This document shows positions 1-64,000 of a stretch of DNA of 64,000 nt, one piece after another. Position numbers and translations under genes: made by a program. The notes under the pieces are model-generated. The model was not told the origin of the DNA, did no database searches, and saw only the letters and a program-made list of their open reading frames with translations. Positions within the stretch are counted from its first letter, which is position 1. Each line of letters opens with the position of its first letter. The DNA comes from an uncultured Thermoleophilia bacterium (GTDB lineage: Bacteria > Actinomycetota > Thermoleophilia > Gaiellales > Gaiellaceae): the NCBI GenBank assembly GCA_963755085.1, contig CAVWIN010000003.1:234290-298289 (forward strand), read 5' to 3'.

Positions 1-1
1 T

Positions 2-1507
2 GCCGCGTGCTGGGTCAACTCGATGCTGGAGCCGTTTTCGGCGCAGGGGCCCACGCTCGACGGCCGGATCAAGCCCGACTTGACTGCGCCGGACGGCGTG
101 TCGACGGCCACCTACGGGCCGTCGGCCGGCTGCGCCAACCTCGGCGCCGGCTTCTTCGGAACGTCTGCCGCCGCCCCGGAGGTGGCGGGCGCCGCGGCGC
201 TCGTGAGGCAGGCGAACCCGTCGTTCGGGCCGAGCGAGCTCCAGCTCGCGCTCGAGAACGCCGCCATCGACGTCGGGACGACGGGCAAGGACCCGTTCTT
301 CGGCAGCGGCATCCTGCAGCTCGGCGCCACGCCGCCCGTGCCGGATGCGCCGCCGGCGCCGCTCGGGCCGCCGGTCGTGTCGGGGAAGGCGCAGCAGGGG
401 CTCGAGCTCACGGCGTCGACCGGCTCCTGGACCGGCCCGCCCGTCTTCTACGGCTATCAGTGGCAGCGCTGCACGCCCGCCTGCGCCGACATCGCCGGCG
501 CGCTCTCCGCGACGTACACGCCGGTCGCCGCCGACGTCGGCGCGACGCTCCAGGTCGTCGTCACCGCCTACACCAGCGGCGGACCGGTGTCGCAGACGTC
601 GGCGCCGACGAGCGCCGTACTGCCGACTGGCCCGGTCAACACGACGCCGCCCGTGCTCAGCGGCAACGCTGCGCCCGGGTTCTCGCTGACCACGTCGCTC
701 GGCAGCTGGACCGGCACGAGCCTCACCTACGCGGTCGACTGGCGCCGCTGCGACGCGTCCGGGAACGCGTGTGTGTCGACGGGCGCGAGCGGGACGACCT
801 ACGCGGTCGCCCGCGCGGACACCGGGTCGCGCATCCGCGCATTCGTGACCGCGTCGAACGCGGAGGGTTCGACGACGGCCGCGACCGCCCCCTCCAGCGT
901 CGTGCCGCCGGCGGCGCCGTCGAATCAGGCCCCGCCGGAGCTCACGGGAAACGCAAAGGCCGGCTCGACGCTCACGTCGTCCACCGGCAACTGGTCGGGC
1001 GCCTCGTCCTACGCGTTTCGCTGGTGGCGCTGTGTCGGCACGACCTGCGCGTTCGTCGCGAGCGCGACCGGCGCGACCCTCACACTCGGCAGTTACGACG
1101 TCGGCGCGACGTTCCGCGCCGTCGTCACGGCGTCCGGCCCCGGCGGCTCGACAACGGCGAGCTCGGTGCCGACCCACCCGGTCGCCGCCGCCACGCTCGC
1201 GCAGAAGCTCGCCCTGCGGGCCGGCTCGCCCGCACTGTCGCGCCGGCCGGTGGGCGGCGGGATCTTCACCGCACGCATCGCGGTCGCCCGCACCGACGGC
1301 CGTGCCGTCACCGGCGCCACGGTGCGGTGCGGCGCGAGGGTCGGCCGCTCGCTGCTGCACGTGCGCGGGCAGTCCTTCGCGAAGGGCTCCGCCACCTGCA
1401 CCTGGACGCTGCCACGCTGGACGAGCGGGCGGCGCATCGCCGGCACCGTGCGCGTGACGGCGAAGGGCCTGCAGGTCGCGCGCGGCTTCTCGGCGAAGAT
1501 CCGCTAG
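2..1507 (+). CDS. S8 (subtilisin-like) serine peptidase, 5'-truncated by window edge, with tandem Ig-like repeats
   Basis: The frame is open from nt 2. It has an FSAQGPTLDGRIKPDLTAPDG motif and the catalytic-Ser motif GTSAAAPEVAG. Three repeats of about 85 aa and a C-terminal domain follow, with the stop at 1505-1507. Confidence 0.8.
   Translation, partial: AACWVNSMLEPFSAQGPTLDGRIKPDLTAPDGVSTATYGPSAGCANLGAGFFGTSAAAPEVAGAAALVRQANPSFGPSELQLALENAAIDVGTTGKDPFFGSGILQLGATPPVPDAPPAPLGPPVVSGKAQQGLELTASTGSWTGPPVFYGYQWQRCTPACADIAGALSATYTPVAADVGATLQVVVTAYTSGGPVSQTSAPTSAVLPTGPVNTTPPVLSGNAAPGFSLTTSLGSWTGTSLTYAVDWRRCDASGNACVSTGASGTTYAVARADTGSRIRAFVTASNAEGSTTAATAPSSVVPPAAPSNQAPPELTGNAKAGSTLTSSTGNWSGASSYAFRWWRCVGTTCAFVASATGATLTLGSYDVGATFRAVVTASGPGGSTTASSVPTHPVAAATLAQKLALRAGSPALSRRPVGGGIFTARIAVARTDGRAVTGATVRCGARVGRSLLHVRGQSFAKGSATCTWTLPRWTSGRRIAGTVRVTAKGLQVARGFSAKIR
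368..1180 (+). repeat. three tandem ~85-aa domain repeats inside the peptidase gene
   Basis: The pattern G..L.....G.W.G......Y.W.RC.....C..I.GA...TY....D.G...R..VTA occurs three times in the translated frame. Confidence 0.6.
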
Positions 1508-2274
1508 CCGGCGGCCTCGGCGTTCCGCAGCCCGCGGAACGCCCAGGCGCAGAACGCTGCTCCGAGCAGAAGGGCCAACCCGAACGTCGTGCCGGCGGGC
1601 GCCGGCTGGCCGGCGATGAGGTCCCTCCCGGTCTCCAGCAGCTGCGTGACCGGGTTCACCCTCGCGACGGTGTGCAGCCAGCCGTGGAGGAGCGAGAGCG
1701 GGACGTACACCGGCGCGAGGAAGAGGATCAGGAAGACCGGCAGCTGCATGACCGGCCCTGCCTGCAGCGAGCGGAAGCGCATCGCGATGCCGCACGCCCA
1801 GAACAGTGCGGTGATGTTGACCAGAAGCGCGAGGGTGTAGAGCCGGATCACGTCGACCGGGCCGCCGATGATGTTCATGCGCGCGACCAGAGCGACAACC
1901 GTGAGCAGGGTCGCGGTCATCGCCCACCGCCCGACGGCGGCGAGGCCGTACCCGACGACGATGGCGCTGCGGTGCGGGACGGCGATGAAGAGCCGGCGCG
2001 TGAACCCGTACTCGAAGTCCGAGGCGATCCCGAATCCGGTGAAGACGCCGCCGAAAGCCGCCGACTGGAGGAGAACGAACACGAACTGGAACGCCGTGTA
2101 CCCGGGCGCGAAGTTGAATCCGGGGACGGTGTGGACGCGAGAGAGGCCGCCGGCGAACGCCGTGAAGAAGAAGAGCGGGAAGATCAGCGAGGGCAGGAGC
2201 AGGGCCGGGTTGCGCAGGATCTTCCAGATCACGCGCCAGGCGAGGCCGAACGCTCCGGAGAGGTACTGGCTCAC
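1504..2274 (-). CDS. ABC-2 type transporter permease
   Basis: This is a 256-aa polytopic membrane protein. It overlaps the upstream permease gene by 4 nt and is the last gene of an ATPase-permease-permease operon. Confidence 0.8.
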   Translation of the reverse strand: MSQYLSGAFGLAWRVIWKILRNPALLLPSLIFPLFFFTAFAGGLSRVHTVPGFNFAPGYTAFQFVFVLLQSAAFGGVFTGFGIASDFEYGFTRRLFIAVPHRSAIVVGYGLAAVGRWAMTATLLTVVALVARMNIIGGPVDVIRLYTLALLVNITALFWACGIAMRFRSLQAGPVMQLPVFLILFLAPVYVPLSLLHGWLHTVARVNPVTQLLETGRDLIAGQPAPAGTTFGLALLLGAAFCAWAFRGLRNAEAAG

Positions 2275-3053
2275 GTGCGGGTCATCCTCCGCTTCAGCGA
2301 GAGCGACGACAGCGTGATCGCGATGATCGCAAACGCGGTCGCGACGCCGAACGCGAGCCCGAGCGCCTCGAAGTTCCAGCCCTGGATGACCAGGCTGCGG
2401 AAGCCCTCGATCAGGTACGAGACCGGGTTGATCGTCGCCGCGATCCGGAACCAGGTGTGGCCGAGCAGGTTGCGCGGCATGTTCATCGACGAGATGAACA
2501 GAAAGACGAAGAAGATCGGGAACGTCGCCTGCGTCGCCTCGCCGGAACCGGTCTGCAGCGCGACGAACGACCCGAAGGCGCCGAAGCCGAGACAGACGAG
2601 CGCGGCGAGGAGGAGGATCACGAGCCCGCCGCCGATGCCGGCGTGGATCCCGACGCCGATCCCGAGGCCGACCACGAGGTAGAAGGCCGTCTGGAAGATC
2701 CCCTGCGCGACGACGCCGGCGAGGTGCCCGGCGATGACGGCCGAGCCGCGCATCGGCGTCAGCGCAAGGCGGTTCAGGAAGCCGGTCTGGATGTCGCGGG
2801 CGAGGTCGGCGCCGCCGTTCAGCGTCGCGAACAGCGCGCCCTGGATGAACGGGACGGCGAGCGCGAAGGCGACGAACGACTTCGTCGGAAACCCGGGCAG
2901 GCGCGTCGCCGCGTGCAGACCGCCGGAGTTGACGGCGAGGAGCGCCAGCGGGAAGAGCAGCGGCGGGATGACGTGCGCCGGCTGGCGCGCCTGCCGCACG
3001 ATCGAGCGCCAGGCGAGGCTCCTGGCCTGGTTGACGGTTGGGCTCGTGATCAC
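2271..3053 (-). CDS. ABC-2 type transporter permease (second subunit)
   Basis: The membrane-protein sequence starts VITSPTVNQARSLAWRS. The GTG at 3053 overlaps the ATPase stop (GTGA). The extra N-terminal 143 aa in the ORF track are Arg/Gly-rich alternative-frame read-through. Confidence 0.75.
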   Translation of the reverse strand: MITSPTVNQARSLAWRSIVRQARQPAHVIPPLLFPLALLAVNSGGLHAATRLPGFPTKSFVAFALAVPFIQGALFATLNGGADLARDIQTGFLNRLALTPMRGSAVIAGHLAGVVAQGIFQTAFYLVVGLGIGVGIHAGIGGGLVILLLAALVCLGFGAFGSFVALQTGSGEATQATFPIFFVFLFISSMNMPRNLLGHTWFRIAATINPVSYLIEGFRSLVIQGWNFEALGLAFGVATAFAIIAITLSSLSLKRRMTRT

Positions 3054-4012
3054 GAGGGGTGGTCGCCGTTGCCGGCGCCCTCGAGTAGCCGCCCCGTCTT
3101 CGCGAGGAACACGTCGTCGAGCGTCGGGGCGTGGAGCATGAGCTCCTCCACCTCGACGCCGGCCGAGTCCAGGCCGCGTACCACGTCGGTGAGCCCGAGC
3201 CCGTCCTGGAGGCGGACGGCGACGCCGCGAGCGGACGCGATCGGCTCGCCGAAGCGACGCAGGACGTCGAGCACCTGCTGTTCGTGGTGCCGCTCGTGCG
3301 GAACCGCCTCGACGCTCGGCCTGCCGATGGTGGCCTTCAGCTCGGCCGGCGTGCCCTCGGCGACGATCGTGCCCTTGTCGATGATCCCGACCCGATTCGC
3401 GAGGACGTCCGCCTCTTCGAGGTACTGGGTGGTGAGGAAGACGGTCACGCCGTCGTTGCGAGCGAGCCTGGCGACCTCCTCCCATAGCGCGCTCCGGCTC
3501 TGCACGTCGAGCCCCGTGGTCGGCTCGTCGAGAAACAGGATCCGCGGCCGGTGCACGAGCGCGAGCGCCAGGTCGAGGCGCCGCTTCATGCCGCCCGAGT
3601 AGGTGCGCACTTTGCGATCGGCGGCCTCGGTGAGGCCGACGCGGTCGAGCAGCTCGGCGCTGCGCGTCTGGCGCTCGGGCCCGCGGATGTTGTGCAGCGC
3701 CATCTGGAGGCGCAGGTGCTCGCGGCCGGTGAGCAGGGGGTCGAGCGCGGCCTCCTGGAGCGCGGCGCCGATCACCCTCCGCACCTTCGGCCCTTCGTGG
3801 CGGACGTCGAACCCGCCGACGCGCGCCGTCCCGGCCGAGGGCGGCAGCAGCGTCGTCAGCATGTGCACCGTCGTCGACTTGCCGGCGCCGTTCGGGCCGA
3901 GGAACCCGTAGATCTCGCCGGCATCGACCTGCAGGTCGATGCCCCTGACTGCGTGCACGTCCTTGAACGTGCGCTCCAGCTGCTCGACCTCGATTGCTGC
4001 TCCCCCCGGCAT
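3050..4012 (-). CDS. ABC transporter ATP-binding protein (DrrA-like exporter type)
   Basis: Walker A GPNGAGKST, signature YSGGMKRRL and Walker B ILFLDEPTTGLD are all present. Confidence 0.9.
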   Translation of the reverse strand: MPGGAAIEVEQLERTFKDVHAVRGIDLQVDAGEIYGFLGPNGAGKSTTVHMLTTLLPPSAGTARVGGFDVRHEGPKVRRVIGAALQEAALDPLLTGREHLRLQMALHNIRGPERQTRSAELLDRVGLTEAADRKVRTYSGGMKRRLDLALALVHRPRILFLDEPTTGLDVQSRSALWEEVARLARNDGVTVFLTTQYLEEADVLANRVGIIDKGTIVAEGTPAELKATIGRPSVEAVPHERHHEQQVLDVLRRFGEPIASARGVAVRLQDGLGLTDVVRGLDSAGVEVEELMLHAPTLDDVFLAKTGRLLEGAGNGDHPS

Positions 4013-4059
4013 CCGTTTCCAGCCTAGCGAGGCGCGTTCGGGGCGCTTAGGCTGGGCGG

Positions 4060-4470
4060 GTGCGCGGGTTGGTCTTGGTCGGGATGGCGGCGCTGGTCTT
4101 CGCGGCGCCCGCGCCTGCGCTGAGCACGAAGACCTTCCGCACCCCGTCGAAGAACATCGCCTGCGCCTTCTACCCGGCCTCGATCACCGGCAGGGCGGTA
4201 TTCCGGTGCGACCTCCTGAGCGGGCTGAAGCCCAGGCCAACTCGGCATTGCGACGTCGACTGGACCGGCGCGTCGATGGGCCCGCGCGGCAAGGCCGGGC
4301 CAACCTGCGCCGGCGACACCGTGTACGACCCGCACGCACCTGTGCTGGCCTACGGACGGACGTGGTCGTACGGCGGCGTCAGCTGCACGTCCCGGGCAAC
4401 AGGGCTGACGTGCAGGAACCGCGACCGGCACGGGTTCTTCCTCTCGCGCCAGAGCTGGCGGGTCTTCTAG
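4060..4470 (+). CDS. secreted Cys-containing hypothetical protein
   Basis: It has the signal peptide MRGLVLVGMAALVFAAPAPA, a GC3-rich frame and several Cys residues. Confidence 0.55.
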   Translation: MRGLVLVGMAALVFAAPAPALSTKTFRTPSKNIACAFYPASITGRAVFRCDLLSGLKPRPTRHCDVDWTGASMGPRGKAGPTCAGDTVYDPHAPVLAYGRTWSYGGVSCTSRATGLTCRNRDRHGFFLSRQSWRVF

Positions 4471-4521
4471 AGCTGGATCGCGTAGCGCAGCGCCGGCGGG
4501 CGCGGCGGGTGGTCAGGTCGG

Positions 4522-5076
<555 letters not shown>

Positions 5077-5099
5077 TCTAGTTGTCCGCTAGGACAACG

Positions 5100-5486
5100 C
5101 TAACCGGCCGCCGCCGCGACTTCCACCGACGGCACGTCGCCCCAGAGATCCTCGAGCCGGTAGTAGGCGCGGGTCTCCGGCGTGAAGACGTGCAGCACGA
5201 CGTCGAGGTAGTCGGCGATGACCCAGGTACCCTGGCTCTGCCCGTCGACGGAGCGCGCGAGCAGCCCGTCGTCGCCCTTCAGCCGCTCGCGCACCTCGTT
5301 GTAGATCGCGGTGGTCTGGCGCGCGTTGCGCCCGCTGCAGACGACGAAGAAGTCGGTGTAGATCGCGACCGGCCGCATGTCGAGGATCACGACGTCCTCG
5401 GCGAGCTTCTCGCGGGCCAGGCCGGCGATGCGCTGTGCGAGCTCGAGCGGGGTCAGAGGCTGTGGGTGGCTTTCTGGGTGACCCAT
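5100..5486 (-). CDS. rsfS: ribosome silencing factor RsfS (iojap)
   Basis: The 128-aa product contains DVVILDMRPVAIYTDFFVVCSGRNARQ and WVIADYLDVVLHVF, typical of RsfS. It lies directly downstream of nadD. Confidence 0.9.
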   Translation of the reverse strand: MGHPESHPQPLTPLELAQRIAGLAREKLAEDVVILDMRPVAIYTDFFVVCSGRNARQTTAIYNEVRERLKGDDGLLARSVDGQSQGTWVIADYLDVVLHVFTPETRAYYRLEDLWGDVPSVEVAAAAG

Positions 5487-6083
5487 TCAGTGTACCCCCG
5501 GCTCCCGGTAAAGCCCGAGCGCGACGATGAGCTGCTCGACTCCGCGCGGGACGAGCCAGTCGATCGGCAGGCCGGCTGCGACGCGCTCGCGCACCTCGGT
5601 GGAGGACACGGGGATCGGCGGGATCTCGAAGAACTCGACGCGCTCGGGCTGCTCCACCGCGGCGAGCACCTGATCGAGCGAGCGCACGTCGAAGCCCGGG
5701 CGCGTCGCAACGCCCAGGCGCGCGGACCGCAGCACCGCGTTCGGCTCGCGCCAGGTTAGGAAATCGGCGAAGCGGTCGGCGCCGACGATGAACAGAGGCT
5801 CGCCCCACTGGTCGTGCACCCAGCGCACCGTCTCGAAGGAGTACGCGGGCTGTGGCCGGTCGACGTCGATCCGCGACACTTCGGCCCCGGGCACGTCGGC
5901 GAACGCCGCCTCGGCGAGACGGACGCGCACCTCCGGATCGGACGCGATCTCCTTGCCGGGCGTTTGCCCTGTCGGCGCGACGAGCAGCCGCTCGAGCTCG
6001 AAGTGCCGCAGCGCGGCGCGTCCGAGGGCGACGTGCCCCACGTGCGGCGGGTCGAACGTCCCGCCGAGCAGGCCGATCGTCAC
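5487..6083 (-). CDS. nadD: nicotinate-nucleotide adenylyltransferase
   Basis: It has the GGTFDPPHVGH motif, and the obg-nadD-rsfS synteny is conserved. Confidence 0.9.
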   Translation of the reverse strand: MTIGLLGGTFDPPHVGHVALGRAALRHFELERLLVAPTGQTPGKEIASDPEVRVRLAEAAFADVPGAEVSRIDVDRPQPAYSFETVRWVHDQWGEPLFIVGADRFADFLTWREPNAVLRSARLGVATRPGFDVRSLDQVLAAVEQPERVEFFEIPPIPVSSTEVRERVAAGLPIDWLVPRGVEQLIVALGLYREPGVH

Positions 6084-7267
6084 GAGAGCTCCAGGGTCTC
6101 GTCGCCGACCACGACCTCGTCACCCGACTTCGCCCCGGCCGCGCGTAGCGCGCGTTCCAGCTCCTCCTCGTCGGCGGGCGGCCGCCCCGCGACGCGGTAG
6201 CCGCGGTCGGTGCGGAGCACGCGGTACGAGCGGCGCTTCGGCTGCGGCCGGTACACGAGGTAGTCGGCCATGCCCTCGGCGGCCGGCGCCGGCGGCTCGG
6301 CGGGCGGCACCAGCTCGAACAGCGCGCGCCGGAACTCCTCGATACCCGCGCCCGTCGCGCACGAGAGGGCGAACACGCGCTGGATCCGGTCGTCCTCCAC
6401 CCCGAACGCGGGCGGCTCCGGGAAGAGGTCGATCTTGTTCAGCACGACGATCTGCGGCCGCTCGTCCAGGCCCGCGCCGTACTCGTGCAACTCCGCGTCG
6501 ATCGTTCGCCACGCCGCGTCGACATCTTCCGACGAATCGATCACGTGCACCAGGGCGCGCGCCCGCTCCAGGTGGGCGAGGAACTCGTGCCCGAGCCCGA
6601 TCCCCTCGCTCGCCCCCTCGATCAGCCCCGGCACGTCGGCGACCACCAACTGCCGCCCATCCGAAGAATCGACCGTCCCGAGCACGGGCTGCAACGTCGT
6701 GAACGGGTAGTCCGCGACCTTCGGCCGTGCGTTCGAGATCCGCGAGAGCAGCGACGACTTGCCCGCGTTCGGGAGCCCGACGAGCGCGGCGTCGGCGAGC
6801 AGCTTCAGGCGCAGCTCGAGCTCCTGCTCCCCGCCCGGCAGGCCGGTCTCGGCGAAGCGCGGCGTCTGCCGCACGGCGGTCGCGAAGTGGCGGTTGCCGC
6901 GCCCGCCCGTGCCGCCTTCGGCCACGGTGACGCGGGCGGGCGCGTGCGCGAGGTCGGCGATCAGGTGCCCGTCGGCGTCGAACACCTGCGTGCCGACCGG
7001 GACGTTGAGCTCGACGTCGGCGCCGTCGGCGCCGTGCTTGCCCGCGCCGCGTCCCGCCTCGCCGCTGCGCGCGCGGAAGCGCGCCTTCGAGCGGAACCAC
7101 GACAGGTCGCGCCGGTCCGGGTCGGCGACCAGGACCACGTCGCCGCCGCGGCCGCCGTCGCCGCCGTCCGGGCCGCCACGCGGCACGAACTTCTCCCGGC
7201 GGAAGCTGACCGCGCCGTCGCCGCCGCGGCCCGCCTCGACCTCGATGCGGGCGCGGTCTGCCAGCAC
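6080..7267 (-). CDS. obg: GTPase Obg/CgtA
   Basis: It has a Gly-rich Obg fold (GGDGGRGGDV) and the G1 motif GLPNAGKSSLL. The start is GTG at 7267. Confidence 0.95.
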   Translation of the reverse strand: MLADRARIEVEAGRGGDGAVSFRREKFVPRGGPDGGDGGRGGDVVLVADPDRRDLSWFRSKARFRARSGEAGRGAGKHGADGADVELNVPVGTQVFDADGHLIADLAHAPARVTVAEGGTGGRGNRHFATAVRQTPRFAETGLPGGEQELELRLKLLADAALVGLPNAGKSSLLSRISNARPKVADYPFTTLQPVLGTVDSSDGRQLVVADVPGLIEGASEGIGLGHEFLAHLERARALVHVIDSSEDVDAAWRTIDAELHEYGAGLDERPQIVVLNKIDLFPEPPAFGVEDDRIQRVFALSCATGAGIEEFRRALFELVPPAEPPAPAAEGMADYLVYRPQPKRRSYRVLRTDRGYRVAGRPPADEEELERALRAAGAKSGDEVVVGDETLELS

Positions 7268-7275
7268 GGGGTCTA

Positions 7276-7438
7276 GGAGGCTTTGGCGGAAATCCGCTCG
7301 TCCGGCGGCACGCGATGCTCGTTCCGAGGCTAGGACGCAGGGAGCCTAGATAGCACCGCTATCTAGGCGACCGAGGACGACGCATCGGGGCGAGCAGCGC
7401 CTGCCGACGGGCACAGACTGATTTCTGCCAAAGCCTCC
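7276..7438 (-). mobile_element. 163-bp MITE-like element (copy 1) between rpmA stop and obg start
   Basis: The 19-bp terminal inverted repeats GGAGGCTTTGGCGGAAATC (7276-7294) and GATTTCTGCCAAAGCCTCC (7420-7438) match at 18/19 positions. CTA flanks both ends (7273-7275 and 7439-7441). An internal perfect 10-bp hairpin lies at 7344-7368. A second copy of the core is at 11142-11325. Confidence 0.5.
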
Positions 7439-7696
7439 CTAGTCCGTCTGCTCGGCGATCACGACGTAGCGGCGCTCACCGCGCGTCGTGAACGACACCG
7501 TGCCCTCGCGCTTGGCGAAGATCGTGTCGTCCTTGCCGATGCCCGTGCCGGGGCCCGGGCGGAACCGCGTGCCGCGCTGGCGCACGATGATCGCGCCGGC
7601 CTTCACCGGCTCGCCGCCGAAGACCTTGACGCCGAGGCGCTGCGCGTTCGAGTCGCGACCGTTCTTCGACGAGCCGAGGCCCTTCTTGTGTGCCAT
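7439..7696 (-). CDS. rpmA: 50S ribosomal protein L27
   Basis: [24 protein letters not shown] is the canonical L27 N-terminus. Confidence 0.95.
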
Positions 7697-8239
7697 CTAG
7701 CTCTCCTCTTCCTTCGCGGCCGCCGACTCCAGCGCGCTGAGCGCGCCCTTGCGTGCGGCGTGCCCCTGCTCGTACTCGAGCGCCGCCTGGATCTGCTCGG
7801 GCGACCAGCTCTTCACGTCGTCGTGGATCTGCGCAACCGTCATGTCCGCGTAGCCGTCCGGGAGGCCGGCAGGCGCCTTCGCCTCGATTGCCTTCGGCAC
7901 GTCCTGCGGCTCGTCCTTCGGCTTCGCTGCGGCCTTGCGGCTGCCCTGGTCCGGTGTCCCGATCGACTGGATCTCGATCTCGGACAGGCGGCTTCGGTAG
8001 CCCGTGTGGCGCTTGTAGCCCGTGCGCTTCTTGTACTTGCCGATCCGGATCTTCGGGCCGAGCGTGTGGCCGACGACGCGGGCCGTCACGGCGGCGCCGT
8101 CGCTGCCGCCGCCGCCGACGAAGAGGACGTCCGGGTTGAAGGTCGCGCTCTCGTCGAAGCGCAGGCGGTCCACAAGGACGCGCTCGCCTTCTGAGACGCG
8201 GTACTGCTTGCCACCGAGTCGGATGATCGCGTACGTCAC
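7697..8239 (-). CDS. rplU: 50S ribosomal protein L21 with ~80-aa C-terminal extension
   Basis: YAIIRLGGKQYRVSEGERV is the L21 core. The GTG at 8239 is preceded by GAGG; the ORF-track TTG at 8254 is an alternative start. Confidence 0.9.
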   Translation of the reverse strand: MTYAIIRLGGKQYRVSEGERVLVDRLRFDESATFNPDVLFVGGGGSDGAAVTARVVGHTLGPKIRIGKYKKRTGYKRHTGYRSRLSEIEIQSIGTPDQGSRKAAAKPKDEPQDVPKAIEAKAPAGLPDGYADMTVAQIHDDVKSWSPEQIQAALEYEQGHAARKGALSALESAAAKEEES

Positions 8240-8296
8240 GGGAACCTCACGCAAAGAACGCGGGCAGGCGCCCGCGAGAGGCGGAGTGTAGCAGGG

Positions 8297-11005
8297 CTAC
8301 TCCGGCGCGGGCTGCTCGGCGACCGGCTCAACCGGGGCGGCTGCGCCGGCCGGCTTGCGCTTGCGGTTGCGCCCGCCGCGCGTTCCCCGGCGGGTGCGCT
8401 TCTTGGGCTTCGGCTGCTCCTCGCCGTCGACCGCGGCCACCGCCTCGACGGCCTCTTCGGCCGTGACGGCGCCGTTCGCGGACCCGGCCTCACCGAGATC
8501 GTCGGGCGGCAGATGGATGCGCGCCGGCGCAAGCGCCGCCGGCTCCTCCGCAGGCGCCTCTGGCTCCTTCGCAGGCGCCGCCGGCTCCTCCGCGGCGTCA
8601 GCGGGCGCTTCGGCCGCCTCGGCCTCCGGCGCGCCGCCGTTCACGCTGGCCGCCGGCTTCTTGCGCCGGTTGCGACCGCCGCGTGTGCCGCGCCGCGTCT
8701 TCTTCTTGGGCGTCGTCCCCTCGGCCGCAGGCTGCTCACCGTCGACGATCGTCTCGGCGGCGACAGCCTCCTCGTCGGCCGGCTCCTCGTCGACAACGTC
8801 CTCGGCGACAACCTCCTCTTGCTCGGCGGCCACCGCATCCTCGACGACAGGCGACGCCACCGAGGCCTTCGCCGGCGTCCGGCGCCGCGAGCGCGTCGGC
8901 CGCTCGGCCTCGCTCTCCGCGGTGATCGGATCGTCGATGCGCGGCGCGGGCGAGAGCAGCGTTGCCCAGGCGACGCCGTTCATGACCCGCTCGAGCCGCG
9001 CCGTCACCTTCTTGCCGATCAGGTTCGAGCCGCCAGCGACGACGACCGCGAGGCCGTCCACCTTGCCGACGCCGGCGTGGGCGTCGTAGCGGCCGATCTC
9101 GACGAGCTTCAGACTGACGTCGGCGCCCTCGGCAACCGGGCCGGGCTCCGGCTCGGCCGTGGCGCCGTGCGCGAGCACCTCGAGGTGATCGTGCGGCACA
9201 TCGTCGCGGCCCTCGACCACGAAGCGGCGCTTCGTGACCTCCTCGAGCGCGGCCAGGCGCTGTGGCGCCGGGGCCGATCAGGACGCTCGCGACGTGCGCG
9301 TTCACCTCGACGCGGTACACCTTGCTGCGCGAGCCCTTGACCAGCGTGCGCAGCCGCTGCTCCAGCTCCACCGCCGCCGTCTGCTCCGAGACGACGATCC
9401 CGTCGCCGGCGCAGACCGGGCACTTCTTGGCGAGGATCTCGCGCGGCCCGTCGGTGACGTTCTGGCGCGTCATCTCGACCAGCCCGAGCGGGGAGATCTC
9501 GACCACGTAGGTCTTCGTCCGGTCGCGCTCGAGCTCCTGGCGCAGCGCCTCCTCGACGGTCGCCCGGTTCTTCGGGTTCGCCATGTCGATGAAGTCGATG
9601 ACGATGATCCCGCCGATGTCGCGCAGCCGCAGCTGGCGCACGACCTCCTTGACGGCCTCGATGTTGTTCTTCGTGATCGTGTCCTCGAGCGTCTGGGTCG
9701 ACGACTTCGAGCGCGACCCGACGAAGCGGCCGGTGTTCACGTCGATGACCGTGAACGCCTCCGCGTAGTCGAAGACCAGGTAGCCGCCCGAGGGCAGGTC
9801 GACCCGGCGCGAGAGCGTGGACTTGATCTCCCTGTCGACGCCGAACTCCTCCATCAGCGGGGTCTTGGAGCGGTGGCGCACGACGCGCTCGGCCATGTGC
9901 GGCGACGTCTTCTTCAGGTAGCCGACGATCCGCCGGTACGTCCGGTCGTCGTCGATCAGCGCCCGCTCGAAGTCTTCCGTGAACAGGTCGCGCGTGACGC
10001 GTAGCGGCAGCTCGGCCTCCTGGTAGACGAGCGCCGGCGCCTGCGCCGAGTTGGCCTGCGTCTCGATCGTCCTCCAGAGCCGCGTGAGGAACTCGAAATC
10101 GCGCTCGATGTCCTCGGCGGACGCGCCCTCGGCGGCCGTGCGGACGATGACGCCCCCCTTCTTCACGTCGAGCGACTTGAGGATGTCGCGCAGCCTCGTG
10201 CGCTCGTCGTCCTCCAGCCGGCGCGAGACGCCGAAGCCCTCGCCGCTCGGCACGTAGACGACGAAGCGGCCGGCGAGCGACACCTCGGTCGTCAGCCGTG
10301 CGCCCTTCGTCTTCATCGGGTCCTTGACCGCCTGGACGAGGATCGTCTGGCCGCGGCTCAGCAGGTCCTGGATGCGCTTGCCGTGGTGCCGTTTGCCCTC
10401 GAGCTCGGGGATGACGATCTCGTCGACGTAGAGGAAGCCGTTCTTCTCGAGGCCGATGTCGACGAACGCGGCCTCCATCCCGGGCAGCACGTTGTCGACG
10501 GTGCCCAGGTAGATGTTCCCGGCGATCGAGCGCCGGTCCGGGCGCTCGAGGTAGACCTCGGCGACCTTGTCGTCCTCGAGGACGGCGACGCGGCGCTCGG
10601 TGACGCCGGCCGAGACGAGCAGCTCGCGCTTCGCGGCCGGGAGCGGCGCCCGCTTGGTCTGCTGGCGGCGCCGGCTGCGCGACCGGGTGGTGCGGTCCTG
10701 CTTCTCGCGCCGCTCGCGCGCGGGCTTCTCGCGCGCTGGCTTCTTCTCGGGCTTCCTGGCGCCTCGCCGGTAGGCGACTCGGCGCTCTCCGCCTCGGCGG
10801 TCGCCGTGGCCGGCTTGCGCTTACGGTTGCGGCCCCCGCGCGTGCCGCGGCGGCGCGTCCGCTGCGCCGGTCCGTCGGTCGCGGCCTCTTCGGCCGCCTG
10901 GGGCTCGGGCTCGGGTGGTGCGTCAGCCGGTGGGGCCGGCTGCGTCAGTGCTTGCTGCTGTTCCTCTTCCTGCTTCTTGCGTCGTCGGAACCAGTTGAGT
11001 GGCAA
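8297..11005 (-). CDS. rne: RNase E/G family ribonuclease; reading frame interrupted twice (approx 10756-10762 and 9255-9262)
   Basis: The S1 and catalytic core (GNIYLGTVDNVLPGMEAAFVDIG...IDFIDM...) lies in the frame of 8736-10490. The N-terminus (TTG at 11005, GAAGGAG SD) and the C-terminus (RFVVEGRDDVPHDHLEVLAHG...) lie in another frame. The basic motif TRRGTRGGRNRKRKPA occurs three times. Confidence 0.8.
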
Positions 11006-11141
11006 ACGGAATCTCCTTCTCGTGTGCGCGCGCGCGGACAGCCACGCCGCTGCGGGCGCCGCGCGCGCTGCAAGACATCAATGCGTCACAAACCTTCGGC
11101 ATTGCCTACCCCGAGGGTAGCAAGCGGGTCTTTCGGCCCAA

Positions 11142-11325
11142 GGGGGCTTGACGGAACGTCGCTCGTCGCAGGGGTGCGATGGTCGTTCCGAGGCTAGGAC
11201 GCAGGGAGCGTTCGTGTTCCCATTCAAGAGTGTTCTTATTGAAAAGTCCTACGGGCGCGACCGAGGACGACGCCTCGGGACGTCAGCGCGGCCCGGCGAC
11301 TCAGACGTCGTCGCAAGTACGCCGC
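11142..11325 (-). repeat. degenerate second copy of the MITE-like element, in the rne 5' leader / 3' end of ORF 11236-11511
   Basis: Block 11176-11209 matches 7312-7345 at 33/34 positions and block 11257-11273 matches 7367-7383 at 17/17. The left end 11142-11159 resembles the copy-1 TIR. The internal spacer differs and is AT-rich, and the right end is degenerate. Confidence 0.45.
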
Positions 11326-11511
11326 CTGGGCCGGCGGCAGCTTGGCCCGCCGCCTGCGGACGAGGCGGAGCCGCTGGTTGAGGCGCGCCCACGCCCACGG
11401 CTCGAGCTCGTCGTAGCGGTTCGGCATCTTCTCGCGGGTCGCCTCGAGGTACTCGAACCAGGCGTCCGCTTCCTCGATCATCAGCAGCTCGTAGACCTCT
11501 CGCTTGGTCAT
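11236..11511 (-). CDS. small hypothetical protein; 3' end reads into the repeat element
   Basis: The N-terminal ~60 codons (MTKREVYELLMIEEADAWFEYLEATREKMPNRYDELEPWAWARLNQRL) are GC3-rich. GC3 drops after about codon 65, where the repeat begins. Confidence 0.45.
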   Translation of the reverse strand: MTKREVYELLMIEEADAWFEYLEATREKMPNRYDELEPWAWARLNQRLRLVRRRRAKLPPAQAAYLRRRLSRRAALTSRGVVLGRARRTFQ

Positions 11512-11571
11512 CCCCGGCGGGCCTCCTCCGTCGATGCGGCGCAGAGTAGGTCCAGGGTCGGACGGACCCGT

Positions 11572-12771
11572 CTACCAGAGGCGTGCGGGGCTTCTGAGGG
11601 GCCCGCGACCGCGCGCGTGGATGGCCTGGAGGATGCCGATCGCGATCAGGTTCATGATCAGCGACGACCCGCCGGCGCTCACGAACGGCAAGGGGATTCC
11701 GGTGACCGGGGCCATCCCGATCGTCATGCCGACGTTGACGACGATCTGGAAGAGCAGGCCGATGGCGATGCCCCCCGCGACGATCGCCGAGAACATGTCG
11801 CGCGCGACCGCGATCGTGTTCAGCGCCCGCCAGACGACGAGCAGGTAGAGCAGCAGCAGGATGGTCGCGCCGACGAAGCCGCGCTGCTCGGCGAGCGACG
11901 CGAAGACGAAGTCGGTCGCGTGCTCGGGGAGGTAGTCGAAGTTCGTCTGCGTCGAGCCGGAGACGCCGCGGCCGGTGGCTCCGCCGGAGCCGACGGCGAT
12001 CTGCGACTGCGTCACGTTGTAGGTCGCGCCGCTCGGATCCTGCGACGGGTTGGTGAACGACGTCAGGCGCTGCACCTGGTACGGCTTGAGGATGTCCACG
12101 CCGGCCGCGGGCGCCGCCCAGAGGACGCCGGTGCCGATGATCGCCGCGACCGCGAGCAGGACGCCGAGGTGGAGCCAGCGCGTCCCGGCCACGAACAAGA
12201 CCGAGCCGAGCACGGCGACGTAGACGAGCGCGCTGCCGACGTCAGGCTGCAGGAAGACGAGCGCGGTCGGGACGGCGGCGATGCCGATGGCGGTGACCGT
12301 CGTCCGCACCTCACCCACGCGCCTGCCGCGGTCGGCGAGGAACGCGGCGAGGCAGAGGACGAGCAGGAGCTTGCCGAACTCGGAGGGCTGGAACCGGAAG
12401 CTGCCGAGCGAGATCCAGCGCTGCGACCCGCGCGCGCTCACGCCGCCCGCGAGCACGAGCAGCAGCGAGCCGATCAGCGTGACGTAGATGACCATGCGCC
12501 GCCGCCGGTACACGTCCGGGTTCACGAACACCGCCAGGACGAGGCCGACGACGCCGACCACGGCGTAGACCATCTGGTGGCGGATGTAGTACCCCGGGTC
12601 GCCGGGAATGTCGTCGCGCGTGATCCCGTTCAGCAGCCAGAGGCCGTATGCGAGCAGCGCGGCGACGGCGCCGAGCATGAGCCAGTCGAGCCGGCGCAGC
12701 AGGTGGCCGATGTCGAGCACCGGCACGGTGCGGATGCCTGCGGACGGGCGGCCGACGCGGGAGTCGAGCAT
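11572..12771 (-). CDS. rodA: rod shape-determining SEDS protein RodA (FtsW/RodA family)
   Basis: This is a 399-aa polytopic SEDS-like sequence lying immediately downstream of mrdA. Confidence 0.9.
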   Translation of the reverse strand: MLDSRVGRPSAGIRTVPVLDIGHLLRRLDWLMLGAVAALLAYGLWLLNGITRDDIPGDPGYYIRHQMVYAVVGVVGLVLAVFVNPDVYRRRRMVIYVTLIGSLLLVLAGGVSARGSQRWISLGSFRFQPSEFGKLLLVLCLAAFLADRGRRVGEVRTTVTAIGIAAVPTALVFLQPDVGSALVYVAVLGSVLFVAGTRWLHLGVLLAVAAIIGTGVLWAAPAAGVDILKPYQVQRLTSFTNPSQDPSGATYNVTQSQIAVGSGGATGRGVSGSTQTNFDYLPEHATDFVFASLAEQRGFVGATILLLLYLLVVWRALNTIAVARDMFSAIVAGGIAIGLLFQIVVNVGMTIGMAPVTGIPLPFVSAGGSSLIMNLIAIGILQAIHARGRGPLRSPARLW

Positions 12772-14804
12772 CAGTCGTTCCTCTGGGTGGCCGTGGCGTC
12801 GCCACCCTGCTCGTGGAAGTACTCGCGGAAGATCTTGAGCGCCGCCGGCGCTGCGGCCTCGGCGCCGAAGCCGCCGTTCTCGATCACGACGCAGAGCGCG
12901 ATCGTCGGCACCTGCCCCTTGGTCGACGGCCCGTAGCCGCAGAACCAGGACTGGTCGAGCAGGCCGAGCCCCTGGACGTACTTCTGGGCCGTGCCGGTCT
13001 TCCCGCTGATCGCCGTCGGGAAGGTCGAGAACACCGCGCTCGCCGTCCCGGTGCCGCCGTGCGTGGCCCCGTAGAGGCCGGACTGGACGGCGTCGAGCAT
13101 CGAGGGGTCGACGTGTGCATCGACCGGCGGCGGGGACGAGTAGCGGCGGAGGACGAGCGGGCCGGTGCGTGAGGTCCCCGGCTCCTCGACCTGGTCGAGC
13201 AGGTGCGGGCGGATCAGCTTCCCGCCGTTTGCGATCATCGCGTAGAAGCGCGCCATCTGGAGCGGCGAGACCGTCAGGTCCTTCTGGCCGATCGCGAGCT
13301 GCACCGAGTCACCCGGCTTCCAGAGACTGTCGATTCGCCAGTTCGTCGGGTCGGTCTTCGCGGTGTAGGTCTGCTTGAACGTCTTCGGTGTCGCGAGCAG
13401 GCCGTTCGCCTCGCCGCCGATGTCGACGCCGGTCGGGCGGCCGAAGCCCCAGCGGCCCGCCCACTTCTGGAGCGGGCTTCCCTGAGCCAGGTAGAACTGC
13501 CAGCCCAGTTGGTAGAAGTACGTGTCGCAGGACTGCTCGAGTGCCTGCGGCAGCGTCAGCGGCCCCGATGCGGTGTGGTTCCAGTTGTTGAAGGTGGCGC
13601 CCAGGACCGGCTTGCCGGTGACCGGGTCCTTCAGCGGGACGGTCCACGAGGCCGTGCAGTCGAGCGGCGAGTACGGGTTGAGGATCCCTTCCTCCATCGC
13701 CGCGAGCGCCGTGACGGGCTTGAACGTCGACCCCGGCGGGTACTCGCCGGCGATCGCGCGGTTGACCATCGGGTAGTTGTCCGCCTGCGCGACGTTCGGG
13801 TTGGGCGACAGCAGCCGGTTCAGCTGCTTGTGCATGTTCGGGTTCACGAACGCGCCCGGCTGGAACCCGGGCTCCGAGGCGAGCGCGAGGATGTCGCCGT
13901 TCCGCGGGTCGATCGCGACCGCGGCGCCGCCGCGCGACCAGTAGTTGTGGTTCTTGAGGGCGAGGCCCTCGCCGTAGATGATCGCGTTCTGGGCCGCCTT
14001 CTGGAGCTTGGCGTCGAGCGTCAGGCGCACGGTGTCGCCGGGCGTCGGCGCCTGCGTGATCTGCAGGTCGCTGCGCGGGTGCCCGGCCGAGTCGAAGCGC
14101 GCCTGCGCGAGCCCGTCGGTGCCGCGCAGGTAGTGGTCGAACGCCGACTCCACCCCGCGCTGCCCGATCTGGTCGCCGAGGTGGTAGCCCTTGAGCGTCT
14201 TCAGCTGATCCTTGGTGATCTCGCCGACGTTGCCGAGGGTCTGGGGCGCGAGATCGCCCCAGGGATAGCGGCGCACCTGCGTCTCCTCGATCTTCACGCC
14301 CGGGAAGTCCGTCTGGCGCTCCGAGAGGAAGGTGATCACGTCCTCGGGGACGTTGTTCTTGATCGTGATCGGCGTCAGCGGGTCGAGCTTCTGCTGCTGG
14401 AGCTTCGACAGCACATCCTTGAGCGGGACGCCGAGCACGTGGGCCAGGCGCGTCATCTCGGCGTAGCGGCCCTTGTCGGGCAGGTTCGACGGCCAGATGC
14501 GGATCGACGTGACCGTGCGGTTGTCGACGAGCAGGCGCCCCTTGCGGTCGACGATCTGGCCGCGCGCGGCCTCGACGCGCACCTGGCGGAGCTGGTTGTC
14601 GCGCGCCGCGCGCAGGTAGTCCTCGCCGGAGAGCACCTGCAGCGCCCAGAGGCGCAGGAAGAGCAGTGCGAACGCGGCGAGCGCGAACGCGCCCAGGATC
14701 CCGATCCGGAACGCGAGCTGCGGCGTGAGCCGGTACGGCTCCTCGACGCGCGGGTCGCCGGGCAGGAAGGTGCGCGGCTTCGACCGGTAGCTGGTGCTAG
14801 CCAA
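12771..14804 (-). CDS. mrdA: penicillin-binding protein 2 (class B transpeptidase)
   Basis: It contains STFK and KTGTA motifs, and the mreBCD-mrdA-rodA order is conserved. Confidence 0.9.
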   Translation of the reverse strand: MASTSYRSKPRTFLPGDPRVEEPYRLTPQLAFRIGILGAFALAAFALLFLRLWALQVLSGEDYLRAARDNQLRQVRVEAARGQIVDRKGRLLVDNRTVTSIRIWPSNLPDKGRYAEMTRLAHVLGVPLKDVLSKLQQQKLDPLTPITIKNNVPEDVITFLSERQTDFPGVKIEETQVRRYPWGDLAPQTLGNVGEITKDQLKTLKGYHLGDQIGQRGVESAFDHYLRGTDGLAQARFDSAGHPRSDLQITQAPTPGDTVRLTLDAKLQKAAQNAIIYGEGLALKNHNYWSRGGAAVAIDPRNGDILALASEPGFQPGAFVNPNMHKQLNRLLSPNPNVAQADNYPMVNRAIAGEYPPGSTFKPVTALAAMEEGILNPYSPLDCTASWTVPLKDPVTGKPVLGATFNNWNHTASGPLTLPQALEQSCDTYFYQLGWQFYLAQGSPLQKWAGRWGFGRPTGVDIGGEANGLLATPKTFKQTYTAKTDPTNWRIDSLWKPGDSVQLAIGQKDLTVSPLQMARFYAMIANGGKLIRPHLLDQVEEPGTSRTGPLVLRRYSSPPPVDAHVDPSMLDAVQSGLYGATHGGTGTASAVFSTFPTAISGKTGTAQKYVQGLGLLDQSWFCGYGPSTKGQVPTIALCVVIENGGFGAEAAAPAALKIFREYFHEQGGDATATQRND

Positions 14805-15324
14805 CGAGCTCGACCTCGCGCGTGACCGATGCGATGAGCGTGCGGCGCGGGAACATCCAGCGGAAGAGCGCGAACAGCGGCAGCGTCAGCAGGACGTTCA
14901 TGATCAGCTGCGGCCAGAGCGAGTCGAACAGCATCCAGCGCGCCGACGTGGGCTCGCCGATCGTGAACTGGAGCAGCAGGTTGCCGGCCGCCGCCAGCAC
15001 TGTGACGACGGCGACGGCGAGGAACGGGGCGTGCGCACGGTCGCGGGCGGTCGTCTCGCCGTAGCGGCCGCACCAGTAGCCGACGAGCGTCAGGAGCAGC
15101 GAGGTCAGCCCGAGCGTGCCGAGCGAGACGGTGTCGAGCAGGAGCCCGGCCCAGAAGCCGGCCACCGCGCCGACGATCGAGCCGGTCAGCAGGGCGACGA
15201 CGGCGACCGTGACGAGGACGATGTCGGCCGAGCCGCTGCCGATGTGGAGCGGGGCGAACACCGCGAGCTCGAGGAGGACGGCGACGAAGACGGCGCCGAG
15301 CGCCTTGAGCACCGCGACGGTCAC
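14797..15324 (-). CDS. mreD: rod shape-determining protein MreD
   Basis: This is a 175-aa hydrophobic protein between mreC and mrdA. Confidence 0.8.
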   Translation of the reverse strand: MTVAVLKALGAVFVAVLLELAVFAPLHIGSGSADIVLVTVAVVALLTGSIVGAVAGFWAGLLLDTVSLGTLGLTSLLLTLVGYWCGRYGETTARDRAHAPFLAVAVVTVLAAAGNLLLQFTIGEPTSARWMLFDSLWPQLIMNVLLTLPLFALFRWMFPRRTLIASVTREVELVG

Positions 15325-16265
15325 GGCAGGCTCGGGACGGGCCCCTTGCGGAGCAGGATCACGACGTGGTCGATGCTGCCGAGGTCGGCGAACGGGGTGA
15401 TGCGGACGAGCTTGAAGGGGTCGGTGTCGCTCTGGCTGACGCTGTCGACCTGCCCGACGGGAATCCAGCTCGGATAGAACGAGCCGCCCGAGATGCGCCC
15501 CGCGGTCGAGATCACGTCGCCCGCCTGAATCACGTCCTGCTTGGACACCTGATCAATCGAGAGCGAGCCGGCGTCGGGGCCGCCACCGCGCAGGATGCCC
15601 TTGGTGCCGTTGGCCGCATCGACGATCGCAACCGCGCTCGAGCGGTCGCTGATCAGCGTGACGACCGCGGTGCTCCGCCCGACCTTGGAGATGTGGCCGA
15701 GCAGCTGGCCGGGCACGGTCGCGCTCACGACCGGGTCGTAGCGCCTGACGTGGTCGCCGCGGCCCGCCGAGACGACGATCTGCTGCTGGTAGCTGGGCAG
15801 GTCGGCGATCACGTCCGCCCGCAGCAGCGTGTAGTCGCCCTTGACGTACGACGGCGCGGGCGCGTTGCGCGTCACCCCGCCCAGCGCGGCGGGGCCGGTG
15901 GCGGGCGGGGCGGCCGCGCGCTTCTGGAGCGCCGCGATCTTCTGCTTCAGCCGCGTGTTCTCCGAGCGCGCGGTGCGCAGGTCGTCGAACCAGCCCCACG
16001 CGTCGCGGAACGGGCGCACGACGCGCTCGGCGCCGATCTGGAACGGCTCGAGCACGCTCGCGGCCGTGCCCTGCGCCGAGTGCAGCGGCCCGGAGTCGGC
16101 CTCGCGGAAGTACGCCGTGGCGAGCACGAGCGAGACGAGGACGAGCGCGACGACGACGGCACGCCTTCCGAGCGACCCGCCGGAGCGGGAGCCGAACGTC
16201 GAGGAGGCGGTGCGCTGAGCCGTGGCGCCGGTCGTGGCGAGCCGGACGCTTCGATGTCGGGGCAC
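15321..16265 (-). CDS. mreC: rod shape-determining protein MreC
   Basis: It has an N-terminal TM segment, a coiled coil (NTRLKQKIAALQ) and an MreC beta-domain. It lies downstream of mreB. Confidence 0.85.
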   Translation of the reverse strand: MPRHRSVRLATTGATAQRTASSTFGSRSGGSLGRRAVVVALVLVSLVLATAYFREADSGPLHSAQGTAASVLEPFQIGAERVVRPFRDAWGWFDDLRTARSENTRLKQKIAALQKRAAAPPATGPAALGGVTRNAPAPSYVKGDYTLLRADVIADLPSYQQQIVVSAGRGDHVRRYDPVVSATVPGQLLGHISKVGRSTAVVTLISDRSSAVAIVDAANGTKGILRGGGPDAGSLSIDQVSKQDVIQAGDVISTAGRISGGSFYPSWIPVGQVDSVSQSDTDPFKLVRITPFADLGSIDHVVILLRKGPVPSLP

Positions 16266-16326
16266 GGTTTTCGAGGTTACAACAGGTCGCTGGCGGGGTT
16301 GGGTCGGCTAACTGCGGCTTAAGGAA

Positions 16327-17394
16327 CTAGCCGCGGTAGCCGTTGCGGTAGCCGTTGCGGTGCTTGTTGCGGGCCTTGGCCGTCTTCTTCAGCTCCTCGA
16401 GCACCTCGAGGCTGCGGCCGGAGCCGACCGCCACGCACGTGAGCGGCGAGTCGGCGAGCTGCGTCGGCATGTGCGTCTCGTGGCGGAGCCGCTCGTCGAG
16501 CCCGTGGAGCAGGGCGCCGCCGCCGGCGAGCACGATGCCGCGGTCCATGATGTCGGCGGCGAGCTCGGGCGGCGTCTTGTCGAGCGTCGAGCGGATCGCG
16601 TCGATGATCTGGCTGACCGGCTCCTCGAGCGCCTCGCGAATCTCCTCGGAGTTGAGGATCACCGTCTTCGGCAGGCCGGTGAGCATGTCGCGCCCGCGCA
16701 CCTCGGCCTGCACCTCCTCGCGCATGCGGAAGGCGGAGCCGACCTCGAGCTTGATCTCCTCGGCCGTCTGCTGGCCGATCAGGAGCTTGTACTCCTTCTT
16801 GACGTGGCTGACGATCGCCTCGTCCATCTCGTCGCCGCCGACGCGGAGGCTCTGCGAGACGACGATGCCGCCGAGCGAGATGACGGCCACCTCGGTGGTG
16901 CCGCCGCCGACGTCGACGATCATGTTCCCCGTCGGCTCGGAGACCGGCAGGCCGGCGCCGATCGCGGCGGCCATCGGCTCCTCGATCAGGTGCGCCTCGC
17001 GCGCGCCCGCCGAGAGGGTCGCCTCCTCGACCGCCCGCTTCTCCACGCCGGTCACGCCCGACGGCACGCAGACCACCACGCGCGGGTGCGCAAAGCGGTT
17101 CTGGTGCACCTTCTGGATGAAGTGGCGGAGCATCTGCTCCGTCACGTCGAAGTCGGCGATGACGCCGTCCTTCAGCGGCCGGATCGCGGTGATCGAGCCC
17201 GGGGTGCGGCCGAGCATGCGCTTGGCCTCGACTCCCACCGCGTGGACGTCGCCGGTGCGCTGGTCGATCGCGACGACCGAGGGCTCCGACAGCACGATGC
17301 CGCGGCCGCGCACGTACACGAGCGTATTTGCGGTGCCGAGATCGACGGCCATGTCACGGCCGCCGAAGCCACTGAGGCAGTCAAGAAACCCCAT
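16327..17394 (-). CDS. mreB: rod shape-determining actin homologue MreB
   Basis: [25 protein letters not shown] and [16 protein letters not shown] are typical MreB motifs. Confidence 0.95.
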
Positions 17395-17526
17395 AGGAGC
17401 AGGCGAGTTTACAGCGGCGCCGCCTGGCGCCTAGTGCGCGCAGCGCCCCACCGTAGCCGCGGGCTGCCTGGCCCGCTACCCGGATGTCGGCAGACCGTAG
17501 ATCGCACGGAGGCCGGACGCGGACAG

Positions 17527-18120
17527 TCAGCCGAAGCCGTAGACGCCGGGGAAACGCTCGGCGAGCAATCGCACCAGGAGCGCCGCCGGCAGACCGACCA
17601 CGTTCAGGTAGTCGCCCTCGACCCGTTCGACGAGCGCGGCGCCGCGCCCCTGGATCGCGTAGCCGCCCGCACGTCCCTCCCACTCGCCCGTCGGCAACGT
17701 AGGCCGCGAGGTCGGCCGGCGTCAGCGGCCGGAACGTGACCGCCGTCTTCTCGGCCTCGACCACCTCCCAGCCCGGCGTGATCAGGCAGAGGCCCGAGAC
17801 CACGTGGTGCGTGTGGCCGCCGAGCGCGTCGAGCATCTCGACCGCGTCCTCGGCGTCGGCGGGCTTGCCGTAGACCCGGCCGTCGAGCCAGACGGTGGTG
17901 TCGACGCCGAGCACGGGCCGCCCATCCGCCCAGCGCGCGACCGAGCGCGCCTTCTCGCGCGCGTGCGCGCGCACGAGCTCGTGCGGGTCGGCGTCGGGCG
18001 GGTCGTCCTCCTCGTACGCGGCGCGACGACGTCGAACGGGATGCCGAGCTGCTCGAGGATCGCGCGGCGCTGCGGCGACGTGGAGGCGAGCAGCAGCGGC
18101 GGTGCCGGCGGGACGCTCAT
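17527..18120 (-). CDS. maf: Maf-like nucleoside triphosphate pyrophosphatase; frame interrupted twice (approx 18014-18022 and 17688-17697)
   Basis: The N-terminus [26 protein letters not shown], the middle [32 protein letters not shown] and the C-terminus [35 protein letters not shown] lie in three different frames. Confidence 0.75.
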
Positions 18121-18431
18121 GGGTGAGGTGCCAGGATGGCAGCCCGCGTCCGGCGGGCCGTGCCAGTATCAGCGGGGGCTGTCCCCCGCGCCGGGGCGGT
18201 CAAGATGAGCGGCGGCGAGGCGCGCGAGATCGCCTGGCGTTTCGCCCAGGACTGGGCCGACCTGCTCGACGGCAGTGCGCTCGTCCGCGGCTGCGACAAG
18301 ACCGCGGCGAACCGGGCGATCTGCCGCTTCCACGTCACGGGGCCGACGACGTGCGAGGTGCGCCGGCTGATCGTGTGGAAGTCCGCGCCGCACACGTACT
18401 ACGCCCGCGCGCGCGGCGTCTCTTGCGGACG

Positions 18432-20367
<1,936 letters not shown>

Positions 20368-20439
20368 GGCTCTCGACGGTACCCGTGAGCCGTCGCCATG
20401 GACGAATCGGCGCTGAACCGGCCCTCGCCGGTCAGGCCC

Positions 20440-21205
20440 TCAGCGCTTGCGCGCGCGCCAGATCTCCTCGGCCGGCCACTGCGCCGCCCATGCCGGCGTG
20501 AACAGGTTGTGCCGGCTCGGCTGCGCCCCCGGGTCGCCCCGCAGCTCCACCAGGTCCTCGACCTCGAAGCCACTCGCATGGAAGAGCGCGATCCAGTCGC
20601 CGTAGCCGAGGTGGAAGTCGACCGAGTCGTCGTCCGCCCACTCGAAGCGGTGCATGCCGAAGTACGGCCGCTGGAAGCGGGTTCCGGCGGGCAGGTCGGC
20701 CTCGAGCTCGGGCATGCAGAGCACGAGCAGCGTCCCGTTCACGAGGAGGACGATGTGGCCGCCCGGGCGCAGGACGCGCGCAGCCTCGGGGATCCAGACG
20801 TACGGGTCGGCCCAGATGCTCGCGCCGTACTCGGAGACGACGAGGTCGAACGATTCATCGGCGAACGGGAGCGCCTCGGCGCTGCCGTGCACGAGCGGGA
20901 ACTCGAGCCCGAACTCCTGCTGGAAGCGGCGCGCGGTCGCGAGCTGCTCCTCGGAGACGTCGATGCCGGTCACGCGGGCGCCGCGGCGTGCGAGCCGTGC
21001 GGACACGTAGGCGGTGCCGCAGCCGGATTCGAGGACGTCGCGGCCCTCGAGCTCGGGCAGCACGCGTGCCTCGGTCTCCGGAACGCTCGTGATCCCCCAC
21101 GTCATCTGTGTCGTCCGCCCAGTGCCGCCGCCCGGGCTCGACGAATTCCGCGGCCCAGACGTTCCACTCGGCGCGGTTACGGGCGGCGTGCTCGCTCAGC
21201 TCCAC
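20440..21205 (-). CDS. class I SAM-dependent methyltransferase; frame interrupted near 21104-21112
   Basis: Motif I is LESGCGTAY. The N-terminal segment [26 protein letters not shown] lies in another frame and parallels the N-terminus of the upstream paralogue. Confidence 0.7.
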
Positions 21206-21963
21206 TTCCGCACCGCCCAGATCTGCTCCATCGGCCACTGCTGCGACCACGCCGTCTGCGCCTCGTCGCGATACGTCGAGACGGCCCCCTCGGGCGGCTG
21301 CACCTCGTGGAGCCGCTCGACCGTGAGCCCATGCGCGCGGAAGAGCCGGATCCAGCCGCCCTGTGTGCGCGTGAAGGCGACCGGCTCATCCGGCTCGTCC
21401 TCCCATTCGATCCGCCCGAGCCCGAAGTAGGGCCGGTGCAGCTCGGGGTCGACCACGTCTCCGGACCCGGGCCGCCAGCAGAGCTGCGAGAGCGGCGTCG
21501 TGTGCGAGAAGGCGAGCAGGCCGCCGGGTCGGAGCAGCCGCGCGACCTCGGGGACGGTGATGTCGGGGTCCTGGAACGTCATGGCGCCGTGGTCGCAGAA
21601 GACGACGTCGAAGCTCGCCTCCGCGAACGGCGCCTCGCCGGCGCTCGCGTGCACGAGCGGGAAGTCGACGCCCGCCTCGCCGAGCAGCCGGCGCGCATGC
21701 TCGAGCTGGCGCGCCGAGTTGTCCATGCCGACCGGCCGCGCGCCCTGCTGCGCAAGGAGAATCGACCACTGGGCCGCGCCGCAGCCGTACTCGAGCACGT
21801 CCAGGCCGGAGACGTCGCCCAGGATGAGCAGCTCGCGCTCCGGGATCTGCCACATGCCCCAGCGCGGCTCGGGACGGCCGAGCATCTCGCGATGCCGGTC
21901 CTGGTACTCGTCGGAAAGCGCATCCCAGCGCGCGCGGTTCGTCTGCGCGTCAGGTGACGTCAT
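21196..21963 (-). CDS. class I SAM-dependent methyltransferase (paralogue of 20440-21205)
   Basis: Motif I is LEYGCGAAQ. It shares the C-terminal W.QQWP.EQIW..RK signature with its neighbour. Confidence 0.8.
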
Positions 21964-22366
21964 TGCCGAACCAGAGAGCGATCTCGCGCTGCGCGGACTC
22001 CGGCGAGTCCGAGCCGTGCACGAGGTTGTCCGGCATCGAGAGCGCGAGGTCGCCGCGGATCGTGCCCGGCGCGGCGCCGGCCGGGTTGGTGCCGCCCATC
22101 GTCGTGCGCACCACGGCGATCGCGCCCTCGCCCTCGAGCACGAGGGCGAGCGTCGGCGACGAGGTGATGAACGCGACGAGCTCGCCGAAGAACGGCTTCT
22201 CGGCGTGCTCGGCGTAGTGCTCGCGCGCGAGCGCGTCGTCGACCTGGACGAGCCTGGCGGCGCGGATCGTGAGCCCGCGCGCCTCGAAGCGTGCGAGGAT
22301 CTCGCCAGCGAGGCGACGCTGCATCGCGTCCGGCTTGATCAGGACGAGGGTGCGTTCCGCAGCCAT
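21950..22366 (-). CDS. ndk: nucleoside-diphosphate kinase
   Basis: [10 protein letters not shown] and the active-site sequence NLVHGSDS are present. Confidence 0.95.
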
Positions 22367-22378
22367 GAGGGCGAGACT

Positions 22379-22954
22379 CTACTGTGGCGATTCAGACGCG
22401 CGCTGAGGCGATTCGGATGCGCGCCGCCGCCGCCGCGCGGTGGTCGTCGTCGGCGCGAACTCGATCGGCGCCGGCGTCGCGACAGGGGTTTCGCAGAGCG
22501 GGCAAATCTGCCAGAGCGGCTCGAGCGGCTGCTTGCAGCTCACGCACGCCTGCTTGAGCTTGGTCGTGCAGACGGGGCAGACGAGGAAGCTCTCCTTGAC
22601 GGCGGCGCGGCAGACCGGGCAGTGCAAGTCGTACTCGGCGAGCCGCTCCTCCATCGCCTTCATCTCCAGCTCGCGCTCGCGCACCTCCTCGAGGTACTCG
22701 GGCGGCCGGAAGAGCATGTAGACGAACGCGCCGATGAAGGGCAGCGCCAGCCCGAGCACGGTCGCCATGGCGACGAGCCACGGGTCCTCGATGCGGCGGC
22801 GGGCGTCCTTGAACACCCAGTAGGCGACCGCCAGCCAGAAGACGACGACGAAGAACAGCGAGAGATTGCGAACGAGCAGCCACGTGCCCGAGTTGAAGAA
22901 GTCCCGGACCCCGGAGAAGACGCTGTCGTTCTGGGCTGCGACGAGGGCGAGCAA
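22379..22954 (-). CDS. membrane protein with C-terminal double zinc-ribbon domain
   Basis: It has two N-terminal TM helices followed by the CPVC..CPVC..C..C..CPLC pattern. Confidence 0.7.
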   Translation of the reverse strand: MLALVAAQNDSVFSGVRDFFNSGTWLLVRNLSLFFVVVFWLAVAYWVFKDARRRIEDPWLVAMATVLGLALPFIGAFVYMLFRPPEYLEEVRERELEMKAMEERLAEYDLHCPVCRAAVKESFLVCPVCTTKLKQACVSCKQPLEPLWQICPLCETPVATPAPIEFAPTTTTARRRRRASESPQRASESPQ

Positions 22955-22968
22955 CGAACCTCCCGGGA

Positions 22969-23082
22969 TTAGAGCAGCAACTGCCCGACGAGGTACCCGG
23001 CGGCAAACGCGAGCCCGACGATCGCGAGCACCGCGACCACAGCGAACACGAAGACGCTCAGCCTCTCTGCGAGCGGCCTCAT
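22969..23082 (-). CDS. possible 37-aa single-TM peptide
   Basis: MRPLAERLSVFVFAVVAVLAIVGLAFAAGYLVGQLLL lies downstream of folC. The call rests only on hydrophobicity and frame. Confidence 0.3.
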   Translation of the reverse strand: MRPLAERLSVFVFAVVAVLAIVGLAFAAGYLVGQLLL

Positions 23083-23092
23083 GCTACGCGGT

Positions 23093-24202
23093 CTATGCAA
23101 CGGCATCGAGATCGGCGAGAAGGTACAGCGAGCCGGTGACGAGAACCATCCCGTCGACCCCTGCCAGCTCCCGCGCCCGGGCGAGTGCAGCGCGAGGGTC
23201 GGGAACGGATTCCACCCGCGCGAAGTGTGCATCGGCGTGGGCGGCGAGGATCGGTGCGGCGAGGGCGCGGTCGCTCGTGGAGGCCGTCGCGACGAGCGTG
23301 CGGCCGAGCGGGGCGAGCTCGCGCAGGACACCGTCGACGTCCTTCTCCGCGACCAGCGAGACGACGAGAACGGCGTCGTGCCGGCCGAGCGAGCGGGCGA
23401 GGTGCGCGGCGCCGGCGGGGTTGTGCGCGCCGTCGCGCAGCTCGTGTCGCGAGCGCAGCTCGTAGCGGCCTGGCAGCACCTCCTCATCCTGGAGGGCGTC
23501 GTTCCCCACCGCGCGGCCGAGAAACGCGGCCGCGGCCACGGCGGCCACGGCGCGGTTCGGTGCCAGGCGCTCGCCGGCGGCCTGGACCGCGACGACGTGC
23601 GCGGCGCCGGCGGCGCGCGCCGCGCCTTCCCACTCCGGCTCGCCGAGCACGACCGTCGCGCCCTCGCGGACGACCGCGAGCTTCTCGGCCGCGATCGCCT
23701 CGCGGGTGTCGCCGAGCACGTCGGTGTGGTCGAGCGAGACGTTGGTCAGGACGACGACCGGCGCGTCGAGCACGTTGGTGGCGTCGAGCCGGCCGCCGAG
23801 GCCCGCCTCGACGACGGCGACGTCGACGCCTGCGTCCGCAAACGCCGCGAGCGCCGCCGCGGTCAGCGTCTCGAACTGGGTGGCACCGGTCCGCTCGGCG
23901 GCGGCGCGCACGCGCCCGACGGCCGCCTCGAAGTCGGCGTCGGCCCCGTCCAACTGGATCCGCTCGCTCCAGCCGCGGACGTGCGGCGAGGTGTACGCGC
24001 CGGAGCGCAGCCCCTCGCCGCGCAGCAGCGCCGCGGTCGCCCTCGTCGTGGTCGACTTGCCGTTCGTCCCGACGACGTGGATCGCGGGGTAGGCGCGCTC
24101 CGGGTGGCCGAGCTCGTCGAGCAGCGCTTGCATGCGTCCCAGCCCGAACTCGGCCGGCCATGGCGACAGCGATTCGAGCCAGGCGACTCCTGAACTGGCC
24201 AT
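23093..24202 (-). CDS. folC: dihydrofolate synthase / folylpolyglutamate synthase
   Basis: It has the VVGTNGKSTT P-loop and a Mur-ligase layout. It lies downstream of valS. Confidence 0.9.
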   Translation of the reverse strand: MASSGVAWLESLSPWPAEFGLGRMQALLDELGHPERAYPAIHVVGTNGKSTTTRATAALLRGEGLRSGAYTSPHVRGWSERIQLDGADADFEAAVGRVRAAAERTGATQFETLTAAALAAFADAGVDVAVVEAGLGGRLDATNVLDAPVVVLTNVSLDHTDVLGDTREAIAAEKLAVVREGATVVLGEPEWEGAARAAGAAHVVAVQAAGERLAPNRAVAAVAAAAFLGRAVGNDALQDEEVLPGRYELRSRHELRDGAHNPAGAAHLARSLGRHDAVLVVSLVAEKDVDGVLRELAPLGRTLVATASTSDRALAAPILAAHADAHFARVESVPDPRAALARARELAGVDGMVLVTGSLYLLADLDAVA

Positions 24203-24221
24203 GGACGGCTAGGAAGAACTT

Positions 24222-26646
24222 CTACTGGCCATGCTCGTTTTCGAGCATGGCGAGCTCGCGCCGGTAGCGCTCGAGCTTCTCGCGCTCGGCGTCCACGACC
24301 TCGGCGGGCGCCCGCTCGACGAAGCGCTGGTTGGCGAGCATCTTCTCGGCGCGCTCGATCTCGCCCCTCAGCCGCTCGATCTCCGCGGCGGCGTTGCCGT
24401 TGGCGCGCTGGCGCTCCGGGCGCACGACCGCGTCGAAGATCCGGCGCTCGTCGTCGGAGAGCTCGACGAGCACGCCGCTCCGCCGGAACATCGCCGCCGC
24501 CTCCTGCACGCGGTCGAGTGCACCGGCGTCGGCCGCGTAGGCGGCGTCGCGCTCCGGCCACGGCGCGACGATGAGCCGCGACTCGCGCGCAGGCAGCTGC
24601 GTCCAGATCTCCTCGGTCACGTGCGGCATCACCGGGTGGAGCAGCTTCAGCAGCCGCTCGAGCGCCGCGTACGCCGTCGCCCGCACATCGTCCTCGCCGA
24701 GGCGGGGCTTGATCGCCTCCGCGTACCAGTCGCAGAACTCGTCGAAGGTCACGTGGTAGAGCCCGTCGACGACCTCGGCGAAGTCAAAGCGGGAGAGCGC
24801 GTCCTCCAGCGCCGCCTGGGCCGCGTCGAGCCGGCCGAGGATCCAGCGCTCCTCGAGCGAGCTCGGCCTGAGCGCAGGCGCCGTGTCGCCCGCGTTCATG
24901 ACGATGAGGCGCGCGACGTTCCAGAGCTTGTTGGCGAGCTTGCGCCCCTCCTCGACGGCGCCGTACGAGAAGCGCACGTCCTGGGTCGACGAGATCTTCA
25001 GCAGTCCGTAGCGGACGGCGTCCGCGCCGTGCTGGGCGATCACGTCGAGCGGGTCGATGCCGGTGCCGAGGCTCTTCGACATCCGCCGCCCGTCGGTGGC
25101 GAGCACCGTCGAGTGGATGACCACGTCCGTGAACGGGATGTCGCCCATCAGCTCGAGGCCGCTGAAGATCATCCGGTTCTCCCAGAGGCGGATGATCTCG
25201 CGCGCGGTCGTCTGGAGGTCGCCCGGGTAGAAGTGCTCGAGGTCGGGCGTCTGCTCGGGCCAGCCGAGCGTCGCGAACGGCCACAGCGCCGACGAGAACC
25301 AGGTGTCGAGCACGTCCGTCTCCTGGATCAGCTCGTCCACTGCCGCACTCGGCGCAGGCCTCCGGCGTCGTCTCGGCGCAGGTGATGTGCCCGTCGGGGC
25401 AGTACCAGATGGGGATCTGGTGCCCCCACCAGATCTGTCGCGAGATGTTCCAGTCGGGCGCGGTCTCGAGCGAGTCGACTGCGAAGTCGTGCTGCGACTT
25501 CGGGTGGTAGGCGACCTTGCCGTCGCGGAGCACCTGGATCGCCGGCTTCTTCAGCTCCTCCATCGAGCACCACCACTGGAGCGAGATCAGCGGCTCGATC
25601 CGCGACTCGCAGCGCTCGCAGAGGGCCACCGCGTGGCGGTAGTGCTCGCGGGAGACGAGCAGGTCGCGCTCGCGGGCCCAGTCGAGGATCCGCTGCCCGG
25701 CCTCCTCCTGCGTCAGCCCGTCGAGCTCGCCGGCGTGCGCGTTCATGCGCCCGTCGGGGCCGATCACGGACGGCTCGGGCAGCCCGTGGTCGCGGCCGAT
25801 CGCGAAGTCGGTCGGGTCGTGGCCGGGCGTGATCTTCAGCGCGCCGGTGCCGAACTCGGGCTCGACGCGCTCGTCGGCGATGATCGGCACGCGCCGCTCG
25901 ACGAACGGGACGATCGCCTCCTTGCCGACGAGATCCTTGTAGCGCTCGTCGTCGGGGTGCACCGCGACGGCGACGTCGCCGAGGATCGTCGCGGGGCGCA
26001 CCGTCGCGATCGCGATGGAGCCGCTCCCGTCCGCGAGCGGGTACCTGATCGTCGTCAGCGTGTCGTCGACGTCGGCGTGGATCAGCTCGAGGTCGGACAG
26101 CGACGTGTGGTGGAACGGGCACCAGTTGATGATCCGGTTGTCCCGGTAGATCCAGCCCTTCTCGTACAGGTGCACGAAGAAGCGGATGACCGCGCGCGAG
26201 TACTCCGGGTCCATCGTGAAGCGCTCTCGCCGGTAGTCGAGCGAGGCGCCGATGCGCCGGAACTGGGTCATGATCTTGCCGCCGTACTCGTGGAGCCACT
26301 CCCAGACGAGCGCCACGAACGCCTCGCGCCCCATCTCCTGCCGTGTCGGCCGGCCCTCGCGCGCGAGGAACTTTTCGACCGCCGCCTGCGTCGAGATGCC
26401 GGCGTGGTCGTAGCCCGGCTGGAAGAGCACGTTGTAGCCCTGCATCCGCCTCGTCCGGCACATGACGTCGCCCATGGCGAGCTGCAGCGCGTGGCCGATG
26501 TGCAGCTCGCCGGTCACGTTGGGCGGCGGGTGCGCGTCGACGTACGGCGTGCGCGTCGGGTCGACGTCGGCGGCGTACAGGCCTTCGGATTCCCAGGTCT
26601 CCTGCCAGCGCTGCTCGACGCCGTCGGGCGTGTAGAGCGTGTCCAT
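24222..26646 (-). CDS. valS: valine--tRNA ligase; frame interrupted near 25336-25343
   Basis: The HIGH motif (PPPNVTGELHIGHAL) lies in frame 24784-26646. DVLDTWFSS, RMSKSLG and the C-terminal coiled coil lie in frame 24222-25340. Confidence 0.9.
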
Positions 26647-26703
26647 GGTTGACGGATCCTAGACTCCGGCTCCGTCGTGGTGGTTTGCCACCACAGATAG
26701 TGG

Positions 26704-26709
26704 TTATAC
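26704..26709 (+). promoter_or_regulatory. candidate -10 box (TATACT) for a leaderless transcript starting at ATG 26718
   Basis: This is the only AT-rich hexamer in the valS/26718 divergent gap. It ends 8 nt before the ATG, and there is no SD. Confidence 0.3.
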
Positions 26710-26717
26710 TGGTGCCG

Positions 26718-26987
26718 ATGAAGCGGCTCGCGCTTCTGCTGCTCGTCCTGGCCGGTGCGGCGACCACGGCCGCGCACGCGGGCACGACCCCGGCCCAGCG
26801 CTTCGCCGCCACGGTCGACACGATCCTCGCCCAGCCCTACCAGCCGGACTACGTGCCGCCTGGTGGCGCGGCGGCCGGCTCACAACTCGTCGACCTCGGC
26901 TCGCCGACACGCGCCGAGGCGGATGCCCTGCTTGGGCCTGATCCCTGCGACACGTCACGCGGAGCGCCGGGCGCCGGAATGCCGTAG
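26718..26987 (+). CDS. small secreted hypothetical protein
   Basis: It has the signal peptide MKRLALLLLVLAGAATTAAHA. Confidence 0.4.
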   Translation: MKRLALLLLVLAGAATTAAHAGTTPAQRFAATVDTILAQPYQPDYVPPGGAAAGSQLVDLGSPTRAEADALLGPDPCDTSRGAPGAGMP

Positions 26988-27052
26988 CGTGGTGCGGGCC
27001 GCCTTGTGCGGCGAGGCGGCCCGAAGTGCCACCACACGGCCGCGGCGGAGCC

Positions 27053-28324
<1,272 letters not shown>

Positions 28325-28358
28325 CGACTCTCCTTCTACCTCGATTGACCGTGTGCGG

Positions 28359-28964
28359 CTAGGCGGGTCGCCCGTCGCGGTGAGTGACGACCACGTCGAT
28401 GATGCCGTAATCCTTGGCCTCCTGCGCGGTCATGAAGTAGTCGCGGTCGGTGTCGCGCCCGACCTTCTCCAGATCCTGGCCCGTGTGGTCGGCGAGGATC
28501 TCCTCCAGCCGGCGTTTCAGGCTGAGCGTCTCGCGGGCGCGGATCTCGATGTCCGTCGCCTGCCCGCCCATGCCGCCCGGCGACCAGACCTGGTGGATGA
28601 GGATCTTCGCGTTCGGCAGCGCCATGCGCTTGCCGTTCGCCCCGGCGGCCAGCAGCACCGCGCCCATCGACATGGCGATGCCGACGCAGGTCGTCTGCAC
28701 GTCCGGCTTGATGAACTGGATCGTGTCGTAGATCGCGAGCCCGGAGTACACGTCCCCACCCGGCGAGTTGATGTAGAGGAAGATGTCCTTGTCCGGGTCC
28801 TCCGACTCGAGGTGGAGGAGCTGGGCGACGATCAGGTTGGCGATCTGGTCGTCGATCGGCGTGCCGAGCATGATGATGCGCTCGTTCAGCAGCCGGGAAT
28901 AGATGTCGAAGGCCCGCTCGCCGCGGGAGGTCTGCTCGATGACCATGGGGATCATTGGGCTCAT
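28359..28964 (-). CDS. clpP: ATP-dependent Clp protease proteolytic subunit ClpP
   Basis: The product begins [26 protein letters not shown], and the Ser/His/Asp triad context is present. The ATG at 28964 overlaps the tig stop (ATGA). Confidence 0.95.
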
Positions 28965-30313
28965 GCTGGCTCCTTGCTGCCGGGGGTCCACAATTTCGTA
29001 GGGGTCTCGGGAGTTTCCTTCTCGGGTGTCCAAAGCTTGTCGCGGGCCGCCGCCAGCTCGACAGGGATTCGCGTTACCTCGGTAACAATCCTGTCGAGCG
29101 CGTTCCGGAGGCGCAGATCGCTGCGCAGGCTCTCCCAGCGGCCGGTCTCATGGAGCTGGCGGATGACCTCGTCGACGTCCTCACTCTCCTCCGCGGCCTG
29201 CTCGCGGACGATGCTCTCGATCTCGCCGTCCGAGACCTCGAGGCCCATCTTCTCGGCGGCCGCGTCGAGCACGAGCTCGCGCGCGAGCGCCTGTCGGGCC
29301 TCGGCGCGAAGCTGCTCGGTGAGCTGCTCCGGCGTCTGGCCGGTGATCTGGAAGTAGACCTCGGGGTTGATGCCGCGCCGCTCGAGCGAATGCGCCAGGC
29401 CGTGCCAGAGCTCGGAGGCGCGCGCGTCGACGAGGCGCTGCGCGACCTCGACATTCGATGCCTCGACGAGCGCGTCGACGGCCGCCTCGCGGAAGCGGAC
29501 GTCGAGCTCGTCCTGCAGCTGCTCGCGCAGGCGGCCCTCGATGTCGGCGCGCAACTCCTCGAGCGTGTCGAACTCGCTCGCCGCGCGCGCCAGCTCGTCG
29601 TCGATGGACGGCAGCACCGGCTCCTTCACGTCCTTCAGCACCACCTCGACGTCGCGGGTCGTCTCGTCGGCGAGCTCATAGCTGACCGACTTCGTCTCGC
29701 CCGCGCTCATGCCGCCGAGCACTGCCTCGATCTCCTCGACGAGCTTGTTCGCGCCGAGCTCGACGACGACGTCGCGCTGGGCCTCGCCCGAAGGAGCGAC
29801 GACGTCGATCACGACCGTGTCGCCCGCGCGTGCAGGCCGGCCCTCGACGGGCACCAGCTCGGCAACCGAGCGCTGCAGGGACTCGAGCTCGCGCTCGATC
29901 AGCTCCTCCGGCACCTCCGGGTCGGCGCCCGGCACCTCGAGCTGCGTCCAGTCCGCGACCTGGGGCGCCGGCTGCACTTCCACGGTGGCCGTGAACATCC
30001 AGTCGCCGTCCGCAGAGGCAGGCAGGTCGTAGCCGTACTCGGGCGGCTCGACGGGCCGGATGCGCGCGCCGGCCGCGGCGTTGCGGAACCAGCCGCCGAT
30101 GTGGCTCTCGACCGCCTCGGCGTAGAGCCGGTCGCGACCGATCCGGTTCACGAGCACCGGCATGGGAACGTGGCCCTTCCGGAAGCCCGGGACCTTCACC
30201 GATCCCGCGAGATCCTCCGCTGCGTGGTCGACGGCGTGCCGCACGTCGTGGCCCGGAACCTCGACGCTCAGGCGGACGCGGTTACCGTCGAGCTGCTCGA
30301 CTTCCGTGTTCAC
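28961..30313 (-). CDS. tig: trigger factor
   Basis: This is a 450-aa acidic protein with a trigger-factor layout, in the conserved order tRNA-Leu-tig-clpP-clpX. Confidence 0.95.
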
Positions 30314-30362
30314 TCGACCATTGAACCAGACAGTGAGCCGCCTACCGAATGGGTCGGACTGA

Positions 30363-30446
30363 TGCGGGCGGAGGGATTCGAACCCTCAAGCTCTTTCGAG
30401 CACCGGCCCCTAAAACCGGCGTGTTTTCCAGTTTCACCACACCCGC
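30363..30446 (-). tRNA. tRNA-Leu (anticodon TAG)
   Basis: The acceptor stem is GCGGGTG/CGCCCGC and the anticodon loop is uuUAGgg. It has a long variable arm and T-loop GGTTCGAATCC. Confidence 0.9.
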
Positions 30447-30501
30447 GCACCCTCAGGATACGGCGCGTTTGGCTCCGGGAGCGTGCGGGGACGACGCCGG
30501 C

Positions 30502-30702
30502 ATGGACACTGACGAGATCAGCACCAGCCCCGAGAGCCAGCACGCACGGGGCCTCACTCCGGACGAGCAGCGCGCCGAGCGCGAGCAGGAGAGCCGCGAG
30601 CAGCCGGTGACGAAGTACGAGCTCCTGGCCGAGGAGACCGCCGAGGAATCCGAGCAGATGGCCGAGCGCATCGGGCAGCCGCTCGAGCCCCGCGAGGACT
30701 AG
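30502..30702 (+). CDS. small acidic hypothetical protein
   Basis: This is a 66-aa Glu-rich ORF followed by a strong hairpin. Confidence 0.35.
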   Translation: MDTDEISTSPESQHARGLTPDEQRAEREQESREQPVTKYELLAEETAEESEQMAERIGQPLEPRED

Positions 30703-30726
30703 CTCGAAGCTCTACCGGTCCAAGGT

Positions 30727-30759
30727 GGAACGACCCGTCTGCGGCACACGGGTCGTTCC
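30727..30759 (+). terminator. perfect 12-bp hairpin after ORF 30502-30702
   Basis: The hairpin is GGAACGACCCGT-ctgcggcac-ACGGGTCGTTCC. There is no U tract. Confidence 0.4.
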
Positions 30760-30874
30760 CTGGGGGTGAGGGGAACCCGGCCCTTCGGGGGGAGAGTTGC
30801 GGGCCGAGCTTCCGACCCATTCATCGGGGCAGGCCCCGAGTCGCCCAATCCCTCGACCGGGCTAGACTCGGTGC

Positions 30875-31279
30875 ATGGCGGTTGCAACGCCCGAGCGCGA
30901 CGAGCTGCTCATCGCAGAAATGCGCGAGCCGCCGCCGCTCGAGCAGGCTCGCGCGTCCCTCGACTACTGGATGCGGCGCCGGGCGCGCCTTGCGCTCTAC
31001 AAGCGTTCCGCGCGACGCGAGGCCGACGAGATGATCCGCCGCTGCCGGCAGCGTGTCGCCGAGGCCGAGCGCCGGCGGTACGGCACGGGCGTCATCGGGT
31101 TCGTGCGCCGGCTTCTGGCGGGCGACACGCCGCCGTGGCTCATCGTCCGGAGCGGCGTGCTCGCATTCGCCTGGGCGCTCCTGCCGCGCCGGTTGGTCTT
31201 CGCCGCGACGGCGTTCTTCCTCGTCTGGCTGCTCGTCGGCGTCCTCGTCGTCGCGGGCCTGATCCAGCTGCTCAGCTGA
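30875..31279 (+). CDS. hypothetical membrane protein
   Basis: An Arg-rich helical N-terminal half is followed by two predicted TM helices. The frame is GC3-rich. Confidence 0.5.
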   Translation: MAVATPERDELLIAEMREPPPLEQARASLDYWMRRRARLALYKRSARREADEMIRRCRQRVAEAERRRYGTGVIGFVRRLLAGDTPPWLIVRSGVLAFAWALLPRRLVFAATAFFLVWLLVGVLVVAGLIQLLS

Positions 31280-31677
31280 CTCGGTTCGTCGTCGACTGCG
31301 GCGTCGTCCTCCGCCTGGCCGAGGAGGGGTACGAGGTGCCCGCAGAGCACGAGCTGCTCGCGCCGACGCTATTGCGCTCCCAGACGCTCTCGGCGCTGCA
31401 CGAGGCCGTGCACGCCGGCGAGCTGACCACCGAGGCGGCGGTGGCGCGGCTCGAGCGCGTCTCGGCGATCAAGATCAGGCTGCTCGGCGACGCCGTCCTG
31501 CGCCGAAACGCGTGGCGGTTCGCCGACGAGCTCGGCTGGGCGAAGACCTACGACGCGGAGTACCTGGCCCTGACGAAGCTGCAGGCCGACGCGTTCGTCA
31601 CGCTCGACGAGGCGCTCGCCCGCCGGGCGGCAGCCGTTGTGCCTACGGCGAAGATCGACGCGCTGCGGCGCCCGTAG
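31276..31677 (+). CDS. PIN-domain (VapC-like) protein; start codon unresolved
   Basis: FVVDCGVV is the first acidic motif, and YDAEYLALTKLQADAFVTLDEAL is the PIN C-terminal motif. No ATG, GTG or TTG occurs within about 35 codons upstream. The CTG at 31276 overlaps the upstream stop. Confidence 0.6.
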   Translation: MTRFVVDCGVVLRLAEEGYEVPAEHELLAPTLLRSQTLSALHEAVHAGELTTEAAVARLERVSAIKIRLLGDAVLRRNAWRFADELGWAKTYDAEYLALTKLQADAFVTLDEALARRAAAVVPTAKIDALRRP

Positions 31678-32150
31678 CGCCTACGCCCGCAGGGCGCGCC
31701 TTTCGCCGGATCGCCATGCGTAAGAAACCGTTCATACGAACGTGCCTACGATCCGCACATGTCGGTTGGGGTGCCATCGGGCCGTCGTCGTCTCGGGCGT
31801 AGCCGCGGCTTGTTGGCACTTCTGTCGACGCTCTGCGTTTTTGCCGTCGGCTGAACGGTTGATCGCGCTCCGGTCCGGGGCGCAGGGTCTCCGGCGGTAA
31901 CCCGCCGCATCGGACGAGGCGGCCGCTCGGTCCGGTAAGCGCTTCGGCATGCTCGGTTGGGCTAGTGGCTCAGGTAGCGAGCCACGGTCAGGTCGTCGCC
32001 CGACCAGCCGGCCGCGGTGATCGTGTCCTCAGGCCCGACGACGCCGCCGAAGACGGCGCGGCCGTGCCGATCGTCATCTTCGTCCCGCCGCCGGTACCGA
32101 ACGAGGCGTCCAGGCTCCCCGCCAGTCTGACCGCCAGGCTCTTTCGTGAG

Positions 32151-32222
32151 TGGCCCCGGGAGGAGTCGAACCTCCGCACGCAGATTCGAAGTCTGCCGCT
32201 CTATCCACTGAGCTACGGGGCC
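32151..32222 (-). tRNA. tRNA-Arg (anticodon TCG)
   Basis: The sequence GGCCCCGTAGCTCAGTGGATAGAGC...GCAGA-cuUCGaa-TCTGC...GGTTCGACTCC folds as a cloverleaf. Confidence 0.9.
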
Positions 32223-33088
32223 GGCGTGGAGGACGGTAGCCGCTCGCCGGTCGCCGGCCCGAGCGAGCCGACCTCCCACCCCTGCGGGTAGGTCTTCCGG
32301 CGCCGTACCTTCGTGCGCATGCGCGGGCGCCGCCGCGGCGGTAGCAGCGCCACGGCGCGCGCGCGCAGCTTGAGCGCGGCTTCGCCGGCGCGCCGCTCCG
32401 CCGGCGTCGGGTGCGGAAGTCCAAGCGCGTCGAGGAGCGGATCGTCGAGCAGTGCATAGACGGCACGGCGGCCCAGCGCGAGCGGCGTCCCCGGAAGCTT
32501 GCGGACGAACATGTCGACCATCGCCGAGGCGACGCGGTGCCCGGCCTCGGTGAACGCAAACCGCTCGCGCTCGAACGCGACGTTGAAGGACTCGAACTCC
32601 TCGTAGCTCGGCGGGACGTCGCGGATGTTCATCAGCCGGGCGACGTTCCGCCAGAACTCGAACGTCGCCGTCCGCTCGGCCTCCGTCGCCCGCCGCCAGC
32701 CGAAGCGCTCGTTCCAACGGAACGGCTCCAGCGCGAGCGTCGACAGCACGTAGAGGAAGTCCTCGTTCGCGATCTCGAAACGCCCGTGCAGCTGGTTCAT
32801 GCGCCGGATCGCGGCGCGGCCGGCCGGGCTGTCGTAGCCCTCCTCGACGAACGAGCTGATCAGCAGGTCCGTGTCGTCGTAGCGCTTGAGCGGCCGGTCC
32901 GTGAACTCGCCGGTCGAGGCGAGCAGCCGCGCGATGCTCGGCACGGCGAACGTGCGGAAGAAGGCGAACTCGAGCGAGCGCGTGACGTCGAACGGGAACT
33001 CGAAGCACGCGTCGAGGTACACGATCCGCAGGTGGTCGCGAACCGGGTCGAGCCGGCGGATCTCGGCGAGCGCGGGCGACTCGCGCAT
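32213..33088 (-). CDS. oxygenase MpaB-family (DUF2236) protein
   Basis: LEFAFFRTFAVPSIARLL, RRMNQLHGRFEIANEDFLYVLSTL and RFGWR are typical of this family, identified from memory rather than by search. Confidence 0.7.
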   Translation of the reverse strand: MRESPALAEIRRLDPVRDHLRIVYLDACFEFPFDVTRSLEFAFFRTFAVPSIARLLASTGEFTDRPLKRYDDTDLLISSFVEEGYDSPAGRAAIRRMNQLHGRFEIANEDFLYVLSTLALEPFRWNERFGWRRATEAERTATFEFWRNVARLMNIRDVPPSYEEFESFNVAFERERFAFTEAGHRVASAMVDMFVRKLPGTPLALGRRAVYALLDDPLLDALGLPHPTPAERRAGEAALKLRARAVALLPPRRRPRMRTKVRRRKTYPQGWEVGSLGPATGERLPSSTPAP

Positions 33089-34014
33089 CAGACCGGGGTC
33101 ACGAGCGGCCGGCCGGCCGCCGCCGCGAGGAGGTTGTCGACGACGAGCCGCGTCATGGCCTCGCGTGTGGCGACAGTGGCGCTGCCGACGTGCGGAGTCA
33201 GCACGACGTTCGGAAGGTTGAGCAGCTCGGCGGGCGCGCCGGGCTCACCCGTGAAGACGTCGAGCGCCGCGCGGATCCGGCCGCTGACGAGCTCGCGCAC
33301 CAGCGCATCTTGCTCCACGACGTCGCCGCGCGCCGTGTTGACGAGGGCGGCGCCGTCGCGCAGCAGCGCGAGCCGGCGGCCGTCGATCAGGTCCCGGGTC
33401 TCCGCCGTGAGCGGCACGTGCAGCGTGACGACGTCGGCGCGCGCGAGTAGGTCGTCGAGGGGCACGAACTCGGCGCCGAGCTCCTCAGCCTCGTCCAGGC
33501 GTTGGCGTTGCGCGTAGGCGATCCGCATGCCGAACGCGAGCGCGCGGCGAGCGACCGCCTGGCCGATCCGCCCGAGGCCGACGATCCCGAGCAGTGCGCC
33601 TTCCAGGTCATCGCCGAGCAGCGAGGTCTCGGCCCAGCCGCGCTCCCAGCGCCCCTCGCGGACGTAGCGGTCAGCCTCGACCACGCGGCGCCGCACCGCA
33701 AGGATCAGCGCGAGCGTCAGGTCGGCGACCGCTGCATCCAGAACGCCCGGAGTGTTCGTCACGGCGACGCCGCGCCGGCGGCACTCGTCCGCGTCGATCG
33801 AGTCGTAGCCGACGCCGTAGTTCGCGACCACGCGAACCGCGGGCAGGAGGTCGAGCGCGCGGGCGTCGACGCGGTCTCCGACGACGGCGAGCGCCTCGAC
33901 GTCGGTGCGCGCTTCAGAGCCGAGCGCCTCCGGCAGCCGCCCTGCGAGGTACTCGACGTCGTCCAACTCGGCCCAGGCAGGGCCCGGCAGGGGCCGGGAT
34001 GCCAGGACCTTCAC
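33088..34014 (-). CDS. D-isomer-specific 2-hydroxyacid dehydrogenase (glyoxylate/hydroxypyruvate reductase-like)
   Basis: It has the NAD motif GIVGLGRIGQAVA and the TPHVGSAT motif. I place the start at GTG 34014, because the ORF-track N-terminus is the translated tRNA-His gene. Confidence 0.9.
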   Translation of the reverse strand: MKVLASRPLPGPAWAELDDVEYLAGRLPEALGSEARTDVEALAVVGDRVDARALDLLPAVRVVANYGVGYDSIDADECRRRGVAVTNTPGVLDAAVADLTLALILAVRRRVVEADRYVREGRWERGWAETSLLGDDLEGALLGIVGLGRIGQAVARRALAFGMRIAYAQRQRLDEAEELGAEFVPLDDLLARADVVTLHVPLTAETRDLIDGRRLALLRDGAALVNTARGDVVEQDALVRELVSGRIRAALDVFTGEPGAPAELLNLPNVVLTPHVGSATVATREAMTRLVVDNLLAAAAGRPLVTPV

Positions 34015-34024
34015 GAGTATTGGA

Positions 34025-34098
34025 GGTGGCGGATGGGACTCGAACCCACGACCACCGGGACCACAACCCGGGGCTCTACCAACTGAGCTACCGCCACC
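34025..34098 (-). tRNA. tRNA-His (anticodon GTG)
   Basis: G-1 is encoded (GGTGGCGGTAGCTCAGTTGGTAGAGC), the anticodon loop is uuGUGgu, and the discriminator is C. Confidence 0.9.
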
Positions 34099-34131
34099 GC
34101 GACCTCCCAAGCGTAGCCGGATCCCGCCAGT

Positions 34132-34172
34132 CCCGAGGCCGGGACATGGCCCGCAGGTCGTATGGCCTCGGG
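34132..34172 (-). terminator. 9-bp GC hairpin between GT2 stub and tRNA-His
   Basis: CCCGAGGCC-23 nt-GGCCTCGGG forms the hairpin. Confidence 0.25.
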
Positions 34173-34188
34173 CCGGCCGCGGGTCCGG

Positions 34189-34440
34189 TCACGACCCTAA
34201 CCGGGCGAGGTTGTGATTCGCGGTGATGCCGAGGTTCTCCGGCCGGCGCACGTAGTCGATGCGCGGGTCGTCGTAGCGGGCGACGATGTCCGCCGTCTCG
34301 TCGGTCGACGCATTGTCGGCGATCAGCAGCCGGAAGTCCCCGTACGTCTGCGCGAGCACGCTGTCGACCGCGACCGGCAGGAAGCGCGCGCGATTGAACG
34401 TCGGGATGACGACCGTGACGCGTGGAGAGGTCGGAGACAT
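34189..34440 (-). pseudogene. N-terminal stub (83 aa) of a family-2 glycosyltransferase
   Basis: VTVVIPTFNRARFLPVAVDSVLAQTY...LLIADNASTDET is a GT2 N-terminus. The ORF stops after 83 codons, about 90 nt from tRNA-His, whereas normal GT2 length exceeds 250 aa. Confidence 0.6.
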
Positions 34441-34492
34441 AGGCGTCCCGCCTCAGTCCGGCAGAGGCTTTCGGTCTGTCCTGAGCGGCGTC

Positions 34493-36007
34493 TTAACGCG
34501 CTGCGGCAGGCTCCACGCCGTAGATCTCGGCGGCGAGCCGTCGCAGGTAGCGCAGGTACGGCCCCGCGTCGAGGCCGCCGCCGGTCACCTTCTCGAGCGT
34601 CTCCTTCGGCGTGAACTTGCGCCCGTAGCGGTAGACGTGCTCGCGCAGCCAGCTCATCAGGTTGGCGAACTCGCCGCGGGCGAGCTGCTGCTCGATGTCC
34701 GGCATGTCCACCGCGAGCCGCTCCCAGATCTGCAGTGAGACGACGTTGCCGAGCGCGTAGGTCGGGAAGTAGCCGAGCCCGCCGCTGCCCCAGTGCACGT
34801 CCTGGAGCACGCCGTGCGCATCGTCCGGCACGTCGATGCCGAGGTAGTCGGACATGCGCTCGTTCCAGACCCGCGGCAGCTCGCGCAGATCGAGGCCGCC
34901 GATCATCTCCCGCTCCAGCTCGAAGCGCAGGATTATGTGGAGGCTGTACGTGACCTGGTCGGCCTCGACGCGGATCAGCGACGGGGTGACTGCGTTCACC
35001 GCCCGGTAGAAGGCCAGCGTGTCCACGTTCCGGAACGCCGGGAACGCCTCCTGGAGCTGCGGGAAGAAGTGGTGCCAGAAGGGCGCGCTGCGGCCGACGA
35101 GGTTCTCCCAGAGCCGGCTCTGCGACTCGTGGAGCGCCATCGACACGCCGCGAGCGAGCGGTGTCCGCTCGAGCGCCTTGTCGACGCCGTGCTCGTAGGC
35201 GCCGTGGCCGAACTCGTGCATGGCGGCGAAGAGCCCGTCGCCGAAGTGGGCCTCGTCGTAGCGGCCGGTGAGGCGGATGTCGTCGATGCCCATGCTCGAC
35301 GCGAACGGGTGCACCGTCTCGTCGAAGCGCCACGCGGTGCGGTCGAAGCCGAACGAGTCGAGCACGCGCAGGGCGAAGTCCTTCTGCTCGTCGGCCGGGA
35401 ACGAGCCGTTCAGGAACGAGGTGTCCACGGGGTCGCGCTCTGCGACCTCCGCGACGATCTGCTTCAGGGCCGGCTTGAGCTCGTCGAAGACGGCGGCCAC
35501 CTCCGTCGTCTTCATCCCGCGCTCGTAGTCGTCCAGCAGCGGGTCGTACGGGTCGTCGTAGGGCGCGAAGCATTCGACGTAGCGGTGGCGGAGCTCGATG
35601 TTGCGCTCGAGGTGCGGGCGGAGGAGCTCGTAGTTGTTCGTCGCGCGCGCCTCGTGCCAGGCCTCGTAGCCCAGCGAGGCGGCGCGGGAGAGCTCGACGC
35701 GCAGGTCTCCGGGCACGCGCACGGCCTTCTCGTAGTCGGCACGCGCCGTGCGGATCAGGCTGGCGTCGTCGGACTCGTAGGGCTGCGACTCCTCGTAGGA
35801 GGAGAGGGCTTCGAGCAGGCGCCCGATCTCGGGGTCCGTGAACTTCTCGTGGATGATCCGGCTGAGCGTCGCGTTCTGCTCGGCGCGCACGGCGCCGCCC
35901 GCAGGCGGCATGAAGACGCGCTGGTCCCACCCGACCAGCGCGGCGACCTTCCCGAGGTCGGTGATCTCGGCGAGACGGTTCTTGAGCTCGGTCAGCTGCT
36001 CGGTCAT
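34493..36007 (-). CDS. M32 family metallocarboxypeptidase (Taq-type)
   Basis: It has the HEFGHGAYEH zinc motif and HESQSRLWEN, and the 504-aa length fits. Confidence 0.9.
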   Translation of the reverse strand: MTEQLTELKNRLAEITDLGKVAALVGWDQRVFMPPAGGAVRAEQNATLSRIIHEKFTDPEIGRLLEALSSYEESQPYESDDASLIRTARADYEKAVRVPGDLRVELSRAASLGYEAWHEARATNNYELLRPHLERNIELRHRYVECFAPYDDPYDPLLDDYERGMKTTEVAAVFDELKPALKQIVAEVAERDPVDTSFLNGSFPADEQKDFALRVLDSFGFDRTAWRFDETVHPFASSMGIDDIRLTGRYDEAHFGDGLFAAMHEFGHGAYEHGVDKALERTPLARGVSMALHESQSRLWENLVGRSAPFWHHFFPQLQEAFPAFRNVDTLAFYRAVNAVTPSLIRVEADQVTYSLHIILRFELEREMIGGLDLRELPRVWNERMSDYLGIDVPDDAHGVLQDVHWGSGGLGYFPTYALGNVVSLQIWERLAVDMPDIEQQLARGEFANLMSWLREHVYRYGRKFTPKETLEKVTGGGLDAGPYLRYLRRLAAEIYGVEPAAAR

Positions 36008-36098
36008 GCGGCGTCCTCCTCCGTGCGCGTGGGACTCGAACCTTAGAGGTCGAGAGGGCCGCGCACGGCCTCCGTTCGGTTAGTGGTCTCTACGGAGC

Positions 36099-36569
36099 TC
36101 AAACGGTGCCGCGCCAGGCGCCGGTCTCGACGCCGCGCTCCTCGATCAGCTCCTTGAACCGGTCGAGGTCCTCGCCGACGCTGCGGCTGTCCGCGCCGAC
36201 GGCGGCGCCGACCTTCTCCTTCATGCCCTCGGGCTCCCACTCCATGCGGACGGTGACCTTCGTGCGCGCGTCGTCGATCGGCTCGAACGTGACCTCGCCC
36301 GACTGCTGGACGCCCTCCTCGCCGCGCCACGCAATTCGCTGGTCGGGCGCCTGTTCGGTGATCTCGGCGTCCCATTCCTGGCGCTCGCCGCCGTACTCGG
36401 CGACCCAGCGCAGGTGGGTGTCGTCGAGCTGCCGGACGGACTCGACGTTCTCCATGAACTTCGGGAAGTCCTCGAACTGCGTCCACTGGTTGTAGGCGGT
36501 CGTGACAGGGACGTTGACTTCGATGCTCTTCTCGACGGCGGCCATCGCGCTCCTTTCGCGGTTGGACAA
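36099..36569 (-). CDS. SRPBCC (polyketide cyclase/dehydrase-like) family protein
   Basis: VEKSIEVNVPVTTAYNQWTQFEDFPKFM is a typical N-terminus for this family. Confidence 0.8.
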   Translation of the reverse strand: MSNRERSAMAAVEKSIEVNVPVTTAYNQWTQFEDFPKFMENVESVRQLDDTHLRWVAEYGGERQEWDAEITEQAPDQRIAWRGEEGVQQSGEVTFEPIDDARTKVTVRMEWEPEGMKEKVGAAVGADSRSVGEDLDRFKELIEERGVETGAWRGTV

Positions 36570-36607
36570 TCCCTGGCCGCGTACCCGCCGGCCGGGCGGC
36601 CAAACCC

Positions 36608-37000
36608 TCAGGCGACGGCGGTGGCGGTGATCTCGACGCGGAGCTCGGGGTAGGCCAGCCCGGCGACCTGGACAAGCGTGCTGGCGGCGCGCATGCCGGC
36701 CGCGCGCAGCCTGGGCGCTCGGACCTCGGCCGTCGCCCGGAACTCGTCGATCGAAGTCACGTACCAGGTCACGCGCACGACGTTCGCGAAGGTCATCCCG
36801 GCCTCGGCGAGCACGCCCTCGAGGTTGTCGAGCGAGAGCTTGACCTGCTCGGCCATGTCGCCGGCGACGACGTTGCCCTCACGGTCGATGGCGGTCTGGC
36901 CGGCGCAGTAGAGGACACGCTCCGCACCGGCCACCTCCACCGCCTGGTGGAAGCCGAACGGCACCGACCACTCCCACGGGTTGATCTCGCGGCGCTCCAT
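36608..37000 (-). CDS. RidA/YjgF family protein
   Basis: I place the start at ATG 37000 (MERREINPWEW). YCAGQTAIDREGNVV and VRVTWYV are typical motifs. Confidence 0.8.
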   Translation of the reverse strand: MERREINPWEWSVPFGFHQAVEVAGAERVLYCAGQTAIDREGNVVAGDMAEQVKLSLDNLEGVLAEAGMTFANVVRVTWYVTSIDEFRATAEVRAPRLRAAGMRAASTLVQVAGLAYPELRVEITATAVA

Positions 37001-37217
37001 GGCGCGATCGTAGACGGCCGCGTATCGTGGCCCGTCGTGCGAGCCCTGTGGCTGAGCACGACGCTCGCCGCGGCCGCGGCCGCGGCCGCCCTGCTCGCCG
37101 CGCCGGCGCCGACGGCACGGTCCCCCATCTGCACCCGAGGATTGAGGACGGTAGAGCGACCCGCGCGGGCTGCTGCCGCTCGGGAGGGCACCGCTGGAGC
37201 CGGCGATCGCGGCGGCG

Positions 37218-37442
37218 ATGAGGTTCGTCGACCCGAAGACGAAGCCGCTCCCTCTGGGCGCCTCGCTGGCCGTCAGTGACATCCAGCGGGGGGCGACCGC
37301 GAAGTTCGAGTGCGGCCCACGCGTCTGGCGCCGCACGGTCGTCGTCTACGTTCGTCTGCAGGCAAGCCGGAGCCCGTCGCAGGCCGTCCTGTTCGTCGGC
37401 CGCTTCCGGCACGGCTACCGCGTCTGGCAGCGCGTTCACTGA
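37218..37442 (+). CDS. hypothetical protein (possibly the C-terminal part of a frame-disrupted secreted protein)
   Basis: The frame is GC3-rich from about 37155. A signal-peptide-like segment (LWLSTTLAAAAAAAALLAAPAPTA) lies upstream in a different frame. Confidence 0.3.
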   Translation: MRFVDPKTKPLPLGASLAVSDIQRGATAKFECGPRVWRRTVVVYVRLQASRSPSQAVLFVGRFRHGYRVWQRVH

Positions 37443-37788
37443 GCCGAGCCGCCGCGGTGCATACGCCCGTTTGAGCAGCATGCGTGCAGATCGCCACTTC
37501 GGTGGCTTGCCGCCCGGCCGTCAGCGCGAACGCCCGGGGCCTGTATGGCGACCGCTTCCGCCCTCGACGCGCCCCGGCCTCGAACGAATCGCCTCTGCGG
37601 CCAAGCGACTCGTCTCGGCTGGGGCGCGTCCAGGGCTGCCGTTCAGGCCCTGTACTGGCCATCGGCTCGTGCTCGCCGGACTGGTCCCTCGAACGGGGGG
37701 TCGCCACTCACGGCGGAACGGCCTCGGACGAGGCGCCGAAACCGGAAATAGGTCGGCCCCCGCGCCGGCCGGGGACCAGGTCCTTCTA

Positions 37789-37860
37789 TGCGCCCGGCAG
37801 GATTCGAACCTGCGACCAACGGCTTAGAAGGCCGCCGCTCTTCCACTGAGCTACGGGCGC
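37789..37860 (-). tRNA. tRNA-Arg (anticodon TCT)
   Basis: The sequence is GCGCCCGTAGCTCAGTGGAAGAGC, with anticodon loop cuUCUaa and T-loop GGTTCGAATCC. Confidence 0.9.
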
Positions 37861-37911
37861 TTCCCCGGAGGGTACCCCGGGGTCTGGCCTACGCCTGGCG
37901 CGTCGTACCGG

Positions 37912-38673
37912 CTAGCGCCGGACGCCGAAGTCGCAGGTGATGATGACCGTCCTGCGTCCGGCGTAGACGCCCGGGGCGGAGTCCAGGTGGACGGAGGCGC
38001 AGCCGATCTCGCGCCAGTCGCTGGAGAGGATGTTCTCGCGGTGGCCCGGGCTCTCGATCCAGGCGGTCATGGCGTCGGGGACGGTGAGGTCGGGCGAGCC
38101 GTAGATGATGTTCTCGCCGACTGCCCAGTAGCTCGCGTTGCCCTGCGGGTAGTACTGCTCGACGCGCTTCCAGAAGGCCGAGCCGTCCGCCGACTCGTGC
38201 GCGAAATAGCCCGACTTGCCCATGGAGGCCGAGTGCTGGTCGGCAGCGGCGGTCAGCTTGGCCGAGACCTGCAGCGCGGCGAGCCCGTGCGCCTTGCGGA
38301 TCGCGTTGGTCTGCGCGACGACGGCGCCGTCGTAGTCGGAGCCCGGGTCGGACGCCGCCGGAGCCGGCTGCGGGTCGGACGGCTGCTGCGGCTGCGGCGC
38401 GGGGAGCGCGGCCGCCGTCCGCCAGGTGTTCGTCTTGTCGGTGAGCTCCGCGGCCGACGCCGGGGCGCGGAAGCCGTTCTCGGGCGGGTCGCCCGGGACG
38501 ACGACCGTCTCGGAGCGCTTCAGGTGGCCCTGCAGCTCCTCGAGATGCGCCGGCGGCAGCCACTCCGGGGCGACCGCGGCCTGGCGGCCCGAGCGGGATG
38601 CGATGGTCGCCGACGGCACGGCCGCGGCGAGCAGCAGGCCGAGGATGAGAGCGATTGCGGAGGCTCGACGCAC
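37912..38673 (-). CDS. secreted CAP/SCP (PR-1-like) domain protein
   Basis: It has a signal peptide. NAIRKAHGLAAL, GYFAHES, W..SPGHRENIL and the C-terminal ITCDFG are CAP-domain features. Confidence 0.8.
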   Translation of the reverse strand: MRRASAIALILGLLLAAAVPSATIASRSGRQAAVAPEWLPPAHLEELQGHLKRSETVVVPGDPPENGFRAPASAAELTDKTNTWRTAAALPAPQPQQPSDPQPAPAASDPGSDYDGAVVAQTNAIRKAHGLAALQVSAKLTAAADQHSASMGKSGYFAHESADGSAFWKRVEQYYPQGNASYWAVGENIIYGSPDLTVPDAMTAWIESPGHRENILSSDWREIGCASVHLDSAPGVYAGRRTVIITCDFGVRR

Positions 38674-38732
38674 ACCGATCCGATCGGCGGCAGCGCGAGG
38701 TGGGGCATCACCCTAATGGGGGATATCGACCA

Positions 38733-39824
38733 TTACAGCGGCTCTGGCTCCGGTTCGGCGTTGACCTGGCGCTCACGCCGGATCTGGAGCCACTCCATGA
38801 CCAGGATCTGGATCGTGCCCGCGACCGGGATCGCAGCCAGCGCGCCCAGGATCCCCGCCAGCTCGGCGCCGACGAGGACGGCGATCAGGATCGCCAGCGG
38901 CGAGAGCTGCACCGTCCGGCTGTAGACAAGCGGCTGCAGCACGTGGTTCTCGATCTGCTGGTAGACGATGAAGAAGACCACCACCGCGATCGCGGCCGGC
39001 ACCGAGACGGTCACGAACGCGACGCCCGAGACGAGGATCGCCGCCAGCGTGGCGCCGGCGAGTGGCACGAGGTCGAGGATCGCGACCACGAGACCGAGCG
39101 CGACCGCGAACGGCACCCCGAGCGCGTACAGCACGACAGTCGTCGAGACGCCGGCAATCAGGCTGATCAGCAGGTTGCCGCTGACGTAGCCGCCGATCGT
39201 GCGGTAGATCGCCTGGGAGACCCGCTGGACGCGCGGCAGGTGCTCCTCGGGGACGACCGAGTAGAAGCGCTCGATCCATGCCGGCCCCTCGAGCAGCATG
39301 AACAGCGTCAGGAAGGCGATCGTCACCGTCGCGACGATGGTGCTGATGATGCCCTTCGCGACCGAGACGGCGACGCCCGAGACGCCGAGCACCTTGTCGA
39401 ACCCGCCGCCCTCGACGGCTTTCTTGACCCGCTGGACGAGGTCGTACTTGTCGGCGAGCCGGCCGATCACCCCGCGGCCGTGCGTGACGTCGTTGACGTA
39501 GCCGGGGACCGCTTTCCGGAAGCCGTTGATCTCGTTGACGAGCGTCGGGACGAAGAGCGCCGCGATCCCGATGATGGCGGCGATCGTCCCCAGGAAGACG
39601 ATGGTCACTGCGGTGCGGCGCCCGAGCCCGCGGCGCACGAGCGCCTCGACGGCGGGGTTCAGGGCCAGCGCGAGGAAGGCGGCGATGATGATCCACGTCA
39701 GCACGCCGCGCGCGATCCACAGCAGGTCGAGCACGACGAACGTGCTGATCACGATTCCGAGGATCGCCAGGACTGTGCGCACGCGGATACGCACGAGGCG
39801 CTCGGGGATCACGGCTGCCAGCAT
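38733..39824 (-). CDS. AI-2E family transporter (PerM/UPF0118)
   Basis: This is a 363-aa polytopic protein with the typical ILDLVPLAGATLAAI segment. Confidence 0.8.
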   Translation of the reverse strand: MLAAVIPERLVRIRVRTVLAILGIVISTFVVLDLLWIARGVLTWIIIAAFLALALNPAVEALVRRGLGRRTAVTIVFLGTIAAIIGIAALFVPTLVNEINGFRKAVPGYVNDVTHGRGVIGRLADKYDLVQRVKKAVEGGGFDKVLGVSGVAVSVAKGIISTIVATVTIAFLTLFMLLEGPAWIERFYSVVPEEHLPRVQRVSQAIYRTIGGYVSGNLLISLIAGVSTTVVLYALGVPFAVALGLVVAILDLVPLAGATLAAILVSGVAFVTVSVPAAIAVVVFFIVYQQIENHVLQPLVYSRTVQLSPLAILIAVLVGAELAGILGALAAIPVAGTIQILVMEWLQIRRERQVNAEPEPEPL

Positions 39825-39855
39825 GGCGTCGCGGCCGGACGGTTACGCTCCCTGC

Positions 39856-40152
39856 GTGAGCCTCCGCGCGCATCCGGTCGAGGAAACGGCGACGCTGCCC
39901 GACGGCCGCGAGGTGGTCGTCCGCATCGGGTTGCTCGACGACCCCTACATCAAGCGGCGCGAGAACGACACGATCACGCTCGACCTCGTCATCGGCGACG
40001 AGGTGGAGGCTACCGTCGAGACGGTGCTCGAGCCGCAGCACGACAGCGAGGCGCGGGCGCTCGCCCGCGAGGTCGCGGCGAAGCTTTCAGCCGGCGAGCT
40101 CCAGCCGACCGCCGGATCGGTCGAGCACATCGCGCTGACGATCCCCGGCTAG
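39856..40152 (+). CDS. hypothetical protein
   Basis: The start is GTG at 39856. The product is a 98-aa acidic protein in a GC3-rich frame. Confidence 0.45.
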   Translation: MSLRAHPVEETATLPDGREVVVRIGLLDDPYIKRRENDTITLDLVIGDEVEATVETVLEPQHDSEARALAREVAAKLSAGELQPTAGSVEHIALTIPG

Positions 40153-42065
40153 CCCCGCCGGAAGCTGGGCACCTGGCCCTCGATGCGCATGGCCGCGAGG
40201 CCGGCGCGCGGGAGGCCGAGCGCGCCCTCGTAGAGCAGGTAGCGCGGCACCCAGCGCGGGAAGAACTTGGCGTTGAAGCGGTAGAGGCTCTCGATCTGGA
40301 AGAACGGGTTCGCGAGCGTCACGAGCCGGGCAAGCGCGCGGTCACGCCGTGAGTGCGGGCTATGGAGGATGCGTGCGAAGGCGGCGAAGTTGAGCGAGAG
40401 CTCGTCCACGCCGCGCTCGCGGAGCAGCTCGATCGCGCGCACGGTGAGGAACTCCATGAGACCGTTCGGCGTGTCGGGGTCCCGGCGCATGTGCGACAGC
40501 GACATCGCCGCGCGGCCGTACGAGGGCACCAGGTGCAGGAAGCCGCGAATCTGCCCCTCGGCGTCACGCGCAGTCACGACGAGGCCGTCCGGGGCGTCGA
40601 TCTGGTCCATCGCCATCGAGAAGCCGCGCTCCGACGCGCCGGCGCGCCACAGCTCGGAGACGCGCTCGAGCTGGTCTCGATCGCAGGCGGCGACCGCGCC
40701 GGCGCCGCATACGGCGGCCGTGTATCCGGCCGCGTCGAGGCGGGTGACCGACTGGCGGACCTTGCGGATCGCCCGGCCCTCGAGCGAGAACGCGGCCGTG
40801 TCGACGATCGCCTCGTCGCCGATGTAGAACGGCCGCAGCCCGGCCTGCTCGTAGAGCGGCAGCAGCTCGGCGCCGGCACCGAGCACTGCGATCTTCAGGC
40901 CGCGGACCTCGGCGAAGGCGCACAGCTCGCGGAGCAGGCCGGGGATCGCGCCGCCCGGGCCGACCGGGTCGCCGGAGACGAGCAGCACGCCGCTCTCGAT
41001 GCGGTACGCGAGGAACGCGCGGCGGTCGGAAGCGAAGAAATGGTGGGTATCCCGGCGGAGCTTGAAGAACGAGAGCGTGTCCCGCCCGTGCGCACGCACG
41101 AGGTACAGCGCGGCGCGCCGGGCGTCGCGGCCCGGGAGCTGGTGCGGGGCGGCGAGCGGGCGGAAGAGCAGGTAGGCGGCCGCGACCAGCGTCCAGAGGC
41201 CGAGCAGCGGAACGCCGAGCCGCAGCCAGTCGAGGTCGCCGAGCGGCAGGCCGGTGTCGTTCCAGGTGAGCAGCGCGACCGTCTCTCGCAGGACGCCGAC
41301 CGTGCCGGCGCTCGTCGGTGCGGCGACCGCGACCGCGGCCAGGGCGATCGACCACGTCGCGCTGACGAGCAGCAGCCCCCGCCAGAGCGCGGACCGCCGC
41401 GTCAGCGGCTCGTGGTGCACGTTGAAGGCGTGGCGCGCCCACCAGAGGCCGGCGGCCAGCGCCCAGCAGAGCGTCGCCTCCTCGAAGTCGAGGCCCTTCA
41501 GCAGGTTGAGCGCGCCGAGGAGGACGAGCAGCACGACGGCGGCGTGGACGGCGCGGCGCCGGCGCCGCCAGAGGTAGAAGGCGACGACCGCGAGCCCGGC
41601 GCCCGCGGGCAGCGCGAGCGCATGAAACACCGGGATCGCCTCGGCCGGCTCGAAGCGGAGCAGCTGTGCGCGCCACGCGATCGTCGGTGTCAGCACCGAG
41701 GCGATGTTGACGGCCGCCGTCGCGAGCACGGCGAGGCCGGCGAGGGGCGGGAGATGCGGGCTGCGCCGTGCCGGGCGCAGCGCAGCGAAGCGCCGGTGGA
41801 TGCCCAGGCGCCACGTGGCCGTGTCGCGCTTCGACTCGAACAGGTCGCGCCAGTCCTTGATCACGAGCCACGCGGCCACCACGGCCGCCTCGGCGCTGTG
41901 CGCGGGCGAGACGACCCCGGCCAGGGCGACGCTGAGCGCGGCCACGAGCAGCGCAAGACCGACGGCACACTCGTGCACGCGATGGCCGAGCAGGTACACG
42001 CGCGGCCCGTAGCGGTGGCGCTCGATCCGCACGGCGGTGCGGAGGCGCTTGGCGGCGGACGCCAT
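40149..42065 (-). CDS. MprF-like membrane protein with C-terminal DUF2156 (aminoacyl-phosphatidylglycerol synthase-type) domain
   Basis: I place the start at ATG 42065. About 8 TM helices precede a cytoplasmic domain (FFKLRRDTHHFF, VSGDPVGP, YRFNAKFFPRW). Confidence 0.7.
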   Translation of the reverse strand: MASAAKRLRTAVRIERHRYGPRVYLLGHRVHECAVGLALLVAALSVALAGVVSPAHSAEAAVVAAWLVIKDWRDLFESKRDTATWRLGIHRRFAALRPARRSPHLPPLAGLAVLATAAVNIASVLTPTIAWRAQLLRFEPAEAIPVFHALALPAGAGLAVVAFYLWRRRRRAVHAAVVLLVLLGALNLLKGLDFEEATLCWALAAGLWWARHAFNVHHEPLTRRSALWRGLLLVSATWSIALAAVAVAAPTSAGTVGVLRETVALLTWNDTGLPLGDLDWLRLGVPLLGLWTLVAAAYLLFRPLAAPHQLPGRDARRAALYLVRAHGRDTLSFFKLRRDTHHFFASDRRAFLAYRIESGVLLVSGDPVGPGGAIPGLLRELCAFAEVRGLKIAVLGAGAELLPLYEQAGLRPFYIGDEAIVDTAAFSLEGRAIRKVRQSVTRLDAAGYTAAVCGAGAVAACDRDQLERVSELWRAGASERGFSMAMDQIDAPDGLVVTARDAEGQIRGFLHLVPSYGRAAMSLSHMRRDPDTPNGLMEFLTVRAIELLRERGVDELSLNFAAFARILHSPHSRRDRALARLVTLANPFFQIESLYRFNAKFFPRWVPRYLLYEGALGLPRAGLAAMRIEGQVPSFRRG

Positions 42066-42108
42066 GGCTCTCACCGTGCTGACGGCCTGGTGACGGCAAC
42101 CTGAACGG

Positions 42109-42804
42109 TCATCCGAGCCACTCAGGGTGATCAACGCCCGCGAGCTCCTGGATGCCGCCGAAGAGCTCCTGGACGATCGCAGTTCGGCAGACCGCGACGC
42201 GGCACGTGCCGTAGGGCAGTCGCCCGCGCCATTTCCGTTTTGACGCACGCGAGTAGCGGTTGATCACATGGGCGTTGAGGCACCGTCGAGGCAGACTTAA
42301 CGTCTGCAGCCAAAAGTCCTCGATCTCGCGGACGCGACGCTCGTGGTCGGCGAACAGATGCAGCCGCACGCTGACCATGTCGTCGTCAAGTGCGAACGAC
42401 GCGCGCATCAAATCGAGGAAGTAGCGAATCATCCCAGGATCGGCGTTCGTGAAACGGACGGCGTCTCGGCCCTTGTCGCCTTCGCCCCAGTAGAGCGCGC
42501 ATGCCACAGCGAACGCCGCGTCGCCGGCTGCTACCCGCTGCCGGCCCAGCGCCTGGTACTCGCGGCGACGCTCGCGACTCCGCTCGGCGTTAGCCCTCGC
42601 ACCGTTCATCTGACCGTTCAGGGAGGGGTTTCGCGCATCGAGCGCGGCGCTCTGAGCGGCGGTCAGCGGGACTTCGCGAAGCCAGACGCTCGCCGTTCCA
42701 CGAGACACTCCGACCGCCACCGCCACTTGCCGCACAGAGAGACCCTGTTCACGACGGAGACGGACGGCCAGCTCACGTTCGACTGTTTTCATTTTTGAAA
42801 ACAT
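42109..42804 (-). CDS. HTH-domain protein with LAGLIDADG-like C-terminal domain (homing-endonuclease-like), atypical codon usage
   Basis: The N-terminal HTH is GLSVRQVAVAVGVSRGTASVWL. ALYWGEGDKGRDAVRFTNADPGMIRYFLDLM resembles a single LAGLIDADG motif. The 5' end is AT-rich and GC3 is low. It lies 22 nt downstream of tRNA-Gly. Confidence 0.55.
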   Translation of the reverse strand: MFSKMKTVERELAVRLRREQGLSVRQVAVAVGVSRGTASVWLREVPLTAAQSAALDARNPSLNGQMNGARANAERSRERRREYQALGRQRVAAGDAAFAVACALYWGEGDKGRDAVRFTNADPGMIRYFLDLMRASFALDDDMVSVRLHLFADHERRVREIEDFWLQTLSLPRRCLNAHVINRYSRASKRKWRGRLPYGTCRVAVCRTAIVQELFGGIQELAGVDHPEWLG

Positions 42805-42826
42805 ATCGAGGTCGCCGGACGACGGA

Positions 42827-42897
42827 AGCGGGCGGCGGGAATCGAACCCGCGTAGCTTGATTGGAAGTCAAGGGCTCTGCCACTGAGCTACGCCCGC
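42827..42897 (-). tRNA. tRNA-Gly (anticodon TCC)
   Basis: The sequence is GCGGGCGTAGCTCAGTGGCAGAGC, with anticodon loop cuUCCaa and T-loop GGTTCGATTCC. Confidence 0.9.
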
Positions 42898-42917
42898 GCT
42901 GGACGTAGCCTAGCCCG

Positions 42918-43670
42918 GTGCGCCCCGATCCCTACGCGTGGGCGCCGCATCCTGAAGTCCTCGCCGGCGTCGTCCTGATCGCCTTCGCGTACGCGGCCGC
43001 TCGCCCGCGCTTCCACCCGTCGCGCGCGCGAACCGCGGCCTTCGCGAGCGGCCTGGCGATGATCGCCGTCGCGGTCGCGAGCCCGCTCCACTCGCTCTCG
43101 TTCCACCTGCTCTCGATGCACCTCCTCCAGAACGTCGTGCTGGCCGAGTGGGCGCCCGCGCTGCTCGTGCTCGGCATCCCGCCGGCGATGGCGGCCGCGA
43201 TGGGCGGCAACGCCGTCGTGCGCGCGCTGACCTACCCGCCGGTCGCGCTCGGGACGTGGCTCGTCGTCTACTTCACCTGGCACATCCCCCCGGTCTACGA
43301 CACCGCGCTCCGCCACCCCGACTCGCTGCTCCACCTCGAACACCTCTGTTACGTGCTGGCCGGCTGCCTGCTCTGGTGGCCGGTGATCCAGAGCGCGCCA
43401 CACGACCTCTCCACCGGCGGCCGGGCCGTCTACGTCTTCGCCGCGTTCGTGCTCGGCAGCCCGCTCGGGCTCCTCCTGACCCTGCTCCCGAGCCCCGCAT
43501 ACGACTTCTACGAGCACGGCCGCGTCTGGGGGCTGTCGCAGATCGGCGACCAGCAGATCGCGGGCGGCACGATGGTCGCCGAGCAGTCGGTCGTCTTCTT
43601 CGCGGTGTTCGCCTTCCTCTTCTTCCGCTTCCTGGCCGAGGAAGAGCACCGCGACGAATTCGAGGGCTGA
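42918..43670 (+). CDS. ctaG: cytochrome c oxidase assembly factor CtaG (caa3-type)
   Basis: This 250-aa polytopic protein contains HLLSMHLLQNVVLAEWAPALLVLG and WWPVI motifs. Confidence 0.75.
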   Translation: MRPDPYAWAPHPEVLAGVVLIAFAYAAARPRFHPSRARTAAFASGLAMIAVAVASPLHSLSFHLLSMHLLQNVVLAEWAPALLVLGIPPAMAAAMGGNAVVRALTYPPVALGTWLVVYFTWHIPPVYDTALRHPDSLLHLEHLCYVLAGCLLWWPVIQSAPHDLSTGGRAVYVFAAFVLGSPLGLLLTLLPSPAYDFYEHGRVWGLSQIGDQQIAGGTMVAEQSVVFFAVFAFLFFRFLAEEEHRDEFEG

Positions 43671-43705
43671 CCGCAAGTCCGGCGGCGCAGCGGCATCTAT
43701 CCATG

Positions 43706-43747
43706 GACCGGGCGGCGCGTTTCGGGGGAGATCGATGCCGCCCGGTC
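43706..43747 (+). terminator. perfect 11-bp hairpin 36 nt after ctaG stop
   Basis: The hairpin is GACCGGGCGGC-20 nt-GCCGCCCGGTC. It is the first of five hairpins in the 375-nt gap. Confidence 0.35.
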
Positions 43748-44044
43748 TCTGCCCTCCCTCCCACCGGGCGGCCCAACGGCAGCCGCCTGGCGCTGCGAAA
43801 AGGGCGCGCCCCGGCGAGGGGGGTTCTGATGACGCCGGGGCGCTGGGAGCTGGGCGCGGGGCTGCGGCGCCCCCACGCCCAGGACACCCGGACGGAGAAA
43901 GGGGCAGAACGTCCGGGATGCCGGGAGTGTCACGGCGTGATCGGACGTTGCCCGCGCAGGCGGCATGCGGGAAGATCGGGACCTTGCACTCCGTCCAGGG
44001 GTGTAGATCGGCGCCCCTTGCCGATCGCAACGAAAGGAGGCGTT

Positions 44045-44878
44045 GTGCAGGAGCTCAACGCACAGGCCACGCTCGTCGACCCGGCCGGCATCGAGGGAGG
44101 CCTCACCACGACGATCGCGCGGAGTGAGATCGAGGGCGCCTTGGGCGACGAGGCGCCGCCGCAGCTCGAGCTCGACGTGCGGCGCGGGCCGGACGCGCAG
44201 ACGGTTGCAGTCACGTGGACTCGGGAGGACCTCGAGCGGCTCCTCGCGGAGGCGACCTCGGATCAGGTCACGCTCACGTTCGACCGCGGCGTGATCGAGC
44301 AGGCGTTCGACGACGTCGAGGCCCACGGGCTGCGCGGCAAGGCCGCGGTCATCGCGGTGGCCGTATCGGCCGCAGCGGGGCTGGCAGGCAGCGCGTCGGC
44401 GATGCCGATGGGCGAAGGCGGCGGCTCCGCAGCGGTCTCGGCCGCGCGCGTCGCCGACCCGACCTCGGGCGGCGTCGACCCGTGGCAGTTCAACGTCGCA
44501 GAGTCGTCGGGCGCGGCGGCCGCCGCCGCGAACCCGAAGGCGGGCCAGGATCCCTGGCAGTACAACCTCGGCAACCAGGCGGATGCCGCGCGCACGCCGG
44601 CCGCCGCGAACCCGAAGGCGGCGCAGGACCCCTGGCAGTACAACCTCGGCACCTCGGCGGACTCGTCCCCTGCCGCGGCCAATCCGAAGGCGGGCATGGA
44701 CCCGTGGCAGTACAACCTCACGTCCGAGACCGGCTCGTCCGGAGTCTCGGCTTCCGGTGACTCGTCGGTTATCGGCGACGTCGCGCCGATTGTCGGCGCA
44801 GCGGGCCTCGGGGCGGTACTGCTCATCGCGGGTGCAGCGTTCGTGACCTCGAACCGCCGCCGCGTCCCGGCCACGTAG
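44045..44878 (+). CDS. two-TM protein with NPKAGQDPWQYNL tandem repeats
   Basis: The SD AAAGGAGG lies 5 nt before the GTG at 44045. An N-terminal soluble domain is followed by a TM segment, then three NPKA(G/A)(Q/M)DPWQYNL repeats plus one GGVDPWQFNV, then a C-terminal TM segment and an NRRRVPAT tail. Confidence 0.6.
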   Translation: MQELNAQATLVDPAGIEGGLTTTIARSEIEGALGDEAPPQLELDVRRGPDAQTVAVTWTREDLERLLAEATSDQVTLTFDRGVIEQAFDDVEAHGLRGKAAVIAVAVSAAAGLAGSASAMPMGEGGGSAAVSAARVADPTSGGVDPWQFNVAESSGAAAAAANPKAGQDPWQYNLGNQADAARTPAAANPKAAQDPWQYNLGTSADSSPAAANPKAGMDPWQYNLTSETGSSGVSASGDSSVIGDVAPIVGAAGLGAVLLIAGAAFVTSNRRRVPAT

Positions 44879-44935
44879 GCGGCGTGTCTCTCGCCGGGGC
44901 GCGCACTGCGCGCCCCGGCTACGCCTGTCGCACGA

Positions 44936-45010
44936 TCGGGGCGGCCGGATTCGAACCGGCGACTTCTGCGTCCCAAACGCAGCACTCTGACCAGACTGAG
45001 CTACGCCCCG
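44936..45010 (-). tRNA. tRNA-Pro (anticodon TGG)
   Basis: The sequence is CGGGGCGTAGCTCAGTCTGGTCAGAGT, with anticodon loop uuUGGga and T-loop GGTTCGAATCC. Confidence 0.9.
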
Positions 45011-45025
45011 TTGGCGCCTCCCAGT

Positions 45026-45487
45026 CTAGGTGGCGCCGCGCGTCCCGATCCCGTCGCCGGTGATCAGCTGCCGCAGCTCCGCGATGCGCTCGTGCCGGAT
45101 CGCCGGTCCCTCGCCGCGCGAGATGCGCGCAAGCAGGTCCTCGATCAGCGCCGCGAGCTCCACCGGGTTAAACGGCTTCGTCAGATAGGCGATGCCGCCC
45201 GCCTCGAGGCCGCGCTCGCGGTCGCGGAAATCGGCGCGCGCGGTCAGGAAGACGATCGGGATGTCCTTCGTCCGCTCGTCGGCGACGAGTTCCTCGGCGA
45301 CCTGCCAGCCGTCGAGCCCGGGCATCATCACGTCGAGCAGGATCACGTCCGGCCGGACGCTCCGCGCCTGCTCGAGGCCTGTGCGCCCGTCGGCCGCCTC
45401 GTCGACCTGCATCCGCTCCGCCTCGAGGTTGACGCGGCAGAGCAGCCGGATCGCGGCCTCGTCATCGATTACGAGCACCCGCGTCAC
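45026..45487 (-). CDS. single-domain response regulator (receiver only)
   Basis: VLVIDDE, DVILLDVMMPGLDG and AYLTKPF are receiver motifs. It lies 10 nt downstream of the kinase gene. Confidence 0.9.
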   Translation of the reverse strand: MTRVLVIDDEAAIRLLCRVNLEAERMQVDEAADGRTGLEQARSVRPDVILLDVMMPGLDGWQVAEELVADERTKDIPIVFLTARADFRDRERGLEAGGIAYLTKPFNPVELAALIEDLLARISRGEGPAIRHERIAELRQLITGDGIGTRGAT

Positions 45488-45496
45488 GAACGTCCC

Positions 45497-48400
45497 TTAT
45501 ACCCGTGGGTCCTGTCGTCCAACCGTGACGCCCTCGCGGGAGCGCCCGCGCGCGACCGGCAGCTCGAACACGAAGCTCGCGCCCTGGCCGGAATCCGAGT
45601 CGACCCAGATCCGCCCGCCCATCGCGCGCACGAGGCCCTGGACGATGAAGAGGCCGAGCCCGGAGCCGCTCGTCGCGTCGGCGGAGCGGTAGAACTTCCG
45701 GAAGATCCGCTCGTGCTCGTCGGGCGGGATCCCGATGCCCTCGTCGGTCACGCGGAGCTCGACGGCGTCCGGCCGCCGCCGCGCGGCCAGCGTCACGGTC
45801 CCGCCGGCGGGCGAGTACTTGACGGCGTTGTCGACCAGTGCGTCGAGGATCTGGCGCAGCTTGTCCCGGTCGACCGAGGCGTCCAGCGGCTCCTCCGGCA
45901 CCTCCAGCACGAAGCGGTGGCCGTTCAGCGCGCTGCCCTCGAACGTCTCGACCGCCTCGGTCATCACCGAACGGACATCGGTTGGCGTCAGCTCGACCTC
46001 GAGGTCGCCGGCGTCGAGCCGGGCCACGCTGAGCAGCTGGTCGACGATCGTCGTCAGGCGCGCAGCCTCGGCGGCGATGTAGCCGAGGAAGGTGCGCCGC
46101 TCCTCCTCCGAGAACAGCACGTCGCGGCGCAGGAGCGTCTCCGAGAAGCCGTAGATCGACGTCAGCGGGCGGCGCAGCTCCTGCGAGACCGTCGAGACGA
46201 ACGTCGTCTTCATCTGCTCGACGATGCGGTCCGCGGACACGTCGCGGAAGGCGAAGATCCGGCCCGCGGACGCGCCCGTCGGGTCGTGCATCGCCGCCTC
46301 GCTCACGGACAGCCAGACCTGCTCGCCCGCGCGCGGCAGCGGCACGAGCCGGTCGCCGCCGCCCTCGCCGGCGGCGAGGTCACGGCCGAGGACGCGCACG
46401 AGCGGCCGCCCCAGCGCCTCGCTCTCGGGGACGCCCGTCACCCGCTCGGCGGCGCGGTTCCACAGCACGATCAGCCCGGCCGGGTCGACGGCGACGATGC
46501 CGTCGGCGACGTTGCCGAGAACTGCATCGAGGCGCTCCTTCTCGATCGCGACCTGCTGGTAGAGCTCGGCGTTCGCGAGGACGGCGGCCGCGTTGCCGGC
46601 GAGCGCGACCAGTGCCTCGGTCTCCTCGTCACGCCACTCGCGCGGCTCGCGCGCGTAGACGGCGAGCGTCCCGCGCAGGTCGCCCTCGGTCGCGTAGAGC
46701 GGCACGCCGAGGAACGCGCGCCGGCCTGAGGCGAGGATCGCGTCGTCGTCCGAGGCGACGCCGGCCCGCTCGGCGTCCACGAGCGTCAACGGTGTCCGCG
46801 CCTGCACGACGTCGCCGGCAGGCGTCCCGGCCAGCGGGCTGCGCACGCCGCGCGCCGCCTCGGTGCCGTTTCCGGCGACGGCGGCCGTTACGAGCTCGTC
46901 GCCGTCCAGCACGTAGATGGCTGCGGCGTCCACGCCGAGCAGCGCCGGCGCCTGGCCCACGAGCTCCTCGAGCACGGCCGCCGGGTCGAGCTCCGTCGCC
47001 AAGAGGCCGCCGGTGCGCGCGAGCTGCTGCGCGAGCGCGCGCGAGGTGCGCTCGCGCTCGAAGAGCTCACTGCGCTCGAGCGCGCCGCGGGCCGCGCCGG
47101 CGAGGTGCCGCGCGAGGGCGAGGTCGTCGTCGGTCAGCTGCCTGACCTCCCGGAACATGACCAGCACGCCGCCGTGCTCGCGGCGCCGTGGGAGGCCGAA
47201 GGGTGTGACGAGCAGGGCGTGGTAACCGGCCTCGCTCGCGAAGGCCCGGAACGCCTCCGGGAGCCGCTCGTCGCCGGCGATCTCGGAGGCCGCCAGGACG
47301 CGACCGCCGCGGACGGCGTCCGCGAGTGCCCGGACGCCGGTCAGTTGCGCCGCCATCGCGGCCGCCTCGCCCGGCTGGAGCTCGTGCGCGCCGGCCAGCT
47401 CGAGCCGGTCGTCCGCGGGCATGAGCACGGCGCCGAAGGAGGCCGCGAACGCCTCGCACGCCGCGTGGGCGAGCGCCTCGTACGCCGCCGCCGACGAGAC
47501 GGGCTCGCCGAGCAGCGCCGCGATGCGGTAGAAGCCGCGCTCGATCCGCGCCTGGCGCTCGCTGCGCTCGAAGCGCTCGGCGTTCGCGAGGCCCAGCGAG
47601 GCAAGCCCGGCGAACGTCTCCAGCACCTGCGCATCCGCCTCGGTGAACTCGCGCGTCTCCGAGCGCGACCCGATTCCGATTACCCCGCGCGTCGCGCCGG
47701 CCCAGACGAGCGGCGCGGCCATGCCGGCGTTGAAGCCTCGATACGCGGGGTGCCCGACCGGCATGGAGACGCGCTCGTACTCGGCCGAGCGCACCGTGCG
47801 GCCCAGCTCGAGCGCCTTGCCCGAGAGCCCCGCCCGCCGGTCGAGCTCCCAGCCGATCACCTCGGGGCCGAGCCCGTACTCCGCGACGCAGCGCAGCGCG
47901 CCGCCCGCCTCGTCCTCGATGAAGAGGTCGGCGCCGTCGGCCTCGAGCAGCTTCACCAGCTCGCCGACCAGGCGTTCGAGGACGGCATCCAGCCGCAGCT
48001 CGCCGGTGACCGCCGCGGCCGCCTCCAGCAGGCCGCCCTGCTGTTCGACGCGCCGCCGGTCCTCGTCCAGCAGACGCGTCGTGTGGATCGCCAGCCCGGC
48101 CTCGCGCGCGACGGCCTCGGCCAGCGCGACCTCCTCGTCGGCCCACTCGCTCACGGTGGCGCGGTGCAGGCCGAACACACCGATGACGTCGTCGAAGACA
48201 ACGATCGGCGTGGCCAGCACGGCCCGCACGCCGAGCGCGCGCAGAAGGTCGACGTCGCCCAGTGCGGGGTCGTGCAGTTCGACGGCGGCCTCCACGTCCG
48301 AGACGCGCACCGTCCGCCGCTCGCGGACGGCCAGGTTGAGCGCCGGCAGGCGCGCCGCGCCCGGGCCGACTGGATCGACACCCGGCGCCTCCCACTCCGC

Positions 48401-49216
48401 GACGTCGCGCGCCTCCCCGAAACCGCCGAGCCGGACGAATGCGCGGCTGACGCCGACCGCGCGCCCGAGCTCCTCGGCAGCGATGCGCAGGACGGCGTCG
48501 AGATCCAGCTCGGAGCGGACGCGGCGGCCGATACGCGCAACCAGCTGCTCACGCGCGAGCGCCTCCTCGAGCGCAGTGGCCGAGCGAACCCGGGCGAGCG
48601 CGAGCGCCGCCTCGGCTGCAAGCGCCTGGAGGAGCGCGAGCTCCTCCGCTGTGAACGGCCGCTGCTGCTCGCTGGCGACGACGAGCACGGCCCGGATCGC
48701 GCCCTCGGCCGCGACAGGGACGAAGACCGCCGTCTTCGCCTTCACCTGCTCGGCGAGGCGTGGGCTGACGAGCGACGACGAGGCGACGTCGTCGACGGCG
48801 ATCGCGCGGCCCTCGCGCGCAGCCGTGGCGATCCCGGACGGCTCACTGTCGAGGTGGACCCGCATCGACGGCCACCAGTCCTCGATCTCGGGCCGCCCAC
48901 GTGCGATCAGACCGCGCGCCCGGCGGGCGGCATCGTCGACGAGGGCGACCGCGGCGAAGTCGGCGCTGACGGTGTCGAACACCGCGTCCACCAGCCGCCG
49001 CGCGGTCTCCTGCGCGTCCGCGGCGGCCCCGAGCCCCTCCGAGAGCTGCGAGACGGCGCCGAGCTCGCGGTCGACCTCGGTGCGCCGGCGCGCGGCCTGC
49101 GCGCGGCCGACCCGGCGCTCGCGGAGCCAGAGCACAAGCAGGGCGATCGCGAGCACGCCCGCGACGGCCATCAGGACGCGCTCGGTCGAGGTCGTCGCGG
49201 CGATGACGTGCACCAC
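45497..49216 (-). CDS. multi-GAF/PAS sensor histidine kinase-like protein with Gln at the H-box position
   Basis: An N-terminal TM segment precedes repeated GAF-like modules, a PAS domain, a DHp H-box reading FVSTVSQELRRPLTSIYGF, and the N (DNAVKYS), G1 (DEGIGI) and G2 (GSGLGL) boxes. Confidence 0.9.
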   Translation of the reverse strand: MVHVIAATTSTERVLMAVAGVLAIALLVLWLRERRVGRAQAARRRTEVDRELGAVSQLSEGLGAAADAQETARRLVDAVFDTVSADFAAVALVDDAARRARGLIARGRPEIEDWWPSMRVHLDSEPSGIATAAREGRAIAVDDVASSSLVSPRLAEQVKAKTAVFVPVAAEGAIRAVLVVASEQQRPFTAEELALLQALAAEAALALARVRSATALEEALAREQLVARIGRRVRSELDLDAVLRIAAEELGRAVGVSRAFVRLGGFGEARDVAEWEAPGVDPVGPGAARLPALNLAVRERRTVRVSDVEAAVELHDPALGDVDLLRALGVRAVLATPIVVFDDVIGVFGLHRATVSEWADEEVALAEAVAREAGLAIHTTRLLDEDRRRVEQQGGLLEAAAAVTGELRLDAVLERLVGELVKLLEADGADLFIEDEAGGALRCVAEYGLGPEVIGWELDRRAGLSGKALELGRTVRSAEYERVSMPVGHPAYRGFNAGMAAPLVWAGATRGVIGIGSRSETREFTEADAQVLETFAGLASLGLANAERFERSERQARIERGFYRIAALLGEPVSSAAAYEALAHAACEAFAASFGAVLMPADDRLELAGAHELQPGEAAAMAAQLTGVRALADAVRGGRVLAASEIAGDERLPEAFRAFASEAGYHALLVTPFGLPRRREHGGVLVMFREVRQLTDDDLALARHLAGAARGALERSELFERERTSRALAQQLARTGGLLATELDPAAVLEELVGQAPALLGVDAAAIYVLDGDELVTAAVAGNGTEAARGVRSPLAGTPAGDVVQARTPLTLVDAERAGVASDDDAILASGRRAFLGVPLYATEGDLRGTLAVYAREPREWRDEETEALVALAGNAAAVLANAELYQQVAIEKERLDAVLGNVADGIVAVDPAGLIVLWNRAAERVTGVPESEALGRPLVRVLGRDLAAGEGGGDRLVPLPRAGEQVWLSVSEAAMHDPTGASAGRIFAFRDVSADRIVEQMKTTFVSTVSQELRRPLTSIYGFSETLLRRDVLFSEEERRTFLGYIAAEAARLTTIVDQLLSVARLDAGDLEVELTPTDVRSVMTEAVETFEGSALNGHRFVLEVPEEPLDASVDRDKLRQILDALVDNAVKYSPAGGTVTLAARRRPDAVELRVTDEGIGIPPDEHERIFRKFYRSADATSGSGLGLFIVQGLVRAMGGRIWVDSDSGQGASFVFELPVARGRSREGVTVGRQDPRV

Positions 49217-49259
49217 CCGAAATGATAAGAGCGGAGGAGCACCGGGCTACACTCGCTGG

Positions 49260-50216
49260 ATGGTGGAACGCGTGCTCCTGGCCTCCCCGCGCGGCTACTG
49301 CGCGGGCGTCGAGCGCGCGGTGGAGACGGTCGAGCGGGCGCTCGAGCTGTATGGCCCGCCCGTCTACGTCCGCAAGCAGATCGTCCACAACGCGCACGTG
49401 GTGCGCGAGCTCGAGCAGCGCGGCGCCGTGTTCGTCGACGAGGAAACCGAGGTGCCCGCGGGCGAGACGGTCGTCCTGTCGGCCCACGGGGTGGCGCCGA
49501 CCGTCTACCGGAACGCCGAGTCGCTCGGGCTGAAGACGATCGACGCGACGTGCCCGCTGGTGACCAAGGTGCACGTCGAGGCCCGCCGCTACGCGGCGCA
49601 GGGCTACACGATCGTCCTGATCGGCCACGCGGGCCACGAGGAGGTCGTCGGGACGATGGGCGAGGCGCCCGAGGCGACGGTCCTCGTGCAGTCGGTCGAG
49701 GACGCCGAGGCGCTCGACCCGCCGCCGGGCACGAGGCTCGCCTACCTGACGCAGACGACCCTGTCGGTCGACGAGACCTCCGCGATCATCACGACGCTGC
49801 GGCGGCGCTTCCCCGACATCCACGCGCCCAAGAAAGAGGACATCTGCTACGCGACCTCCAACCGGCAGTGGGCGGTCAAGGAGATGCTGCCGTCGATCGA
49901 CCTGCTGCTCGTGATCGGGTCGCGCAACTCGTCGAACTCGAACCGGCTCGTCGAGGTGGCGCGCGCCGGTGGTGTCGCCGCCTACCTGATCGACGACGAG
50001 ACCGACATCGACGAGGCGTGGCTGGACGGCGTGCGGACGGTCGGCCTCAGCTCGGGGGCGTCGGCGCCGGAAAGCCTCGTGGAACGCGTGACCGGCTGGT
50101 TCCGTGCGCGCGGCGCAGCAGTCGAGCCGTTCGCGATGGTGGACGAGGACGTGACCTTCCGCCTGCCGGTCGAGCTGCGGCGCGAGCTGAAGCTGGCCGA
50201 AATTCAGCGGGCCTAG
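49260..50216 (+). CDS. ispH: 4-hydroxy-3-methylbut-2-enyl diphosphate reductase
   Basis: I place the start at ATG 49260. The SPRGYCAGVERAV, ATCPLVTKVH and ICYATSNRQ Cys motifs are present. Confidence 0.95.
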   Translation: MVERVLLASPRGYCAGVERAVETVERALELYGPPVYVRKQIVHNAHVVRELEQRGAVFVDEETEVPAGETVVLSAHGVAPTVYRNAESLGLKTIDATCPLVTKVHVEARRYAAQGYTIVLIGHAGHEEVVGTMGEAPEATVLVQSVEDAEALDPPPGTRLAYLTQTTLSVDETSAIITTLRRRFPDIHAPKKEDICYATSNRQWAVKEMLPSIDLLLVIGSRNSSNSNRLVEVARAGGVAAYLIDDETDIDEAWLDGVRTVGLSSGASAPESLVERVTGWFRARGAAVEPFAMVDEDVTFRLPVELRRELKLAEIQRA

Positions 50217-50229
50217 CGCTCGACCGTCG

Positions 50230-53200
50230 CTACGTCCGTTCGATCTGCGGCTCGTCCACGTCGCCGGCGGTTAGTTCGGTGGCGAGCACCTCGCCGGCGA
50301 CCCAGTCGCCGTGCTGCTCGACGACGTCGCGCCAGCGCTTCGGAACGACGACCTTCACGCGGTCGCTGATCTCGAAGCCCCGGTCGCGGCGGAGCGTATT
50401 CAGCTCGTGGATCAGGTCGTACGCGCGGCCCTCGAGCTCCAGCTCGGGGTCGACCGCGGTCTCGACCGCGACCGTGACGCCGTCCTCGGAGGCGACGGCC
50501 CAGCCGTCACGGCCGACAGTCTCGACCAGCACCTCGTCGGGGCCGAGGTCGTGCCCCGAGACGCGCACACCCCCGCCGGGTAGCTGCTCGAACTCACCGG
50601 CCGCCAGCGCGCGGCGGATGTCCCCGAGCGCAGCGCCGAGCTTCGGGCCCAGCACCGGCAAGTTCGGCCTGACCTTCAGCTCGGTGGCCTCAACCGGCCC
50701 GAACTCGACCTGCTTGACGCGCAGCTCGTCGCGCAACTCGTCCTCGTGCGCGGGCAGCGACGGGCCCTGGACGACGAGCCGGCGAAGCGGCTGGCGCTGC
50801 TTCAGCCCGGTCATCGAGCGCGCCTGGCGGCCGAGCTCGACGACCTGGCGCACGGCCGCGATCTCGTCGAGCAGCGCCTGATCGGGCTCGCCCGGCTCGG
50901 GCCAGCCGCTGAGGAAGACGGACGACGCCGCCTCGGCGACCGGCGCACGCACGGCCCGCTGCCAGAGATCCTCGGCCAGGAAGGGCATCACCGGCCCGAC
51001 CACCCGCACGGCGGTGACCAGCGCGAACCAGAGGGTCCGCAGCGCGGTCTCATCGCCGTCCCAGAACCGGCGCCGTGAGCGGCGGATGTACCAGTTCGAG
51101 AGATCGTCCAGAAACGCCTCGAAAGCGCGCACGACATTGAACGACAGCGTGTCCTCGTACGCCTGGGTGGCCTCGCAGACGAACGCCCGCGTCCGCTCGA
51201 CCAGCCAGCGGTCGAGAACGTTCGGCACTTCGGCCGGCCCGCCCAGGTCATCCCACAACGGACGCCAGTCCGCTGCGTTGCCGTAGAGGACGAGCACGCG
51301 CACCGAGTTCCACAGCCGCAGGAGCTTGCCCTTGATCTCCTCCGCCGGCCCGAATCCGAAGAGCAGGTTCTGGGTCGGCGGCTGCGCGCAGTACTGCCAG
51401 CGCATGACGTCGGCGCCCATGCGGGCGAACGCGTCGTCGGCGTCGATCATGTTCCCCCACGAGCCGTGCATCTCCCGGCCGTTCTCGTCCAGCATCTTCT
51501 CGTAGCCGAGGACGCGCTTGAACGGCGCGCCGCCGGTCAGCACGACCGACATGAAGAGCTGCGAGTAGAACCAGAGGCGGATCTGCTCGCGCATCTCCGA
51601 GACCCAGTCCGCGGGGAACCACTGCTCCCAGTAGGCGTGGTCGGGCAGGTCCGCGCCGGTGAGGCCGCGCGCCGCGCCGGTGCCGTAGCCGCCCGGGACC
51701 CACTCGTCGTTGTGCCAGCCGAGCGTCGAGAAGGGGACGATGCCTGCATCCAGCCAGACGTCGCCGACCTCGACGATCCGCTCGACCGCGTCGCCGCACT
51801 GCTCGCAGCGGATGGGCACGCGGTCGATCCACGGGCGGCGCAGCTCCTCGAGCTGGTCGAGCCCCTCGACCGCCCGCTCCTCGAGCTCCCGCTTCGACCC
51901 GATCACGTTCAGGTGCCCGCACGCGCACGGGTAGAAGGGCAGCGGCAGGCCGTAGTAGCGGCGGCGCGAGATGTTCCAGTCGCCCATGTTGTGCAGCCAG
52001 TCGTCCATGCGCTTGCCCATGTACTCGGGCACCCACTGGACGGTCGAGTTGGCGTCGAGCATCTGCTGCCGGAGGTCGCGCACCGAGATGAACCAGTCGT
52101 CGGCGATGCGGAAGATCAGCGGCGTGTGGCAGCGCCAGCACTCGGGGTAGCGGTGCTCGTACAGGCCCGACTCGACGAGCCGCCCCTTCTCCTCGAGGTT
52201 GCCGATGATCTGCTCGGCCGCCTCGACCGTGGACAGGCCGTGCAGCCAGCCGTAGTCGTCGTAGAAGCGGCCCGACTCGTCGACGGGCGTGAGCACGGGC
52301 AGGTCGTAGACGCGGCTGAGCTCGAAGTCCTCGGCGCCGGCCCCCGGCGCGATGTGGACGATGCCGGTGCCCTCGTCCATCGTCACCTCGTCCCATCCGA
52401 TCACGCGGTGCTCGACGGCCGCACCGGGCGGCAAGTCGTCGAACGGGCCCTCATAGCGCCAGCCGACCAGCTCGGAGCCTTTTAGAACGTCGTCGAAGGA
52501 CTCGTCGGGATACCGCGGCGCCGCGACCCACTCGCCATTGAGCCGGCGGCCGTAGTCGGCGTCCGGCTTGACCGCCGCGGCGACGTTCGCGGGCAGCGTC
52601 CACGGCGTCGTCGTCCAGACGATCAGCGACTCGCCCGGACGGTCGAGGAGCGGCAGGCGCACGTAGAGCGACGGGTCGGCGCGGTCGACGTAGTTGCCGG
52701 CGAGCTCGTGTGCGGAGATCGACGTGCCGCAGCGCGGGCACCACTCGGTCGCTCGGTGGCCGAGGTAGAGCCAGTCGCGCTCGTGCACCGTCTTCAGCAT
52801 CCGCCAGACGTACTCGATGTTGGTGTCGCTGAAGGTGAAGTAGTCGTTGCCCCAGTCCATCCACATGCCGAGCCGGATGGAGCCCTTGGTCAGCTGGTCG
52901 GCCGACCAGACGACGACCTCGCGGCAGCGCGCGGCGAACTCCTCGAGGCCGTATTCCTCGATCTCGCGCTTCGAGTTGAGGCCGAGCTGGCGCTCGACGC
53001 CGACCTCGATCCAGAGCCCCTGGCAGTCGAAGCCGTTCTGGTAGCGCTGGTCGAAGCCGCGCAGCGCCTTGTAGCGCTGGAAGACGTCCTTCAGCGTCCG
53101 CCCCCACGCCGTGTGCACCGCGAGCGTCTTGTTCGCGGTCACGGGGCCGTCGAAGAAGCTCCACTTCTCCTTGCCGCGGTTCAGCTCGCGCAGCTGCTCG

Positions 53201-53292
53201 AACGTGCCCTCCCGCTCCCAGAAATCGAGGATCTCGAGCTCGAGCGCGGGATGATCGGGCTTGTCGGGCAGCGGCTCGAATACGTGTTTCAC
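50230..53292 (-). CDS. ileS: isoleucine--tRNA ligase (long, Thermus/Mycobacterium-type architecture)
   Basis: The 1020-aa product contains WTTTPWTLP, HRYPECWRC and ISRRRYYGLPLP motifs and the C-terminal EVLATEL. The start is GTG at 53292. Confidence 0.95.
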   Translation of the reverse strand: MKHVFEPLPDKPDHPALELEILDFWEREGTFEQLRELNRGKEKWSFFDGPVTANKTLAVHTAWGRTLKDVFQRYKALRGFDQRYQNGFDCQGLWIEVGVERQLGLNSKREIEEYGLEEFAARCREVVVWSADQLTKGSIRLGMWMDWGNDYFTFSDTNIEYVWRMLKTVHERDWLYLGHRATEWCPRCGTSISAHELAGNYVDRADPSLYVRLPLLDRPGESLIVWTTTPWTLPANVAAAVKPDADYGRRLNGEWVAAPRYPDESFDDVLKGSELVGWRYEGPFDDLPPGAAVEHRVIGWDEVTMDEGTGIVHIAPGAGAEDFELSRVYDLPVLTPVDESGRFYDDYGWLHGLSTVEAAEQIIGNLEEKGRLVESGLYEHRYPECWRCHTPLIFRIADDWFISVRDLRQQMLDANSTVQWVPEYMGKRMDDWLHNMGDWNISRRRYYGLPLPFYPCACGHLNVIGSKRELEERAVEGLDQLEELRRPWIDRVPIRCEQCGDAVERIVEVGDVWLDAGIVPFSTLGWHNDEWVPGGYGTGAARGLTGADLPDHAYWEQWFPADWVSEMREQIRLWFYSQLFMSVVLTGGAPFKRVLGYEKMLDENGREMHGSWGNMIDADDAFARMGADVMRWQYCAQPPTQNLLFGFGPAEEIKGKLLRLWNSVRVLVLYGNAADWRPLWDDLGGPAEVPNVLDRWLVERTRAFVCEATQAYEDTLSFNVVRAFEAFLDDLSNWYIRRSRRRFWDGDETALRTLWFALVTAVRVVGPVMPFLAEDLWQRAVRAPVAEAASSVFLSGWPEPGEPDQALLDEIAAVRQVVELGRQARSMTGLKQRQPLRRLVVQGPSLPAHEDELRDELRVKQVEFGPVEATELKVRPNLPVLGPKLGAALGDIRRALAAGEFEQLPGGGVRVSGHDLGPDEVLVETVGRDGWAVASEDGVTVAVETAVDPELELEGRAYDLIHELNTLRRDRGFEISDRVKVVVPKRWRDVVEQHGDWVAGEVLATELTAGDVDEPQIERT

Positions 53293-53403
53293 CCCGCCAG
53301 TCTAGGAATCTCCCGGGATTACGACGGCCGACGTTGGCGTTACACCTTGTGTGGGAGCGGGAACGCTCCCTCACTCAATACTCAGAAGAAAGGAAGCAAA
53401 TAG

Positions 53404-53721
53404 ATGACAACGGCAGCAACCGAGACCACCTTCGACCAGGAGGTCATCCAGAGCGACAAGTCGGTCATCGTCGACTTCTGGGCCGAGTGGTGTGGCCCCT
53501 GCCACGCGGTCTCGCCCGTGCTCGAGCGCATCGTGGACGAGCGCGGCGACGAGCTGAAGCTCGTCAAGGTCAACATCGACGAGGAGCCGGCGCTCGCCCA
53601 GCGCTACGGCGTCGCGTCGATCCCGACCATGATCCTCTTCAAGGGCGGCGAGGCCGCGGCGTTCGCGGTCGGCGCGCAGCCGAAGGGCGCGCTCGAGCGC
53701 TCGCTCGGCCTGACGGCGTAG
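53404..53721 (+). CDS. trxA: thioredoxin
   Basis: It has the WAEWCGPCH active site and is 105 aa long. Confidence 0.95.
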   Translation: MTTAATETTFDQEVIQSDKSVIVDFWAEWCGPCHAVSPVLERIVDERGDELKLVKVNIDEEPALAQRYGVASIPTMILFKGGEAAAFAVGAQPKGALERSLGLTA

Positions 53722-54512
53722 CAGCCGCGCTCTTCATCAACCCCCGCGCCGGCGGGGGCGACCGAACGGACGAGCTCGTCGAGGCGGCGCGGGCGCGGGG
53801 CGTGAGCACGCGCGTCCTCTCCCCCGACGACGACCCGGCGGAGCTCGCGCGCGCGGCGGGCGACGCCGACGCGCTCGGCATGGCGGGCGGCGACGGCTCC
53901 ATGGGGGCCGTCGCCGGCGTCGCCGTCGAGCGCGACCTGCCGTTCGCCTGCATCCCGTTCGGGACGCGCAACCACTTTGCCCGCGACGTGGGCCTGCCTG
54001 ACGACCCGATCGAGGCGCTGGCGGCCTTCGCGGGGCCGGAGCGGCGCGTGGACATCGGCCGCGCCGGCAAGCGTGCCTTTCTGAACAACGTGTCGCTCGG
54101 GCTCTACGCCGAGCTCGTCCACCGGCGCGAGCAGCACCGGGGCCGGCGCTACGCCCTCGCCCGGCTGCGCGCCCTCGTCATGCTCGCGCGCGACCGCGGC
54201 CGCACGGCCGGCTTCGTCGTCGACGGGCGGGCCATCGAGGCCCACGTGGTGCTCGTAGCGAACAACGCCTACGAGCTGGACGTGTTCGACGTCGGCGAGC
54301 GCCAGCGCCTCGACGAGGGCCGCCTCTGCATGTACGTCGCGCACGGCTGGCGGCCGCGCACCTGGGAGGAGCGCTCGTGCACGCAGGCGACGATCGACGT
54401 CCCGGGCCACCGTGTGCGGGCAGCCGTCGACGGGGAGCCGGCGCTCTTCGACACGCCGCTCGAGTTCAGGGTCGAACCGGGAGCCCTACGCCTGCTGGTT
54501 CCACACGCGTAG
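53718..54512 (+). CDS. diacylglycerol/lipid kinase family protein (YegS/LCB5-like); start codon unresolved
   Basis: ALFINPRAGGG and GMAGGDGSMG motifs are present. No ATG, GTG or TTG is available between the trxA stop region and the first conserved motif. Confidence 0.65.
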   Translation, partial: VAAALFINPRAGGGDRTDELVEAARARGVSTRVLSPDDDPAELARAAGDADALGMAGGDGSMGAVAGVAVERDLPFACIPFGTRNHFARDVGLPDDPIEALAAFAGPERRVDIGRAGKRAFLNNVSLGLYAELVHRREQHRGRRYALARLRALVMLARDRGRTAGFVVDGRAIEAHVVLVANNAYELDVFDVGERQRLDEGRLCMYVAHGWRPRTWEERSCTQATIDVPGHRVRAAVDGEPALFDTPLEFRVEPGALRLLVPHA

Positions 54513-55025
54513 GACCTCGGCAATGTGGAACGCGAGGTTGCCGGGCAGCTCGTCGCGGCCGAACCAGCGCAGCTCCTCGACGTCGTCGTCGGGCCGCGGC
54601 TCGCCGGCCGTGATCCGCGCCGTCCAGTAGAGGTTGATCGTGGCCAGCGCATCCTCCGCGTCGCCGTAGCGGTCCATCCACACGCCGAGGAGCTCGCCGG
54701 GCTCGATCTCGACGCCGGCCTCCTCGCGGAGCTCACGCCGCAGCGCGTCGAGCGGATGCTCGCCCTCCTCCAGGAAGCCGCCCGGCAGATCCCAGAAGCC
54801 GGCGAAGGGCTCGTGCTTGCGGCGCGCGAGCAGGACGCGGCCGTCGTCCACGATGACCGCCGACGCCGTGGGCTTCGAGCTCGCGTATGCGACGAAGCCG
54901 CAGCGCGGGCATTCCTTCCGCGCGTCGTCGCCGCCAAGCTCCGCCGCGCAGCGCGGACAGTGCCTCCAGGCGGCAAGCTCGGCCACCTCGGCAACAATAG
55001 GGCCGCATGAGCCCGCGCATGGCAC
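54486..55025 (-). CDS. NUDIX hydrolase with N-terminal zinc ribbon (NudC-like)
   Basis: It has CPRC..CPRC and the Nudix box GGFLEEGEHPLDALRRELREEAGV. Confidence 0.8.
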   Translation of the reverse strand: MPCAGSCGPIVAEVAELAAWRHCPRCAAELGGDDARKECPRCGFVAYASSKPTASAVIVDDGRVLLARRKHEPFAGFWDLPGGFLEEGEHPLDALRRELREEAGVEIEPGELLGVWMDRYGDAEDALATINLYWTARITAGEPRPDDDVEELRWFGRDELPGNLAFHIAEVLRVWNQQA

Positions 55026-55378
55026 CCGCCACCATCGCCGAGCTGTCCCGAGTCGGCCTGCTCGCCGAGCTCCCCGGCGAGAAGCTCGGCGAGCTCGCCG
55101 CTGCCATGCAGCGCGAGTATGTGCCCGCCGGAACGGAGATCGTGCGCGAGGGTGAGTTTGGCTCGCGCTTCTACGTCGTGCTCGCAGGCCTGCTCTCGGT
55201 CACGCAGGACGCGCGAGGGGAGCGTGCGCTGTTGCGGCCCGGCGACTACTTCGGCGAGGTCGCCCCGGCGATGGGCATCCGCCGCACGGCGAGCGTCCGC
55301 GCGGTCACGCCCGCCACGGTTGCCAGCTGCGACCGCGCCACCTTCGACGAGTTCGTCAAGCCGCTCTTCACCGGCTGA
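55007..55378 (+). CDS. cyclic nucleotide-binding domain protein
   Basis: GEFGSRFYVVLAGLL and GDYFGEVA....RRTASVRA are cNMP-binding motifs. Confidence 0.75.
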   Translation: MSPRMAPATIAELSRVGLLAELPGEKLGELAAAMQREYVPAGTEIVREGEFGSRFYVVLAGLLSVTQDARGERALLRPGDYFGEVAPAMGIRRTASVRAVTPATVASCDRATFDEFVKPLFTG

Positions 55379-55695
55379 TGCTCGAGTTCTTCCAGGCCGA
55401 GTGGTGCCCGTACTCGCACCGTGTGCGCGAGCGGATGACGGAGCTCGGCATCGACTTCATCGCGCGCCAGGTGCAGCCACGCCGCTCGCTGCGCGACGAC
55501 ATGGAGCAAGAGATCGGCACCCGTTCGATCCCAGCGCTCAAGACCGAGGACGGGCGCGTGATCGAGGGCGACGTCGAGATCATGGCCTTCCTCGCCGAGA
55601 ACTACGGGAAAGGCGAGGAGTGGGAGCAGGGCCACCAGGCGATGGAGCTCCGCCACCCGACGCTCCGCCAGGGCGCGTCACGCGACCCCGCGTAG
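55378..55695 (+). CDS. glutaredoxin-like protein (CPYS motif)
   Basis: The product begins MLEFFQAEWCPYSHRVRE and contains SIPALK. An ATGA overlap couples it to the upstream gene. Confidence 0.7.
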   Translation: MLEFFQAEWCPYSHRVRERMTELGIDFIARQVQPRRSLRDDMEQEIGTRSIPALKTEDGRVIEGDVEIMAFLAENYGKGEEWEQGHQAMELRHPTLRQGASRDPA

Positions 55696-56499
55696 CTCCG
55701 CGGCCACAGCGTCCGAGTAGGGCGGCCAGGCCTCCTTGGCCCACTCGCCGAACTCCAGGTCGGTGAGCACGCCGAGCGCCGACTCGAGCTCGGGATCGAC
55801 CCAGAGGAACGTGCCCGAGCCTCCGAAGTGGCCGAACGCGCGCGGCGAGACCGCCGTCCCCATCCAGTGCCCGGGCTTGGCGTCGCGGATCTCGAACCCG
55901 AGCCCCCAGTCGTTCGGGCTCATCCGGCCGAAGTCCGGCAGCACGCCGTCGAGCCCCGGGAAGGCGACCCCGGTCGCCTCGGCGAGCGTCTCCGGTGCGA
56001 CGATCGTCGGCGCCAGCAGGTCGCGGCCGAGCCGGAGCAGGTCGTCCAGCGGCCCCCACAGGTCGGCCGCCGGCGAGCCCCGCAGCTCGCTCCGCGTCAT
56101 CCCGAGCGGCTCGAGCACGGCCTCGCGCAGGTACTCGGCGAAGGGGATCTCCGCGGCGTGCGCGACATGCTCCGCGACCTGCTCGAAGCCGACGTTCGAG
56201 TAGATACGTCGCGTGCCCGGGCGCGCGAGCGTGCTGCCGTGGCGGTCGAACGGCAGCCCGGAAGCGTGGGCGAGCAGGTGCCGCACGGTCGAGCCGTCGG
56301 GCCCGGCCGGCTCGTCGAGGTCGACGACGCCCTCCTCCGCCGCGACGAGCACCGCGAGCGCGGTGACCAGCTTCGTAATCGACGCCCAGCGGTAGAGGCG
56401 CTCCGTGTCGCCGTGCGTCGCGACGACGCCGTCCGCGCGCACGACGCCCGCCGCGGCGTGCTCGGCCGGCCAGCTGTCGATTGCGGCAAGCGCCTCCAC
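55678..56499 (-). CDS. serine hydrolase (beta-lactamase/PBP4*-like family)
   Basis: It has the SITK active-site motif and YSNVGF. Confidence 0.8.
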   Translation of the reverse strand: MEALAAIDSWPAEHAAAGVVRADGVVATHGDTERLYRWASITKLVTALAVLVAAEEGVVDLDEPAGPDGSTVRHLLAHASGLPFDRHGSTLARPGTRRIYSNVGFEQVAEHVAHAAEIPFAEYLREAVLEPLGMTRSELRGSPAADLWGPLDDLLRLGRDLLAPTIVAPETLAEATGVAFPGLDGVLPDFGRMSPNDWGLGFEIRDAKPGHWMGTAVSPRAFGHFGGSGTFLWVDPELESALGVLTDLEFGEWAKEAWPPYSDAVAAELRGVA

Positions 56500-56519
56500 G
56501 GGGCGTGCAAGCTACCGCG

Positions 56520-56903
56520 ATGGAGCGTCGGCGGATCTCCTCAGCGATGGCGATGGAGGGCCAGGTCGGCTACTCACGCGCCGTGGTCGCAGGCCGGCAC
56601 GTGTACGTCTCCGGCACCGCGCCCGTGATGCCGGACGGCGCCGACCCGCCAGCGGACGCTTACGGCCAGGCGCGGCGCTGCCTCGAGATCATCCTCGCTG
56701 CGCTCGCCGAGGCAGGGGCGACCGCGCGCGACGTCGTGCGCACGCGGATCTACGTCACGGACGCGGCGCTGATCGGCGAGGCCGGCCGCGCACACGCCGA
56801 GATCTTCGGCAACGTCCGGCCCGCGACGACCGGCGTCGTCGTCGGGCTGCTCGACCCGCGCTGGCTGGTCGAGATCGAGGCCGAGGCGCTGCTCAGCGAA
56901 TAG
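56520..56903 (+). CDS. RidA/YjgF family protein
   Basis: I place the start at ATG 56520. GYSRAVVAGRHVYVSG and VRTRIYVTD are typical motifs. Confidence 0.85.
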   Translation: MERRRISSAMAMEGQVGYSRAVVAGRHVYVSGTAPVMPDGADPPADAYGQARRCLEIILAALAEAGATARDVVRTRIYVTDAALIGEAGRAHAEIFGNVRPATTGVVVGLLDPRWLVEIEAEALLSE

Positions 56904-56914
56904 GCTGCGCACCC

Positions 56915-58120
56915 GTGTCGGAGCAGGCATTTCCTCCGTCGATCATGGCCAAGACGCTGGAGCCGGGCGGCAGCGTGCTCGACCACACGTTCGGCAAGGG
57001 CGACCCGTACACGCTCGGCGTCGAGGAGGAGTACATGCTGCTCGACGGCGAGACGCTCGACCTCGTCCAGCACATCGACACCGTGCTCGCCGCCGTCGCC
57101 GGGCACGAGCTCGAGCCGCGCATCAACGCCGAGCTGATGCAGTCGGTGCTCGAGATCACGACGCCCGTCTGCCGCACGGCCGCGGACGTCGACGGCGCGC
57201 TGCGCCAGCTCCGCACGTACGTGACCGGCATCGCGCACGAGCGCGGCCTGCGCGTCGGCTCGGCGGGCACGCATCCGTTCAGCCTCTTCGAGCGCCAGCG
57301 GATCACGGCCAAGGACCGGTACCGCCAACTCGTCGACCAGATGCAGTACGTCGCGCGGCGGGAGCTGATCTTCGGCATGCACGTGCACGTGGCGGTGGAC
57401 TCGCCGGAGAAGGCGATCGGCGTTCTGAACGGATTGATCCCGCAGCTCGCGCCGCTCCTCGCGCTGTCTTCCTCCTCGCCGTTCTGGCGCGGCGAGCCGA
57501 CCGGGCTCCACTCGAGCCGCCAGATGGTCTTTGCCGCGTTCCCCCGCTCGGGGCCGCCGCCGCGCTTCAAGGACTACGCCGACTACGCGAGCGTGATCCA
57601 CCAGCTGGAGCGGACCGGCTGCATCGCCGACTACACGCAGATCTGGTGGGACATCCGCCCGCACCCGCGGCTCGGGACGATCGAGGTGCGCATCTGCGAC
57701 GGCGTCACGCGCGTGGAGCATGCCGTCGCGATCGCCGCGTATTGCCAGGCGCTCGTCAAGCACCTCTGCGAGGCGATCGACCGCGGCGAGGAGATCCAGA
57801 CGTACCACCGCATCCTCACCACCGAGAACAAGTGGCTCGCGGGCCGCTACGGCCTCCAGGCGCCGATCATGGATCTCGAAACCGGCAAGCGGAACCGCAT
57901 CCCCGTCGCGCAGCTGATCCGGCGGACGCTACGGCGGATCGAGCCGCACGCGCGCGAGCTCGGCTCGGAGGCCGCGCTGGAGGGGATCAGCGACATCCTC
58001 TCGCGCGGCAACGGCGCCGACCGGCAGCTGCGCGTCTTCAACGCGAACCGCGACGTGGTCGAGGTCGTCCGCGAGATCGCGGACACGACCGAGGCCGCGG
58101 CCGTTCCCGCCGCCGCCTAG
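56915..58120 (+). CDS. carboxylate-amine ligase (YbdK / GCS2 family)
   Basis: YTLGVEEEYMLLD, GTHPF and IEVRICD motifs are present. Confidence 0.85.
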   Translation: MSEQAFPPSIMAKTLEPGGSVLDHTFGKGDPYTLGVEEEYMLLDGETLDLVQHIDTVLAAVAGHELEPRINAELMQSVLEITTPVCRTAADVDGALRQLRTYVTGIAHERGLRVGSAGTHPFSLFERQRITAKDRYRQLVDQMQYVARRELIFGMHVHVAVDSPEKAIGVLNGLIPQLAPLLALSSSSPFWRGEPTGLHSSRQMVFAAFPRSGPPPRFKDYADYASVIHQLERTGCIADYTQIWWDIRPHPRLGTIEVRICDGVTRVEHAVAIAAYCQALVKHLCEAIDRGEEIQTYHRILTTENKWLAGRYGLQAPIMDLETGKRNRIPVAQLIRRTLRRIEPHARELGSEAALEGISDILSRGNGADRQLRVFNANRDVVEVVREIADTTEAAAVPAAA

Positions 58121-59244
58121 ATCCTCCTCCCCGTCGCTGCGTCGAGCCACAGCGCGCGCCCGCCGGGCGTGATCACGGTCAGGCGGCGCCCGTCGGGGCT
58201 GAACGCGATGCCGCCGATGTGGTTCGGCCGGTAGGGGCCGCGCACGCGGTTGGCGCGCAGGTCCCAGGCCCAGAGCCCGTGCAGGCTGCCGAAGTAGACG
58301 AGGTCGCCGCGCGGCGACACGGCGCTGTTCGGCTGCTGGTCGACGATGCGGCTCGCGGCGAAGTGCAGCGGCGGCGCCGACGACTCGAGCGTCGTGAGGT
58401 CGATCCCGGTCGCGAGGCCGAGCGCGCCGTTGGCGGCGTAGAGCGTCCTCCCGTCGCGGCCGAGCGCGAGCGCCCAGTCCTGCAGGGACACCCCGCCGTG
58501 GCCGGGCAGGTCGAGGCAGTACGCGACGGCGTGGCGGAGGTCGAGCGCGTGCACGAACGCCTCGTGCTGCAGCGGCTTGATGTACAGCGTCAGCAGCCAG
58601 CGCCCGTCGGGCGCGCCGATCGCGTACGAGGGGTAGCCGACCATCGGCTCGTCCTCGTTCCGCGGCTTCAGCTGCCCGGCGCGGAGCGCGCCGCGGGCCA
58701 GGTCGTACACGCGTACGCGGTAGCCCGACTTCAGGTACTCGATCAGGAACAGCCGGCGTCCGTCCCGCGAGACGGCCTCGGGCGCGAAGCTGCCGTGCAG
58801 TGCCAGCTTCCGGCCATGGCCCGTGCGCGAGTCGAACACGACGATCCGCGTCGTCCGCTGGTCAGAGCTTCCGTCGACGAGCACCACGCGGCGGCCGTCG
58901 GCGGACACGGCCGGGATCCAGAGATCCGGGCCAAGGCGCCAGGTGCCCACGAGCCGGCCCGTTGCGGCGTCGTAGCGCTTCAGGAGCGTGGCCCGGCTCG
59001 CATTGTCCGCCGCCCAGGCGACGCGGCCGTCGGCGGACTGGGTCGCGGCCGGAAGCGAGTAGCGAAGCTTCCCGGTGCGTACGTCGTACACCTGGAACGC
59101 GCCCTGAGGCCGGAGCGCGACGACGGGCGAGCCCGGCAGCGCCGTGCTCTGGACGCCGCACGTCTCGGGCGGACAGCCGTCGCCGGCCGCGTGCGCGGGC
59201 GCCAGCAGGAGGGTCGGCAGGGCCAGTAACAGCAGACGCTTCAT
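58117..59244 (-). CDS. secreted beta-propeller repeat protein
   Basis: I place the start at ATG 59244 with signal peptide MKRLLLLALPTLLLAPAHA. S.DGRRL-type blades recur. Confidence 0.65.
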   Translation of the reverse strand: MKRLLLLALPTLLLAPAHAAGDGCPPETCGVQSTALPGSPVVALRPQGAFQVYDVRTGKLRYSLPAATQSADGRVAWAADNASRATLLKRYDAATGRLVGTWRLGPDLWIPAVSADGRRVVLVDGSSDQRTTRIVVFDSRTGHGRKLALHGSFAPEAVSRDGRRLFLIEYLKSGYRVRVYDLARGALRAGQLKPRNEDEPMVGYPSYAIGAPDGRWLLTLYIKPLQHEAFVHALDLRHAVAYCLDLPGHGGVSLQDWALALGRDGRTLYAANGALGLATGIDLTTLESSAPPLHFAASRIVDQQPNSAVSPRGDLVYFGSLHGLWAWDLRANRVRGPYRPNHIGGIAFSPDGRRLTVITPGGRALWLDAATGRRI

Positions 59245-59400
59245 GGACGCTCCTCTCCGCGGATGACGTACGAGATACCCCGGCGGAGGCATTCGAGGTC
59301 CGGGACCTCTCCGACCTCTGGATCCGTAGAGGTCCGGATGGACCTCGCGGGCACCGGTGGACGTACCTCGGTCCGTGAGGGGCCGTCCTATAGTCGGCGC

Positions 59401-59919
59401 GTGCGGGGGAACGAGCGCGCCTGGATCCGGGGCGCACAGGCCGGCTCGGTGCCGGATCTCGAGCAGCTCTTCCGTGCGCACTGGCCGCGCGCCTACCGCG
59501 CCGCGTACCTCATCGTCCACGACGCCGCCGCGGCCGAGGACATCGCGCAGGAGTCGTTCATCGCGGCCGTGCGCGCGATCGACCGCTTCGACCGGCGCCG
59601 GCCGTTCGGCCCCTGGCTGCACCGCATCGTCGCCAACCGCGCGATCGACTGGGCGCGCGCGCGGACGGCCCGTGCCGAGGTCGAGCTCGGCGAACCGCCC
59701 GCCGCGGCCGTCGACGGGAACCCCGAGCCCGGCGATGCCATGCCCGTCGCGGCCGGGCTGCTCGAGCTCTCGCCGGAGCACCGCGCCGTGATCGTGCTCC
59801 GCTACCTGCTCGACTACAGGCCCGGTGAGATCGCGGAGCTGCTCGAGCTTCCGCGCGGCACCGTCAACTCGCGGCTCCGTCGCGCTCTCGACCAGCTGGG
59901 AGGGCAGCTCGGTGGATGA
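59401..59919 (+). CDS. ECF-type RNA polymerase sigma factor
   Basis: Region 2 (DIAQESFIAAVRAIDRFD...PWLHRIVANRAIDW) and region 4 (LSPEHRAVIVLRYL...EIAELLELPRGTVNSRLRRAL) are recognisable. Confidence 0.85.
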   Translation: MRGNERAWIRGAQAGSVPDLEQLFRAHWPRAYRAAYLIVHDAAAAEDIAQESFIAAVRAIDRFDRRRPFGPWLHRIVANRAIDWARARTARAEVELGEPPAAAVDGNPEPGDAMPVAAGLLELSPEHRAVIVLRYLLDYRPGEIAELLELPRGTVNSRLRRALDQLGGQLGG

Positions 59920-61084
59920 CTCCACCGTCCGCCGCTCGCTCATCTCGGTCGTCGTGCCGGGCGAGCTCGAGGCGCGCCGGCGCGGCTGGACGGTCGTGCG
60001 TGAGGTCTTCGAGGACCAGGAGCCCATCGCGCAGCCGATCTCGCGGCGCTGGCCGATCGCGGTGGCGGCGGCCGCCGCCGTCGTGCTCGCCGCCGCGATC
60101 ACGCCGCCCGGCCGCGCCGTGCTCGGGAGCGTGCGTGACGCGATCGGCCGCGAGAAGGTGGTCGGCGTCAAGAACGCGCAGCCGTCGCTCTTCTCCCTGC
60201 CGGCGAAGGGCCGCGTGCTGGCCGTCTCGACGCGCGGCCCGTGGGTCGTCGACCCCGACGGCTCGAAGCGCCTGCTCGGCTCCTACCGCAGCGCGTCCTG
60301 GTCGCCGTTCGGCACGTACATCGTCGCGACGAAGGCGAACGAGCTCGACACGCTCGAGCCGGGCGGGCGGCTGCACTGGTCGATCGCGAAGCCCGGCATC
60401 ACGGGCGCCCGCTGGGGCGGGAGCCGAACGGACACACGGATCGCGTACCTGAGCGGCGGCGCGCTGCACGTCATCGGCGGCGACGGCAAGGGCGACCGCA
60501 TCCTCGTCCCGCACGCCGCCGCCGTGGCGCCGGCCTGGAAGCCCGGCGACGAGCACGTGCTCGTCTACGCGACTCCGGACGGGCATGTCCGGATCATCGA
60601 CACGGACTCCGGCCACGTCAGCGGCGGCTGGAAGGCTTCGCCGAAGCAGCTGGCCTTCTCGTCCGACGGAAAGCTGCTGCTCGCGCGGAGCCCCGGCGCG
60701 CTCGACGTCTACAACGAGATCGGCTTCCATACCCAACACATCACCGGTGGGCAGTTCGTGGACGCGGCCTGGTCGCCGACCCCGGGCAGGCTCGGCTACG
60801 TCACGTTCGACCCGGCCACGAACCGGAGCACGGTCTGGGCGGCCGACCGCGGCGGCGAGGGCCGGCCGAAGGAACTGTTCGGCGGCGCCGGGCGTATCAG
60901 CAGCGTCACGTGGTCGCCAGACGGGCGCTGGGTGCTCGCGTCGTGGGACAGCGCTGACGAGTGGGTCTTCATCCGCAGCGGCGACGGCGCGACCAAGGTG
61001 GTCGCGCGCTCGTCGATCACGGAGCAGCTCAACGGACACGCCGGCGGGCCGTTCCCCGCAGTCGCCGGCTGGTCGTCGCCCTAG
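59912..61084 (+). CDS. membrane-anchored putative anti-sigma factor with TolB-like (PD40) beta-propeller
   Basis: The GTG overlaps the sigma stop (GTGGATGA). It has one TM segment (WPIAVAAAAAVVLAAAI) followed by WSPDG-type repeats. Confidence 0.6.
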   Translation: MDDSTVRRSLISVVVPGELEARRRGWTVVREVFEDQEPIAQPISRRWPIAVAAAAAVVLAAAITPPGRAVLGSVRDAIGREKVVGVKNAQPSLFSLPAKGRVLAVSTRGPWVVDPDGSKRLLGSYRSASWSPFGTYIVATKANELDTLEPGGRLHWSIAKPGITGARWGGSRTDTRIAYLSGGALHVIGGDGKGDRILVPHAAAVAPAWKPGDEHVLVYATPDGHVRIIDTDSGHVSGGWKASPKQLAFSSDGKLLLARSPGALDVYNEIGFHTQHITGGQFVDAAWSPTPGRLGYVTFDPATNRSTVWAADRGGEGRPKELFGGAGRISSVTWSPDGRWVLASWDSADEWVFIRSGDGATKVVARSSITEQLNGHAGGPFPAVAGWSSP

Positions 61085-61147
61085 TAGCCGAGAGAGGCCT
61101 CAGCGTGCGTACTTGACGGGCCGCTTCGAGCGGAGTAGATCGGCACC

Positions 61148-62380
61148 ATGGCGACCCTTCCCCGTGGCACGGTGACCTTTCTCTTCAGCGACATCGAAGG
61201 ATCTACGCGGTTGCTGACGGATCTCGGACGCGCCTACGAGACGGTCCTCGACGACGAGCGGCGCCTCCTGGCCGAAACCGTCGAGGGCGTCGGCGGGCAC
61301 ATCGTTGACCGCGCCGGCGACGCCATCTTCGCGGTGTTCGAGCGGGCGCAGGACGCCATCGCCGCCGCCGTCGCCGCCCAGCGCGCCATCGCCGCCCACG
61401 CCTGGCCCGCAGGGGTCGAGCTGCGCCTGCGCATGGGGCTCCACTCGGGCGAGCCATTGGTCACCGGCGACGGCTTCGTCGGTCTCTCCGTGCACAAGGC
61501 GGCCCGGATCTGCGCGGCCGGCCATGGCGGCCAGGTGCTCATGTCGAGCACGACGCGGGAGCTGGCCGAGGACGGTCTCCCCGAAGATGTCGTCCTCCTG
61601 GACCTCGGCGATCACATGCTCAAGGACTTCGACCGGCCGGAGCGGCTCACCCAGGTCGTGATCGGATCGCTCCAGGCGGTGCTCCAGCCGATCCGAACGG
61701 TGGACGCACAGCCGGAGGAGACGCCGTTCGCCGGCCAGGAGGAGGAGCTCGCCGTGGCGTCTCAGGCCGCGATCGCGACCGACGCTCCGCCCGTGCCGGC
61801 ACCGGCCGCGCCGGGAGGGCACCAGCTGGTCGACCGGCTGATGGGCTGGCGGGAGACCCGCTCGAGCCGGAGCCGCCGCGGCCAGCGCTCGGCAATGGAG
61901 GCGGCCGGCATGCGCTTGTACGCATCCTCGCGCATCGCGCCGAGCGACGAGCTGCGGACGCAGATGGGGAAGCTCGGCGGGGCGGTCGCCAAGCTGGCCC
62001 GGATCGTAAGTGAGTGCGACAAGCTCCTGGCCGACTGCGACCGCAAGGCGCTGTCACGCGGGCTTGCGGACTCGTACGACGCGCCGGTCTCGGAGCGCGC
62101 TGTGAAGGCGGCTGGGCTGTTGACGCGTCAGATCGAGGCCGTCGACGTGCTCGCCGAGCGCCTGCGCGAGTTCGATCGCGCGAGCCGGAAACTGGAGCCT
62201 CGCCTTGCCGCCCTCTCCGATCGGGCCTTCCAGGCGCGCGTGGATCACTCCGTTCCTCCCGAACTGGCCGAAGACGTGAAGGAGCTGCTCGAGCAGATCG
62301 AGCTGCTCGATGGGAGCCTCGGCGAGGCGCGGGAGACGGTCGCCGCCTTCAGCCGCGGTCCCAGCCTCGGCAGGGCGTGA
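61148..62380 (+). CDS. adenylate/guanylate cyclase-domain protein with helical C-terminal region
   Basis: GTVTFLFSDIEGST, GDAIFAVF, RMGLHSGE and VHKAARI are class III cyclase motifs. I cannot assign the C-terminal ~200 aa. Confidence 0.75.
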   Translation: MATLPRGTVTFLFSDIEGSTRLLTDLGRAYETVLDDERRLLAETVEGVGGHIVDRAGDAIFAVFERAQDAIAAAVAAQRAIAAHAWPAGVELRLRMGLHSGEPLVTGDGFVGLSVHKAARICAAGHGGQVLMSSTTRELAEDGLPEDVVLLDLGDHMLKDFDRPERLTQVVIGSLQAVLQPIRTVDAQPEETPFAGQEEELAVASQAAIATDAPPVPAPAAPGGHQLVDRLMGWRETRSSRSRRGQRSAMEAAGMRLYASSRIAPSDELRTQMGKLGGAVAKLARIVSECDKLLADCDRKALSRGLADSYDAPVSERAVKAAGLLTRQIEAVDVLAERLREFDRASRKLEPRLAALSDRAFQARVDHSVPPELAEDVKELLEQIELLDGSLGEARETVAAFSRGPSLGRA

Positions 62381-62417
62381 CGTCACCGGCTCGTCGTCCC
62401 CGTAGTAGCTTCCGCGC

Positions 62418-62882
62418 GTGCTCCAGGCCGGCGACCACATCCCGCACGTCACCGTCTGGGCGGGCACGCGCGAGCAGGTGACGCTCCGGAAGCTCGCCGA
62501 AGATGGCCCGCTGCTCCTCTTCTTCTACCTCTTCGACTGGTCGTCGACCTGAACGCACGAGCTGGAGCTCCTGCGTGACAGGAGCGCGGACTTCACCGAG
62601 GCGGGCGTGCGGCGGTTCGGGATCTCGCGCGATTCCCCGTGGACGCACATCGCCTGGCAGCAGGTGCTCGACGTCGACTTCCCGCTGCTCTCGGACTTCA
62701 ACGGCGACGCGACGCACGGGTTCGGTGTCGCCTTCGACTACCGCGGCCTGCGCGACGTGTCCGAGCGCACCGCATTCCTGATCGACCAGGGCGGTACGGT
62801 CCGCGGCGCATGGCGCTACGAGTCGAGCGAGGTGCCCGACGTGGACGTGCTCCTCTCGGCGGCGCGGGCTTTGCCGGACTAG
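62418..62882 (+). CDS. AhpE-like 1-Cys peroxiredoxin with in-frame TGA (62550-62552) at the peroxidatic position; candidate selenoprotein
   Basis: A single frame reads LLLFFYLFDWSST-TGA-THELELLRDRSADF...FPLLSDFNG...RTAFLIDQGGTVR. This aligns, from memory, with M. tuberculosis AhpE (FFPLAFTGICQGELDQLRD...FPLLSDF), with the TGA opposite Cys45. Confidence 0.65.
62567..62585 (+). promoter_or_regulatory. candidate bacterial SECIS hairpin
   Basis: GCTCCTG-cgtga-CAGGAGC is a perfect 7-bp stem with a GU-containing loop that begins 24 nt after the U of the TGA. An alternative hairpin lies at 62553-62576. Confidence 0.4.
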
Positions 62883-64000
62883 CGGCGGCGCTCTACCTGG
62901 GCGCGGGCGCGCTGGCGACCTGGCCGGCGCTCCGCCACGCGCACAGCGCCTACCTGGCGCGCGCCGATCCGAGCTACGGCGAGCCCGCCTCAGGCGACCA
63001 CCTCCAGCTCGGCTACGCGATGTGGCTGGTCGGCCATCAACTCGCCCGGCTGGCTGCGCCGTGGCGCGACCCGTACTCGTTCCAGCCGGAGAGCCACCCC
63101 GTGCTCAACCTCCAGGGCTGGCTCTACGGGCTGCCTTACTGGCCGGTAGAGCGCCTCTTCGGAGTGGTCGTCGCCTGGAATTCGGTCGTGCTGCTCTCGT
63201 ACGTCCTCGCCGGCGGGGCGACCTGCTGGTGGCTGCGCTCGCTCGGCCTCCAGCGCGGTGCCGCGCTGCTCGGCGGCCTGGCCTTCGCGCTCGCGCCCTA
63301 CCGCGTCATGCAGTCGACGGGGCACCTGCTCGGGATGATGGCCTTCCTGCTCCCGCTCGCGCTGCTCGGCTTCGAGCGCGGCCGCGACGGCGAGGTCCGC
63401 TGGCTCACGCTCGGCGCTGCGGCGCTCGTCGCCGTCCCGCTCACGGGACAGCTTCACCTCGCGCTCGGCGCGATTCCCTTCGTGCTCGCCTATGCGCTGC
63501 TGCGCGCCCGGGAGCGACCCGCGCGCGCCGGCGCAGTGACGGGCGCCGCCCTCGCGGCGGTGGGCGGCCTCGTCGTCCAGCACGCGGTGATCAGCGGCTC
63601 GGTCGCGTCGGGCGGCCGCTCGCTGGGCGAGGTGGCGGCCTACTCGGCCGACTGGAGCGGCTTCGTGTCGCGCCACGCCGGCCCGCTCGAGGAGTTCACG
63701 CTGCTCGGCTGGCTGACGCCGCTCCTGGCCGTGGCGGGCTTCGCGGTGCTGATAGGGCAGCGCTCGCCCAGGCTTGCCGCGCTGCTCGGGATCGGCGTGA
63801 TCGTGCCGGCCCTGCTCGCGCTCGGCACCAACCTCCCGCTGTACGAGTTCGTGTGGCACCACTTCCCGCCGCTCCGCTACCCGCGCGTCCCGGAGCGGCT
63901 CCTGCCGATCGCCTGCCTCGCGCTCGCCGCGCTGGCCGCGATCGCCGTCGACCAGCTGCGCGCACCCCTGCTCGCCGCACTGGCGCTCGTGGCGGTCACG
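62810..64000 (+). CDS. polytopic membrane protein (glycosyltransferase-C-like?), 3'-partial; start uncertain
   Basis: The open GC3-rich frame runs to the window end and is not in the ORF track because it has no stop. It contains many TM segments (WLRSLGLQRGAALLGGLAFALAPYR...). The ATG at 62810 is the only canonical start, and it overlaps the peroxiredoxin 3' end. Confidence 0.5.
   Translation, partial: MALRVERGARRGRAPLGGAGFAGLAAALYLGAGALATWPALRHAHSAYLARADPSYGEPASGDHLQLGYAMWLVGHQLARLAAPWRDPYSFQPESHPVLNLQGWLYGLPYWPVERLFGVVVAWNSVVLLSYVLAGGATCWWLRSLGLQRGAALLGGLAFALAPYRVMQSTGHLLGMMAFLLPLALLGFERGRDGEVRWLTLGAAALVAVPLTGQLHLALGAIPFVLAYALLRARERPARAGAVTGAALAAVGGLVVQHAVISGSVASGGRSLGEVAAYSADWSGFVSRHAGPLEEFTLLGWLTPLLAVAGFAVLIGQRSPRLAALLGIGVIVPALLALGTNLPLYEFVWHHFPPLRYPRVPERLLPIACLALAALAAIAVDQLRAPLLAALALVAVT

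Follow-up and report, generated by a model that had tools for sequence, protein, structure and literature searches.

A predicted selenocysteine peroxiredoxin of BCP/AhpE type with a conserved SECIS-like hairpin in Gaiellaceae and related soil Thermoleophilia

Peroxiredoxins that carry selenocysteine (Sec) in a T/SxxU motif make up an established family of selenoproteins (PMC1088965, PMC1794560, PMC13188914), for which PrxU of Eubacterium acidaminophilum provided the first biochemical demonstration (Söhling et al. 2001, as cited in PMC13188914). Bacterial SECIS elements, by which the UGA of such genes is read as Sec, are defined as a stem-loop that lies within the open reading frame immediately 3' of the UGA (PMC9312934) and whose small apical loop has a conserved guanosine (PMC1088965). 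Earlier surveys have associated the Sec trait with anaerobic conditions (PMC1794560). Among peroxiredoxins that use cysteine instead, those most closely related to the protein described here are the BCP/PrxQ proteins and the 1-Cys enzyme AhpE of Mycobacterium tuberculosis (Mtb), a protein of 153 aa (PDB 1xxu, 1xvw). The active-site motif of AhpE is PLAFTGIC, and in the SECIS of Escherichia coli fdhF the G-U of the loop is placed at +23/+24 from the U of the UGA.

The locus considered here is found in a 64-kb stretch of Gaiellaceae DNA, referred to below as the window. Positions 62418-62882 of its plus strand form one frame of 154 sense codons, running from a GTG start at 62418 to a TAG at 62880-62882, in which the sole internal stop is a TGA at 62550-62552. 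The original prediction had placed the GTG at 62418 and a shorter open reading frame (62607-62882) in the same frame with this TGA as the only intervening stop, and those coordinates hold. The features of the gene, all on the plus strand, are as follows.

62418 to 62882, plus strand: proposed complete selenoprotein gene for an AhpC/TSA (BCP/AhpE-like) peroxiredoxin with one internal UGA (open reading frame and Pfam match; the starts of orthologues agree, V/MLQAGD...).
62418 to 62549, plus strand: N-terminal 44 codons ending in FYLFDWSST, called as a separate 44-aa open reading frame (motif conserved in 114 unique orthologues).
62541 to 62543, plus strand: Ser42, the T/S of the T/SxxU motif at -3 from Sec (column 96% Ser; motif as defined in PMC1794560).
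62550 to 62552, plus strand: UGA at the column of the peroxidatic Cys, proposed Sec codon U45 (123 TGA orthologues, TGC in Cys forms; aligns with the peroxidatic Cys, CP, of PDB 2cx3).
62553 to 62882, plus strand: C-terminal 109 codons plus stop, the version of which in relatives is annotated alone as a 'peroxiredoxin' of 98-106 aa (gene calls in relatives).
62567 to 62585, plus strand: SECIS-like hairpin with stem 62567-62573 / 62579-62585 and loop CGUGA at 62574-62578, G-U at loop positions 2-3 (91.5% of cells paired, three pairs with double-sided changes, 5-bp core by RNAalifold).
62568 to 62582, plus strand: 15-nt core CTCCTGCGTGACAGG, codons +6 to +10 (LLRDR), synonymous sites invariant (third-position entropy 0.00 in 114 unique sequences).
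62766 to 62768, plus strand: Arg117, the conserved catalytic Arg of peroxiredoxins, in the motif ERxAFLID (aligns with the Arg of 3hjp and 2cx3; invariant in the orthologue alignment).

With the known Sec-peroxiredoxin family (COG1225/PF00578) the locus shares the fold, the proposed placement of Sec for the peroxidatic Cys in T/SxxU, a hairpin 3' of the UGA and the existence of Cys orthologues; UGA stands at the Cys column (123 TGA genes, 9 TGC genes) and coding is kept on both sides of it. It differs from the described members in its host, an actinobacterial soil family, in being family-wide there, and in the almost invariant 15-nt core of its putative SECIS. In contrast with PrxU, the Gaiellaceae protein lies outside the equivalog and is short, BCP/AhpE-like and Cys-free. 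The hairpin resembles that of E. coli fdhF in being located just downstream of the UGA within coding sequence, in its small loop with G-U and in its synonymous constraint, but has a shorter, simpler stem (5-7 bp, with a 5-nt loop) and no bulged U, and its loop G-U, at +26/+27 from the U of the UGA, lies 3 nt further on than in fdhF.

The sequence around the TGA reads FYLFDWSST-(TGA)-THELELLRDR. Neither a sigma-70-type promoter nor an intrinsic terminator was detected in the surroundings of the gene. In related contigs with the Sec form, the gene order is an ECF-type sigma factor, a beta-propeller protein, the peroxiredoxin and a membrane protein, the last of which is GT87-like in the window, where a gene with an adenylate/guanylate-cyclase domain (61148-62380) additionally sits between the propeller gene and the peroxiredoxin. 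Genes for thioredoxin and glutaredoxin are present a few kb away in two of the related loci (L001 and L002). When the 64-kb window was scanned on the basis of GC3, this TGA was the only convincing one in frame within a coding region, and further candidates from a scan for high-GC3 flanks in 48 related loci were rejected, being by appearance gene boundaries or noise.

The product of read-through had been predicted to be a full-length AhpC/TSA peroxiredoxin of 154 aa with the TGA at the peroxidatic Cys, and both parts of this are borne out. The match of the Pfam model AhpC-TSA (PF00578) covers residues 5-129 and so spans the TGA, scoring 83.2 bits against a gathering score of 26 (E = 1.9e-23). 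In phmmer alignments to solved peroxiredoxins, as in alignment with full-length orthologues, the TGA column is that of the peroxidatic Cys (for example FSPVCTKEL in the Aeropyrum pernix BCP, 2cx3), and Arg117 falls in the column of the catalytic Arg in both 3hjp and 2cx3; S42-S-T-U45 thus corresponds to a (T/S)xxC-type motif, with U45 at CP of 2cx3. An AlphaFold model of a Cys orthologue that is 66% identical to the window protein (P0011; pLDDT 91) has the thioredoxin-like peroxiredoxin fold, with a TM score of 0.90 to Sulfolobus Bcp4 (3hjp) and 0.85 to Mtb AhpE (1xxu), and its helix 43-54 has residue 45 in the first turn, where the peroxidatic residue canonically lies.

The assignment to a subfamily is less sharp. 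Among solved structures, those nearest in sequence are Sulfolobus Bcp4, the A. pernix BCP/PrxQ and, from M. tuberculosis, BcpB and AhpE. No NCBIfam equivalog cut-off was reached, the best being Bcp (NF006960, 52.2 bits against 140), and the PrxU equivalog (NF040737) scored 38.1 bits against a cut-off of 270. The original prediction had named the protein AhpE, a label that is only approximate: it aligns with AhpE over its full length (E = 2e-12) and has no Cys besides the Sec position, hence no resolving Cys, but the nearest structures are archaeal BCP/PrxQ proteins, which score equal or better, with AhpE close behind. Like AhpE, the protein is actinobacterial and has a single redox residue; it differs in having Sec for Cys, in being only about 32% identical, in fitting archaeal BCP/PrxQ slightly better and in its motif, FYLFDWSSTU. 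The BCP/PrxQ proteins (Bcp4 3hjp, A. pernix 2cx3 and E. coli Bcp, NF006960) give the best sequence and structure matches, with the Cys column and the Arg aligned; in contrast to them, the Gaiellaceae protein falls below the Bcp cut-off, lacks a resolving Cys five residues after CP and would carry Sec at CP. The window protein is without any cysteine, as are 102 of 114 TGA forms across the 141 codons examined. With no Cys, it would belong to the BCP/AhpE type as a '1-Sec' enzyme.

Relatives retrieved by protein search form two classes. Full-length proteins (145-177 aa) are at most 72% identical to the window protein, and nearly all of those fetched have Cys at the TGA column, the exceptions being W in four and R in one. 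The second class is far closer, with 78-98% identity, and its members are just 98-106 aa long and begin soon after the position of the TGA, those of 104-106 aa four codons past it and those of 98 aa a few codons further. On the contigs of these matches the gene calls pair a 44-aa open reading frame with a following one of 106 aa, so the closest relatives share the interruption. A scan of GTDB with one genome per species recovered 46 loci, from metagenome-assembled genomes labelled Thermoleophilia, Gaiellales, Gaiellaceae or unclassified Actinomycetota and assembled with megahit, SPAdes or from long reads; at 56-94% protein identity to the window, all 46 have TGA at this codon. With Cys-form proteins as seeds, a scan of metagenomes from JGI gave 542 confirmed relatives, and among the best 80 of these, environmental and mostly from soil, TGA is found in 74 and TGC in six. 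In total, TGA is present in 123 orthologous genes (118 unique) from short-read and long-read assemblies, against 9 distinct genes with TGC, which is the Cys/Sec alternation among orthologues that had been proposed as a check. Two relatives have an Arg codon in place of the TGA (CGA in L002 and AGA in L135).

The hairpin had been described as a 7-bp stem with a GU-containing loop 14 nt downstream of the TGA, and is present as such: GCUCCUG and CAGGAGC pair around the loop CGUGA (dG = -10.8 kcal/mol), so that in position and loop it has the features by which a SECIS is recognised. In the window sequence alone its stability shows no excess over shuffled sequence of 71% GC (z = -0.33, 61 nt), and its significance therefore comes only from comparison with relatives. 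Codons +6 to +10 (CTC, CTG, CGT, GAC and AGG) show a third-position entropy of 0.00 bits, whereas codons for Leu, Ser, Ala, Gly and Val in the rest of the gene show about 1.0-1.5 bits and draw on 3-6 synonymous codons each, and pS is 0.12 over codons +1 to +12 compared with 0.43-0.44 in the flanks. Codon +11 switches between AGC (Ser) and AGA (Arg), keeping the AG nucleotides and changing the amino acid. The exact 15-mer occurs once per locus, 18 nt after the TGA, in 115 loci, and is unique in the window; when searched for elsewhere it was seen at peroxiredoxin genes only, apart from one truncated extra copy in L106.

The changes in the stem are compensatory. Pairing holds in 91.5% of cells over 42 diverse sequences, and double-sided changes occur at three of the seven pairs; none of 500 shuffles matches the observed level of covariation, and slid registers pair at just 32-58%. 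The pair C22-G32 is replaced by U-A in L006 and L007, where the change of AGG to AAG turns R into K; the pair U20-A34 is G-C in L135; the basal pair 18-36 alternates between G-C, C-G and U-A; and in L045 and L046 the helix is kept with a bulged A. The loop nucleotides C25, G26, U27 and G28 are invariant in the same 42 sequences, RNAalifold independently predicts a 5-bp core with the CGUGA loop, and no Rfam family matches the hairpin.

This element is also linked to the TGA. Codon +8 is CGT in all 118 TGA forms and in only one of 9 distinct TGC forms (a nominal Fisher p of 7e-12, an overstatement given the relatedness of the sequences), and AGG at +10 is found in 114 of 118 TGA forms against 2 of 9 TGC forms. 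At +8, all six of the distant TGC genes carry CGC; at +10, five carry CGG or CGC, and GCT also occurs; none has a hairpin (dG -1 to -6 kcal/mol). The Cys forms nearest to the Sec clade share the FYLFDW motif and retain remnants of the hairpin: three (L130-L132) have kept the stem with the loop U changed to C, one (L129) has the same loop change plus a stem mismatch, and one (L133) has kept CGT and lost the 3' arm. Such decay is the pattern expected if conversion of Sec to Cys frees the SECIS from selection. The suggestion that the hairpin suits a bacterial SECIS is thus strengthened by the absence of synonymous variation, the link to TGA, the decay or loss in TGC forms and the compensatory stem changes, and the overall pattern of conservation is the signature of a bacterial SECIS, with binding of SelB predicted.

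The strongest argument comes from evolution: a stop codon at the catalytic site and a dedicated hairpin, both kept over family-wide divergence, can be understood only if the codon is decoded. We consider the locus to be a genuine Sec-peroxiredoxin gene with a predicted functional SECIS, with a probability of roughly 0.86. The UGA at 62550 would be recoded during translation to give a full-length 154-residue peroxiredoxin with Sec as the peroxidatic residue, the hairpin acting as a SECIS through which SelB·GTP·Sec-tRNA(Sec) would be recruited to the ribosome and compete there with RF2. The selenolate would then reduce peroxide and become a selenenic acid, a chemistry suggested by the family, and this would be recycled by an external thiol partner in a '1-Sec' mechanism like that of the 1-Cys AhpE/BCP enzymes, a partner being needed because no resolving Cys is present. 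We infer decoding by SelB and tRNA-Sec, selenium content, peroxidase chemistry and the reductant from these comparisons.

Of the other explanations, the one that survives best, though improbable, is that the UGA is recoded but not as Sec, either through near-cognate read-through stimulated by the hairpin (Trp or Cys) or through a SelB-dependent, Cys-charged tRNA with a UCA anticodon, of a kind reportedly proposed in some bacteria by Mukai and colleagues. It would agree with the failure to observe Sec machinery near the gene. No tRNA-Sec was found in peroxiredoxin-gene neighbourhoods by ARAGORN and Rfam (the window and 48 loci) or by local ARAGORN (128 loci), and tblastn with E. coli queries found no selA, selB or selD in about 1.14 Mb of such neighbourhoods, which are small, so that absence there is uninformative on the Sec machinery of whole genomes. 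On the other side, the enzyme would be inactive with Trp or Arg as its peroxidatic residue, and if Cys were wanted, a single mutation would give TGC, the codon that sister clades without a hairpin use. Moreover, the Sec trait exists in the same class. In the PMC5029168 supplement, '+' in the first three gene columns, which we take to be SelD, SelA and SelB, and 1-5 selenoproteins are given for Solirubrobacter soli, Solirubrobacter sp. URHD0082, Patulibacter americanus, Conexibacter woesei Iso977N (Thermoleophilia) and Rubrobacter xylanophilus, and these entries for cultured Thermoleophilia lend indirect support to the presence of Sec machinery.

That the gene is a pseudogene or truly split, translation stopping at the UGA to release a 44-aa peptide with the remainder dead or separately expressed, is very improbable. 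Its appeal derives from annotation, as gene callers give pieces of 44 aa and 98-106 aa, in accordance with the expectation that the gene would be mis-annotated as two fragments, and some relatives have an ATG or TTG four codons past the TGA. In the window, however, the first start codon past the TGA is at 62607, 19 codons downstream, where a restart would remove the catalytic helix, and a C-terminal fragment is in any case without the catalytic residue. Nor does the gene look dead: the TGA is the sole stop, with zero frameshifts, in all 114 unique 141-codon segments that could be extracted, pN/pS (as a ratio of proportional differences) is 0.56 upstream and 0.47 downstream of it, the nine residues of the active-site motif that precede it are almost invariant in the same 114 sequences, and the conserved hairpin is tied to it.

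A sequencing or assembly error, in which a true TGC was miscalled by a C-to-A change in an error-prone long-read assembly, has a negligible probability. Errors do occur in long-read contigs of relatives (in L002 the peroxiredoxin gene is frameshifted within its N-terminal part, and it is a second L002 copy that reads CGA), but the TGA is shared by 123 orthologues from Illumina (megahit, SPAdes, JGI) as well as long-read data, and a common artefact is excluded because the TGA genes are divergent in nucleotide sequence and the assemblies independent. Equally negligible is the idea that TGA has been reassigned throughout the genome (genetic code 4 or 25), which W at the TGA column of four JGI products (P0022, P0050, P0053 and P0058) might suggest and which is rejected for the window, where TGA ends 17 of 43 likely genes, including the adjacent upstream one (62378-62380), and lies in frame inside coding sequence only once in 64 kb. 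The DNA of P0050 reads TGA and its called product differs from the table-11 translation, so the W there is a product of gene calling, and we assume the same for P0022, P0053 and P0058.

If the gene is read as a Sec-peroxiredoxin, mechanism and enzyme class are already known, because T/SxxU peroxiredoxins are a classical bacterial selenoprotein family and were demonstrated with PrxU; the original prediction had likewise claimed no new enzyme class. What is new is the lineage (Gaiellaceae and related Thermoleophilia of soil), the near-universality of the gene there, the extreme conservation of a minimal SECIS, and the subfamily, a short, Cys-free, BCP/AhpE-like protein beyond every curated equivalog. 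A full-text search found no literature linking Gaiella, Gaiellales or Thermoleophilia to selenoproteins. In the short metagenome contigs, metagenome-assembled genomes and protein catalogues examined, the peroxiredoxin is stored as pieces of 44 aa and 98-106 aa or with a false W, so that functional surveys cannot see the real enzyme. The practical value of the finding lies in annotation and in thinking on selenium in soil microbial ecology.

The 15-nt core is unchanged across proteins that are only 56% identical, and close Cys forms carry 'fossil' versions of the hairpin; together they offer a natural series for defining the minimal actinobacterial SECIS and for dating conversions of Sec to Cys. 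Having one Sec and no Cys, such a peroxiredoxin would also offer a simple system in which to compare selenium with sulfur chemistry. The TGA form dominates the Cys form in Gaiellaceae/Thermoleophilia of soil, as seen in every one of the species genomes recovered and in 74 of the best 80 metagenome matches, and a selenium-dependent peroxidase may be a standard oxidative-stress defence of this widespread soil lineage. More speculative, and improbable even when the two ideas are taken together, is that the '1-Sec' peroxiredoxin is the principal, perhaps only, selenoprotein of Gaiellaceae, a soil family abundant worldwide, or that the hairpin drives a non-canonical recoding (such as SelB-like delivery of a Cys-charged UCA tRNA) in genomes without the standard Sec pathway. 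Were the first of these true, a whole Sec-decoding apparatus would be maintained by one antioxidant enzyme with a near-invariant minimal SECIS, and the supply of selenium in soil would be tied to the fitness of a dominant soil lineage under oxidative stress.

At two loci related to the peroxiredoxin (Prx) gene of the window, the proposed selenocysteine (Sec) codon, TGA in the Sec forms, is occupied by an arginine codon, and in four gene calls the same position is read as tryptophan.

L002 (ENA ERZ25039581 contig_28689), 8679-10297 and 12386-14609: beta-propeller and Prx genes, two copies in inverted orientation
L135 (JGI 3300044722, a 944-nt contig), 151-615: Prx orthologue with AGA (Arg) in place of TGA
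L134 (JGI 3300081784), 152-610: full-length gene call with W at the Sec position

In the long-read contig L002, the beta-propeller and Prx pair occurs twice, the copies mutually inverted, with a sigma-factor gene called next to only one of the two copies. One Prx copy has the TGA together with a frameshift in its N-terminal part; the other is intact, but its Sec codon is CGA (Arg). Possible explanations are chimeric assembly from two strains, a genuine inverted duplication, and an erroneous C in place of T. The L135 orthologue has FVW where others have FDW; despite the AGA, the hairpin 3' of this codon is preserved by compensatory replacement of a U-A pair with G-C. Its AGA may have arisen by a recent mutation that inactivates the gene, or may be an error caused by low coverage. 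In the JGI gene calls P0022, P0050, P0053 and P0058, all full-length, W occupies the Sec position. P0050, the one of these four whose DNA was looked up, has TGA as its underlying codon, and hence genes on this short contig seem to have been called with an alternative genetic code.

Copy number and gene neighbourhood also vary among the related loci.

L106 (Ga0184618_10012822), 1030-1372: second Prx copy
L129-L132 (Cys forms, with TGC at the Sec codon), 1399-2987: FYLFDW-type genes with RidA-like and GCS2 genes upstream
Window 61148-62380 (+): gene situated between beta-propeller and Prx, its 410-aa product having a weak adenylate/guanylate-cyclase domain

The second L106 copy, which follows the first after about 790 nt and is preceded by AT-richer sequence, is truncated at its 5' end and starts at WSST-TGA, with both the SECIS 15-mer (hairpin core) and the C-terminal part intact. 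The FYLFDW-type Cys forms have RidA-like and GCS2 (glutamate-cysteine-ligase family 2) genes immediately 5' and, unlike the Sec forms, have no adjacent ECF sigma and beta-propeller pair; a GCS2 gene is near Prx in L002 too. The cyclase-domain gene is missing at the corresponding position in locus L001 and one related JGI contig, and an identical copy is found on a short-read Logan contig (ERR11748452).

In high-GC Actinobacteria, TGA is usually the dominant stop codon. Among 43 likely coding ORFs of the whole window, TAG (23) exceeds TGA (17) and TAA (3), a count possibly distorted by frameshift-broken genes; TAG as the commonest stop appears atypical of a genome with 71% GC. No tRNA-Sec is among the seven tRNA genes identified in the window (Ala, Leu, two Arg, His, Gly and Pro; 4562-45010, all on the minus strand). 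Across the window gene and its orthologues, UGA is preceded by ACC in 93% of sequences and followed by ACG (window 62553-62555) in 96%, a strong bias that always places A as the next nucleotide 3' of UGA. These biased flanking codons may represent a context effect on recoding versus termination.
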